Source of the DNA: a virus
Taxonomy: Duplodnaviria; Caudoviricetes
DNA: 45,820 nt
Direction: 5' to 3' (one strand)
IMG/VR virus record: IMGVR_UViG_3300033067_002195
Coordinates: 1-45,820 of that record
The first letter of the stretch is position 1; each line of letters starts with the position of its first letter. Of this stretch, positions 1 through 45,820 are shown piece by piece. Made by a program: the position numbers and the translations under genes. The notes beneath the pieces were generated by a model. It searched no databases, was not told the origin of the DNA, and saw only the letters and a program-made list of their open reading frames with translations.

Positions 1-40
1 AAAAAAACATTCAACGAACAAACAAAATATAAGTATTTAT

Positions 41-70
41 GATGTCGCACAATATGTCTTGTGCGACATC
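41..70. other. dif-like (Xer/tyrosine recombinase) site candidate
   Basis: Perfect inverted repeat gatgtcgcacaa-tatgtc-ttgtgcgacatc. The 28-bp core (42-69) has 11-6-11 geometry and its left arm resembles the E. coli XerC arm GGTGCGCATAA. Confidence 0.6.
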
Positions 71-512
71 TCTTATTTAAGCCGGTATTACACAATAAAT
101 CCTTACAAAAAACAAACATCTCCTAAACTACACACACTACAACACAAAAACAAAAATCCGTCAAATACAAAAATTCCGGTATAGCACACATTACAAATAT
201 AAAAATATATGTTTTTTTTTATTTAAATTATGACCCCTTTAGAGCAAAATTTTTTTTGGTTCAATAAATCGCTACTTTTCCGCTTAATTATGCGAAGCAA
301 GAAAATAGATTTTATGTTATAATGCTGAAAAATGACGTTTTTTTTACCATTTTCCTTGTATTTTTGTCAAGTTTTGTGTTATAATTTTTAATAGCCACAG
401 CATAGCCATAAATATCCACAGACTATGCCCACTATGCTACAACTATCACGACTTTTTTAAAAGATTTTATGGCTTATTTAAGCCCTTTATTTACTATTAT
501 GCTTTTTACATA

Positions 513-541
513 TTGACAAGTTTTTAGTTATAGTGTATTAT
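513..541 (+). promoter_or_regulatory. sigma70-type early promoter
   Basis: TTGACA (513-518), 17 bp spacer, TATTAT (536-541), upstream of ATG 569. Confidence 0.75.
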
Positions 542-568
542 TATTATATATCATTAAAAATCAAATCC

Positions 569-712
569 ATGAAAAAAATAAAAATTATTGGTTCGGTTTG
601 CAAAAACCCTAACCACAAACACATATTTGCACAGCACAATAGAATAGTAGTCAATCACTATACTAAAGGAACTAAAATAATTAGAGTTACAACTTGTAAT
701 AAAAATATTTAA
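569..712 (+). CDS. small basic hypothetical protein (47 aa)
   Basis: Hand-translated MKKIKIIGSVCKNPNHKH...; first ORF after the promoter. Confidence 0.5.
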   Translation: MKKIKIIGSVCKNPNHKHIFAQHNRIVVNHYTKGTKIIRVTTCNKNI

Positions 713-747
713 ATATATAAATATATAAATATATAAATATTTAAATT
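703..747. repeat. AT-only tandem 8-mer repeat
   Basis: aaatattt/aaatatat x5 plus a partial copy. Confidence 0.8.
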
Positions 748-756
748 CATCTATAT

Positions 757-879
757 ATGAAAATCAAAAAAAATAAATTTATTTCTTCGCTCCTTAAAGC
801 TAAAGAAATAAAGACACCTCTAAAACCATTTTTAAAAAAACTAACAGTCAAACAGTTTTTAATTCTTACATCTAAATAA
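757..879 (+). CDS. small basic hypothetical protein (40 aa)
   Basis: Hand-translated MKIKKNKFISSLLKAKEIK...; co-oriented with the early operon. Confidence 0.45.
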   Translation: MKIKKNKFISSLLKAKEIKTPLKPFLKKLTVKQFLILTSK

Positions 880-930
880 TGTCTTAATTCTTGCGGTGAA
901 TAACTGTTCACCGCTTGAACTAGCACATTA
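877..930 (+). other. long interrupted hairpin in early transcript
   Basis: taatgt..ttc..gcggtgaa-loop-ttcaccgc..gaa..acatta. Confidence 0.65.
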
Positions 931-1018
931 AAAACTAAATACCAATTACAGCCTATAACTTGGCTTTTAACTTGCGGGCTACAATTAACCCAAAAAGCTA
1001 AAGGGCAAGGAATAAAAT

Positions 1019-1198
1019 ATGAACAAACCAATCGTTAATAAAACTTTACTTAAAAAGTTAGGCTATGAAGATTATAGAGAATTTATAGTTGAGTTTGGCA
1101 ATTGGGCTTATGGTGAAAACTTTACTTACAGAGAAAAAGTTTATACTACTAGCTTTGAACGACTACTACAACATTTTATTAATTGGAAAACAGAATAA
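1019..1198 (+). CDS. hypothetical early protein (59 aa)
   Basis: Hand-translated MNKPIVNKTLLKKLGYEDYREF...; preceded by GGCAAGGA at 1004-1011. Confidence 0.7.
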   Translation: MNKPIVNKTLLKKLGYEDYREFIVEFGNWAYGENFTYREKVYTTSFERLLQHFINWKTE

Positions 1199-1202
1199 AT
1201 AT

Positions 1203-1379
1203 ATGCCAAAAAATGATTTATTTAGAGGGGATTTAACTGATGAAGATTTAGGAATTATTGAAGACGCTTTACAGCTTGAAAGAGAAATACGGATTTATGG
1301 AGACGGTAGAGAACAATATCAAGCTAAAGTAGATAAAATAATTAAAAAACTTTATTCTGTTTTTTACGAAGTTGCATAA
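1203..1379 (+). CDS. hypothetical early protein
   Basis: 3' part of ORF 1089..1379; likely start MPKNDLF immediately after the upstream stop. Confidence 0.7.
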   Translation: MPKNDLFRGDLTDEDLGIIEDALQLEREIRIYGDGREQYQAKVDKIIKKLYSVFYEVA

Positions 1380-1473
1380 TCTTTGCCCGCAAGTTTTAGG
1401 CTGTAATCACCAAAAGCTAGACGAAAGCTAAACGGCTTAATATTAATTATTCGTTTAGAGGCAAGGATTGTTT

Positions 1474-1704
1474 ATGAAATGTTTATATTGTAATAATTCT
1501 GCGGGTAAAAATCCCCACTTTCAGTCGGGCTGTTGCAAGCGTGGAATGTGCGAAGTTTGTTATAACGGCGATGTAGGCACAATGGAGCAGTTGCAAATTG
1601 ATTATGTTGATGATGAAACTTACAAAGATTTTAGTAAACAAATAGATGAAGCAGAAAAAAATGGGTTTGCTTACTTATGTTTTGACCATATGGTTAAGAA
1701 TTAA
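1474..1704 (+). CDS. Cys-rich (Zn-binding) hypothetical early protein
   Basis: CxxC, CC, CxxC, CxxH motifs; GGCAAGGA at 1460-1467 before ATG 1474. Confidence 0.75.
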   Translation: MKCLYCNNSAGKNPHFQSGCCKRGMCEVCYNGDVGTMEQLQIDYVDDETYKDFSKQIDEAEKNGFAYLCFDHMVKN

Positions 1705-1814
1705 CCCCTTGCCGTTTAGCTTTTGGTGATATTGGTAGTTAGTTTATAACCTAAATAGGTTATAAATTTTGCTCTTTAAAAATTAAATAGGTAGAGTGGC
1801 AAGGAGAAAAATAT

Positions 1815-2225
1815 ATGGAAAAAATTGTAATTTTAGATTTTAATTTAGGCAAGGTTTATATTCGCCCAGTGCCTACTAAAATGCTTGAACTTGACGCAAA
1901 TGAAATTGTGTCAAAAATGGGAAAGAAACTTGGAATAAAGGAAACTAGTTGCTACTACATGGTGGTAAATGATAATGGTGATTTTCTTGATGAGGGCAAA
2001 GAAACTGCCAACAAGCAAATAGATAATCTTATTCTTGGTGCTTGTAAAGATTGTAAACGATACAACTTAGTTAGTCTTAAAAATAATGGTTTTGATTCTA
2101 AGAACAAAGACCCGTATTATATAGCTGATTTTATAGGTAACTTAGATTATAGTAACGAAGAAAATCTAGCTTGGTATAACGGCTATATCCGTGGCTTAGA
2201 AGAAGCTAAAAGCTTAATTAAATAA
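1815..2225 (+). CDS. hypothetical early protein (136 aa)
   Basis: ORF track; GGCAAGGAG at 1798-1806. Confidence 0.8.
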   Translation: MEKIVILDFNLGKVYIRPVPTKMLELDANEIVSKMGKKLGIKETSCYYMVVNDNGDFLDEGKETANKQIDNLILGACKDCKRYNLVSLKNNGFDSKNKDPYYIADFIGNLDYSNEENLAWYNGYIRGLEEAKSLIK

Positions 2226-2411
2226 CACTCTCTCTACCTATTTAGTTTTTAGGGTGCAATAAAAGCATACCTAACTTAGATGGAAAGGGCATATAGCTTT
2301 TTCTGTTATAGGAAGCAGTTTAGTGAGCCGTTGCAACGCAACTTGGTATCGGCTTAATGTACAAGTGTAGTACACGGCTAAACTCTTTGCCAAAATAAAA
2401 TTAACGCCCTT

Positions 2412-2690
2412 ATGGGCAGAAAAATAAAAACCATGTTCGCAAAAATCAAAGACGGTTACAATAACCTGCGCCGTCATAAAATAATGGTTATGATAATCTT
2501 AGTACTTGGCTATGCCTGTTGGTATATGTTCACTCAAAATTATACCTTTCAGATGCCGGTAGTATCTAAGCAATTTGGTAAAAGTTATACGTCTGTTAGT
2601 AATGATTTAGTACAGTGTAATAATGATTTAGACTTTGCAAATTCAAAGTTAAAGGAGTTCAATGACAAAGCGCGTGAAGAAATTAAATAA
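2412..2690 (+). CDS. single-pass membrane protein with C-terminal coiled coil
   Basis: Hydrophobic IMVMIILVLGYACWYMF; start may be ATG 2433. Confidence 0.7.
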   Translation: MGRKIKTMFAKIKDGYNNLRRHKIMVMIILVLGYACWYMFTQNYTFQMPVVSKQFGKSYTSVSNDLVQCNNDLDFANSKLKEFNDKAREEIK

Positions 2691-4257
2691 TGAACTTGTT
2701 GGGATATTTTTTGACTATTCCCCTACCTTGGTGGCCTTGGTCAAAAGTCTACCTGGACGAGCATATGAGCCACGTTTAAAAGCGTGGCTCTTGCCCGTTG
2801 ATGGCTTGCTAAACGATAACCTAAAACGATTATCCCAGGCTGGTTTTGATGTCTCCGAAGTTGTAGGTCTTAGTACTCGTACCGAGCCAAAAACACAACC
2901 TATAAACGATTTAAATGCGTTAGTTTTGCCCAGTAACGCCACTTTAAGGCCTTTTCAGGTGCAGGGTGTAAAAAGTTTGCTTGAGGGCAATTTGCTACTT
3001 GGTGATGAGCCTGGACTAGGGAAAACTATTCAGGCTTTGACGGCTGTTCATTCAAGGAAGCTAAACAGGGTTTTGGTTTTAACTTTTGCAAGTTTAAAAT
3101 TTCAGTTTAGAGATGAGATTAAAAAATTTTTCCCCTCTTCCTCTGTTGTGGTCGTTGACGGCAATAAAAAAGAACGTACCTTGTCTTGGAAGAAAACAGC
3201 AAATTTTTATGTTGCTAATTATGAATTACTGCTTAGAGATTTAGAGCTAATGACAGAAAAAAAATGGGATGCCATTTTAGCTGATGAATGTACTAGGCTG
3301 TCTAATCCAAGAAATAAGCAGTTTAAGTGCTTGAAATTTTTGCGCTCTGATTTTAGAGTTGCCATGACGGGAACGGCTATTTCAAATTCTCCTTTAGATG
3401 TTTTTGGTATTTTTGACTGGTTAAGACCAGGTGTCTTGGGTACATATTATTCTTTTTTAGATAGGTATGTTGTTAAAAATATGTGGGGTGGTAATAAATA
3501 TTTTAAAAATCTTGAAGAGTTGGTTTTAAGAATTAAGCCGTTTTACATAAGGAGGACAAAAAAGCAGGTCTTGTTGGAATTACCTGACAAGATAAAAATT
3601 GATTTACCTGTTTTATTTTCTCCTGAAGAAGATAAACTTTATAGTCAGATAAAAGAGCAGATGTTATTGGAAATAGAAAAAAAGGATATTAGTAAAATCT
3701 TAAACCCTGTTATGCTACAAAGCAGTGTTGTTAATTTAATTAGGCTTAGACAGTTAGCAGATAGTATGGAGTTATTAGGCGAAAAAACTCAAAGTAGCAA
3801 GCTGAATGCCTTAAAAGACTTATTATCCACATTAGGCGAAAGGAAGAGGATTATTTTTTCTGAGTTCGCGCATATGTGCAAAATATTAAATAGGGAGTTG
3901 CCTGGCAGTCTTATGATTATTGGTGAAGTCAAATCGCAAGAGAGAGATGAGATTGTTAAAAAGTTTAATAGTGATTCTACTTGTCAGACATTAATAATGA
4001 GTAGTGCCGGCGCTTATGGTCTTAATTTGCAGGCGGCCGATGTTATAGTGCATTACGATTTACCTTTTTCTATTGCCAAGTATGAACAGCGATCGGCTAG
4101 AGCACACCGCATGGGGCAGAAAAATGTAGTTTATGAGTACTCCCTGGTTGTGGAAAATTCTGTTGATAAGTGGATAAAAAAGAAGCTTGAGAATAAACAG
4201 GATTTATCAGAAATGTTAATTACACTAACAGATGTTAAGGAAATATTGACTGTATGA
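2662..4257 (+). CDS. SNF2-family (SF2) helicase/translocase with HARP-like N-terminus
   Basis: DEPGLGKT, ADEC, AMTGT, GLNLQAAD, EQRSARAHRMGQ motifs; N-terminal VKSLPGRAYEPRLKAW. Confidence 0.92.
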   Translation: MTKRVKKLNNELVGIFFDYSPTLVALVKSLPGRAYEPRLKAWLLPVDGLLNDNLKRLSQAGFDVSEVVGLSTRTEPKTQPINDLNALVLPSNATLRPFQVQGVKSLLEGNLLLGDEPGLGKTIQALTAVHSRKLNRVLVLTFASLKFQFRDEIKKFFPSSSVVVVDGNKKERTLSWKKTANFYVANYELLLRDLELMTEKKWDAILADECTRLSNPRNKQFKCLKFLRSDFRVAMTGTAISNSPLDVFGIFDWLRPGVLGTYYSFLDRYVVKNMWGGNKYFKNLEELVLRIKPFYIRRTKKQVLLELPDKIKIDLPVLFSPEEDKLYSQIKEQMLLEIEKKDISKILNPVMLQSSVVNLIRLRQLADSMELLGEKTQSSKLNALKDLLSTLGERKRIIFSEFAHMCKILNRELPGSLMIIGEVKSQERDEIVKKFNSDSTCQTLIMSSAGAYGLNLQAADVIVHYDLPFSIAKYEQRSARAHRMGQKNVVYEYSLVVENSVDKWIKKKLENKQDLSEMLITLTDVKEILTV

Positions 4258-4318
4258 AGTATTATGTATATACTTAAAAAGATGTAGGCTAATTTAATAA
4301 AATATTAATTATATATTT

Positions 4319-4468
4319 ATGATTATAAAAAAATGGTTAGAACAGAATCACCCTGATATACTCAAGGAGTTTAATCTTTTTAAGTCTGAACTTGAAAAGA
4401 AGATACAGAGAGAAAGAGCTAGGGAGTTGTATAGGTTGGCTAGGGAAGCTAAAAAACAGGGCATGTAG
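4319..4468 (+). CDS. small helical hypothetical protein (49 aa)
   Basis: Hand-translated MIIKKWLEQNHPDILKEF...; ends inside the terminator hairpin. Confidence 0.55.
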   Translation: MIIKKWLEQNHPDILKEFNLFKSELEKKIQRERARELYRLAREAKKQGM

Positions 4469-4479
4469 CCCTGTTTTTT
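4451..4479. terminator. bidirectional intrinsic terminator
   Basis: aaaaaacagggc-atgta-gccctgtttttt between convergent operons. Confidence 0.85.
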
Positions 4480-4526
4480 GTTTATCTGGTTTATTATTTT
4501 TATTCGGTTTAATCTCTTTATTCGTT

Positions 4527-5510
4527 TTATTCGTACCACATTTCCACCCAAGGAGGAATAACGCCATTGTGTAGTTTTAAGTATGTTTTTTTACGCACAG
4601 ATAAGGTTACTCCTAAATAGTCGTACTTGCCTTTTACTAAGCAGTGGTATATATCGGCTTCTGTGTATTGCATTTCTGAGATGTTGGTAAATTTAACAGC
4701 CTGTACAAAAGCGTGTTTAATCTTTGGTATTAAAAGAGCGTACTTAAGGATTTTATGTATTGTTCCTATTTTTGTATAAACTCCTAGTGTCCATTTTTTT
4801 TGTTGTGTTTCTGGTAATGTTTCTCCTCTTTCTGCTAATTCTTGAATATAGCTCGATTGTTCTCTTTTTTTATAAGTTTCAAACATATAGCATACAGTTT
4901 GAGATGGGGTTTTTATTAGTTTCTCTTTGTCTATTAAACTAAACATATCCATAACTCTATACCTATAAGCATCGTCGTAGATTAAAAATATCGCAAAAAA
5001 GATAGAAATGTAATAATAAACATTTTTAGAAAATCCTAAGTTTTTTAAAAATAAATATATTATTTTTCTGGTATTACGAGCTATTGGAGAGTAAAATACT
5101 TTGTGAGGATAATGGTCAGAGAGTAGAAGGTCTAGTGCTTCTACATAATTTTCTAAAACAGTGTTTAGTATTTTAATTTTTCGTTTCCAGGGTGTTATTA
5201 AAAAACTGATTAAAATAAAAATGCTATCCTTATTTACTATTCCCATAAGTAGGGATAGGGTTATTTTTTTAGCTATGGTTATTGCCATCCCCGCGTTCGG
5301 CTCTCTCATTCCTTTTTCCGGATAAAGGTTACCAACGTAATGCAACAACCAGCCGTCTTTTTTACTTCCGCCTAAAAATTTAAAAATAGGAGAGATTACC
5401 CTATCTCTTTTAAGTGATTTTTCTGCCACACTTGATGCTTGATTGACAAACATGTTTTTATTTGGAGAAAAATATGAAGACCCTGTTCCTGTTACTGTTT
5501 CTTGTGTCAT
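4527..5510 (-). CDS. hypothetical protein (327 aa)
   Basis: Long ORF with ATGA coupling to the upstream ATPase; no motif recognised. Confidence 0.8.
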   Translation of the reverse strand: MTQETVTGTGSSYFSPNKNMFVNQASSVAEKSLKRDRVISPIFKFLGGSKKDGWLLHYVGNLYPEKGMREPNAGMAITIAKKITLSLLMGIVNKDSIFILISFLITPWKRKIKILNTVLENYVEALDLLLSDHYPHKVFYSPIARNTRKIIYLFLKNLGFSKNVYYYISIFFAIFLIYDDAYRYRVMDMFSLIDKEKLIKTPSQTVCYMFETYKKREQSSYIQELAERGETLPETQQKKWTLGVYTKIGTIHKILKYALLIPKIKHAFVQAVKFTNISEMQYTEADIYHCLVKGKYDYLGVTLSVRKKTYLKLHNGVIPPWVEMWYE

Positions 5511-6745
5511 AGTAAAAATGTTTCTTCTTCTGGGATAGTCTGGTCTATTTGCCCAGTTGTTAGTTTATCGGTTACCAAGCTACTCATATCCATGTATTCG
5601 AACTTAGTAATGATCTCCTGCCATTTTGGTAGAAGTTCCCAAGTATCACTTTTAATCCCAGTGGTAAAAGTGGCCATTTTATGTGCTTGTAAATCCCCTA
5701 TGGCTATCTTAACTGAAGTGTTATCTAATCCTATCGCTTTACCTAAATTTTTAGTTGTACCTGATCCTCCCATTCTAGTAAGGGTAGTTAGAACCTGTCT
5801 TCGATTATAAGGAATAGTATCTAGCGCCATGTTAAAAAGAGTTTTTTTGTCTTGAGGAAGAAGAGTGCTGTTTCCATAGTCGTGCTTATTTAAAACCATG
5901 AATCCATAGGCCATTGCCATTAGTTCTTTCTGAAACCTGGCTATTTGTTCTTCAAAATGAGTGGCGATTATGGGGTGGTCTTTATCAAACACCTCTCTTT
6001 CTACACTGCTTCTGGCTGTGGTGGTTAATTCGGCTAAGTCAAGAATATCTTCTTGTGTTTGTTCGTCAAAGTCTGGTAAGTCTGCCGGTTTTTCTGGAAT
6101 AATGATTCCGCTATCGTCTAAATAAGCTTTAAAAGCTGCTCTCATAACATCTTTTGCTTCAAAATCATTTAAACCGTCTTTAAAAATTCTTTTTCCCAAC
6201 TCTCTTTTTGGTGGTTGTTTAAAAATATAAGCCAATGTTCTTTCACCCATATCCGCAAATTCTGACATTTTTGTATAAAAGCTAGAAGTTGATCCTCCTA
6301 ACACCCCAATTTTCCCTTCCCAGTGCTGTGTTTCTGAAATATTGCCTGTCTTTTTGTCTAGCTCTCCATCGTAAATTTTTCGAAGCAGACCAATAATAGC
6401 TCCTCTTGCTTCTTTTTGTTTGCTTAGTATGGTTGTAAAATCTTTAAATACAAGAAAACTATTTTTTGGTATTTCAAACAATAGACTCATTTCTTGCCCT
6501 CCAGATCTTGCACCGGAAATGAAAGAGGCACTTGATACGTCGTCTAAAGATTTAAAACCCCTAACTTTTGCTAGGGAATTAAGTAACATGCTTTTTCCTC
6601 CGGAACTTGCTCCTAATAGAAAAAGCCAAGGAGGTGGGATAGGCAATCTGATACTTACCACATATGCGCATAATAACTTTACCACACCATCATCGGCTAG
6701 CAACATATACTTACTTATTATTTTATTTAGTTCTGTAAAAAGCAC
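5507..6745 (-). CDS. AAA+/P-loop ATPase, putative replicative helicase with C-terminal winged helix
   Basis: Walker A GASSGGKS, Walker B LVFKD, LRKIYDG motif, HTH-like TTKNLGKAIGLDNTSVKIAIGDL. Confidence 0.7.
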   Translation of the reverse strand: MLFTELNKIISKYMLLADDGVVKLLCAYVVSIRLPIPPPWLFLLGASSGGKSMLLNSLAKVRGFKSLDDVSSASFISGARSGGQEMSLLFEIPKNSFLVFKDFTTILSKQKEARGAIIGLLRKIYDGELDKKTGNISETQHWEGKIGVLGGSTSSFYTKMSEFADMGERTLAYIFKQPPKRELGKRIFKDGLNDFEAKDVMRAAFKAYLDDSGIIIPEKPADLPDFDEQTQEDILDLAELTTTARSSVEREVFDKDHPIIATHFEEQIARFQKELMAMAYGFMVLNKHDYGNSTLLPQDKKTLFNMALDTIPYNRRQVLTTLTRMGGSGTTKNLGKAIGLDNTSVKIAIGDLQAHKMATFTTGIKSDTWELLPKWQEIITKFEYMDMSSLVTDKLTTGQIDQTIPEEETFLL

Positions 6746-6857
6746 GATTTTTATTTAACTGAAATTAATTTTAATAAATAAGTTTGATAAATCATTAACC
6801 CTAAAGCTATTGAGAGGCCTATAATCTTTAACCATTGAAATTTTTCATCCCATTTTA

Positions 6858-7100
6858 TCATTTTAAAATCTCCTTAATTTTTTCTATCTGCTCTGGGGTT
6901 AATATAACTTTAGTTGAGCAATATGCATCATCATAATCGCAGTTATCTCCAAATAACTCACTAACTTCAATTCTTTTTTTGCCTGTTAAACTAAAAAACT
7001 CTTGTTCTTCTAGTATACGTTCTTCTTTTATCTCATGTCCTATGCACTTATCGTGGTTAATTTCTGTATTCAAATTACAATTGTCTATTTTACATTTCAT
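6858..7100 (-). CDS. hypothetical protein with Cys-rich N-terminus
   Basis: ORF track; AAGGAG upstream. Confidence 0.65.
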   Translation of the reverse strand: MKCKIDNCNLNTEINHDKCIGHEIKEERILEEQEFFSLTGKKRIEVSELFGDNCDYDDAYCSTKVILTPEQIEKIKEILK

Positions 7101-7236
7101 TTTAAATTCTCCTTACATTTTAAACACCAGTCTAAATGTTTACACCCTTTAATTCCTCCATATTTTTTTACTTTTCTATTTGACCAACGAACAACTAAAA
7201 TTGTTGCCCATACTCCTATAAAAAAAGATAATATTA

Positions 7237-7560
7237 TCATTTTATCCTCAATCTTTCTTTAATTAATTGTAAGTCTTGAATTATTGCTTGTAGTTCTTCA
7301 TTTCTTTTATTACCAAGAGTTTGGTTGTACCTAACTACTCCAATTAAATCTAGTATCTTACCTATTATTGCGGCGATCAGAATTATTAAAGCGTAACCTA
7401 TGGGGATAAACCACCATTTAATATCTATTCCTTTAACAGAAAGATACGTCATTATCGCCAAGGTTTCCGGAATAAAAGAACCTACTTTTCCATACTCTCC
7501 TTTGGCCTGTGCTACATAAAACATCACCTTCTGATATTTAAAAAAAAGTAGTTTAATCAT
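7237..7560 (-). CDS. membrane protein
   Basis: Hydrophobic WWFIPIGYALIILIAAIIG; AAGGAG upstream. Confidence 0.7.
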   Translation of the reverse strand: MIKLLFFKYQKVMFYVAQAKGEYGKVGSFIPETLAIMTYLSVKGIDIKWWFIPIGYALIILIAAIIGKILDLIGVVRYNQTLGNKRNEELQAIIQDLQLIKERLRIK

Positions 7561-7688
7561 TTTCTCCTTCCTTGAAATAATTTTCTCTCAGGATGTTTAA
7601 TAAACCAATCAATACAAATCTTACACAATTTGTATCCTTTGTATTCAATTAGTTCTGCCTCTTCTTTGCAGTAATCGCATTTTTTCAT
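7557..7688 (-). CDS. small Zn-finger protein (43 aa)
   Basis: Hand-translated MKKCDYCKEE...LCKIC; ATGA-coupled. Confidence 0.6.
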   Translation of the reverse strand: MKKCDYCKEEAELIEYKGYKLCKICIDWFIKHPERKLFQGRRK

Positions 7689-8072
7689 TTCTCTCTAGTT
7701 AGGGGTTGGTTAAAAGCTTTACCATACTTAATTTCAACTTCAATCGGAGTTAAAAGTTCTGTCGTTTCTATATACTCAACTTCGGAGTCAAATTCAGGAA
7801 CTTCATAAGGCTGTCCGTCTTTATTTCTCTTAAAGTATTTTATTATTGGCTCCATAGTTATCCTTTCTTTATGGGTTGGTTAAAACTAGCCTTCATAAAA
7901 CTCAATAATCTTTTCGTCTATCTCAATTAACACGCCGTCGGCCTCAATTTCCTTGGCTGATAGTTTCCGAGCGTTCTTAGCTACAATACGTAGGGAGCCT
8001 GTATACTCTCCTCCATTTTCTTCAAATATTGCTGTATATTCCATTTTCTTATCCTTTCGTAGATTTAGGGGG

Positions 8073-8582
8073 TTAAAGCCCTATAAATGTTCTTAAAAGT
8101 ACGGGTTGATAGTTAGTTTTTTCTAACGCCAACAGTTTATGGTAACCATTCAGTATCTTCGTGAACTGTGGCTCAAAGCGTCGGTGGTCTGTGTCGTGAA
8201 AGTGGCCGTGGATGTTGACGTCGTAGTAGCCGTCCCAAGCAGTTGGATAATGCGAAAACATTATATTCTTTCCAAACATCTCGAAACTAAAAGAGGTGCA
8301 AACTAACGGCCAACCGTGGTCTAAATACCAGCTATTACTTTTACAGTCGTGATTGCCTCTTACAAGAACGTGCTTAACATCCTTTAACTGCTCAAAATAT
8401 CGCTTATGCCAGTCTTCGTCCTTACCTATACAGAAGTCACCCAAGTGAATTAACATATCGCCTGCCTCTACTACTTGGAGCTTTTTAAATATCTGTTCTG
8501 TAAAATCCGCAGGTCGGCCATATTGAATAAGCATGTCATGACCAAAGTGTGTATCAGTTGTAAGCCAAATCTTCATACCCAT
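8073..8582 (-). CDS. calcineurin-like metallophosphoesterase
   Basis: DTHFGH, HLGD, GNHD, SHYP, HGHFH motifs. Confidence 0.92.
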   Translation of the reverse strand: MGMKIWLTTDTHFGHDMLIQYGRPADFTEQIFKKLQVVEAGDMLIHLGDFCIGKDEDWHKRYFEQLKDVKHVLVRGNHDCKSNSWYLDHGWPLVCTSFSFEMFGKNIMFSHYPTAWDGYYDVNIHGHFHDTDHRRFEPQFTKILNGYHKLLALEKTNYQPVLLRTFIGL

Positions 8583-8592
8583 TTATTAGAGA

Positions 8593-8778
8593 TTAAGAAT
8601 TAAAAAGTTTAACTCCCTTAAAATTATCAAACTTCCCATAGCCTCCTAAAATCCAGTTGCCTTCTGGCTCTTCACCACAACCAGGACACTCTCGTAGAAT
8701 TTTCTTTACCCAACCCTTCTTCTCATTAACAAACAGGTGGTGCTCGCATTTGCGACAGATAAAATAAAGTTCCTTCAT
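8593..8778 (-). CDS. Zn-ribbon protein
   Basis: CRKC...CPGC. Confidence 0.7.
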   Translation of the reverse strand: MKELYFICRKCEHHLFVNEKKGWVKKILRECPGCGEEPEGNWILGGYGKFDNFKGVKLFNS

Positions 8779-8790
8779 ACATTTTAGAGA

Positions 8791-9030
8791 TTAAGAATTA
8801 TGATTACCGCACCTAACGGCTTCCTCTAAAGTATTATGTCGGCCAGCTCCACAGCTATAACTACTGGCACAAAGGCCACAACTCATAACAATCAAATCAG
8901 TGCCATGCTTACACATTGCCTGCGCATGTAAGCGTCTGCTTACCTGTTCGTAATCTTCAACTTCTTTAGTTTTCCACCGTGGGTGACCCATCCAATTAGT
9001 GTCATCCCAGTCTTGGTATAGTATTTTCAT
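8791..9030 (-). CDS. Cys/His-rich hypothetical protein
   Basis: ORF track; bounded by the 16-bp linkers. Confidence 0.6.
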   Translation of the reverse strand: MKILYQDWDDTNWMGHPRWKTKEVEDYEQVSRRLHAQAMCKHGTDLIVMSCGLCASSYSCGAGRHNTLEEAVRCGNHNS

Positions 9031-9049
9031 ATCTTGTAGAGATTAAGAA

Positions 9050-9274
9050 TTAAACTTCCCACTTAAAATAGTTGCGGCTATACACAACCCATAGAGCTAT
9101 GTTCATCGGCAGTAAACCCCAAGCTCCTGTAAGGAGTATCCACACAAGCCAAGCCAACTGCCCGAACAGTCCAAACAACCACGCTCCACGCTTCTTATTA
9201 CCAGCCAACAGCATTGTATAGATAGTGTTTGCCGACAACAGCCAGGGCAAGTAAAAAATAATTAAATGCTTCAT
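9050..9274 (-). CDS. small 3-TM membrane protein (PnuC-like half-transporter resemblance)
   Basis: Three hydrophobic segments; AWLFGLFGQLAWLVW. Confidence 0.6.
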   Translation of the reverse strand: MKHLIIFYLPWLLSANTIYTMLLAGNKKRGAWLFGLFGQLAWLVWILLTGAWGLLPMNIALWVVYSRNYFKWEV

Positions 9275-9564
9275 ACCCACCTCTCCTTCTCATCGTCAAT
9301 TATCTTTTTGGCTGCGGAGAGGGCGGAATTAAAGCCAATATTCTCTTCTGGCACACACGAACAATAACCCTCGTCATCACAAGAGGCAACACTTTTCTCC
9401 TTCGGCCAATTCTTCATTACACTCCCTAACACTGCAAGAGCAACACGTTTGTTGGAGGCGGAGAGGAAAGTTAAAGCATTCCTCTTAAACACAAACGGCT
9501 TGCCGTGCTCATCAAACCAAAGCTTCTCAAATTCCTCCTGCTCACGGTTTAAAATTTCGTTCAT
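9271..9564 (-). CDS. hypothetical protein (paralogue of 10214..10510)
   Basis: Shared PK.K...GFNS.LS.....ID motif. Confidence 0.65.
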   Translation of the reverse strand: MNEILNREQEEFEKLWFDEHGKPFVFKRNALTFLSASNKRVALAVLGSVMKNWPKEKSVASCDDEGYCSCVPEENIGFNSALSAAKKIIDDEKERWV

Positions 9565-9763
9565 AAAATTATTTCCATATTAAATACTCAAACATTGCAC
9601 AACTTAATATCACTACCCATTCAATCCATATGTTTTCTTTCAAATCTGTAGCTCTATCTAAAAAACTCGCTAAAGATACGAACTGAATGAGACTTAGTAT
9701 AGTTGTTATAACTATTTGTGTTGTCATAAATTTAAAGCTTAGTTATTTCTTTAATACCGTCAT

Positions 9764-9952
9764 CTACAGAATTATAAGGTAGTAAAGCAGTAGTATTAGT
9801 AATAAAAATCCGAGCGGAGCATAAGACTCTTGGTTTTGCGGATTGTAATATCTGGGCTTAGGTTTTTTAATAACCCTAATTTCCATCAGTAAAAATACTA
9901 TGGTAAGTAAAAGGCAAAGTCCTAAAAGAACAAAAGCTATAAGATACTTCAT
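9764..9952 (-). CDS. small 2-TM membrane protein
   Basis: Two hydrophobic stretches; AAAGGAGAGG upstream. Confidence 0.65.
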   Translation of the reverse strand: MKYLIAFVLLGLCLLLTIVFLLMEIRVIKKPKPRYYNPQNQESYAPLGFLLLILLLYYLIIL

Positions 9953-9965
9953 ACCTCTCCTTTCT

Positions 9966-10217
9966 CTATCCCTTTAATACCGTCCAAAAATCTACATACT
10001 TTAAATCAGGGCGCATTTCAAGTAATCTTTCTTTTGGTACTCCAGTCATTCCGTGAGTTACATACTTCCATTTAATGCCACAACCTTTTCTTGTTTCATC
10101 AGTAATTCCGTAACCTAAGTTAGTATTGTGTTTTTTTTCGTCTGGATTACAACCTTTTCCGCAATTACCGCATTCACTACTCCAGCCATCAATAAATAAG
10201 GTATATTTCTTTTTCAT
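9966..10217 (-). CDS. Cys-rich hypothetical protein
   Basis: CGNCG...H...GCG; ATGA-coupled. Confidence 0.7.
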   Translation of the reverse strand: MKKKYTLFIDGWSSECGNCGKGCNPDEKKHNTNLGYGITDETRKGCGIKWKYVTHGMTGVPKERLLEMRPDLKYVDFWTVLKG

Positions 10218-10510
10218 ACATCTCCTTTCTCTATCCCCTTAATACCCTCATCTATGGCTGAAGTAAAGGTGGAGAGGCAGGAGTTGAAACCATCAGCCTG
10301 TAATACTTTGCCAAGAGCAGCAATATCAGTTCCAGCAACACGCTTTCCTTTCGGCCCCGCTTCTCTTACTGCTTTTAACAGGTTTATAGTTGCTTTGCGA
10401 AACCATTTATTAAATTCAGTTGAGTGGAGCTTTCCGGCTAAAAATAGTCGTTGATTTATGTCTAGTTCTTCCACCCCCTCAAGGTGGGCTTTTAGTATTA
10501 GGTTATTCAT
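10214..10510 (-). CDS. hypothetical protein
   Basis: ORF track; paralogous motif GFNSCLS. Confidence 0.65.
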   Translation of the reverse strand: MNNLILKAHLEGVEELDINQRLFLAGKLHSTEFNKWFRKATINLLKAVREAGPKGKRVAGTDIAALGKVLQADGFNSCLSTFTSAIDEGIKGIEKGDV

Positions 10511-10514
10511 AGGG

Positions 10515-10781
10515 TTATAAATTATTTAGTATTTCGTAAGAACATTTAGCTAGCTTCCAAAAATCTTCTGTATTAATATTTTCATCAAATGGACGGCCAC
10601 CAACAAAATGCAAATCAACGTTTTCTCTTATTGTAAAATAGGCCAAAGTATAGCAACTCATTGAATCTTCGTTCCATTTAACTATCTCAATAGTCTTATG
10701 TTCAAAATTGCTACTCAGGCGTTGGTTGCAAGAACGTGCTTCTAATAAACCTATTGATTTGCTAAAAATGAATTTTTCCAT
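10515..10781 (-). CDS. hypothetical protein
   Basis: ORF track; GAGG upstream. Confidence 0.7.
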   Translation of the reverse strand: MEKFIFSKSIGLLEARSCNQRLSSNFEHKTIEIVKWNEDSMSCYTLAYFTIRENVDLHFVGGRPFDENINTEDFWKLAKCSYEILNNL

Positions 10782-10930
10782 TTTTTCCTCTCTCCACCAT
10801 TTAATTGGGTGGGGTTAAACGCTTTTTAAGTTTAGGCAATCTCACTTCTTTGTAATATTTCTCGCATTGCTTACAGTAACAGTATTCAATTACTACTTGC
10901 GGTTTATGTGGTGGTTTGCGCCTCATCTCT

Positions 10931-11245
10931 TTACTCCTTTCCTTTGGTTAGATATTTGGCTCTTAGTTGTTTTTGAATATTAGGGAGTATTAGCTTATTA
11001 AGGTATTCAGTCATTACATCAGCTTTTTCTACCATCTCAGTATCTTCTGGTTTAGTTGCTGTAAATTCAATAGTTCCTAAGTCTTCTATCAACTCCTCTA
11101 TCTCTTTCTTATGTTTCTGTTCTTGGGAGGAGAGGAGGGAGGAAATGAAAGTTTCAACATCAAAAGTTTGTACATAGTCCCATAATAAATCAGGGCGTTT
11201 TTCATCTACAAACTCTTTTTCAAATTGTTCTTTCCAGTCGTCCAT
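10931..11245 (-). CDS. hypothetical protein (paralogue of 12416..12649)
   Basis: Both start DW(K/R)E, contain I.SLL and end QL(R/K)AK(Y/W)L. Confidence 0.7.
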   Translation of the reverse strand: MDDWKEQFEKEFVDEKRPDLLWDYVQTFDVETFISSLLSSQEQKHKKEIEELIEDLGTIEFTATKPEDTEMVEKADVMTEYLNKLILPNIQKQLRAKYLTKGKE

Positions 11246-11265
11246 ATTATTTTAATTAGTTAGTA

Positions 11266-11429
11266 AAAGCTTGAGTGGGCGGTGGTAACCGCACAGTCTA
11301 TACATATGACCGGCGACGGCAGCTACCAACCGCCCGCCCAAGCTTTCGCTCGGGTTGCCTACCCACCCCGCTTAAGCCATTACTCTTAGCAATGTGTCAG
11401 AAAGGCTGTCGGCGGGGTAGGGTACGCAA
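11266..11429. ncRNA. GC-rich two-domain structured intergenic element (unassigned)
   Basis: Two long closing stems: aaagcttgagtgggcggt/accgcccgcccaagcttt and ttgcctacccaccccgc/gcggggtagggtacgcaa. Confidence 0.5.
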
Positions 11430-11521
11430 TAACGATATTAGATATTTAAATATAGTTCGTGTAGTTATCTGAATGTGTTTTGTAGTTCATATGTTTATAT
11501 TATTCTACCCCATAAGGGGTT

Positions 11522-11935
11522 TTAGTTTTTAAGAAGCTCTGGGTTAGAATATATGTTGCCGATGACTTCGACAGGCTTCGGCAAAGAGTAACCATGCGCC
11601 ATTCTGTGGTGTTTAGGGCAAAGGTAAATAACGTCCAGCCAATGTTCTTTCTGATATCCTGCATAATGATGAGCCTCTAAATCATGTCTCTCTTGGCACA
11701 TTGAGGCAACACAATACGCCGGTGGCCTAATATCTCCTCGTTCTCTTGCTCGCCATACTGCATTGCGAGCCGCCCAATGCAAAGCGTTAATTTGTTGCTG
11801 TTTTTTGTCTTTCCTAGCTTGCGTCGCCTTACCCGCTGGAGTTTGTCTGTATGCTTTCTGTTTTACTAAACGATTCGCTTTATGCTTTTGGTAAGACTTC
11901 CGATTCGCTGCTCGAAAGTAGCTCAGGGGTTTCAT
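11522..11935 (-). CDS. HNH-type endonuclease fused to a YopX C-terminal peptide
   Basis: Basic N-terminus, C..C, EAHHY..Y...LDVIYLCPKHH; ends VEVIGNIYSNPELLKN. Confidence 0.75.
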   Translation of the reverse strand: MKPLSYFRAANRKSYQKHKANRLVKQKAYRQTPAGKATQARKDKKQQQINALHWAARNAVWRARERGDIRPPAYCVASMCQERHDLEAHHYAGYQKEHWLDVIYLCPKHHRMAHGYSLPKPVEVIGNIYSNPELLKN

Positions 11936-12263
11936 ATGCGTTTCCAATTACTTTTGCACTTGCTGATGCCCGACCAAGCACCGTTTGTCCAACTGACCAA
12001 CATCCACCTCTCTCATTCCAAAATACTTTAAAGTATTTGCCACTGTTGTTGAACTCAAGCAAATCATCCTCATAAATCTTTTTACCGTTCTTGTCTTTGA
12101 GGCCGGTGTATTGCATGAGTTCAAACTTTTTGGGGTAGAAGTCGTCACGCATAATGATTTCCCCCTCGAAGTTGATGCTCATGTGTTCGGCTGTGTGAGC
12201 TGATAGCGGGGGATACATTATCTTCTTTTCCTTATCCCACGCCCTAAATTTGATTTCTCTCAT
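11880..12263 (-). CDS. YopX-family protein
   Basis: MREIKFRAWDK, LMQYTGLKDKNGKKIYEDD, VIGNAYETPELL. Confidence 0.92.
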   Translation of the reverse strand: MREIKFRAWDKEKKIMYPPLSAHTAEHMSINFEGEIIMRDDFYPKKFELMQYTGLKDKNGKKIYEDDLLEFNNSGKYFKVFWNERGGCWSVGQTVLGRASASAKVIGNAYETPELLSSSESEVLPKA

Positions 12264-12282
12264 ATTTTTATTAGTTAGTTTG

Positions 12283-12414
12283 TTATATCACCCCACTCCA
12301 CAAAACGAACATCGCTATCACGGCGACAACGAGTGCGCCGCCGATGTAGTCTTCCAGGTAGTGGGTTTGCTGTTGTCTTTTGTATAGTCTAAAATATTTG
12401 TCTTGGGTTGTCAT
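12283..12414 (-). CDS. small membrane protein (43 aa)
   Basis: Hand-translated MTTQDKYF...IGGALVVAVIAMFVLWSGVI. Confidence 0.55.
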   Translation of the reverse strand: MTTQDKYFRLYKRQQQTHYLEDYIGGALVVAVIAMFVLWSGVI

Positions 12415-12415
12415 A

Positions 12416-12649
12416 TTAGTTGAGCCACTTGGCTTTTAGTTGTTGTTTAAGATAGTCTAAGTCTTCGGCTGGCATATCGCTGAAATGTCCGGTATCCTCT
12501 ATCACCTGCTCAAGTAGGGATTTGATGCGCGGCTCCAATTTTTTCCAGTAGTTATCAAGAAAGACTTGAGCAATATCCCTTGGTAGTTCTAGCTGATTAG
12601 CTATTTTATAAATATTTACATTGGGCTTTAATTCTTCTCTCCAGTCCAT
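12416..12649 (-). CDS. hypothetical protein
   Basis: ORF track, tightly packed with neighbours. Confidence 0.7.
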   Translation of the reverse strand: MDWREELKPNVNIYKIANQLELPRDIAQVFLDNYWKKLEPRIKSLLEQVIEDTGHFSDMPAEDLDYLKQQLKAKWLN

Positions 12650-12650
12650 A

Positions 12651-13370
12651 TTAAATACTTTTTAAATCTTTTAGTCTTTCTTCTACTTCTTTTTTGTCGT
12701 AAGTGATTCCGCCTATGATAATAGTTTCTTTAACCATAACGTCTATGCCAGTAATATCTTTAAACACTTCTGCATCAAAATTAGGTAAAGCTAAAAACTT
12801 CTTTCTGTTTTCCTCGTCAGTATCTCTCCAAAAGTTAGCCCAAGCTTCCTTATACTCAAATTTCTTTAAGTAACCTTTTCTTACATAAAACATTGGGTCG
12901 GCTTTCTTTTCTTCGTCTGTCATTTCATCTTCTGAAATCCATTTGGTTAAATAAAATTCTCCAAAGTGGGGGTGATTTATTTCATCCCATTTTTTATCCG
13001 TTGGTTTATTAAACATTCTAATATTCGGTTCTTCGGAATTAAAAATTCCGCTTTCTCGGTTTGTTGAGTTCCCGTAACCAGAGTTCCAGTCACCAGAGTT
13101 CCAGTCACCAGAGTTCCAGTCACCAGAGTTCCCGTAACCAGAGTTCCAGTCACCAGAGTTCCTGTAACCAGAGTTCCTGTAACCAGAGTTCCCGTAACCA
13201 GAGTTCCCGTAACCAGAGTTCCTGTTACCAGAGTTCCAGTAACCAGAGTTCCCGTAACCAGAGTTCCTGTTACCAGAGTTCCAGTCACCAGAGTTCCAGT
13301 CACCAGAGTTCCAGTCACCAGAGTTCCCGTAACCAGTATTTTCTAAGCCTGTGTTGTTTTTATTATCCAT
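12651..13370 (-). CDS. NSGxx pentapeptide-repeat protein
   Basis: 17 NSG[DNY][WRG] units followed by a globular domain ending LPNFDAEVFKDITGIDV. Confidence 0.85.
   Translation of the reverse strand: MDNKNNTGLENTGYGNSGDWNSGDWNSGDWNSGNRNSGYGNSGYWNSGNRNSGYGNSGYGNSGYRNSGYRNSGDWNSGYGNSGDWNSGDWNSGDWNSGYGNSTNRESGIFNSEEPNIRMFNKPTDKKWDEINHPHFGEFYLTKWISEDEMTDEEKKADPMFYVRKGYLKKFEYKEAWANFWRDTDEENRKKFLALPNFDAEVFKDITGIDVMVKETIIIGGITYDKKEVEERLKDLKSI
13066..13335 (-). repeat. 15-bp coding tandem repeat, 18 units
   Basis: + strand unit gagttccNgtNacca; only two positions vary. Confidence 0.95.
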
Positions 13371-13396
13371 ATATTTATATTAATTATTTTAATTAG

Positions 13397-13591
13397 TTAG
13401 TAAAATCCTTCGAGAGCTTTTGTGTAATCAGGGTTTTCTTGGGTTTTAAGTTTAGGGTAAGGGGTTATGCCGTCAACTTTATCGGCTGAAACATATTTTT
13501 CAGGAAAAGTGTAAATTGCCTTAGCTCCACTGTTAAGTATTTTCCAATATTCTACACTTTCCCCTTTGAGTATTTTTACTTTTAGTTTCAT
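13397..13591 (-). CDS. hypothetical protein
   Basis: ORF track, operonic spacing. Confidence 0.6.
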   Translation of the reverse strand: MKLKVKILKGESVEYWKILNSGAKAIYTFPEKYVSADKVDGITPYPKLKTQENPDYTKALEGFY

Positions 13592-13594
13592 AAA

Positions 13595-13840
13595 TTAATC
13601 TTTCTTATCAAAAACAACAATTAAACTATCTTTACTTTTACCTTCTCTTGTCCAGCCACCATTGCAGTTATAAAATTCACCTAAATAAATTTTGGCTGGT
13701 GTTTCCTGTGTCGGCTCGCTTATTGGTTGTGGGTAAGTAGTTTTTGAAACAAACAATCTTACAATATCTTTTTCAAACTCATTTTCTGGGGTCAATACTA
13801 TTTGCTGTCTATTTTCTTTTGTAATTAGTAATGTTTTCAT
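13595..13840 (-). CDS. hypothetical protein
   Basis: ORF track, operonic spacing. Confidence 0.7.
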   Translation of the reverse strand: MKTLLITKENRQQIVLTPENEFEKDIVRLFVSKTTYPQPISEPTQETPAKIYLGEFYNCNGGWTREGKSKDSLIVVFDKKD

Positions 13841-13844
13841 AAAT

Positions 13845-14219
13845 TTAATAATTCTTTTTACCTATTAAGTTCTCCACTGCTGCGTAAGTCGGTGATCCAT
13901 CAGGGAACAAAATACCTACTTCATCACCAACTTCTAACTTATAATATCTAGCCGTTGAATTTAGTATCTTGTAATACATGCCATTATCTATTTTTACATA
14001 GCAATCTTTGCCGACTTGTGTTACAGTAGCCAAAGCTCTATTTCTAGGTACTAAATCAATCTGTTTATAAACATACTTACCTGTTTCATCTATGCAAAGT
14101 TTTAAAGTATCTCCTACTAGCAATTTACTCTTAGAAGCATAGTTTTCAGGTACTCCATACCATTGTCCGTCTTCTCCTATCATATTCCAACCTGTAAATT
14201 TTCCTATTATTATTTTCAT
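13845..14219 (-). CDS. homologue of a conserved Patescibacteria protein of unknown function
   Basis: Y.VP.NYASKSKL..GD.LKL.I...G...YKQI motif, recalled from CPR proteomes and not searched. Confidence 0.65.
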   Translation of the reverse strand: MKIIIGKFTGWNMIGEDGQWYGVPENYASKSKLLVGDTLKLCIDETGKYVYKQIDLVPRNRALATVTQVGKDCYVKIDNGMYYKILNSTARYYKLEVGDEVGILFPDGSPTYAAVENLIGKKNY

Positions 14220-14740
14220 TTTAGATGTTTTACAGCTTCAATAAAGCTGGTTATGTTATTATTTTTCATTAAAAAATCAATACTATCACCGTGAGCATTA
14301 CAACCAAAACAATAAAAAGTATTATTAGGGTATAAAACAAAGCTTCCTGTTTTTTCTGAATGAAACGGGCAAATCCCAATAAACCTCTGTCCAGTGCACC
14401 TAAGCTTTCCTGTAAACAAGTCTGCAATAGGTCGTTGCCTCGCCCTATCTATATCCATCTGGGTAATACCACGATTGTTTTGTCTTTCTCCAGAAGTTAC
14501 ACTAACGTAAAACTTGATCCTGGACTGTAACGTTTTAAGTTCTCGTAAAATCGCTTCTTCAAATAAATCCTTAAGCCATTCAGGTGAATCAGTGTTTTGG
14601 AAAAAAAGTATTTTTTCTTTCTGCAATTCATAACACCTGTCTCTTAGTTGTTTTAAAACTTCTTTTAAAAAAGCTTTGCTTGGCTTAAAAATTTCAAATG
14701 GATCATAAATTGGTTTTCTGTACCGGATTATCTCGTTCAT
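14216..14740 (-). CDS. CHC2 zinc-finger (primase Zn-binding domain) protein
   Basis: CPFHSEKTGSF...FYCFGC...GDSIDF; no TOPRIM domain follows. Confidence 0.88.
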   Translation of the reverse strand: MNEIIRYRKPIYDPFEIFKPSKAFLKEVLKQLRDRCYELQKEKILFFQNTDSPEWLKDLFEEAILRELKTLQSRIKFYVSVTSGERQNNRGITQMDIDRARQRPIADLFTGKLRCTGQRFIGICPFHSEKTGSFVLYPNNTFYCFGCNAHGDSIDFLMKNNNITSFIEAVKHLK

Positions 14741-14987
14741 ATTCGTCTATCATTTCCATTGTCCGGGCATAGCCGGCAATGTCAATTAAATTATCTAACT
14801 TGTTACCATTAACTTGCCGGGAAACCTTTAACAAAATCATACACAGAGCAACTTGCCTAGGCGTTACCTTTTTACCAATTACCACACTCCACATAGTTGC
14901 GGTTCTGGTAAAATCATGAATCGGGTGTCCATAATCCATATGCCTATCCTCCATTGTTAATTTATTTGCTTTTTCAAGAATATTCAT
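14703..14987 (-). CDS. DUF6378-like phage protein (putative nucleotide hydrolase fold)
   Basis: DR..DYGHP...F.R.A.MWS...VALCMILLKVSR...DNLIDIAGYA. Confidence 0.8.
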   Translation of the reverse strand: MNILEKANKLTMEDRHMDYGHPIHDFTRTATMWSVVIGKKVTPRQVALCMILLKVSRQVNGNKLDNLIDIAGYARTMEMIDEYERDNPVQKTNL

Positions 14988-15169
14988 AGTTGTTTAAAAG
15001 TAAACAAGAGATTCCGCTTTATTCGCTGTTTTTCCTCTTCTACTGTTGATTTTTTAAGTTTTTCTAACTTGTTAACAATTTCAATGTCCCTAGTATTACC
15101 GAACCTTGGTTTAAATTTTGCAATAAACTCATTAAGCTGGTTATCTATTATTTGTTCTACTGTTTGCAT
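14984..15169 (-). CDS. hypothetical protein
   Basis: ORF track, ATGA-coupled. Confidence 0.65.
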   Translation of the reverse strand: MQTVEQIIDNQLNEFIAKFKPRFGNTRDIEIVNKLEKLKKSTVEEEKQRIKRNLLFTFKQL

Positions 15170-15182
15170 GTTTATTTAGTTG

Positions 15183-15500
15183 TTATTCTTTGGGTGAATT
15201 AAATACTAAGCTTTCTTTTTCAACGAATGTGGCATCGCCTGTTGCTTGCTCTTCTTTTTTACGTTTTTCAAGCGCTTTTTCAGCTTGCTGGGTAGTGGGA
15301 GAATATGTCAACGTTTTACGTTTTTGAACAGAAAAGGAAAACCCGGGTAATTCCGACAAAGCCACAGGTTGATTTGTATCCCCTTGGATGTCTTTAACTT
15401 CTTTAAGTGCCTGCTCTTTGAGCATTTCAAGTTCACTTTCATATTTTGCTATTTGAATTTTAATTTCCGCGTACCTTAGTAATAGTTGTTTATTGGGCAT
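15183..15500 (-). CDS. coiled-coil phage protein (gp157/Gam-like position in recombination module)
   Basis: N-terminal coiled coil; adjacent to nuclease. Confidence 0.6.
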   Translation of the reverse strand: MPNKQLLLRYAEIKIQIAKYESELEMLKEQALKEVKDIQGDTNQPVALSELPGFSFSVQKRKTLTYSPTTQQAEKALEKRKKEEQATGDATFVEKESLVFNSPKE

Positions 15501-15528
15501 GTTATTTAAAGTTTAATTTTGCAAATTT

Positions 15529-16464
15529 TTAGATTGTAATTACTTTTGGCTTGAAAGCAATGACCACCTTATCCCAGCTCCTTGAGCAGTGGACCAGATA
15601 CTCAGCATCTTTTTCAAGGAACTTCATATCTGTAAGGTCTATTAGTTTATAAGTACCATCTTCTTTGCTGGTGTGGAGTATGTAGGTTTTTTTCGGCCGT
15701 ACATTAAAAGTCTTCTTAATCATCCTCTGGTAGAATCCTCTGACCTGGTAGGCATAGGCTGGTTTCTTGCCTTGGTTTGATGTCTTAAGGTCTACGAAGC
15801 CGAGGTAGGGATTATATTTGATTTTGTAAGAATCTTTCATCCAGATTTTGTAAGAATCTTTCATCCAGTTTGGTTCTAGTTCTAAGGAAGATTTCCTTAC
15901 TTTAGTAGGATTCGGAAACACCCCCAAATCATCAATGCACCCCCCCACCTTTAGTTCATCGTCTACTAAGGCTAGTTCACAAGCGACCGGTATATACCCT
16001 GTCTCCTTCAGAAACCGTTTTATAGCCCTACAGCCGGAGATTACTTCGGGATCTGCGTTTTGTGGTAAGGGGTAGCTTTCTATTGCTAAATCAGTCTGTT
16101 CTATTGCGCCGGAGTTAATCCAGTGCCTAAACCATTCTTCCCTCCACGCATGCACCTGCGTACCAATATCCCCTGCGCCTTTAAATTCTCCCTCCGGGGC
16201 GAGTTTTGCTTTTAATATATATTCAGGTAAATTAGTGACATGAATGTCACTAAAATTATTCTGAATATATTCCAACCCCTTATTCATCTTCCAGTTAGCC
16301 AAAGAAGGATCTTTAATAAACCCTGTAAAATAAGTTACAGACTTGTACTGTTCATTAGTTACTGGAGATACATAATTGTGCCCCTTGTCGTTGTGAGCTG
16401 TGGTAACTTTAGGTGCTGAAGCAAAAATTGCCCTATATTTTTTAACTGTGTTTTCTAAATTCAT
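15529..16464 (-). CDS. PD-(D/E)XK exonuclease-like protein
   Basis: SVT, GTQVH, E, GGCIDD, VDLKTS, YQ motifs. Confidence 0.8.
   Translation of the reverse strand: MNLENTVKKYRAIFASAPKVTTAHNDKGHNYVSPVTNEQYKSVTYFTGFIKDPSLANWKMNKGLEYIQNNFSDIHVTNLPEYILKAKLAPEGEFKGAGDIGTQVHAWREEWFRHWINSGAIEQTDLAIESYPLPQNADPEVISGCRAIKRFLKETGYIPVACELALVDDELKVGGCIDDLGVFPNPTKVRKSSLELEPNWMKDSYKIWMKDSYKIKYNPYLGFVDLKTSNQGKKPAYAYQVRGFYQRMIKKTFNVRPKKTYILHTSKEDGTYKLIDLTDMKFLEKDAEYLVHCSRSWDKVVIAFKPKVITI
15820..15868. repeat. exact in-frame 24-bp tandem duplication
   Basis: gattttgtaagaatctttcatcca x2 (WMKDSYKI x2). Confidence 0.95.
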
Positions 16465-16582
16465 ATTGTTTTAATTTGTCTTTATGTGCCATAAACGCAC
16501 AGTGAGTGCATATATAGTAATCGTCAGCTTTAGCTAGTAGGTGCTGACACTCCGGACACTTTAGCTTTTCTCCAGTATACAT
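16442..16582 (-). CDS. Zn-ribbon microprotein (46 aa)
   Basis: Hand-translated MYTGEKLKCPECQHLL...YICTHC. Confidence 0.65.
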   Translation of the reverse strand: MYTGEKLKCPECQHLLAKADDYYICTHCAFMAHKDKLKQYEFRKHS

Positions 16583-16908
16583 ATAATTTATTTGGTTTAA
16601 TTATTCCATCTACCTGATCACCGTCTATATGTTGGATTATTTTAAACCTCATCAAGTCTTTAATCATACACGATTTAGACTTTTGCTTTATTTTTAGTTT
16701 CATAACATTGATTATTTTCTCGCAGTGAGGGGCGCATACCGGATACGGCTAGTCAATTCAGTATTCAAGGAGCGACCAAGAATAGTAACAGCGTTCCCCT
16801 CTGTAAGAAAACAATATTTACTCCGCTATATCCACCTTCTAAAAAAATTTAGGAGGTGGGGTAGAGGGCTAAATATAATTTTATTAAATATAGTTTTATT
16901 AAATATAG

Positions 16909-17370
16909 TTAAATACCAGAATCTTCAACCATATCCTCAGCACTAGCACCCATAAAATCTGGATCTTGTTCGTCCCACATAAAAACCTCAAAGACTTTAA
17001 ACGCTGCAAATCCAGGTTTTTTAGATGGCTTAGCTTCTTTAAACCTAACACCAACTTTTTGTCCAAGTTTTGCTTTTTTAAACAATCCGTCTACCACATC
17101 TTTACCACCAATTAAAGTGTAATAATCACCGGCATCTATATTAACAGCGGGTTCATCTACTTTTACAACCTTGTTACCATTTTCATCAGTTGTGGTTTTA
17201 GCAGTATGAAATTGTCCCAAAATACCTTTTATTTCGTAAACAGGTGTAGGACCACTTTCAAAATCCACAATTTTTTTATTATTATAGTAACCAATTACAT
17301 AATCACCAACTTTAGCAAATGCTATGCGGCTAGGCTTAACTTCCCTAGCTCCTTCAAATGGATCTGACAT
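16909..17370 (-). CDS. putative single-stranded DNA-binding protein
   Basis: Beta-rich aromatic/basic core, acidic C-terminal tail, located upstream of the exonuclease. Confidence 0.6.
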   Translation of the reverse strand: MSDPFEGAREVKPSRIAFAKVGDYVIGYYNNKKIVDFESGPTPVYEIKGILGQFHTAKTTTDENGNKVVKVDEPAVNIDAGDYYTLIGGKDVVDGLFKKAKLGQKVGVRFKEAKPSKKPGFAAFKVFEVFMWDEQDPDFMGASAEDMVEDSGI

Positions 17371-17503
17371 ATTTATTATTTTTCCCCTGCCTTGGCAGGA
17401 TTATTATTATATTAATTGCTTACCCTCAAGCCCTAAGAGGGGTAGGGCTATAAGGGGAAAAGTCTGTGGCTCTTGAGTAAAACTCAAGGATAAACAATCA
17501 ATA

Positions 17504-17632
17504 TTACTTATTGATAAAATTTTGAATATACTGTTCTATTAACTGTTGAAAGCTTAAGTCTAAATCTACCAGCTTCTTTTTCAAAGCTTTGTAAGTTTTA
17601 ACATCAAGTCTGACGGGTATAGTTTTTTTCAT
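17504..17632 (-). CDS. ribbon-helix-helix transcriptional regulator (42 aa)
   Basis: Hand-translated MKKTIPVRLDVKTYKALKKKLVDLDLSFQQLIEQYIQNFINK; typical RHH pattern. Confidence 0.8.
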   Translation of the reverse strand: MKKTIPVRLDVKTYKALKKKLVDLDLSFQQLIEQYIQNFINK

Positions 17633-17640
17633 ATATAATA

Positions 17641-17669
17641 ATACTAATATTTTGATACCAAAGTGTCAA
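17641..17669 (-). promoter_or_regulatory. sigma70-type promoter of replication operon (near-leaderless)
   Basis: TTGACA, 17 bp, TAGTAT, 8 nt before ATG; spacer contains the palindrome tttg-gtat-caaa. Confidence 0.75.
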
Positions 17670-17750
17670 ATGCTTATATTTATTTAACATATAAATGTTT
17701 AAAAAAAGTTTTCCACAATTTAAAATGAAATAATTAAAATCAAATTTAAA

Positions 17751-17771
17751 GGGCGGTTGGAAGTCCCGCCC
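17751..17771 (-). terminator. terminator-like hairpin ending late operon
   Basis: - strand gggcgg-loop-ccgccc followed by tttaaattt. Confidence 0.55.
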
Positions 17772-17777
17772 ATAGGT

Positions 17778-18032
17778 TTAGGTTAGCGTGATGTGAGCTT
17801 GCTTGCAGAAAGCAACATCAAACGAGCTCGGCTTGGCCACCGACACAGGGTCAGGCGGCATCATCTTTACCATGTCCTCAAACGGAACCATACACTCGCA
17901 CTCCTTGCCGCAGTCGCACTTCCAACGGAAGTACATGTTATAGCCCGAGGCTATGTGCGGTTTTGCGCAGTCGGTTTCCCGCTGGCAGTGGTTGCAAGTG
18001 AAGTTAATCGTACGAAAGTTGAACGTTGACAT
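17778..18032 (-). CDS. Cys-rich Zn-binding protein
   Basis: CNHC...CDCG; AGGAG upstream of ATG 18032; GC-richer than surroundings. Confidence 0.65.
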   Translation of the reverse strand: MSTFNFRTINFTCNHCQRETDCAKPHIASGYNMYFRWKCDCGKECECMVPFEDMVKMMPPDPVSVAKPSSFDVAFCKQAHITLT

Positions 18033-18177
18033 GTTCTCTCTCCTGCCTGGCAATTCGGGCGGTTACATGTTCGGGCGCAAGGCAAATCCACACAAGCATT
18101 CCATGGTGTGTTTCGGCTTTTTGCACGGTTTCTTTCTCGCAGTGGTAGCAGTATTTTTTTGCTAGACCTAACATCAT
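18004..18177 (-). CDS. small Zn-finger protein
   Basis: CYHC...C....H; AAGGAGG directly upstream. Confidence 0.6.
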   Translation of the reverse strand: MMLGLAKKYCYHCEKETVQKAETHHGMLVWICLAPEHVTARIARQEREHVNVQLSYD

Positions 18178-18278
18178 TCCTCCTTGACAAAGGGAGCAAG
18201 CTACCCGCTTAGATATGACCGAGTGCTTTCTCCCAAACTCAAAGAGTAGTAACACCTTGCCGTTATACGTACAAGGTC

Positions 18279-18539
18279 TTACTGGATTTGATGATTTGTA
18301 ACCCACCTTCTGGCTATTTCTATTAGCATTGTTACAAAAGGAACTATAAATGGCTTATAGGCTCCAAATTCCCAGCCTGCTAGATGAGCTGAAACATAAT
18401 CAGCTAAAGCGGTTATCGCCCCACCCAAAGCCAGCATTAAACCCATGCGTAAGGTTTTTTTCCAGTCTACCGCTGAAAGCTCTCCAGGCGTAGACTTGGA
18501 CGGCTCAGAGTAAAAAAAGAACTCAAGTATTTTATTCAT
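18279..18539 (-). CDS. putative holin
   Basis: Two hydrophobic segments, basic C-terminus, downstream of peptidase. Confidence 0.65.
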   Translation of the reverse strand: MNKILEFFFYSEPSKSTPGELSAVDWKKTLRMGLMLALGGAITALADYVSAHLAGWEFGAYKPFIVPFVTMLIEIARRWVTNHQIQ

Positions 18540-18667
18540 TTTTGAATATAATTAATTAATAAATAAATCCAATCAACCATCTTCCACAAAACTAAACCAG
18601 TCAAAACAGCTCCTAGCAAAGCTAGGATATTATCTAAATAGTTCCACCAGTCTTTTATAGGTTTCAT
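18536..18667 (-). CDS. small membrane protein (43 aa) in lysis module
   Basis: Hand-translated MKPIKDWWNYLDNILALLGAVLTGLVLW...; overlaps both neighbours' start/stop codons. Confidence 0.6.
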   Translation of the reverse strand: MKPIKDWWNYLDNILALLGAVLTGLVLWKMVDWIYLLINYIQK

Positions 18668-19566
18668 TAGAATGGTTTTTTAGTTGGTAAAGTTGTTATA
18701 CCCTCTTTAATTGTGTAGTCAGAATCAAAAGTATTAAAAGTATTTTTAAACTTATTCAGTCTGTCCATACTGTCTAACTTAGCCATAAACCACACCTCAG
18801 GACTGTCATTCCATTTTACGAATCCAGCATCCAATGTTTTAGGAGTAACTATTCCTTTCATTGCTGCCAAAATATCAGGATAATTAACTTGTCTGAAAAA
18901 ATCAGGGTAAGAATCTAAATAATTAACCAGCTGACCTGGTGAAAAAATTCCACAAACAGCGTGATTTGGATTAGCCCTAATTATTTGTACAGGGGCGTGT
19001 TTTAAGTGAAAATCAATATTTGGGTCAGTAATTTGCAAAAACTCGTACTGGAAGTCAAAATCCTTAAGCCATTTTTTACCCTTTTCTATTAATTGAGAAT
19101 ACAAAGGCTCTGGTATGTCTTTGTGGTATTCTTTAAAAGTCCAATTACCCTCAGGAGCTGGGTAATCTTCCTCTAAAACTAATCCGTACTGTCTTACAGC
19201 ATCTGCTACTTTATACATATAGTTACCTATAAGCATTGTTCCTGACATCTTGGCAAGCCAACGTTTTGAGTAATTAATTTGTTTACCTGTAAGAAAATAA
19301 ATCTGAGATTCTATTGAATTAACTAAAGAATGAGATACACAAGCCATAGAATCATTAATATCCACTCCGTTATTAACAAAATTAGAGCTTTGGCGTTCTT
19401 TGTCAAAAGCATATGGTGTCCAATCCCCTGTTTTTAATCTTTCTTTGTAGACAATAGGACTGCTAACTCCCACAACATAATCAGTTTCACGTTGTCCTAA
19501 AATAACACCAGTATTTTCTGGGATTTTAGTTACAAATAAAGATTTCAAAATATCAAGTAAGTTCAT
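18667..19566 (-). CDS. papain-like cysteine peptidase, putative endolysin
   Basis: Q...ACVSHS (Cys), NHAV (His), DSY; flanked by holin-like genes. Confidence 0.7.
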   Translation of the reverse strand: MNLLDILKSLFVTKIPENTGVILGQRETDYVVGVSSPIVYKERLKTGDWTPYAFDKERQSSNFVNNGVDINDSMACVSHSLVNSIESQIYFLTGKQINYSKRWLAKMSGTMLIGNYMYKVADAVRQYGLVLEEDYPAPEGNWTFKEYHKDIPEPLYSQLIEKGKKWLKDFDFQYEFLQITDPNIDFHLKHAPVQIIRANPNHAVCGIFSPGQLVNYLDSYPDFFRQVNYPDILAAMKGIVTPKTLDAGFVKWNDSPEVWFMAKLDSMDRLNKFKNTFNTFDSDYTIKEGITTLPTKKPF

Positions 19567-19901
19567 AAATTTAATTTGCTATACAAAAATTTAATTAACA
19601 TCTCCCCTATTAATCCACCAGCAAAAGCAATGGCGATTAATTTCCAACGTAAATCCCAAAGGTCGTTAGTTTTTTTCCTAACCTCCAAGAGATTAAGTTC
19701 TTCTAGTTCAGAAACTTTTTTTAAAACACCCCCCTCGTTAGCTACACCCATAACAGCAATTTTTACCATATCAAATTCACTTCTTGGAACAAAAGTATGA
19801 CTTAAGTTTTCTAGGCTTAATGACATCTTCTCTACCGCTTTAGTAAGGTAGTCAAGTTTTTCCTCTAAACGAGCAATTTTTATATCTGAATTTTCTGGCA
19901 T
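19563..19901 (-). CDS. coiled-coil protein with C-terminal TM (XhlA/holin-like)
   Basis: IARLEEK coiled coil and LIAIAFAGGLIG. Confidence 0.65.
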   Translation of the reverse strand: MPENSDIKIARLEEKLDYLTKAVEKMSLSLENLSHTFVPRSEFDMVKIAVMGVANEGGVLKKVSELEELNLLEVRKKTNDLWDLRWKLIAIAFAGGLIGEMLIKFLYSKLNL

Positions 19902-21721
19902 TAGTCAAAATTTAATAATGGTGGTTTAATAGTTGTGCCTGCTACTGGTTCAGTTTCTTCCGCAGCCCAACTCATAAAAGTACCTGGGGAGCTTTGGTTA
20001 TTATATTCAGTTTTAAACCATGAGTCTGACCTTGCGGAATTAGACATTCTAACTTCGTCGTACTTTGCGTCAGCCCCATAAATATTTGAGTTGTTCATTG
20101 TGCCGAAAACAAAAGGTGCGTCGTCTAAATTGCTGTAGGGGTCTGTATCAGTCAACTCTATAGTACCGTTAATATATATTTTTACTGTTGTACCTGATTT
20201 GGTAAGTCCTAAGTGATACCACTGTCCGGTTGCTAAACTACTCGGTGTATTATTACCAAGCACGCCCTCTTGGTTGGTCAAAGAAAATAACTTTCCATCA
20301 TCTCGCATACCCAACAAAAAATAAGAGTACGGATAGCTATTATCCCTTACCCTGCCGAAAATTTGTTGTTTGTTTGCGTCTGTCGGAGAAAATATACTAT
20401 TTAAATAAACCCAACCCTCAATGCTCTGCGCACCATTACCCATTCCACTAGGAGAGGTTGAACTTGCAATTAAAGTAGAATACTGGCCGTTTTTATGATT
20501 GTAAAAAGCATTACCGATTTGTCCAGTTACTGAACTTTGCGTTCCGCCACTGCCTTGCACACCCAAATGTTTAGCGTTGCTGGTACTGTCTTTTAAAGGC
20601 GGGAAAGTGCCTGCCGGGTCTTCTTTTAAGTGCCAGACGCCTTTATAATTAGAATCCCATACTGCGGTAGCGTTTTGTTGGTCGCTTGCACCACTATTCC
20701 CATAGTAAACATAATAAGTCGTGTTGGTAGAAGTAGAAAGAGCCGTAGCGCCACTGCTAACCCACAAAATAGTTTCACCTGTAGTTGAGTTGTAGGTTTC
20801 AATTTCATGGTTAAGTTTAGTTGTACCGTCAGAAGCGGTAACTAAAATATCCGTTCCATCATTCTTGCCGACGTGTCCACCGCTGCCTGTAAACTTTAAA
20901 TTCGGAGTAGTAGTAGAAATCATTATAGGGAAATTGGTAATAGCAGTAGTAGTAGCTATCTTAGTGTAATCAACTGTAATTGCCATTCTATACCCCCAGC
21001 CTGCACTGCCGTACCAAGGGTCAAGACTACCAAAGCCGCCATTATGGCCTTTTGCGGTTATGTAGAATTTTTTTCTAGCATCCCCTTTTAGCTTTCCTTT
21101 TTCATCCTTACCAAAAGTCAGCAAAGCTCTAAAATACTTGGTCTGCCCCGAAGGAATCCAATAAGTAATTTGGTCTTTTGCTTTTATGTAGTCAGGGGCT
21201 TTTTTAAAAGCGTTTTTTTGTAAATCCTCAACCACCTGCTTAGTTATAGTCCCCCATTCATCTCTGTACCTGGTTTCTTTGTGTGAGCCAATTTTCTCAT
21301 AGTAACAATTACCTATTACTGAGTTAGGAATCTTTTTGCAAGTTTGCTCTTTAGCGTAGTCATCTACATCTACCTCGTAAGCGATGTGAGGTTTAAATTC
21401 TTGTATGGTGTCGCAACGCCCGCCGCCGTCAAACAAACATTGAATCTTAGTGTCTTGGTCGTCAGGGGAGATATTTTTAACCGCAAAATAGAGCGTGTCC
21501 GAATCCCAGCCTATATAATCTGATTTGTCGGTTTTTATTATTAAGTTCTCATTAGTGTTGTCGTCAGTATAGGTAAAGGTAATCTGTTTATTTTCAAAAG
21601 TTATCGGCGCTATGTCAGTGTTGTTTGGGTCTATTGGTTTTCCATTTTCTACAATAAAAAGACCGCCTGCCATTGCAACAGGAACTAAAAATCCTAGGAG
21701 TTTTTTCCAGTGTTTTATCAT
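19901..21721 (-). CDS. DUF2341 + LamG/ConA-like lectin protein with hydrophobic N-terminus
   Basis: DI..T..DG.TKL.HEIE...LWV...YVYYGN (DUF2341); GVWHL, WYHL, DEVRMSN.ARS..W (LamG). Confidence 0.85.
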   Translation of the reverse strand: MIKHWKKLLGFLVPVAMAGGLFIVENGKPIDPNNTDIAPITFENKQITFTYTDDNTNENLIIKTDKSDYIGWDSDTLYFAVKNISPDDQDTKIQCLFDGGGRCDTIQEFKPHIAYEVDVDDYAKEQTCKKIPNSVIGNCYYEKIGSHKETRYRDEWGTITKQVVEDLQKNAFKKAPDYIKAKDQITYWIPSGQTKYFRALLTFGKDEKGKLKGDARKKFYITAKGHNGGFGSLDPWYGSAGWGYRMAITVDYTKIATTTAITNFPIMISTTTPNLKFTGSGGHVGKNDGTDILVTASDGTTKLNHEIETYNSTTGETILWVSSGATALSTSTNTTYYVYYGNSGASDQQNATAVWDSNYKGVWHLKEDPAGTFPPLKDSTSNAKHLGVQGSGGTQSSVTGQIGNAFYNHKNGQYSTLIASSTSPSGMGNGAQSIEGWVYLNSIFSPTDANKQQIFGRVRDNSYPYSYFLLGMRDDGKLFSLTNQEGVLGNNTPSSLATGQWYHLGLTKSGTTVKIYINGTIELTDTDPYSNLDDAPFVFGTMNNSNIYGADAKYDEVRMSNSARSDSWFKTEYNNQSSPGTFMSWAAEETEPVAGTTIKPPLLNFD

Positions 21722-24243
21722 TGGTTAGTCGGATAAGCCTGTATCGTACAACGCAGTCCGTCTGCTGTGGAAAGACTACTACTTGCGACTACAAAATAAC
21801 TTTGGTCTGCGTTTAAGGTAATAGTTGGAGTAGTAGAGGCTCCGCTTGTGCCTGCGCTGATAGAAGTAGAAGAAGCAGCACCATTACCTAACTGAACATT
21901 GACTGTTCCTGTTTCAGTTTGGCAAGCAAGTCTTGTAAGAGTTGTGGCCGTAGGAAACCCCATAAATGAAATAGTTGTAGTGCCACTACCAAAACTCCTA
22001 CCTAAACTGGTAGTTGGGGTAGTAGAGGAAAGCCAAAAAGTTTTAGTCCAGTAAGGCGGTACAGTTCTTTGCGCTGTTCCATCATGGTACTGAATTTGTC
22101 CTGCGGTGGTGTCTAAATAAATCTGCCCAGCAGTAGTAAGAGTTTGAGAGCTAGAAGCCGGAAGCCTTAATTTAGCCGTAGGGTCAATTAAAACTTCGCT
22201 CCCCGCTGTAATTTGTAAAATAGTCGCACCAGAAGAAGACGCTACCTCAAAAGGGTTTCTTCCATTTCCTCCTTGAATGTATAAAGTAGCAAAAGCAGTA
22301 GAGGTATTAACCGCAACATCCGCCCCCCAACTGTTTGGAGAAAGCGTAAGTCCGTACAAGGCCGAAGCTTGGTAATACGGTCTTAAAGTCAATCCCCCGC
22401 TTCTGTCGTCAGTAACCCTTGAACTAACTATGTCAGCTATCGCAATAGGAGAATTTGCATTGGTGGAAGAAGAAATTGAGAAAGTTAAAGCGGGACCAGT
22501 AACGTTAGGAAAAGTAGTTAGAGTGCTTGAGCTGGTAGTTAATCGTATATCTAATACTCCATAAGGTGTTGCGGGTAAAATAGTAGTTCCTGTTTCTCTT
22601 GTAATTCTTGCAACTCCACCAGTTTGATTAGCCCAAACCTCAAAAGCTTTTGTTGGAGAGGTAGTGTTTACACCAACATTCCCTGCCTGGGTAACTCGTA
22701 AGAACGAAGTACCGGAAGAAGAAGACACGTTAAAAGGGTCAAGGGTTGTAGAGCCTTGAACGTTAAATGAAATAGTAGAAGAAGTTGCATTAACCCCGGC
22801 AACTGTGCCGTTGTCATATAAAGCGCCGTTACCTAAAGTAGCAAGACCTGTCCAAGTGGCATTCTTGCCAATCTGAACCTGGCTAGAAGTTGAGATAGTT
22901 CCTGCTCCACCACTACCGCAACTTCCTGCTTGTAAAAGTCCACCTGCCGAAGTACCAAGACAATTTTGAGAAAGAAGCCCTGTAAAATAAGTATTACCCG
23001 AAGCAGTTAAATTGGTAGTTGAAGCGTTGGTAAAAGTTCCTTTAGTAAAAGTCGGAGTATCACTTAACGTTATCTGCGTAGAAGTACCTATTAACACCTG
23101 CTGACCCCCAGTGATACTCAAATTAGAGCTACTAACAGTTAAATTACCTAGAGTTGTAGTACCTATACCGCCGTAAGTTACGGCCAAAGGAGTGGATAAA
23201 GCTAAAGTCAAATCACCACTTAAGTTACCACCACCAGTTAAAGGAGCAGTAGTGTTAATTGTGCGAGAAGTTGTAACAAGCCCGGCAGAGGCAGCCGAAG
23301 ACCAAGTAGGGACAACACCTGCCCCATTAGAAACCAAGAAATCTCCAGCAGTACCAGCCGAAGCGTCTAATAACAATTGTCCGTTAAATCTTAAACTTCC
23401 TGAGACATCTAAAGTCGCAGAATGTGTTCCTGCACTACCCACAGCCAAACTCGTACCATCCCAATTAAAGCCGTTGTTATCACCAATTAACGTTGAGCCG
23501 TTGTAATAAACTAAGTTACCCGAGTTGGTGGTGTTTGTTAAATTAAGCGTTGAGAAAGTAGGGTCAGATGGAAATATAAACGTGTGTGTGTTATCCGAAG
23601 ATTGAATATCAAAAACTGTACCGCTAGATGAAGTGGCAAAGACTTGAGTTGCACCTGTTTGTCCGTTAAGTGATGTTATTGCTGAAGAAAGATAATTAGT
23701 AGTGTCGGTATAGAGAGATCCACTCGATGACCTAACCAGACCTGTGCCTAAGGAAGATATAGTAGTAGAACCGTTAGGGGCTACTCTTAAAAGCATTGTA
23801 CCAGTAGAGGATGAAACATTAAAAGGATTTAAAGCTCCGCTACCCTGAACATTAAAACTAACAGTAGACGAAGTTGCATTAACCCCGGATACAGTTCCGT
23901 TATCCCTTAGAACTCCAGTTGTTATATTAACAGCAGTATTCCAAATAGCAGTAAACCCATTAATTCCAGTACCTGTAACAGTGCCTGAACCTGATACTGC
24001 GGCAAAATCAAAACCCGAACTAGCGGTTGAAGAAGCTCTTAGAAAAGTCCCATCTGAACCTGCGGCTAAAGACTGTAATGTCCCAGTAGCTTTAGTGGGA
24101 TTAGAAACTATAATTCTTTTTACAGGGAAAGTAGATGCTCCTGTTCCACCTTGAGGTACAGTTAAAATAGAGGCAGCATGGGCTATGTTAGTAAAAAACA
24201 GAAAAATTAATAAGGGAACAGAATATTTTAAAAGTTTTTTCAT
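21718..24243 (-). CDS. Ser/Thr/Gly-rich fibre/adhesin-like protein with signal peptide
   Basis: MKKLLKYSVPLLIFLFFTNIAHA signal peptide; GGTG, GNVGVNTTSP and ATSST motifs; three internal PF.V.SS.G repeats. Confidence 0.75.
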   Translation of the reverse strand: MKKLLKYSVPLLIFLFFTNIAHAASILTVPQGGTGASTFPVKRIIVSNPTKATGTLQSLAAGSDGTFLRASSTASSGFDFAAVSGSGTVTGTGINGFTAIWNTAVNITTGVLRDNGTVSGVNATSSTVSFNVQGSGALNPFNVSSSTGTMLLRVAPNGSTTISSLGTGLVRSSSGSLYTDTTNYLSSAITSLNGQTGATQVFATSSSGTVFDIQSSDNTHTFIFPSDPTFSTLNLTNTTNSGNLVYYNGSTLIGDNNGFNWDGTSLAVGSAGTHSATLDVSGSLRFNGQLLLDASAGTAGDFLVSNGAGVVPTWSSAASAGLVTTSRTINTTAPLTGGGNLSGDLTLALSTPLAVTYGGIGTTTLGNLTVSSSNLSITGGQQVLIGTSTQITLSDTPTFTKGTFTNASTTNLTASGNTYFTGLLSQNCLGTSAGGLLQAGSCGSGGAGTISTSSQVQIGKNATWTGLATLGNGALYDNGTVAGVNATSSTISFNVQGSTTLDPFNVSSSSGTSFLRVTQAGNVGVNTTSPTKAFEVWANQTGGVARITRETGTTILPATPYGVLDIRLTTSSSTLTTFPNVTGPALTFSISSSTNANSPIAIADIVSSRVTDDRSGGLTLRPYYQASALYGLTLSPNSWGADVAVNTSTAFATLYIQGGNGRNPFEVASSSGATILQITAGSEVLIDPTAKLRLPASSSQTLTTAGQIYLDTTAGQIQYHDGTAQRTVPPYWTKTFWLSSTTPTTSLGRSFGSGTTTISFMGFPTATTLTRLACQTETGTVNVQLGNGAASSTSISAGTSGASTTPTITLNADQSYFVVASSSLSTADGLRCTIQAYPTNQ

Positions 24244-24249
24244 GTTAAA

Positions 24250-24504
24250 TTAAGTTAAGTACTTATTATAAACCGTGCTCCCTAATTCAGGGGGAGTGGT
24301 AAAAATTGCATTTGTTCCTGATATGGTAACATCCACTCCTCCTGGTATTTGTAAACCAGAGTTCACAATAACCTCCTTAACTGCATGAGCAAATGTAAAC
24401 GAAGCATTAGACCCATCAATCGAACCTGAAATTGGAGCTTCATAATTAGGAGTGCCGGCTATCCCTCCACCAGTGCCACTATTTTTATTAGAAGATAAGA
24501 TCAT
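24250..24504 (-). CDS. small beta-rich virion-associated protein
   Basis: G.IDG.N..FT...NSGLQ....D.TISG...FTTPP motif seen in tail-associated domains. Confidence 0.6.
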   Translation of the reverse strand: MILSSNKNSGTGGGIAGTPNYEAPISGSIDGSNASFTFAHAVKEVIVNSGLQIPGGVDVTISGTNAIFTTPPELGSTVYNKYLT

Positions 24505-24618
24505 ATTATAGAATATATTTATATATTATAACTATTTTAACTGTTAGTAAATTGTGCATAACTTTTTGATTATATCCTGTTATAATTATAATATAGTAAT
24601 AACTTAATTATATATTAT

Positions 24619-25002
24619 ATGCCACAAGACACCCCCTTTACACCTTTTTCTGGCCCTCCTTACAAGATCAGTGAAATTAATAATATTAATAATCATTTTT
24701 TAGAATATAAATTTGGAATAGACCTAATTCAAGAACTTATATTAGAAGACCATGATCAAGGAAATTTTACAGCCTTTTGTGTTACACCAGCTTACCCAGA
24801 CGGAGTGCATATAAACACAGAGGTAGGAGCAACAGATTACAAATTGGATTACAAAAAGAGAACTGCTATCCTTTACATTCCTGACGATTCCAATTCTTTA
24901 AACCCAGCTCCTAAAATTGGCCACTACACCTGTCAGTTTAAATTCGTACTACCAGAGGGAACGTTTTTATCTGATTCAATAGAATTTGATTTAAAAAATT
25001 AA
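24619..25002 (+). CDS. counter-oriented moron-like hypothetical protein
   Basis: Only substantial + ORF in the late region, in its own AT-rich gap with TGTTATAAT at 24578-24586. Confidence 0.7.
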   Translation: MPQDTPFTPFSGPPYKISEINNINNHFLEYKFGIDLIQELILEDHDQGNFTAFCVTPAYPDGVHINTEVGATDYKLDYKKRTAILYIPDDSNSLNPAPKIGHYTCQFKFVLPEGTFLSDSIEFDLKN

Positions 25003-28000
25003 AGTTTAATTTTTGACTTTCCGCTTAAACGCTTAGGAACTTTAAATGGCTTCTCTTTAGCCGGCTGTGCTCCGTAAGTTTGAACACCAAAACCAACAGT
25101 ATTTAGTAGCCCAAGTGGTAATAAATACGGATCTTCCTGATACAAGTCATAAAGGTCACGACCAACCATCGGAATAACCCGATTCAAAACTTCCTGCCCA
25201 ATTCCTTTAGGTGTCCTAGTAGATTCTCCATCATAATTAGATCCTCTTGCAAGCCCTATAACAAACGATGTTAAGGGGCTTGTTTTTGATTCAAACTGCC
25301 TTGCAGCAATATCTAAAAATGTCATTGGTTTATACCCTTCACCTAATGTATATTCTTTACCTGTAGTAGAACTAATATAAGTATTAGTTAAAAGCTGCGC
25401 CGACATTCTAATATATTGTTGAAAACCACCCATAATATCTATTCTAGTGTTACCTATTTTAATCTTGCCAAAATCAGCACTCCTGGGGTCAGCCCCTATA
25501 TCCAAACCAGATGCCTTAGCCAATCCTAAAATAGTCATTGTCGCGCTACCATAAGCCAACATAGATTTTAATGCTTCACGCCTAATAAATGGATCTGATT
25601 TATAGTAATAAACCGGATTTAATAAAGATAACCTAGACATCATTAAACGAGGAGAAAAGAATAAAGCATTTAAAAGTGGAGCCGCTTTTTCATATTTCCC
25701 TAAGCTTCCTCGTCCTGTTAAATTATTTACCAACTTTGCAATTTCAGGGCCTAAGTAATCACCTGTTGTCCTTGGGTTAAGACCAATTCTTTCAGCATCG
25801 TTTAAAAGGGATGTAAAAACATCCATCCTAAGTTTATTAGCCATTCCAGTATAAGCGCGAGAAGAAATTTTCACACCTTTGCCTAAAAGTGGAATTTTCT
25901 CCGCAAAACTAGACATAAAATTTTCTTCCCTATGCCCCATCTTTGAACCCAAGTCGGTAAAGGCCAATCCAGCTTTTTGCGCCATGTCAAAATCAGGATT
26001 CTTCATAACTAAATCCATAGCGTTTTCAAAACCTTTTTCCGTCAACATACTAAATTGATCCTTAAAAGCTTTGGCAAAAATAATAGGATGTCTATACGCT
26101 GTTACTAACCCCTGTCTTAAACCAAACGAAAAGTCAAAGCTGGACATTAAAGCTCTTGGCATATTTAAAACTTCACCAAATATTTCAGATTTTGTTAGTG
26201 GTGTCTCATCAGAAATAATCTTAATTAAATTCTGTCCTTGTTTAAATATTTCGTACTTAGCATCTTTTGGAAGCTGTTGAATAAACTCTGACTGTCTAAT
26301 AATCTTTTGGGCTAAGTCATCACTCATAGAAACAAGTCCAAGTTTTTCAGCCATTTTCTCCCTTAACTGAGTTTTATTAAACGCGCCTAAATTAGATAGT
26401 TCTACAATCTGCTGCACAAAAGTTTTGTTATTTCTAATTGCCCTGTCAGCAAAAATAGTTTTAAGAGCAGATTCTTTTCTAGTCGCAACAAGTTCATCAA
26501 ACCTAGTTTGAATTTTTTGTGTTAAATCTCGCGCCTCTTTAAAAGGCACATTAGCTTGTTCCACTAATTTTGTGGTTAAGTCTTTTCCAGCAGCGTCAGC
26601 AACAGTATAATGTTCGCGAATAAGCTTACTTAAATCAGTACCCTTTAATCCTTGTTTAACCGCCATTCCAATTTGACTCTCAGCTACAGGTAAAGCCGCA
26701 TGGGTAGCTTCCCCACTAAGTAAAGTCTTATTAAAATATTTATCAAGCAATGCCAACGCTTCTGGCTTATCTTTCCACTGCTTTCTAACAAGATCTTGAG
26801 CCTGTAGCCAAGTTTCTTTATAAGCATTTTTATCCCGTAAAGCTTGTCCAATTAAATCAATGGCATTACGTGGAGGAGTCTTGCCTTTTTTTGGTAATTG
26901 TTCCTGAGCTAACTTATAAAGCGTACTAATCATATCCTTCACCGGATTTGGTTGCTTTGCTTTATAATACGGAGTAATCCTAGCAGCTAACTCTTCCGCA
27001 GGAGGAATTGTTCTATTAGCAATCTTTTGTTCTAACGTAGTAGGCTTTGGAAGTTTTATTTCTTTAATAACCTTATCTACTACATCCTCATGAATTTTAT
27101 TAAAAGAATTTTCTAAATTACCTAATTTACCTTCAAAGTTAGGAGCAATAGTATCATTAACTTTTTGTATTCCTCGCTCCGCAAAAACCATAGCGTTAGC
27201 AGGGTCGCCTAAATCAGCGCCCAAAGTTCTATAAGCTTGAGTTGCTTGTCCTAACTCAGTCCCCCGTTTTGCAAGCACAGAAGACATACTTTTAGCTTCC
27301 GCAATATTCCCAGCTTTAATAGCATCTTTCAAATACATTATTTTTGCTATTGTAGACTCAGCAGAGTTTTCAGAAGACCTAACTAAAGTATTAAATTTCT
27401 CCGGCTCCATTATAGACATAGCGCGAACAACAGCAATATCGTCCTTGTTCACATGCGGATGGTAATTATCAACTACATCTTGAAATATTATTTGAGTCTC
27501 AACGCTTTCTTTAAGCGAAGTCATAAATCCACGCTCTTTTACATAATCTCCTGGCTGTGATATATCTACTTTATGTGTTATATCAGATTTTTCAAGTCCT
27601 GATTGCAGTGGAGTTAATTTGTTTCCTGGTATGGGGGTTTTACCAATCTGTCCACCAGTAGACCCAAGCAAGTCTCCAATATACCCACCTTGCCCAACTA
27701 ACTTCTGTGCATGTTCTGGTGTAAGTCCTCTATCAACTAATTCCTGTAATAACTGCTTTTGAATAAAAGTAGTTTTATTTTTTGCTATAGCTAATCCTGC
27801 ACCGCCTGCACCCAACCCAGCTCCCAATGCTCCTCCAAAAACTCCGCCTATAACAAAATCTTTAGCATTATCAGTCCAATTTTTATCTTCTTGTAAAGAA
27901 GTGCCTAAATTACTAAAACTACCAACAATTGCGCCTTGAGCTGCGCTTTTTTTTATTGTATTCCATAAAGCACCACGAACTAACTTGTCCGTAATATTTA

Positions 28001-28706
28001 CCCCATCTTTAATAGACTGAATAGCGACATCATTTAAAATATTTCTTCCAACACCAACAATTTTTTCTGGAGCATATAGCCACGAAGCCGCGGAAAGACC
28101 CTGTCCAGCTATTTGTTTAATGCCAGCCAAGCCTGTTTTCTGAGGTTCAATACTAAAACCACCTGGAATATTAATTGACTGTTCGCTCCCAGCTCCTGAA
28201 AAATCTTCCAGTCCTTTTTGTGGAAAAGCCTCATTTAAAACCTGTCCAATTCTTACTCCGGGAGTAATAATTAAATCTTTTATAGGAGACCTAATTAAAT
28301 CTAGTAATATTTCACTGTTACTTTTTTCTTCCCAAGCAATTTGGTCAGGGGTTTTTTCAACTGTTGTAAACGTGCTTGGCAAAAGTGAAGCAGTAGTAGA
28401 TTCCGGAGTTTTTGACGGGGTAGGTATATCCATAGTAGGACGAGGAACAGGAGTATTATTCCACCCAACAACACCAGAAATAGTTGTATTGGGTTGAGCT
28501 TGGACAGCACCGGATATTTTTTTAGAAGGTTGTGATTGCACTACACCAGAAATTGTTGCGTTGGGTTGCGCTTGGACAACTTTAATACTAGGTTGTGGGT
28601 AATTTGACACAGCCTTTGCACCACCGGGGACAACCATAGGCGGCCTTATATCAGTTGGAAGAACTAAAGGAGGTCTAGTATCCATACTATGAATTAATTT
28701 TTTCAA
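24999..28706 (-). CDS. large internal virion / DNA ejection protein
   Basis: 1235 aa, helical, Gly/Ala-rich membrane-like segment, position after tail genes. Confidence 0.7.
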   Translation of the reverse strand: MKKLIHSMDTRPPLVLPTDIRPPMVVPGGAKAVSNYPQPSIKVVQAQPNATISGVVQSQPSKKISGAVQAQPNTTISGVVGWNNTPVPRPTMDIPTPSKTPESTTASLLPSTFTTVEKTPDQIAWEEKSNSEILLDLIRSPIKDLIITPGVRIGQVLNEAFPQKGLEDFSGAGSEQSINIPGGFSIEPQKTGLAGIKQIAGQGLSAASWLYAPEKIVGVGRNILNDVAIQSIKDGVNITDKLVRGALWNTIKKSAAQGAIVGSFSNLGTSLQEDKNWTDNAKDFVIGGVFGGALGAGLGAGGAGLAIAKNKTTFIQKQLLQELVDRGLTPEHAQKLVGQGGYIGDLLGSTGGQIGKTPIPGNKLTPLQSGLEKSDITHKVDISQPGDYVKERGFMTSLKESVETQIIFQDVVDNYHPHVNKDDIAVVRAMSIMEPEKFNTLVRSSENSAESTIAKIMYLKDAIKAGNIAEAKSMSSVLAKRGTELGQATQAYRTLGADLGDPANAMVFAERGIQKVNDTIAPNFEGKLGNLENSFNKIHEDVVDKVIKEIKLPKPTTLEQKIANRTIPPAEELAARITPYYKAKQPNPVKDMISTLYKLAQEQLPKKGKTPPRNAIDLIGQALRDKNAYKETWLQAQDLVRKQWKDKPEALALLDKYFNKTLLSGEATHAALPVAESQIGMAVKQGLKGTDLSKLIREHYTVADAAGKDLTTKLVEQANVPFKEARDLTQKIQTRFDELVATRKESALKTIFADRAIRNNKTFVQQIVELSNLGAFNKTQLREKMAEKLGLVSMSDDLAQKIIRQSEFIQQLPKDAKYEIFKQGQNLIKIISDETPLTKSEIFGEVLNMPRALMSSFDFSFGLRQGLVTAYRHPIIFAKAFKDQFSMLTEKGFENAMDLVMKNPDFDMAQKAGLAFTDLGSKMGHREENFMSSFAEKIPLLGKGVKISSRAYTGMANKLRMDVFTSLLNDAERIGLNPRTTGDYLGPEIAKLVNNLTGRGSLGKYEKAAPLLNALFFSPRLMMSRLSLLNPVYYYKSDPFIRREALKSMLAYGSATMTILGLAKASGLDIGADPRSADFGKIKIGNTRIDIMGGFQQYIRMSAQLLTNTYISSTTGKEYTLGEGYKPMTFLDIAARQFESKTSPLTSFVIGLARGSNYDGESTRTPKGIGQEVLNRVIPMVGRDLYDLYQEDPYLLPLGLLNTVGFGVQTYGAQPAKEKPFKVPKRLSGKSKIKL

Positions 28707-30210
28707 TTAAAGCCTGCATTAAATCTTGATCAGAGTTACCAGCACTTTTCAAAGGTGATACTTTAGAAATTAAACTACTAATATATTTATCAACAGCATT
28801 ATCAGTATTTTTATCAGATTTAAAACCCGCTTTTTTAGCCGACGCACTTAGGACTTCCCTTGGAAAATTCTGCCAAATCCAAGGCTCGAAATCTACTTGT
28901 CCATAAGTTGAATTAGGCTGCGTAGCTTTATTAGAAGTCACCCCACCCATAACATCTCTAACTGCCTTACTCTGACTATCATTTAAATTAAAACCTTTCA
29001 AAATTTCATCTATTGAATAACCATTATTTAAATTAGTTTGAATAGCAGATGTTTGAGTATTAGTTAAACCGGCAGCCAAAAGCCTACCAGTATCACTGGA
29101 TGAAAACTTAAATTTATTACTGGTTGTACTACCTACTGGAGGCCTTACCTGATCTTTATAAATTTTACTATATTGCATAGCCTTCTGCGCTTGATCAGCC
29201 GTCATGGTTGGAAAAACTGTATCAGGATATTTTTTAGCAAGATCAGAAACATAATCAGCAGAGGCCTTAGAGTTTCCATCAATTACTTGTACTTGAGACC
29301 AGTCTGTAATCTGACTAGCATCCACAGGTTGACCGGTTGCCGTATTTATAACCTGATTACCTATCTGGTAAAGACCTTTTGATATACCATTATTAATCGC
29401 AAATTCCCTTGAGGATTGAGCATCTTTCATTAAAGACTGAGACTTTTGAAATTCATCCATCTGCTGTTGTCTTTGTTCCCCTTGAAATTTTAATACCATA
29501 TTCAAATAATCTTGCTGTCTATCATAAATCTGCTTTTCAGCTTCTTTAGCATTTTTAACCTTAGCCTCAGCTAAAGCAAAATCTTTATCTTCATAAGCAG
29601 ACTGAGCCAAAGCAATATTAGATTGTCTTTGATTAAACAAATTATCCATTTCTAATTTATGGGTCTGCTCAAGACTATTCAATTTAAGCTTTAAGTCTTC
29701 CTCTGTTAAAGCATTAGCTCCATACGGAGTATCGTTTAAAAGCTGTAAACGTTTTTGATATGGCTCAACTGTTTTAGCATAATTAGCTTCTTTAGTAGCC
29801 TTAGCCGTATCATATTCAGCACTAAGTCTATCCAATTCAGCTTGTTTCCTCTTCTCTAACTGCGACTGCCTGTCTTCATAAACTTTATTTATATCAGTTG
29901 AATTTGAATTGTCAGTTTTGTATAAACCAGATAAAAGAGTGCTTAAGTCCGAAGTACCCGACTGAACATTGTTTATGTTATTCCCTAAATTATTAACAGC
30001 TTGGTCAATAGGAGTAGAAGAGTTGGTAACGGAAGTATTATTAAAAGTCGAGCCATTAGAGGCATCAAAAACAGAGACAGAGGGTTTATAAGTCTGACTA
30101 CCTTCACTTGATCCTGTAATAGTTGCCGTTCCTGTATTTAGTGCTCCCTGAAAAGCCGCTGAGGTATCCCCAGAATTTAACTTAGCCATTTGTTCTGCTG
30201 TTAAAGCCAT
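28687..30210 (-). CDS. putative DNA ejection / pilot protein
   Basis: Q/A-rich coiled coil with low-complexity N-terminus; position. Confidence 0.6.
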   Translation of the reverse strand: MALTAEQMAKLNSGDTSAAFQGALNTGTATITGSSEGSQTYKPSVSVFDASNGSTFNNTSVTNSSTPIDQAVNNLGNNINNVQSGTSDLSTLLSGLYKTDNSNSTDINKVYEDRQSQLEKRKQAELDRLSAEYDTAKATKEANYAKTVEPYQKRLQLLNDTPYGANALTEEDLKLKLNSLEQTHKLEMDNLFNQRQSNIALAQSAYEDKDFALAEAKVKNAKEAEKQIYDRQQDYLNMVLKFQGEQRQQQMDEFQKSQSLMKDAQSSREFAINNGISKGLYQIGNQVINTATGQPVDASQITDWSQVQVIDGNSKASADYVSDLAKKYPDTVFPTMTADQAQKAMQYSKIYKDQVRPPVGSTTSNKFKFSSSDTGRLLAAGLTNTQTSAIQTNLNNGYSIDEILKGFNLNDSQSKAVRDVMGGVTSNKATQPNSTYGQVDFEPWIWQNFPREVLSASAKKAGFKSDKNTDNAVDKYISSLISKVSPLKSAGNSDQDLMQALIEKINS

Positions 30211-30235
30211 ATAATAAGTTTAATAAATTAAAAAT

Positions 30236-30805
30236 TTATTCTGCAAAAAATAATGAATTATCAATTGAAGCACCACTAGAGAACACTGCCTTGAAAGCTA
30301 AATCTCCATCAAGTCCAACAATATCGGTACCACTCGCTAAAACGCCAGTAAGCGTCGAATCATTTCTATAAAAGAACGCACCATCAGAATAAAGATTATA
30401 ATCATACGTGTCTGGGTCAGGAAAAGAATTACTTGCTCCTGCCGGCAATTTAAATTTGCCGTTACTACTACCACTTGAATCAGCTAATGCGATTGCGACA
30501 TAGGTTTTAGTGGAATCTAACGTTATACTAGGACTAAACGTAGCTAACTCTACTGAACCTGAGGGGGTAAATAAACTGCTGGCAAACAAAGCACTGCCGG
30601 TTACTTGGCTCGTTCCTGTATTAAATTCATATATATAAAGCTTAAAAGTACAAGTAGCTGCCAAATTAATCTGAAAAGTCCATTCACTCAACACTACATC
30701 ACTAGCGCTCGGGGCTTTAAAGGTTTGGGCAAAAATAGGAGTAGATAATTTGCCAAAAGTACCCACTAAATCTCCACCCGCATTAGTAATATCAATTGTC
30801 GTCAT
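30236..30805 (-). CDS. beta-sandwich virion protein
   Basis: AQTF..., Y.DG...DLAF.. pattern; tail region. Confidence 0.55.
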   Translation of the reverse strand: MTTIDITNAGGDLVGTFGKLSTPIFAQTFKAPSASDVVLSEWTFQINLAATCTFKLYIYEFNTGTSQVTGSALFASSLFTPSGSVELATFSPSITLDSTKTYVAIALADSSGSSNGKFKLPAGASNSFPDPDTYDYNLYSDGAFFYRNDSTLTGVLASGTDIVGLDGDLAFKAVFSSGASIDNSLFFAE

Positions 30806-31413
30806 GACGTAGTGTAATTAGGTGATTGTAATCCATCATATAAACTTTCTTTTCCAGAATAAATAAATGTGTAGATGTCCTTTTTTCCTGATGTTGCAGT
30901 TGCTGTGGGTGTAGTACCGGCAGACCACCTTACTGTTGAAGGGAAAGTGGGAGTATAAGCACCAGCAAGATGTAAGACGTATCTTCTACCTGACACAGGG
31001 TTTGAAAAAGTCAGTGTCACACTTCCTGTCATAGTGGCATATTGAGTTGTCCCTTTACTCCAATCAATTGTAGCTGTCCCTGAAATATTTCCATTATCAT
31101 ACTCAGTAGGATCTACTGAAGTATACATCCACGTATTTGTCTTGTTGGAGTACCAATAAAATCTTTTAACTATAGGAGATGTGACAGAATCAACATAGAT
31201 CTTAAACTGATCATAAAACCTTGTAGGAGTGAAAGATGGAATTGTGGTAACAGTTTCCGCTAAATCTTTTAAATCAATCAAACTATTTAATCCATTTTCT
31301 CTAAAAGTATCCCTAGCTTCTTTTTTGGTAACAAGATCCGAATCAACAGGCAAATTATATTGGACGAACTCTTCGTCACTTTTCTTATTTAATTGTTCTT
31401 CTATTGTACCCAT
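30802..31413 (-). CDS. tail fibre/tail-associated protein
   Basis: TIDWSKG.....MTGSVTLTFSNP...W..GT.PT....DIYTF C-terminal domain common in fibre proteins. Confidence 0.65.
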   Translation of the reverse strand: MGTIEEQLNKKSDEEFVQYNLPVDSDLVTKKEARDTFRENGLNSLIDLKDLAETVTTIPSFTPTRFYDQFKIYVDSVTSPIVKRFYWYSNKTNTWMYTSVDPTEYDNGNISGTATIDWSKGTTQYATMTGSVTLTFSNPVSGRRYVLHLAGAYTPTFPSTVRWSAGTTPTATATSGKKDIYTFIYSGKESLYDGLQSPNYTTS

Positions 31414-31434
31414 ATTAATTCTATTTATTACGAA

Positions 31435-32982
31435 CTAGTCAGATAAAATTTCAATAGTTACCTCAATAGGAAAAGCAACAGGTAGTAAAGCAGTTCCTCC
31501 AAAAACAAGTCCTATAAAAAAATTATGTTGTCCTAAAATATTACATTTGATAGAAGCATTTCTTTCAGAATTTAAAAAATTTGTATTATTAATAGTATCT
31601 AAAGCAGTGGAACTACTGGCATCGTCAACATATACTGTAGGTACAATACTCATGTTTGCGGCAACAGCATCAGCTAAAGGAAATCTAATTTTGACAATTT
31701 CAAATGGCTGTCCAATATTAACCATTTCAAAATATAAAGTACTACCAAAAGTTGCTGTAGAACTTGGTTTATCTATTCCAAAAGCCGAGGGAGTATCCGT
31801 CCTCCACCCAATAATAGGTCTTGCCCTATCAGTACCTTGTTCTAAAAATTTTAAAGCTGTTATAAGAGGTAAAGTCCCAGTGCCTGTAATTTTTCCAATA
31901 TTATGCAAAGCTTTAGAAGGCAGCGCAGGATTAAAATACCCCCTTGAAAATATACTAGCTGTGGTAGAAGGAAAAGACGTTGTTCCTGCCCATATAAGTC
32001 TATTTCCCACAGCATCTACAGCTCCTTGAGAAGGGGGGAGACTTCCTTCTATATGTTCAACTGATTCAAATTGATTACCTCCAACATACCTAGATAATCT
32101 AGTTCCACTATTTATAGAACCAGACCAAACATAAGGCACCCCATTATGAGTATAAATTGCTGTAGCGAGAGGGTCAGATAATGAAACTTTTCTATATGGT
32201 TTAGGAGAAAAAGTATCCCATAAAAACATTACGGCATTATCCATGCGAATAGAGGATGAACTAGAATAAGTAGAACTAGTGATGCAAACTATTGCCAAAT
32301 CTGACCCGTAACTTTCAAAACAAACAGGCATAAAACCAACAGGTAAAGTTAAAGCTGCCGCAGTTGAACCTGTGTCTGTGCCACCAGTAGGAGATGTCTG
32401 TATAAAATTAACTGTTCCAGTATTTCCATTAAAATCTAAAAAATACAACTTTCCATAATGCTCATGAAATTGACCTAATGGATAAGTTACCCCACGTAAA
32501 CTTATACTGCCACTACCTGATAAAGAAGACTTGCCAAAAGTAGATGTCCAGACAGTATTAGACAAGGAAGGACTTCCACTAATTGCCCCATACCTCGATA
32601 TATCTCCACCAGTCCTTAAATATATATAATCATTATAATAAGCAGCTCCCCAACCATTTCCTGATGTTGGAGTACCTATAGAAGTTTCGCTCCCTAACGA
32701 TGAGCTATAGCTTACAAACCTACCACCTGCTAAATAAGCATATAAAGTTGCATTTTGTGGAACAGTTACGAACCAATTAGGAGCACTATCTATATTAGTT
32801 GAAGAGAATTTCTCATATCGAGTAGGAATAATAATTCCAGATGGTTTAGATAAAGTTGAATTAACTCTGTCTTCCGGATCTATAGCTATAGATGACAAAA
32901 ACTGACCCTCTTGTCCTACGTAGATAGAAGGAGTTTGTCCTCCTAAAATTGATTTAATTTTATAAACTACAGTTTTAGACAT
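31435..32982 (-). CDS. putative tail nozzle (beta-propeller) protein
   Basis: Beta-rich, 515 aa, follows adaptor-like gene as in podoviruses. Confidence 0.6.
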   Translation of the reverse strand: MSKTVVYKIKSILGGQTPSIYVGQEGQFLSSIAIDPEDRVNSTLSKPSGIIIPTRYEKFSSTNIDSAPNWFVTVPQNATLYAYLAGGRFVSYSSSLGSETSIGTPTSGNGWGAAYYNDYIYLRTGGDISRYGAISGSPSLSNTVWTSTFGKSSLSGSGSISLRGVTYPLGQFHEHYGKLYFLDFNGNTGTVNFIQTSPTGGTDTGSTAAALTLPVGFMPVCFESYGSDLAIVCITSSTYSSSSSIRMDNAVMFLWDTFSPKPYRKVSLSDPLATAIYTHNGVPYVWSGSINSGTRLSRYVGGNQFESVEHIEGSLPPSQGAVDAVGNRLIWAGTTSFPSTTASIFSRGYFNPALPSKALHNIGKITGTGTLPLITALKFLEQGTDRARPIIGWRTDTPSAFGIDKPSSTATFGSTLYFEMVNIGQPFEIVKIRFPLADAVAANMSIVPTVYVDDASSSTALDTINNTNFLNSERNASIKCNILGQHNFFIGLVFGGTALLPVAFPIEVTIEILSD

Positions 32983-32984
32983 AA

Positions 32985-34175
32985 TTAATCAAAATTATAA
33001 TAATCCGTCTCTTCTAAAAGAGCCTCACTAGGACAAGTCTGTTTATATTTTTTTACCATTTCCACGCCCTCTTCTCGCGCAATTTTCCAATCTTCACCAT
33101 ATTCCCTAATCCCTAAAGATAATTCTGCTATACATTCCTCCACAACAATATCAAATTCTTCTGTGTCCAAATTTAGATAGTCGGTAGTTACTGTAGAATT
33201 TTCTATCCAGGTGCCTCCACTGGTCTGCCAAAGATACTTACTGTAATAAATTAGATTATTTATTTGTCCCAATTTCACAATAATATGATCAAACCTATAA
33301 TCAGTTTCACTAACTTTTCCAGATGCTTTCGTCATATAGATAGCTCCATAAACGCAAGAAGCATCCACTGGGGTACCAGTTGTAGTTTTTCCGGAAAAAT
33401 CAAACCTAAGTAAGTTCCAGCCGGCAACAAAAGCCGTGCCTTCATTAGTGGTAGTAGCTGTCATTTCATAATAATTTGAGCTGTCCGACCCTAAACGAAG
33501 GTTATAATTAGTAATATTTGTAGTAGAAGTTATTTTGACCCAAACAAAAGCACTGCCTGCACTTTTATAACTAGTCAAATCGAACACGGGAATATCAGAA
33601 GCCTGTATTCCAAATGTCGTTCCGCCGGCTGACGATATGTCAGCTTTAATAGAACCAGAACCTTTTACAAAATCGTAAGAATCTAAAACAATATTAGTTG
33701 CATCACCAAACGCAGACCATGAGCCACCACTAGTCAAAGAATCTAAAGATGAGACTGTAAATCCATTATCATTTACACGAACAGAAGCCAATAACTTTCT
33801 AACCATATCTCGATCAGTAAAAGACAATAAATTATCACGACTTTGCTTCAATTGGTCAAAGTTTTCTTCCGGTACAAGCTTATAAACCGTAAATCTTGAC
33901 CTGTCTAAAGTCTGAGGCTGTATGCCAATAATTTTTTTGCCTTTTAAATCAGTTGGACAATTATATTGGTATATATCATTAAATAAATTAGGAGCAACCA
34001 AGCTCTTACGTTTTGTTGAACGAAAATCAATTTTCGAAGAAGCCTTTCTAACACCTCTATTTAACCCAACCAAAATAGATGCTGAATTTGTTCCAGCACC
34101 GGCTATTTGCCCCAACTGATTATGAAGTCTAACCTTAACCGCGTTAGACAAATCTACTTGAGTATATACAGGCAT
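32985..34175 (-). CDS. putative head-tail adaptor with inserted beta domain
   Basis: Helical N-terminus LN.....; Y.CP.D motif; helical C-terminus; long central beta insert. Confidence 0.55.
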   Translation of the reverse strand: MPVYTQVDLSNAVKVRLHNQLGQIAGAGTNSASILVGLNRGVRKASSKIDFRSTKRKSLVAPNLFNDIYQYNCPTDLKGKKIIGIQPQTLDRSRFTVYKLVPEENFDQLKQSRDNLLSFTDRDMVRKLLASVRVNDNGFTVSSLDSLTSGGSWSAFGDATNIVLDSYDFVKGSGSIKADISSAGGTTFGIQASDIPVFDLTSYKSAGSAFVWVKITSTTNITNYNLRLGSDSSNYYEMTATTTNEGTAFVAGWNLLRFDFSGKTTTGTPVDASCVYGAIYMTKASGKVSETDYRFDHIIVKLGQINNLIYYSKYLWQTSGGTWIENSTVTTDYLNLDTEEFDIVVEECIAELSLGIREYGEDWKIAREEGVEMVKKYKQTCPSEALLEETDYYNFD

Positions 34176-34182
34176 AGTTATA

Positions 34183-35211
34183 TTATTTTAATTCACTTAG
34201 AATATCATATTTAGCTTCAGTAATCATCTTCATCATAGCCTTTAGTTTATCATTGATAGACTCTAAATCCTTTTCTTGAATCTTACTCATAAACTGAGAC
34301 ATTCTTCTATCCATATCAGTCTGAGTAGATAAAGTGTCTCCATATTTCACAAGCATTTCATTTAAACCGACTACACCATTCTTAATCTCAGTCACTGCTT
34401 TTATAGAAGAACCTATTTCATCTATTACTTTATTAGTAGCTGAGTCTATTTTTGTTTTAAAAGACCCTACCGTTGTAGTGAATTCTGTAACAATCGGTTT
34501 CAATTCTGTAACAATCGGTTTCAATTCTGTAACTAAACCTTCAACCTTTAATCCAACTGATTTTATATCTTTACTTAAATCCTTAGGTTTAGGAATACTA
34601 GATATGGCCCCCAAAACTTCATCTGTCCTGTCAGCCATTTTCACCGAATCCATTTTTTCCATCATAGGAACTAAGTCCATCATCACCTTATCTGTTGCCG
34701 CATTAAATTCTGACTTAGAAAGTAAAGTTTCAGCCGCGGTCTTGTCGTTTTTAAGCACATAACCCCAGACTTCTTCAGCCAACTTCTTAACCTGCTCCAA
34801 TGACATACCTTTACCTTTTCCATACTGAATTACCCCTGAAGAAATCCCTATTTGATCAACATAACCACCAACTTTTAATTCCCCATATAAAGGATCGTTA
34901 CTAGCTGTTGAAGAAGTCACAGTTAGTAAAAAACATTCTTCTACAAACTGCGAAGTGTGGTTGGTAGTATCAAAATTATAATAATAAACACCAGGAGACA
35001 AACTGGAATTTAACTCCGTCATTGCACCCTGTCTAGTAGTCCAAGCAGACGACTTAAAAGTACTACTATTAAAATCAAAATACTTACCATCACTTTTACG
35101 GTAAATTTCTAATAAAACATCTGTTAGTCCAGTAACAGGGACACCTGAAGAATCCGCCATTGTAGCAAAAATTCTTTCAGTAGTTCCATATTTTACTCTT
35201 GTGCTTTCCAT
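34183..35211 (-). CDS. virion protein: Ig-like N-terminus plus coiled coil
   Basis: VTGLT...GVY motif; A.EVW; heptad repeats. Confidence 0.6.
   Translation of the reverse strand: MESTRVKYGTTERIFATMADSSGVPVTGLTDVLLEIYRKSDGKYFDFNSSTFKSSAWTTRQGAMTELNSSLSPGVYYYNFDTTNHTSQFVEECFLLTVTSSTASNDPLYGELKVGGYVDQIGISSGVIQYGKGKGMSLEQVKKLAEEVWGYVLKNDKTAAETLLSKSEFNAATDKVMMDLVPMMEKMDSVKMADRTDEVLGAISSIPKPKDLSKDIKSVGLKVEGLVTELKPIVTELKPIVTEFTTTVGSFKTKIDSATNKVIDEIGSSIKAVTEIKNGVVGLNEMLVKYGDTLSTQTDMDRRMSQFMSKIQEKDLESINDKLKAMMKMITEAKYDILSELK
34481..34533. repeat. 21-bp (one heptad) tandem duplication, 2.5 copies
   Basis: aattctgtaacaatcggtttc x2 + aattctgtaac (VTELKPI). Confidence 0.95.
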
Positions 35212-35225
35212 GGTAAGAAAATTAA

Positions 35226-35627
35226 TTACTCATTAATACCCTCAAAACCATAAACTTCTGCCCTAGACGTTCCATCCGTTGTCCTTACAACAGCTATTTG
35301 TAAATGAGTAATAGGTGTTTCAGGAGATAACCATAAAAACGCATCAGTGGCTGACGACAAGGTCTTCCCGGCAACTCTAGTTAACCCTTGTACATTAGAG
35401 TTTGTAACATTGTCTAATACTGTGTTTAATGGATAGAGAGACACTCCAGTGTCTGAGCCATTCTCCCCAAAACCACCCAAAAAGCTAAAAGCTGAACTGC
35501 CAGAAGTATGTAAAGTTCTTCTTAATAGTATACCAACTTTTTCGTAGTTACCTACAAAAATAGAGTTAGATGTTGCACTTGCAACAACATCATTTAACGC
35601 AAGTATCTTTTTTACCTGTAGGGACAT
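35226..35627 (-). CDS. beta-rich structural protein
   Basis: ORF track; structural module. Confidence 0.65.
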   Translation of the reverse strand: MSLQVKKILALNDVVASATSNSIFVGNYEKVGILLRRTLHTSGSSAFSFLGGFGENGSDTGVSLYPLNTVLDNVTNSNVQGLTRVAGKTLSSATDAFLWLSPETPITHLQIAVVRTTDGTSRAEVYGFEGINE

Positions 35628-35666
35628 AAAATTTATTATTTATCATTAATTATTTAATATTTATCT

Positions 35667-35691
35667 CTGGTTAAAAATAAATTTTAACCAG
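35667..35691. terminator. hairpin, possible terminator after capsid genes
   Basis: ctggttaaaa-ataaa-ttttaaccag in intergenic gap. Confidence 0.45.
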
Positions 35692-35722
35692 GAAAAATAT
35701 TCAATATTAAATTGTAAAAATA

Positions 35723-36445
35723 CTAAGAAGCGGCAACCACTCTAGCACCAGGAGCAAGAGGCTGGTATCTTATTAACCACTTAATATTACCTGTATTAGA
35801 AGCTGTAGAAACCGCTTTAATGGTTCCAGCAGGGACTGTAACAGGAGAAGCTTGAGATACTAACACTCCACTTGCATTACTAGTCATAGCGTTTGCCAGT
35901 GTACCAGTTATAGACAAAATGGTACCAGTAGCTAATGCTGTAATATTAAGATCAGTACACAAAGAGACAGAGCTTCCAACAGTAGGAAAAACCTGTAACT
36001 GCAAACTATCTGCTTGTGTTTGCACAGTAGTAGTGACTTCACCAATTATATCCAATATCCTAACAGGAGCAGTAACTGTAAATAAGTTAGAAGCCCCTGT
36101 TTGAGGAATAACACCAGTAGCTCTTAAGGTTATAAAGTGTCCTGCAATCTGTCCGCCAAGTTGCTCAATCAGAACACCTTTTGTGGCGCAAGTAGCAAGC
36201 TCGGTAAGAGTTGGAGCTGTAGTATAACCCTGAGAAACAAAAATTTTATCACCAGCTCCGGCAGTACAAGCAGCAAGCGCGGTAGTAAAATCAGTGTAAG
36301 CACGAATTACGCCTTCTGGATCTGGTCTAAACATTTCCCGAAGAGTTTGGGCATTAGTTTCGCTGGAAGAATATACCAGAAAAACTTTCCCATTTGTCTC
36401 TTTCAAAAACTGCAAACCATACCCAGAGTTTAAATTATAAAGCAT
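35723..36445 (-). CDS. putative head fibre/decoration protein
   Basis: T..AL.AC....GD.I.V motif; immediately downstream of capsid gene. Confidence 0.55.
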   Translation of the reverse strand: MLYNLNSGYGLQFLKETNGKVFLVYSSSETNAQTLREMFRPDPEGVIRAYTDFTTALAACTAGAGDKIFVSQGYTTAPTLTELATCATKGVLIEQLGGQIAGHFITLRATGVIPQTGASNLFTVTAPVRILDIIGEVTTTVQTQADSLQLQVFPTVGSSVSLCTDLNITALATGTILSITGTLANAMTSNASGVLVSQASPVTVPAGTIKAVSTASNTGNIKWLIRYQPLAPGARVVAAS

Positions 36446-36519
36446 TTGTATTCCTTATAAAGGGAGCCCACCACCGGCCTAAAGAGCAAATCTCTCTCAT
36501 AGCTCCCATTAATTATTTA

Positions 36520-37503
36520 TTAACTAGTCGGACAAGACATTACGATAAATCGTGGGTCATTACAGACTAAGGAATAAGAGGCAAAAGCCGCGTACTTCCA
36601 GTCCATAGTTTCAAATTCAATGCCCTGACCTTCTTGCGGGGTAATAAAAGTAGGAGCTTGACCAATAAAAGCGTGTAAGCCTTTTCTGGTTAAGTCAGCA
36701 AGACCCCACCACTTTGCCTTAGCGCTATCATAAGCACCAGAAGCAGTAGTGGCCAAATAAGGCAAAATTATATGTTGATACTTGCCGTTATACGGATTTA
36801 TAACACCGGCCTGGGCAGCTTCAGGATCCGCATAGGAGCCAAGATACTGCTTAACGGTGTTTACTGTATTTGGATCATCACCAGTTATAATGGCAGTCGG
36901 CTTACGCTTAGCCACTTTACCAGTAGTGGTAATCATCTGGCTAGAGAACAAAAGTTCGCCGGCTTCTATACCACCTTTAGAAATAACAGGGTCACCTGAA
37001 ATACGATTTCTAAAAGTAGTAGAAGAACCAGTCACTGTGTGAGCAGAATAAGCCAAAGCAAATCCGTCACCACAAGCTACGTTTACGCTATCCCCATCCA
37101 TATCTGTATAAGTAGTGGAAGTTGAAAAAGTTAAACGATGAGTCTTATCTAACTCCATACGGTCAGCTACAGAATCAGCCAAGCTGTTAATTCTATCTTG
37201 AATTTCCGCATACTTAGCATACTTACGCATGTTCCAGGTAATTTTAGTTTCCAAAGATACTTCGTAAGTTGCCCATGCTTTTCGGTAGAACTGGGCCAAT
37301 GAACCAAAACCGTGATCGCCACCTTCGCGCTTCTTTTTAGCAAAGCCGAAGCCGTCGATTCCGGAAATGTCGCCAGTATCTACATTGGTGTCGTGGATGT
37401 TGTACAACGCATCAGCTGCTTTTGGGAACATATCAAACCGCTTTTCCCACATAACAGTCAGGTTGTTGTTGAAATCCGGGAATGTAGAACGATTAATTTC
37501 CAT
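36520..37503 (-). CDS. major capsid protein (HK97 fold, Mu gpT-like)
   Basis: 327 aa; K.EG, GDG.AL.S.AH, .PYL....WW, DPR motifs; follows scaffold and cement genes. Confidence 0.8.
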   Translation of the reverse strand: MEINRSTFPDFNNNLTVMWEKRFDMFPKAADALYNIHDTNVDTGDISGIDGFGFAKKKREGGDHGFGSLAQFYRKAWATYEVSLETKITWNMRKYAKYAEIQDRINSLADSVADRMELDKTHRLTFSTSTTYTDMDGDSVNVACGDGFALAYSAHTVTGSSTTFRNRISGDPVISKGGIEAGELLFSSQMITTTGKVAKRKPTAIITGDDPNTVNTVKQYLGSYADPEAAQAGVINPYNGKYQHIILPYLATTASGAYDSAKAKWWGLADLTRKGLHAFIGQAPTFITPQEGQGIEFETMDWKYAAFASYSLVCNDPRFIVMSCPTS

Positions 37504-37523
37504 AAATTTCTATAGATTAATTA

Positions 37524-37970
37524 TTAAGCAGCTGGTGAGCTGAGGTTAGTTAAGACGAACACACCTTCTGTAGCTGAATGGTATTCAGAACAAGTTACAG
37601 GTTCGTTAGTTGTAGTAGAAACGGTGACAGCAGAGTTAGTATCTATGTCAAAACTTTTTCCTACATCAGTTGTAGCCAAAGATCCAGTTCCAACTGTAAT
37701 AACAGCCTCAGCCATAGGTGAGTCTGGTACTAAAACAGGAACTTTCTCAGTGGTAGTGTAATTGCTGGAAGAAGAGGTTACTTGGCCTCCAATATAAATA
37801 CCAGCAAGTGGGGTATCAGAAGCACCCGCGGTGGTAGTGGCTTGTTTTACAAAGCCAGCAGCCCATTCCACTAAAGAATTATTCTCCAGTGTGCCGGATG
37901 CAATTTTCGGGTACCATGCAATTTTCCATTTGCCGCGATAAGGCATCGCGGAACGTGCAGAAGCAGCCAT
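37524..37970 (-). CDS. putative capsid cement/decoration protein
   Basis: Small T/S/A-rich protein with DVGK..D motif directly upstream of MCP. Confidence 0.65.
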   Translation of the reverse strand: MAASARSAMPYRGKWKIAWYPKIASGTLENNSLVEWAAGFVKQATTTAGASDTPLAGIYIGGQVTSSSSNYTTTEKVPVLVPDSPMAEAVITVGTGSLATTDVGKSFDIDTNSAVTVSTTTNEPVTCSEYHSATEGVFVLTNLSSPAA

Positions 37971-38092
37971 AAAATTAAATAATTTAATAATAAAAACTCA
38001 AACAAAAAACAGACTTTTTACCACAAGCCTTATGTGGGCACGTTATAACGCTTAACGTACAAGCGAGGAAACCTCTAACGCGGGCTTCGTGT

Positions 38093-38132
38093 CGATGGGG
38101 AGGGTTTGGTAGCTACCAAACCTACCCTATCG
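38093..38132. other. long hairpin with perfect 20-bp palindrome upstream of capsid genes
   Basis: cgatggggag-ggtttggtagctaccaaacc-taccctatcg. Confidence 0.7.
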
Positions 38133-38143
38133 CAAAGAAGTGA

Positions 38144-38536
38144 CTATTCTTTTATTAATTCAGTTGTCGTCTTAATAATTTCATCTAACTGAGAAATACG
38201 AATATGCTCAGTGATACTTCTCTTAAACATCTTTGAAACAGCCTTTTCATAATTATCCACCATAGTTTGTTCAAATTGCTTAGAAATAAAATTGGTCTCC
38301 CCAATAGGAATATCATACATCAAAGCAAGTTTTAGTATTTCAGCAGTTAAAGGACTCCATTTGTAGACAATAACATATTCATCTCCATAAGCAGAATCCC
38401 GCTTCATAGAATCAAACTGTTCCTGCCGAACGAGGCCGGAACGGCCATCTTCCAATTCATAACGAACCCAATTTTCAGACTGAGGAACAACAGATTTAAC
38501 TTTGCTACTACCTATAAAGTATTTTTTATCATCCAT
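38144..38536 (-). CDS. hypothetical protein
   Basis: ORF track; GAAAGG upstream. Confidence 0.75.
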   Translation of the reverse strand: MDDKKYFIGSSKVKSVVPQSENWVRYELEDGRSGLVRQEQFDSMKRDSAYGDEYVIVYKWSPLTAEILKLALMYDIPIGETNFISKQFEQTMVDNYEKAVSKMFKRSITEHIRISQLDEIIKTTTELIKE

Positions 38537-38589
38537 ACTAACAACCTTTCTTTTTACCGCCTTTTTTCTTATTCATATATTTTTATATA

Positions 38590-39156
38590 TTAAGGATTAA
38601 TAAATTGAGGATCTATAGATATTCTACCAGAATAAATATTTTTATCAATAAACTCAACTACCCACTTACTAAATGAATTACCTTTAGAGTCAACAGCACT
38701 CTCCTCCCCAACTTTTTCTACATTGGCGCGTTCAGTAGTTCGAATAAAACTTACAAATTCAATTTCGGAAGAGTCAGTACCATCCAAAAAAGTAAGTTTC
38801 ATCTTTAAGTCTTCTCCATAAGGCACATTAGGGTTAAGTGGATTGTATAAGTAGTTATTTTTAACTAATTTATAAGCCACCACAACCTTACCATCATAAA
38901 CCATTAATTTAGCTTGAGGTAGCCCCTTAGGCTTAAGCTTACTTTCTGCCTCTTCTAACTTATAACGCCCAACAGAACCTTCAAGCACCTCTATCTTACT
39001 ATCTTTTTCTTTATTAGCCTTTTCTAATTTTTCCAAACTAGACAAAATACCTTTTAAGACATCAGGGTCAACCTCAATTTTAGAAGACCCTTTTTTAGGT
39101 GTCTCAACGGGTTCTTCCAAAGGAGAAATCTCTTCTTTTTTAGTTATTTCAGCCAT
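38590..39156 (-). CDS. hypothetical protein
   Basis: ORF track; GAAAGGA upstream. Confidence 0.75.
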   Translation of the reverse strand: MAEITKKEEISPLEEPVETPKKGSSKIEVDPDVLKGILSSLEKLEKANKEKDSKIEVLEGSVGRYKLEEAESKLKPKGLPQAKLMVYDGKVVVAYKLVKNNYLYNPLNPNVPYGEDLKMKLTFLDGTDSSEIEFVSFIRTTERANVEKVGEESAVDSKGNSFSKWVVEFIDKNIYSGRISIDPQFINP

Positions 39157-39168
39157 AATAGTCCTTTC

Positions 39169-39447
39169 TTAATTAAATATAACAGCCGGGACATGCTTGG
39201 ACGTACCATCCGACATGCGGCAAAGCTTAGTACCATCAGGCAAAACCACTTGTATTTCCTCAACCTTAGCACCTTCAAAGTAATAGTCTACTTTTAAAGT
39301 TTCTTCAACTTTATTAGGTTCTACGTTTTCTTCTGATACAACCTGTTCAGTAGAAGTTTCTGACTGTACAACAGCTTCTACTTCAGGCAAATTCGTAACT
39401 GTAATAGTTTCTTCAACTTTATTAGGTTCTACGTTTTCTTCTGACAT
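39169..39447 (-). CDS. acidic hypothetical protein with internal 13-aa repeat
   Basis: Likely start ATG 39447 after GAAAGGA; SEENVEPNKVEET twice. Confidence 0.7.
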   Translation of the reverse strand: MSEENVEPNKVEETITVTNLPEVEAVVQSETSTEQVVSEENVEPNKVEETLKVDYYFEGAKVEEIQVVLPDGTKLCRMSDGTSKHVPAVIFN

Positions 39448-39475
39448 AAATAGTCCTTTCAAAAAATTAATTAAA

Positions 39476-40084
39476 TTATGACTTACCATATTTTTTCATA
39501 TCAGCTTCCGTGTTTCCAAAAGCCGCCGCAAATGCTTTACTAGCCTCACTTTGAGGATTACCACCTGAAGAAGGAGGTGTAACTCTCGTAGAGACCATTA
39601 TTCCTGACATACTAGGCTGCTTAGTTCCACCTGTTGCTGCAGCAAAAGCTCCAACCAAAGCCGCGTTATAATCAGACTCACTTTTAGCCGATGCTGATAA
39701 TGGTGCAAAAAAATGATCAAATTTTTCTAACAATTCTTTATCACCAGCAATGTTATTAGCAGCAATAAAACCTTCTCTAAGCTTATTAAAAGGCTGAGCT
39801 TCAACTTTTCCCAACCTAGCATTTACTTCTGCCAATTGGTCTTGAAGTTTTTTTGCCTCAGCTTTGGCTTCTAAATCATCTTTTTCTTTTTTACTCCTTA
39901 ACTGAGAAAAATTATATTCTTTATCCTCAAAACCTTTTAACTTTTTCTCTAACTCTTCTTTTTCAGCTAAAGACTCCTGCCTTGCAGCTTCGGCCGCTTC
40001 TTCAGCCTTTTGCTTAGCAAGTTTTTCAGCTTCTTCCTGAGAAAAAACTTCTATTTCTTCACCTGAGTCATTCTTAATTTTCAC
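39476..40084 (-). CDS. putative capsid scaffolding protein
   Basis: Charged coiled coil between portal and MCP; GTG start after GAAAGG. Confidence 0.65.
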   Translation of the reverse strand: MKIKNDSGEEIEVFSQEEAEKLAKQKAEEAAEAARQESLAEKEELEKKLKGFEDKEYNFSQLRSKKEKDDLEAKAEAKKLQDQLAEVNARLGKVEAQPFNKLREGFIAANNIAGDKELLEKFDHFFAPLSASAKSESDYNAALVGAFAAATGGTKQPSMSGIMVSTRVTPPSSGGNPQSEASKAFAAAFGNTEADMKKYGKS

Positions 40085-40164
40085 AAACCGACCTTTCGCT
40101 TACTCCATACAGCACTGTTGCTATTTGCAACTAACAACCTTGTGCGAAGGCGTGGGGTAAGCAA

Positions 40165-40539
40165 TTAATTATTATCTACTGAACTAAATCCCTTGTTAGG
40201 GTTAAACCTGTCAATATTTCCACCAAATTTTTCCTGAAATTCTAAACTATATTTTTTAAATAATTCCTCAAATAAAGCTATCCCGTTTACTGTCGCGCGC
40301 CCAAACTGAAGTTCTTCATAACTTTTACTATCTAGACCATTTTTTTCAACCTGCTTATGCGTAATATTTTTTACAATCATCTGAAAAAACTGATTCGTGT
40401 ACACCTGATCACAAAACTGCACAAAATTTCTATATTCCTCAGGATCGCGGTCAAGTTTAGGAAAAACTACTTCTTCTAAAACAATCCCATTAAGTAACTC
40501 CCTATACAGTTTTATTATGTTGTCGGTTTTTTTCGGCAT
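40165..40539 (-). CDS. hypothetical protein downstream of portal
   Basis: ORF track; helical. Confidence 0.7.
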   Translation of the reverse strand: MPKKTDNIIKLYRELLNGIVLEEVVFPKLDRDPEEYRNFVQFCDQVYTNQFFQMIVKNITHKQVEKNGLDSKSYEELQFGRATVNGIALFEELFKKYSLEFQEKFGGNIDRFNPNKGFSSVDNN

Positions 40540-40702
40540 CTTTAAATCCTATTTTTTTAGATTGCTCATCATTAAGTGAGTAACTTTTTTCTTTCCAAAC
40601 TTCATTGTCCAAATATGCTTCATGCGGCCGGGTTCTACGTTCTTTTCGTAAAGCAACTTCTAAATTAGGAGCATCAATAAATTTTCTAATTATAAATCTC
40701 AC
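40502..40702 (-). CDS. hypothetical protein
   Basis: GTGA-coupled to portal; ends KKIGF. Confidence 0.6.
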   Translation of the reverse strand: MRFIIRKFIDAPNLEVALRKERRTRPHEAYLDNEVWKEKSYSLNDEQSKKIGFKDAEKNRQHNKTV

Positions 40703-42753
40703 GCTCCCCCTCCAAACCCCTGTCTCACCGCGGCCGGGACACCAGAAGGTGACGCTCTCATGCCTTTAGTCATAGGACTCTCTTCAGTTTTATCAACCTG
40801 CTGCTGATCAACCGGCATAGTACCCGGCAACATAACACCATTATTAAAAAATAACTTGGCATTAACTTTATTTTTCAATGCCCACTGGCTCTGCGCGTAC
40901 TCCTGATTAATACTCTGAACACCAAATAACTTCATAGCAGTAGCCAACTGATCAGTGAACATTATACGTTCCTGCATACTAGTTTCTTTCTCCTTAATCT
41001 CCACCTCAGGATACCATCGAAACTTAACAGTTCTAAGCAGTTCCGGATTAATCTGAACAATTTTTATAGGCTTAGAAGGAGGATTAACAGAAACTGTTTT
41101 CCCACCCTGGTCTCGCGTAATACCATTCTGCTCATCATACAAATCCATGGGATGACGAAACTTGGTAGTAAACTCTACTTTTTTAGTTCCCACCCCTTTA
41201 TTCCCAATCTCTTTTTCTAAAGAAACCGTCCTGTATTTTTTAACCAAAGTTCCCTTTACCTTATCCAGAATATCTCCTGTTGGCTTAGTATAACCATCAA
41301 GCAAATTATTAAGTCGCAAAACATCCAGCTTCATATGGAAACTCATAAACCCAAAAATCATAATCCCTAAATTTCTCTTCGCCTGGGCAGTAACTGTAGA
41401 AACCTCAGTGGCTGTAGTCTCACGAGAGGGACTGATACCCTGCATAATAGGATTAACACTCTTCTCATCAATAAACTTTTTCAACATCTCAATAAGCTGA
41501 AATTCAGAAGCATTCAATGAATACGCATTAGGATTTCCACCCAAAACTTCTATATCACCTTTCTGTAGATTATTCGTAACTTTTCCAGCATTAAACATGC
41601 TACGAGAAAGCAGCTGTCCAGAATAATTAGCGATCGGAGGCATTAAAGACTTCTGTCCTTTTAAAACAGACAATTTCAGCATTTCATCTATAACCTCTTG
41701 GTCTACTTTTGTTTTACAAGGAACACTCTTATGATAAGCAAACATCCCCATAGGCTCTAAACCACCCTGCACAATATTGTAGCCGTCAAACTCCCAAGGT
41801 TTCGGGAAACCTTTTGGTAGCTGCATAACTCCATTTATAATAATCTGATACTCATCATTAGGATCATCGGTAAATTTTATTATTTCCACCATCCCATCAT
41901 CCAAATTCTCCAAGCGCCAGTTAATTCCCCACTGAGTAGCATCCCCTTCCGTAGAAGCAGGGGCTAATTTTTTAGGTACAAATTTCCAGCGCGGTAAATT
42001 TCCATAAATTACCTTTGCGGTTTCGTAAGGTAAAATTTCTCTCGTAAAAATATACGGCTGACGATTTAAATCTGTCTCATAAATATTTCCCAAATAAACC
42101 TGAGTACCGATTAGAACGTTTCTACGACAACCAGAAAACATCGTCCTAAGTTTTTCCTCAGGTTTAAAATTTTTAAAATCAAAATCTTGAGTGAGAGAAG
42201 ATAAAGGAATTTTATTTTTATCAACTTTTATCTCATCAACTTCAATATCTTCCACAAAAACATCACCCTGGGCTGCCATCTCGTAGTAAGGGTAAAGCTT
42301 TTTATCTTCCCACATTTCAATCTGAGTAGAACGTTCAACACAATCCCCCATAGCCTCTCCAAGTTCAATTTCTTCGTTGTCATCTTTATCAAATGCCCTA
42401 AAATTAGTTCTAAAAACTAAATTTATAACATTAGACACAATAGCTAAAACCTTTTCCCTGGTAGTCCCTGTAACAATATTTACATCTTCGGGATTTTTTC
42501 TAGGTGGCGTGTGGGAATTAGCAGCTTTATCATTTTCCTCATACCATGTTTTATACCCAAGACCGTTAAATTTATCATGTGCCTGCTCCCGATTAGTCCT
42601 AGTATCTTCAAGCTTCTGCAATAATAAAACCCTATAGTCAGCCTCTTCTGCTGTATAGGGTGGTTGTGACAACGAAAAATCATCAGCTGCCTTAGATGTT
42701 TCTAGTGTAGTAGACTCTAAATTTTTAGACTGTTTTACAGCTTTTTTAGCCAT
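40699..42753 (-). CDS. portal protein (P22/podovirus-like)
   Basis: 684 aa after TerL; ETTATEV motif; Q/P-rich tail. Confidence 0.8.
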   Translation of the reverse strand: MAKKAVKQSKNLESTTLETSKAADDFSLSQPPYTAEEADYRVLLLQKLEDTRTNREQAHDKFNGLGYKTWYEENDKAANSHTPPRKNPEDVNIVTGTTREKVLAIVSNVINLVFRTNFRAFDKDDNEEIELGEAMGDCVERSTQIEMWEDKKLYPYYEMAAQGDVFVEDIEVDEIKVDKNKIPLSSLTQDFDFKNFKPEEKLRTMFSGCRRNVLIGTQVYLGNIYETDLNRQPYIFTREILPYETAKVIYGNLPRWKFVPKKLAPASTEGDATQWGINWRLENLDDGMVEIIKFTDDPNDEYQIIINGVMQLPKGFPKPWEFDGYNIVQGGLEPMGMFAYHKSVPCKTKVDQEVIDEMLKLSVLKGQKSLMPPIANYSGQLLSRSMFNAGKVTNNLQKGDIEVLGGNPNAYSLNASEFQLIEMLKKFIDEKSVNPIMQGISPSRETTATEVSTVTAQAKRNLGIMIFGFMSFHMKLDVLRLNNLLDGYTKPTGDILDKVKGTLVKKYRTVSLEKEIGNKGVGTKKVEFTTKFRHPMDLYDEQNGITRDQGGKTVSVNPPSKPIKIVQINPELLRTVKFRWYPEVEIKEKETSMQERIMFTDQLATAMKLFGVQSINQEYAQSQWALKNKVNAKLFFNNGVMLPGTMPVDQQQVDKTEESPMTKGMRASPSGVPAAVRQGFGGGA

Positions 42754-42767
42754 ATTTATATACCATA

Positions 42768-42807
42768 ATTATAAAACTCATGATACATTACGTCAACGTG
42801 TGGATAA
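42768..42807 (-). promoter_or_regulatory. consensus promoter with adjacent perfect DnaA box
   Basis: - strand TTATCCACA-cg-TTGACG-17 bp-TATAAT upstream of portal. Confidence 0.75.
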
Positions 42808-42808
42808 C

Positions 42809-44413
42809 TCACTCAGAAACTGAGCTAAAAACTCGATAAGGATTAAAACTACCTTCATCCATACTTTTACGCGCGCGCCACATAGCTGTATAAGAATTAT
42901 CAGCCGGCTTCTCCACTTCCTTCTGAAAAACTGTCAAAGATTTTACCGACAGCAAAAAACTAAGAGTGTCACAGTGGTCATCGTGCTTCCCTTTAGGAAA
43001 CTGTAACAACTCCTTCTGTAATTCAGTCATATTTTTCTTTAAAAAAAGAACACCAGTCTTCAGATATGGAATAAGCCCCAAGATTCTATCTTCTTTTCTT
43101 AAAGTAGCGTTTTTAATCTGATTAACAACAAAATATTTTTCTTTTTTCCTCTGCTGTTCCAGCACAAAACTTTCAAGCGCGGCCTGATACCCCACACTTT
43201 CGATCCAAACAGTGGAACTATACCTAGAAGAGTGCTCGAAAATAGCATCAATAGTTTTCAAAGGATCTAAAACCCTAGAATTACCCGATGTATATTCTCT
43301 AACATACCAGTTAGGACCATTCCTGTCCTTCGAAACCGTCATAACAACGACATTATCCGAACCTTTTTTCTTAGAAGAGGCTAAGTCAACTAAGGTAAAA
43401 TTAATAAACTCACCATTACCCAAATCTTCCTCTTCATAAAACCTAAACCACTCCGACTTAAAAGCTGCATTCTCTGTCAAAATAGGTTCCTGCTGATACA
43501 GTGAAGACCATTCCTGCACTTTTCCCTCTGACACTAAAGAATTTTTCGTTTTTATAACATCCTCTAAAGTAAATCTTTCCGGACAAATGACTTCTCCGGC
43601 TTTTCTATTAAATTCTTCTCCAAAATATTCATCTTTCTCAGCAATAGCAGGGAAACATAAATAATTCCATTTATCATAAGCACCCTCCGGTATGCCTGAT
43701 TTCTTAAAGTACTCCTGTAATTCTAAAAGTCTTCCAGTAGGATCATTTATACTCCATCTAGTTGCCACCACAACTAACCCTGATTTACTCTGTTTTCTCG
43801 TATAAAAAACAGTCTTAAACCATGACCAAACACCGTCAGAAACAGTGGAGCTATCAGCATCAGCCTGAGAAGAAATCAAGTCATCAGCAATCATCCACTT
43901 GCCAGAAAACCCAGTAAGCCCACCACCAACACCAACGGCTCTATAGCTACCACCTTTAGTAGTCTGCCAGTAGGTTTTACTAGTACTATCAGTACTGAGT
44001 CTAACCTTCGGAAAAATAATTTTATAAATATCTGAATTAACAATATCCCTACAAATCTGAGAGTTTCTTTCAGCCAAATCCGACCCATAAGAGGCCTGTA
44101 TTATCGGCCATTTAGTCTTCCCTAAAATCCAAGCCGGCATCAACTGGGATATGATAGTACTTTTACCTAACTGAGGCGGGCAAGCAAAAATTTCTCTAAC
44201 ATCCCTACCTGCTTTAACATCTTCAAACCTTGCCTGCAACTGCCTGGCTAAAAACGAGTGAAATTTTGTAGGAATAAAATCACTTTTTACCGCCATACAA
44301 AAAGCTAAAAAACTTCGCTGACACATCCAACTTAAAAGCCGCTCGTCAGAATACCCATCAGGCAAATTAAAGTTCTCTAGCAATGGTTTTGATGATTTCG
44401 ATAAATCTTGCAT
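42809..44413 (-). CDS. terL: terminase large subunit
   Basis: PPQLGKS Walker A, IADD Walker B, TRW..ND..GRL, YQQ.P, VDLA, HDD.CD; start uncertain (ATG 44413 chosen). Confidence 0.93.
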   Translation of the reverse strand: MQDLSKSSKPLLENFNLPDGYSDERLLSWMCQRSFLAFCMAVKSDFIPTKFHSFLARQLQARFEDVKAGRDVREIFACPPQLGKSTIISQLMPAWILGKTKWPIIQASYGSDLAERNSQICRDIVNSDIYKIIFPKVRLSTDSTSKTYWQTTKGGSYRAVGVGGGLTGFSGKWMIADDLISSQADADSSTVSDGVWSWFKTVFYTRKQSKSGLVVVATRWSINDPTGRLLELQEYFKKSGIPEGAYDKWNYLCFPAIAEKDEYFGEEFNRKAGEVICPERFTLEDVIKTKNSLVSEGKVQEWSSLYQQEPILTENAAFKSEWFRFYEEEDLGNGEFINFTLVDLASSKKKGSDNVVVMTVSKDRNGPNWYVREYTSGNSRVLDPLKTIDAIFEHSSRYSSTVWIESVGYQAALESFVLEQQRKKEKYFVVNQIKNATLRKEDRILGLIPYLKTGVLFLKKNMTELQKELLQFPKGKHDDHCDTLSFLLSVKSLTVFQKEVEKPADNSYTAMWRARKSMDEGSFNPYRVFSSVSE

Positions 44414-44678
44414 CTGAAATTGGTAGCTCTTTCTGGTTAGAAAAACCCTGCCTCTCAAGAGAGGCTTGTAAAATTTTAAGAGAAGAAGGATCCCCTGTAG
44501 TCTTAATCTGTGTAATAATAGCAGAGGCCATCTGTGCTTTTTGAGTCTCGTCATTAGCCATCATAGCCAAAACTTCATCAAAGGTTTTTCCTTTGAACTG
44601 CTCAAGATAATCCTTTGGCTTATCAAATAAAAAATCCTCAACCGAAGACGGCAGAACTTTCTTTTTTGGGTATGGCAT
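44367..44678 (-). CDS. putative terminase small subunit
   Basis: 103 aa helical protein directly upstream of and overlapping terL. Confidence 0.6.
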   Translation of the reverse strand: MPYPKKKVLPSSVEDFLFDKPKDYLEQFKGKTFDEVLAMMANDETQKAQMASAIITQIKTTGDPSSLKILQASLERQGFSNQKELPISDARFIEIIKTIAREL

Positions 44679-45015
44679 TAAGTAGATTGTTAATTTGGTT
44701 TAAATAGTCCTCTTTACTCTTAACAGTTATCGACAAGTGCCCCATATTGGTAATATTTCTATGGAACCCGACCTGCTCAGGTCTCAGCCTATCCTTTTTA
44801 ATTTTAATCTCAATTCCTAAAAATCTATAATCTGGTATCCACGCAAAAATATCATGTCCACCAGTAATACCAGCCTTAAAAAATCTTTTTTTAACAACCC
44901 CTTCTCTGTTTTCATACTCTGCGGCTCCGGCAGCAACACCATGCCTACAAGCAAAAATCCCTCGAAGAAACAAGTCATTTAAAATAAAACTAGTTAGCTC
45001 ATTAGCTTCCGACAT
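44638..45015 (-). CDS. VRR-NUC / Holliday-junction resolvase-like nuclease
   Basis: G..DI...FLGIEIK...DRLRPEQ..F motif. Confidence 0.85.
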   Translation of the reverse strand: MSEANELTSFILNDLFLRGIFACRHGVAAGAAEYENREGVVKKRFFKAGITGGHDIFAWIPDYRFLGIEIKIKKDRLRPEQVGFHRNITNMGHLSITVKSKEDYLNQINNLLNAIPKKESSAVFG

Positions 45016-45110
45016 ATAAATAATTATATGATAAAAAATAAATAATTATAAGTGTGGACAAGTTGGGGGTACGAAAGCGGAAAAACTAAAATTAAGCGGA
45101 AAAATCTAAA

Positions 45111-45139
45111 TTGACATATGGCTATTACATAGCTATCAT
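45111..45139 (+). promoter_or_regulatory. sigma70-type promoter with operator-like inverted repeat
   Basis: TTGACA, 17 bp, TATCAT; spacer contains gctat-tac-atagc. Confidence 0.75.
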
Positions 45140-45174
45140 ATAGATATGTTTAAGAATAAAAAATAAGGAGAAAT

Positions 45175-45651
45175 ATGCTAAAAAACATAAATGTAAGGCT
45201 TTTTGAACAAGAACAACAAATAGTACTTAAAATGAGAGAGTTGGGGCTTCCTGTTAATGAAATAATCAGGAACTGCATAAGAAATTATGCACATGAATAC
45301 CTAAAAGAAGAAAAAGGCTACTCAGAGGCTTTAAAAATTAGGGCTGCTTTGGCACTAGAAAAACATAACTTACAGAAAAAATTAGACTCGATGACTGACG
45401 AGGAATATGCAACGAAAGAATTAAGGGCTGTGGTAAAAGGGGATCGGGCATATATAACTATGTTTAACACTGGAACGTATGGGTTACCGTTAAATGGAAT
45501 AAAAGAGTTACGAGTAGACGATCAAATGATCAAGATCCACTTAGGAATCCTTGATGATATAAATGTAGAAAACAGGGAAGGGGTCAAAATGACGGAATCG
45601 GAAAAACGAGAAGCAAGGGAAAACCTAAATAAGATACGGAGAGGGGAATAG
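45175..45651 (+). CDS. putative regulator with RHH-like N-terminus
   Basis: NINVRL...LGLPVNEIIRNCI; AAGGAG upstream; own promoter and terminator. Confidence 0.65.
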   Translation: MLKNINVRLFEQEQQIVLKMRELGLPVNEIIRNCIRNYAHEYLKEEKGYSEALKIRAALALEKHNLQKKLDSMTDEEYATKELRAVVKGDRAYITMFNTGTYGLPLNGIKELRVDDQMIKIHLGILDDINVENREGVKMTESEKREARENLNKIRRGE

Positions 45652-45667
45652 AATAGCAGAATAAAGC

Positions 45668-45697
45668 AAAAAACGCCTCAAGGTGAGGCGTTTTTTT
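45668..45697 (+). terminator. intrinsic terminator
   Basis: aaaaaacgcctca-agg-tgaggcgttttttt. Confidence 0.88.
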
Positions 45698-45820
45698 AAT
45701 TAGCGAGGCAGAACAAGGTAATGGTACTGAAAGCTTCAATTTTTGGTACCTGGTAAGCTAGGCAATCTATTAAAACAACAATCGCTAAACCATCCCCCAC
45801 CCCCTTTATAAATAAAAACA

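Follow-up and report, generated by a model that had tools for sequence, protein, structure and literature searches.

Gene-enclosing helices in a phage early transcript: candidate RNase III stalks with a predicted Shine-Dalgarno clamp and spare pairing registers

What might pairing between the flanks of a phage gene do to its message? The question is raised by a whole phage contig of 45,820 nt (the window, analysed at its full length), whose gene products include a terminase, primase, exonuclease and SNF2 helicase. An earlier note on this DNA had read two of its units as a translational switch or closed loop, in which a complement of the Shine-Dalgarno (SD) sequence follows the stop codon and a second partner for the same arm is held in reserve. 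The pairings are real, beyond chance, positioned at gene borders and formed by tiled arms. The reading preferred here, with a probability of about one half, is that the gene-enclosing helices would serve as RNase III-type processing stalks and that the arm behind the stop would clamp the SD in units A and B, as folding models predict.

The phage, its early genes and its probable host

The minus strand carries the majority of the phage genes, while the plus strand holds an island in which a promoter is followed by four small ORFans (a1, a2, b and c) and the helicase gene; all window features described below are on the plus strand unless noted. The promoter (513..541) is a near-consensus sigma70-type site (11/12 matches in a consensus scan) and is the likely start of the early transcript. 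The ORFans a1 (1019..1198; 59 aa), a2 (1203..1379; 58 aa), b (1474..1704; 76 aa, cysteine-rich) and c (1815..2225; 136 aa) are assigned to no protein family (a1 and a2 match nothing in PHROGs or Pfam). Gene b has one relative (P0002, 87% identity), and a search for relatives of ORF c returned none. All four products are hydrophilic by sequence and do not qualify as short hydrophobic toxins. The a2 frame is open for ~37 codons 5' of its ATG (window 1086-1198), overlapping a1 in the +1 frame; a longer a2 start or a frameshift fusion with a1 is possible.

A Patescibacteria host is probable, since one bin of Saccharibacteria (39%) and one of Andersenbacteria (43%) contain relatives of the helicase; the capsid-like protein has one match (33%) across the 401 genomes searched. 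SD-like motifs are noted at about 10 of the 47 phage starts (judged by eye), and the remaining majority lack an SD; thus, covering of an SD may count for less in the host. The three GGCAAGGA starts belong to the SD-bearing minority. Their AAGGA(G) core, 6-8 nt 5' of the ATG, fits the canonical 16S tail of the putative host group, CCUCCUUU, which is present in 28/28 parsed Patescibacteria loci (30 fetched). On these loci, an altered anti-SD in this group is rejected.

Certain other features of these sequences are set down here in their own right. The left end of the window (1-900) is A+T-rich and mostly non-coding, with a strong hairpin at 41-70 and, at 412, a 9-mer resembling a DnaA box; the GC-skew changes sign near position 1000, and a replication origin within 1-900 is possible. 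On the minus strand, 12651-13370 encodes a 239-aa protein with ~17 pentapeptide repeats (G-x-x-N-S), which falls in PHROG 14105, a family of no known function. In one Saccharibacteria bin (G001), the 16S gene is matched in four pieces (L151-L154), which suggests that it has large insertions.

A predicted nested fold at the gene borders

The predicted fold spans 860-2300 and includes an outermost stem, a stem that encloses units A and B together, and units A, B and C. The outermost 5' arm (865..875) pairs with 2276-2287, with a 7-bp core (869-875:2276-2282) at pair probabilities of 0.8-1.0, and is followed by a local hairpin (877..930). The A+B stem joins 934..946 to 1731-1743. Within it, the outer 5' arm of unit A (947..962) pairs with 1390-1405 (15 bp, one U-U), and that of unit B (1406..1423) pairs with 1713-1730 (18 bp, 1 G-U). 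The unit A 3' arm (1380..1405) starts 1 nt past the a2 stop, while that of unit B (1707-1730) starts 3 nt past its stop and continues into the 3' arm of the A+B stem (together 1707..1743). Successive arms abut directly at 946|947, 1405|1406 and 1730|1731, and the A, B and A+B helices converge at a junction that has no unpaired bases. A local hairpin (1744..1765) separates B from C, the 5' arm of which (1769..1796) pairs with a 3' arm located 7 nt beyond the c stop (2232..2259) through 23 uninterrupted bp (3 G-U) plus 4 bp. The loops of the three units (helices of 15, 18 and 23+4 bp) measure 240-435 nt. Unit A also has an inner stem that joins the a1 stop/a2 start region (1184..1199) to 1351-1366 inside a2 (16 bp, 2 G-U). 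A candidate fourth stem, D (2318..2333, paired with 2799-2814 within the helicase gene; 16 bp, 5 G-U), is weaker than the A-C helices. The stretch 2255-2830, upstream of the gene at 2433-2690, is itself structured (z -3.65); it has several hairpins and competing partners for 2318-2330, and one stem extends into the helicase gene.

The finer pairings described in the earlier note are present in the sequence. GGCAAGG is found at 1004, 1460 and 1798 as claimed, with extra copies at 1848 (inside gene c) and at five sites on the minus strand. The a1 SD region (1003..1011) is paired with 1380-1388, and 1003-1010:1381-1388 comprises 7 Watson-Crick pairs and 1 G-U; the gene b SD region (1460..1466) matches 1707-1713 at 7/7 positions. 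The 5' arms of A and B are each interrupted by a side hairpin, in A at 963..998 (stem 963-968:993-998, 6/6) and in B at 1428..1458 (stem 1428-1435:1451-1458, with 7/7 matches in 1428-1434:1452-1458). A second, alternative partner for the 3' arm is provided by 969..979 in A (with 1385-1395, 11/11) and by 1424..1436 in B (with 1711-1723, 13/13). Other parts of the description hold for one unit only. That the bases after the stop complement the SD of the same gene is true of B; in A, the a1 SD pairs beyond the a2 stop, since loop A contains two ORFs (1019-1198 and 1203-1379). Similarly, the side hairpin hides the alternative partner in B, while in A this partner occupies the hairpin loop. The statement that the same design is built twice from different sequence is overstated, as the arms are paralogous; the three-way junctions are also unlike, with linkers of 0/4/1 nt in A vs 5/1/0 in B.

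The paralogy of the arms extends to copies within and beyond the units. The alternative register of A (969-979) repeats 956-967 in tandem (period 12), and 1424-1434 in B duplicates 1413-1423 (period 11); each is the inner half of an outer-arm tandem duplicate and ends at the GGC just before AAGG. A diverged B-type arm copy (978..1010) ends in the a1 SD and is complementary to 1707-1728 at 19/22 positions, with three non-wobble mismatches. The 5' arm of C also recurs at 923..941; this copy is pairable with 2239-2257 (17 Watson-Crick, 1 G-U and 1 mismatch) but is unpopulated in the folding model.

Chance does not account for this arrangement. Perfect complements of 11 nt (A) and 13 nt (B) arise in 1/5000 and 0/5000 leader shuffles, respectively. 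When upstream sequence is paired with post-stop sequence, units C, A and B take ranks 1, 2 and 3 of 70 ORF spans (z -5.2, -3.6 and -3.5), four of these spans, including the two-gene span A, having been added by hand. A helix of about -31 kcal/mol is alone within chance (genome best -32.6; minus strand -30.1 and -29.0); the signal is instead the exact flanking of three adjacent units, beyond the strength of any single helix. The strongest ungapped long-range helix of the genome (44897-44913:45568-45584; 17 bp, -32.6) has its two arms in coding sequences on opposite strands and is probably due to chance. The fold of 930-1745 gives z -4.64 and the reverse strand -4.71; thus, the z-score cannot choose the strand. 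The non-Watson-Crick positions of the core helices (A-SD, B and C) are 5 G-U and 0 A-C (expected G-U share 0.55), a bias that mildly favours sense RNA. Contigs from two sequencing runs of one study (X1 and X2) cover parts of the region with 0 differences and 0 joints; none of the runs listed as containing the phage is an RNA run. The arrangement is real and designed-looking.

Resemblance to a described RNA was sought in several forms. No match to Rfam at the gathering score is found in the window (one chance match has E 1.6), and on this basis the idea of a described family whose loops carry ORFs is rejected. A junction motif shared by A and B is rejected by their differing geometries, and no hammerhead core is recognised by eye.

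Probable processing stalks, the predicted SD clamp and the spare registers

Fold-back inhibition of the SD by the post-stop arm, raised in the earlier note, agrees with folding models for A and B and has experimental precedents elsewhere. The predicted cost of opening the SD in full-length units is 8.0 kcal/mol in A, 8.3 kcal/mol in B and 2.6 kcal/mol in C. With coding regions held single-stranded, addition of the 3' arm raises this cost from 6.3 to 9.0 kcal/mol in A and from 4.2 to 10.1 kcal/mol in B, compared to a median of 1.4 and a maximum of 7.7 kcal/mol in local folds of 36 other phage genes. A complement to the unit's own SD is present 3' of the ORF in A and B and is absent from C, in which the SD region (1798..1806) is largely unpaired (opening cost 1.9-2.6 kcal/mol). 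Before the 3' arm exists, local hairpins partly cover the A and B SDs (6-7 kcal/mol in unconstrained folds), and any early window for ribosome loading is thus blurred. Coupling of neighbouring genes through pairing of a trailer with the next SD has a probability of 0.0 in every modelled state and is rejected.

Pairing of this kind inside the cell is credible because of experiments on other bacterial messages. In Staphylococcus aureus icaR, by the account in PMC3868564, the 3' region carries an anti-SD that base-pairs with the SD on the same molecule, blocks initiation and creates a substrate for RNase III. An 8-nt anti-SD placed 467 nt downstream is reported to shorten mRNA half-life from 11.2 to 1.7 min in PMC12697547, which also describes long-range anti-SD pairing as reducing bacterial expression and as selected against in ordinary genes. 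The icaR case, as presented, concerns one gene with a long 3' UTR, whereas in the phage the partner lies 1-3 nt past the stop, the helix is 15-18 bp, the layout is repeated along the operon and a spare register is included.

The sizes of the helices are consistent with RNase III processing. Helices of 15-28 bp over loops of 240-435 nt fall within the range of Bacillus subtilis RNase III sites, for which PMC11780869 gives duplexes of 10-36 bp and cuts as far as 505 nt apart, and the enzyme is encoded in 98/101 genomes of Patescibacteria, the putative host group. Unit C also bears a likeness to rRNA processing stalks. In a matrix built from 22/30 Patescibacteria 16S leader-trailer helices, the C arm ranks 20 and its copy 36 of 91,602 positions, in the same register, whereas the A and B arms do not fit (ranks 2137 and 1641); the D arm ranks 2126. 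The label for such an rRNA leader mimic is boxA. Counting against the stalk reading, the outer helix of A has only 15 bp and a U-U mismatch.

The proposed sequence of events begins with ribosomes that would load chiefly before the 3' arm is transcribed. Once made, the 3' arm would close the SD in A and B, and host RNase III would cut the outer helix to yield gene-sized messages with paired ends. In the least certain step, shortening of the outer copy would allow the inner duplicate to take the 3' arm by branch migration, and the SD would reopen.

This last step depends on the spare registers, which the earlier note had cast as the second state of a two-conformer switch. On intact RNA, this proposal is unsupported. 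At 37 °C the alternative is disfavoured by 4.6 kcal/mol in A and 12.2 kcal/mol in B (at 15 °C, by 5.3 and 15.8 kcal/mol), its probability is 0.00 at full length, and the models argue that the registers are not an equilibrium switch. In folding models, the alternative register is dominant on truncated RNA only, in keeping with the comparison of truncated and full-length RNA that the note had suggested. Unit A flips for 9/15 staggered end pairs, from 952/1402 to 960/1394 (P 0.60-0.99), and for 3' ends at 1394-1400. Unit B flips for 5' ends at 1415-1424 (4/7 tested; P 0.78-1.0), flips weakly at 2/17 staggered double cuts (P 0.12 and 0.21), and populates the alternative at 0/6 3' truncations. In five truncated cases, opening the SD costs 3.5-4.9 kcal/mol with the spare copy available vs 9.4-12.1 kcal/mol with it masked. 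The spare copy thus has a definite predicted effect that is limited to cut RNA. A register flip upon loss of the outer copy is expected for any tandem duplicate.

A strong rival for the spare registers, at somewhat worse than even odds, is that the main helices work in processing or silencing and that the alternatives are left-overs of arm duplication, tucked away by the side hairpins. The alternative partners are halves of tandem repeats, paired purely by Watson-Crick bases, and go unpopulated on intact RNA, while other spares look decayed or unused (989-1010 against the B 3' arm, with its non-wobble mismatches, and the copy of the C arm); since all arms also align as paralogues, this explanation stays alive. 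Against it, two units share one layout with different inserts (the spare GGC precedes that of the SD by 27 and 26 nt), and both spares are still perfect even though 5 positions of the span with which they pair are unlike in the two 3' arms. Both also stop just short of the AAGG core, and so can free the SD. A cleavage-triggered register switch, built twice, is kept as a tentative extension of the preferred reading, perhaps one chance in a few: the cut would move the trailer to the spare arm, the ends would stay paired and the SD would be freed.

The outer helix may instead join stop and start in a closed loop, in which a ribosome finishing at the stop opens the arm behind it and so frees the SD of its own unit for reinitiation. 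The SD partner begins 1-3 nt past the stop, and when a stretch the size of a ribosome is masked at the stop, opening the SD costs 4.6 instead of 9.0 kcal/mol in A and 4.1 instead of 10.1 kcal/mol in B, with the next unit unaffected. To this extent, the ribosome recycling raised in the earlier note is possible; however, unit C, which has the longest helix, lacks an SD clamp, unit A contains two ORFs, and the same duplexes are plausible as RNase III targets. A literature search returned no direct precedent for closed-loop ribosome reuse, and pairing of this kind in icaR is described as reducing translation (PMC3868564). The closed loop is thus judged unlikely.

A DNA-level role, in which the repeats are recombination handles for early-gene cassettes of a PeSL-like kind and RNA pairing is a by-product, is quite unlikely. 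Direct-repeat arm copies do flank A (978-1010 and 1406-1466) and A+B (923-941 and 1771-1789), and the enclosed genes are ORFans, the sort of gene that PeSL recombination is described as shuffling (PMC2839356). By contrast, the internal mismatches are G-U, not A-C, the inverted arms are placed exactly at gene borders, and neither joints nor variant forms are seen; a scan of 860-2300 (plus strand) identified no per-unit promoter (at least 10 matches) or terminator-like site, the one strong promoter being upstream.

Control of the MS2 maturation gene is a precedent for folding delay, and was cited as such in the earlier note. A change of conformer or a delay in folding on intact RNA, driven by kinetics or a phage factor without cutting, is very unlikely here: the alternative is the best fold of A for nascent 3' ends at 1394-1400, with hairpins that cover the SD earlier and a folding order that recalls the metastable hairpins described for Helicobacter pylori aapA3 (PMC6733600), but this window amounts to ~8 nt of transcription, B populates the alternative at 0/6 nascent 3' ends against a 12.2 kcal/mol gap, and neither an antisense RNA nor a binding factor was identified.

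Relatives, known systems and biological meaning

Relatives of the locus were sought by several routes. Helicase proteins at 61-70% identity are on record (P0004-P0006 and P0011). Scans of viral contigs for the helicase and for gene b identified no locus, and a strict helicase motif gave 0 viral and 2 metagenome matches, of which one (L149) has other upstream genes without such stems and the other (L150) is too short. A search with the 18-nt arm pattern returned 2 unrelated loci, attributed to chance, and searches with architecture patterns found the design absent from 120 loci (17/64 parts covered) and from 43 loci. Among 18 distant loci (helicase 36-55% identical), z falls below -3 in 2/175 spans, neither of which is a clean stem; this test used a simpler shuffle than the 70-span test of the window and omitted L097 (no upstream DNA) and L139 (identical in sequence to L093). 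The first 80 helicase loci, L003 apart, are only 24-29% identical and were outside the analysis. An apparent gene-pair stem in L086 is really cross-pairing between two repeated hairpins.

The relatives' operon has a different RNA element, a hairpin after the stop codon, which is well supported and previously undescribed and constitutes a second RNA motif. Copies are located at 3717-3775, 4123-4191 and 5094-5160 of L083, 3558-3618 of L084, 3992-4053 of L085, 2838-2898, 3946-4015 and 4902-4962 of L086, 186-274 of L087, and 2149-2207, 2875-2937 and 3939-4005 of L098. The family has a fixed base (GCUCUUG:GAGGAGC, with one SD-like strand), bulges and an upper stem that covaries freely; two-sided changes are noted at 12/21 pairs (7 copies). 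A model trained on these 7 copies recovers 5 more in 51 sources, with 0 matches in the window, 0 in 30 rRNA loci and no counterpart in Rfam. Of the 12 hairpins, 11 begin -4 to +7 nt from a stop, and in whole records they are confined to the early region (4/5 records). One carrier (G124; 1/5 records) shares a probable capsid protein (41%), so labelled from gene order. Since these hairpins sit at the ends of early genes, the lineage appears to mark gene ends with double-stranded RNA. The relatives would use local marks and the window long-range ones; this is an analogy and does not imply conservation of the window stems.

One relative (L093, identical to L139) has a further RNA-like region. Positions 5190-5800 form a non-coding stretch of ~590 nt (fold z -6.9) that precedes a small gene and the helicase and holds several GGCAAG/CTTGCC helices; within it, 5724-5760 resembles the window B arm (E 0.025). 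Comparable sites in L084, L095 and L098 are non-coding gaps of 330-550 nt.

Double-stranded signals of either type have counterparts in known systems. In T7 1.1/1.2, the 3' end pairs with the upstream ribosome-binding site. The flanks of rRNA leader-trailer stalks pair across hundreds of bases, with a 3' arm and the next 5' arm in alternation (PMC10250234), and the long-range RNase III sites of B. subtilis similarly pair transcript flanks over such distances (PMC11780869). The arm of unit C resembles the Patescibacteria 16S stalk arm while those of A and B do not, and the phage further differs from rRNA in that its loops contain protein genes and its cleavage is predicted. T7 early genes are described as separated by RNase III sites such as R1.1 (PMC6121014), which are local hairpins like those of the relatives, in contrast to the long-range arms of the window. 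RNase III cutting is reported to free occluded ribosome-binding sites in adhE and lambda cIII (PMC5371410), and cutting may do the same here. The full-length RNAs of hok (as cited in PMC3868564) and aapA3 (PMC6733600) are silenced by a long-distance 5'-3' interaction, and the refolding of truncated RNA seen as typical of them is predicted in A by 3' trimming and in B by 5' shortening only. Unlike hok and aapA3, the phage units are inside a polycistronic transcript, encode no short hydrophobic peptides and have no antisense antitoxin among the features found.

Each ingredient of the design is already known; what is new is the tiling, SD clamp and spare register together. No paper was found that describes, for a phage early mRNA, a tiling of helices around genes together with an SD clamp and a spare register, in a search outside which lay most subscription papers and supplements. 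As anti-SD pairing is normally selected against, its construction by a phage around successive early genes suggests that the timing or dose of proteins for host takeover is set deliberately. If the cleavage-triggered switch is true, processing would excise each gene-sized message and at the same time turn it on, with stop beside start and the ends protected. The units are self-contained and easily tested, at 330-500 nt, and would supply a portable part in which translation is coupled to cutting by RNase III.
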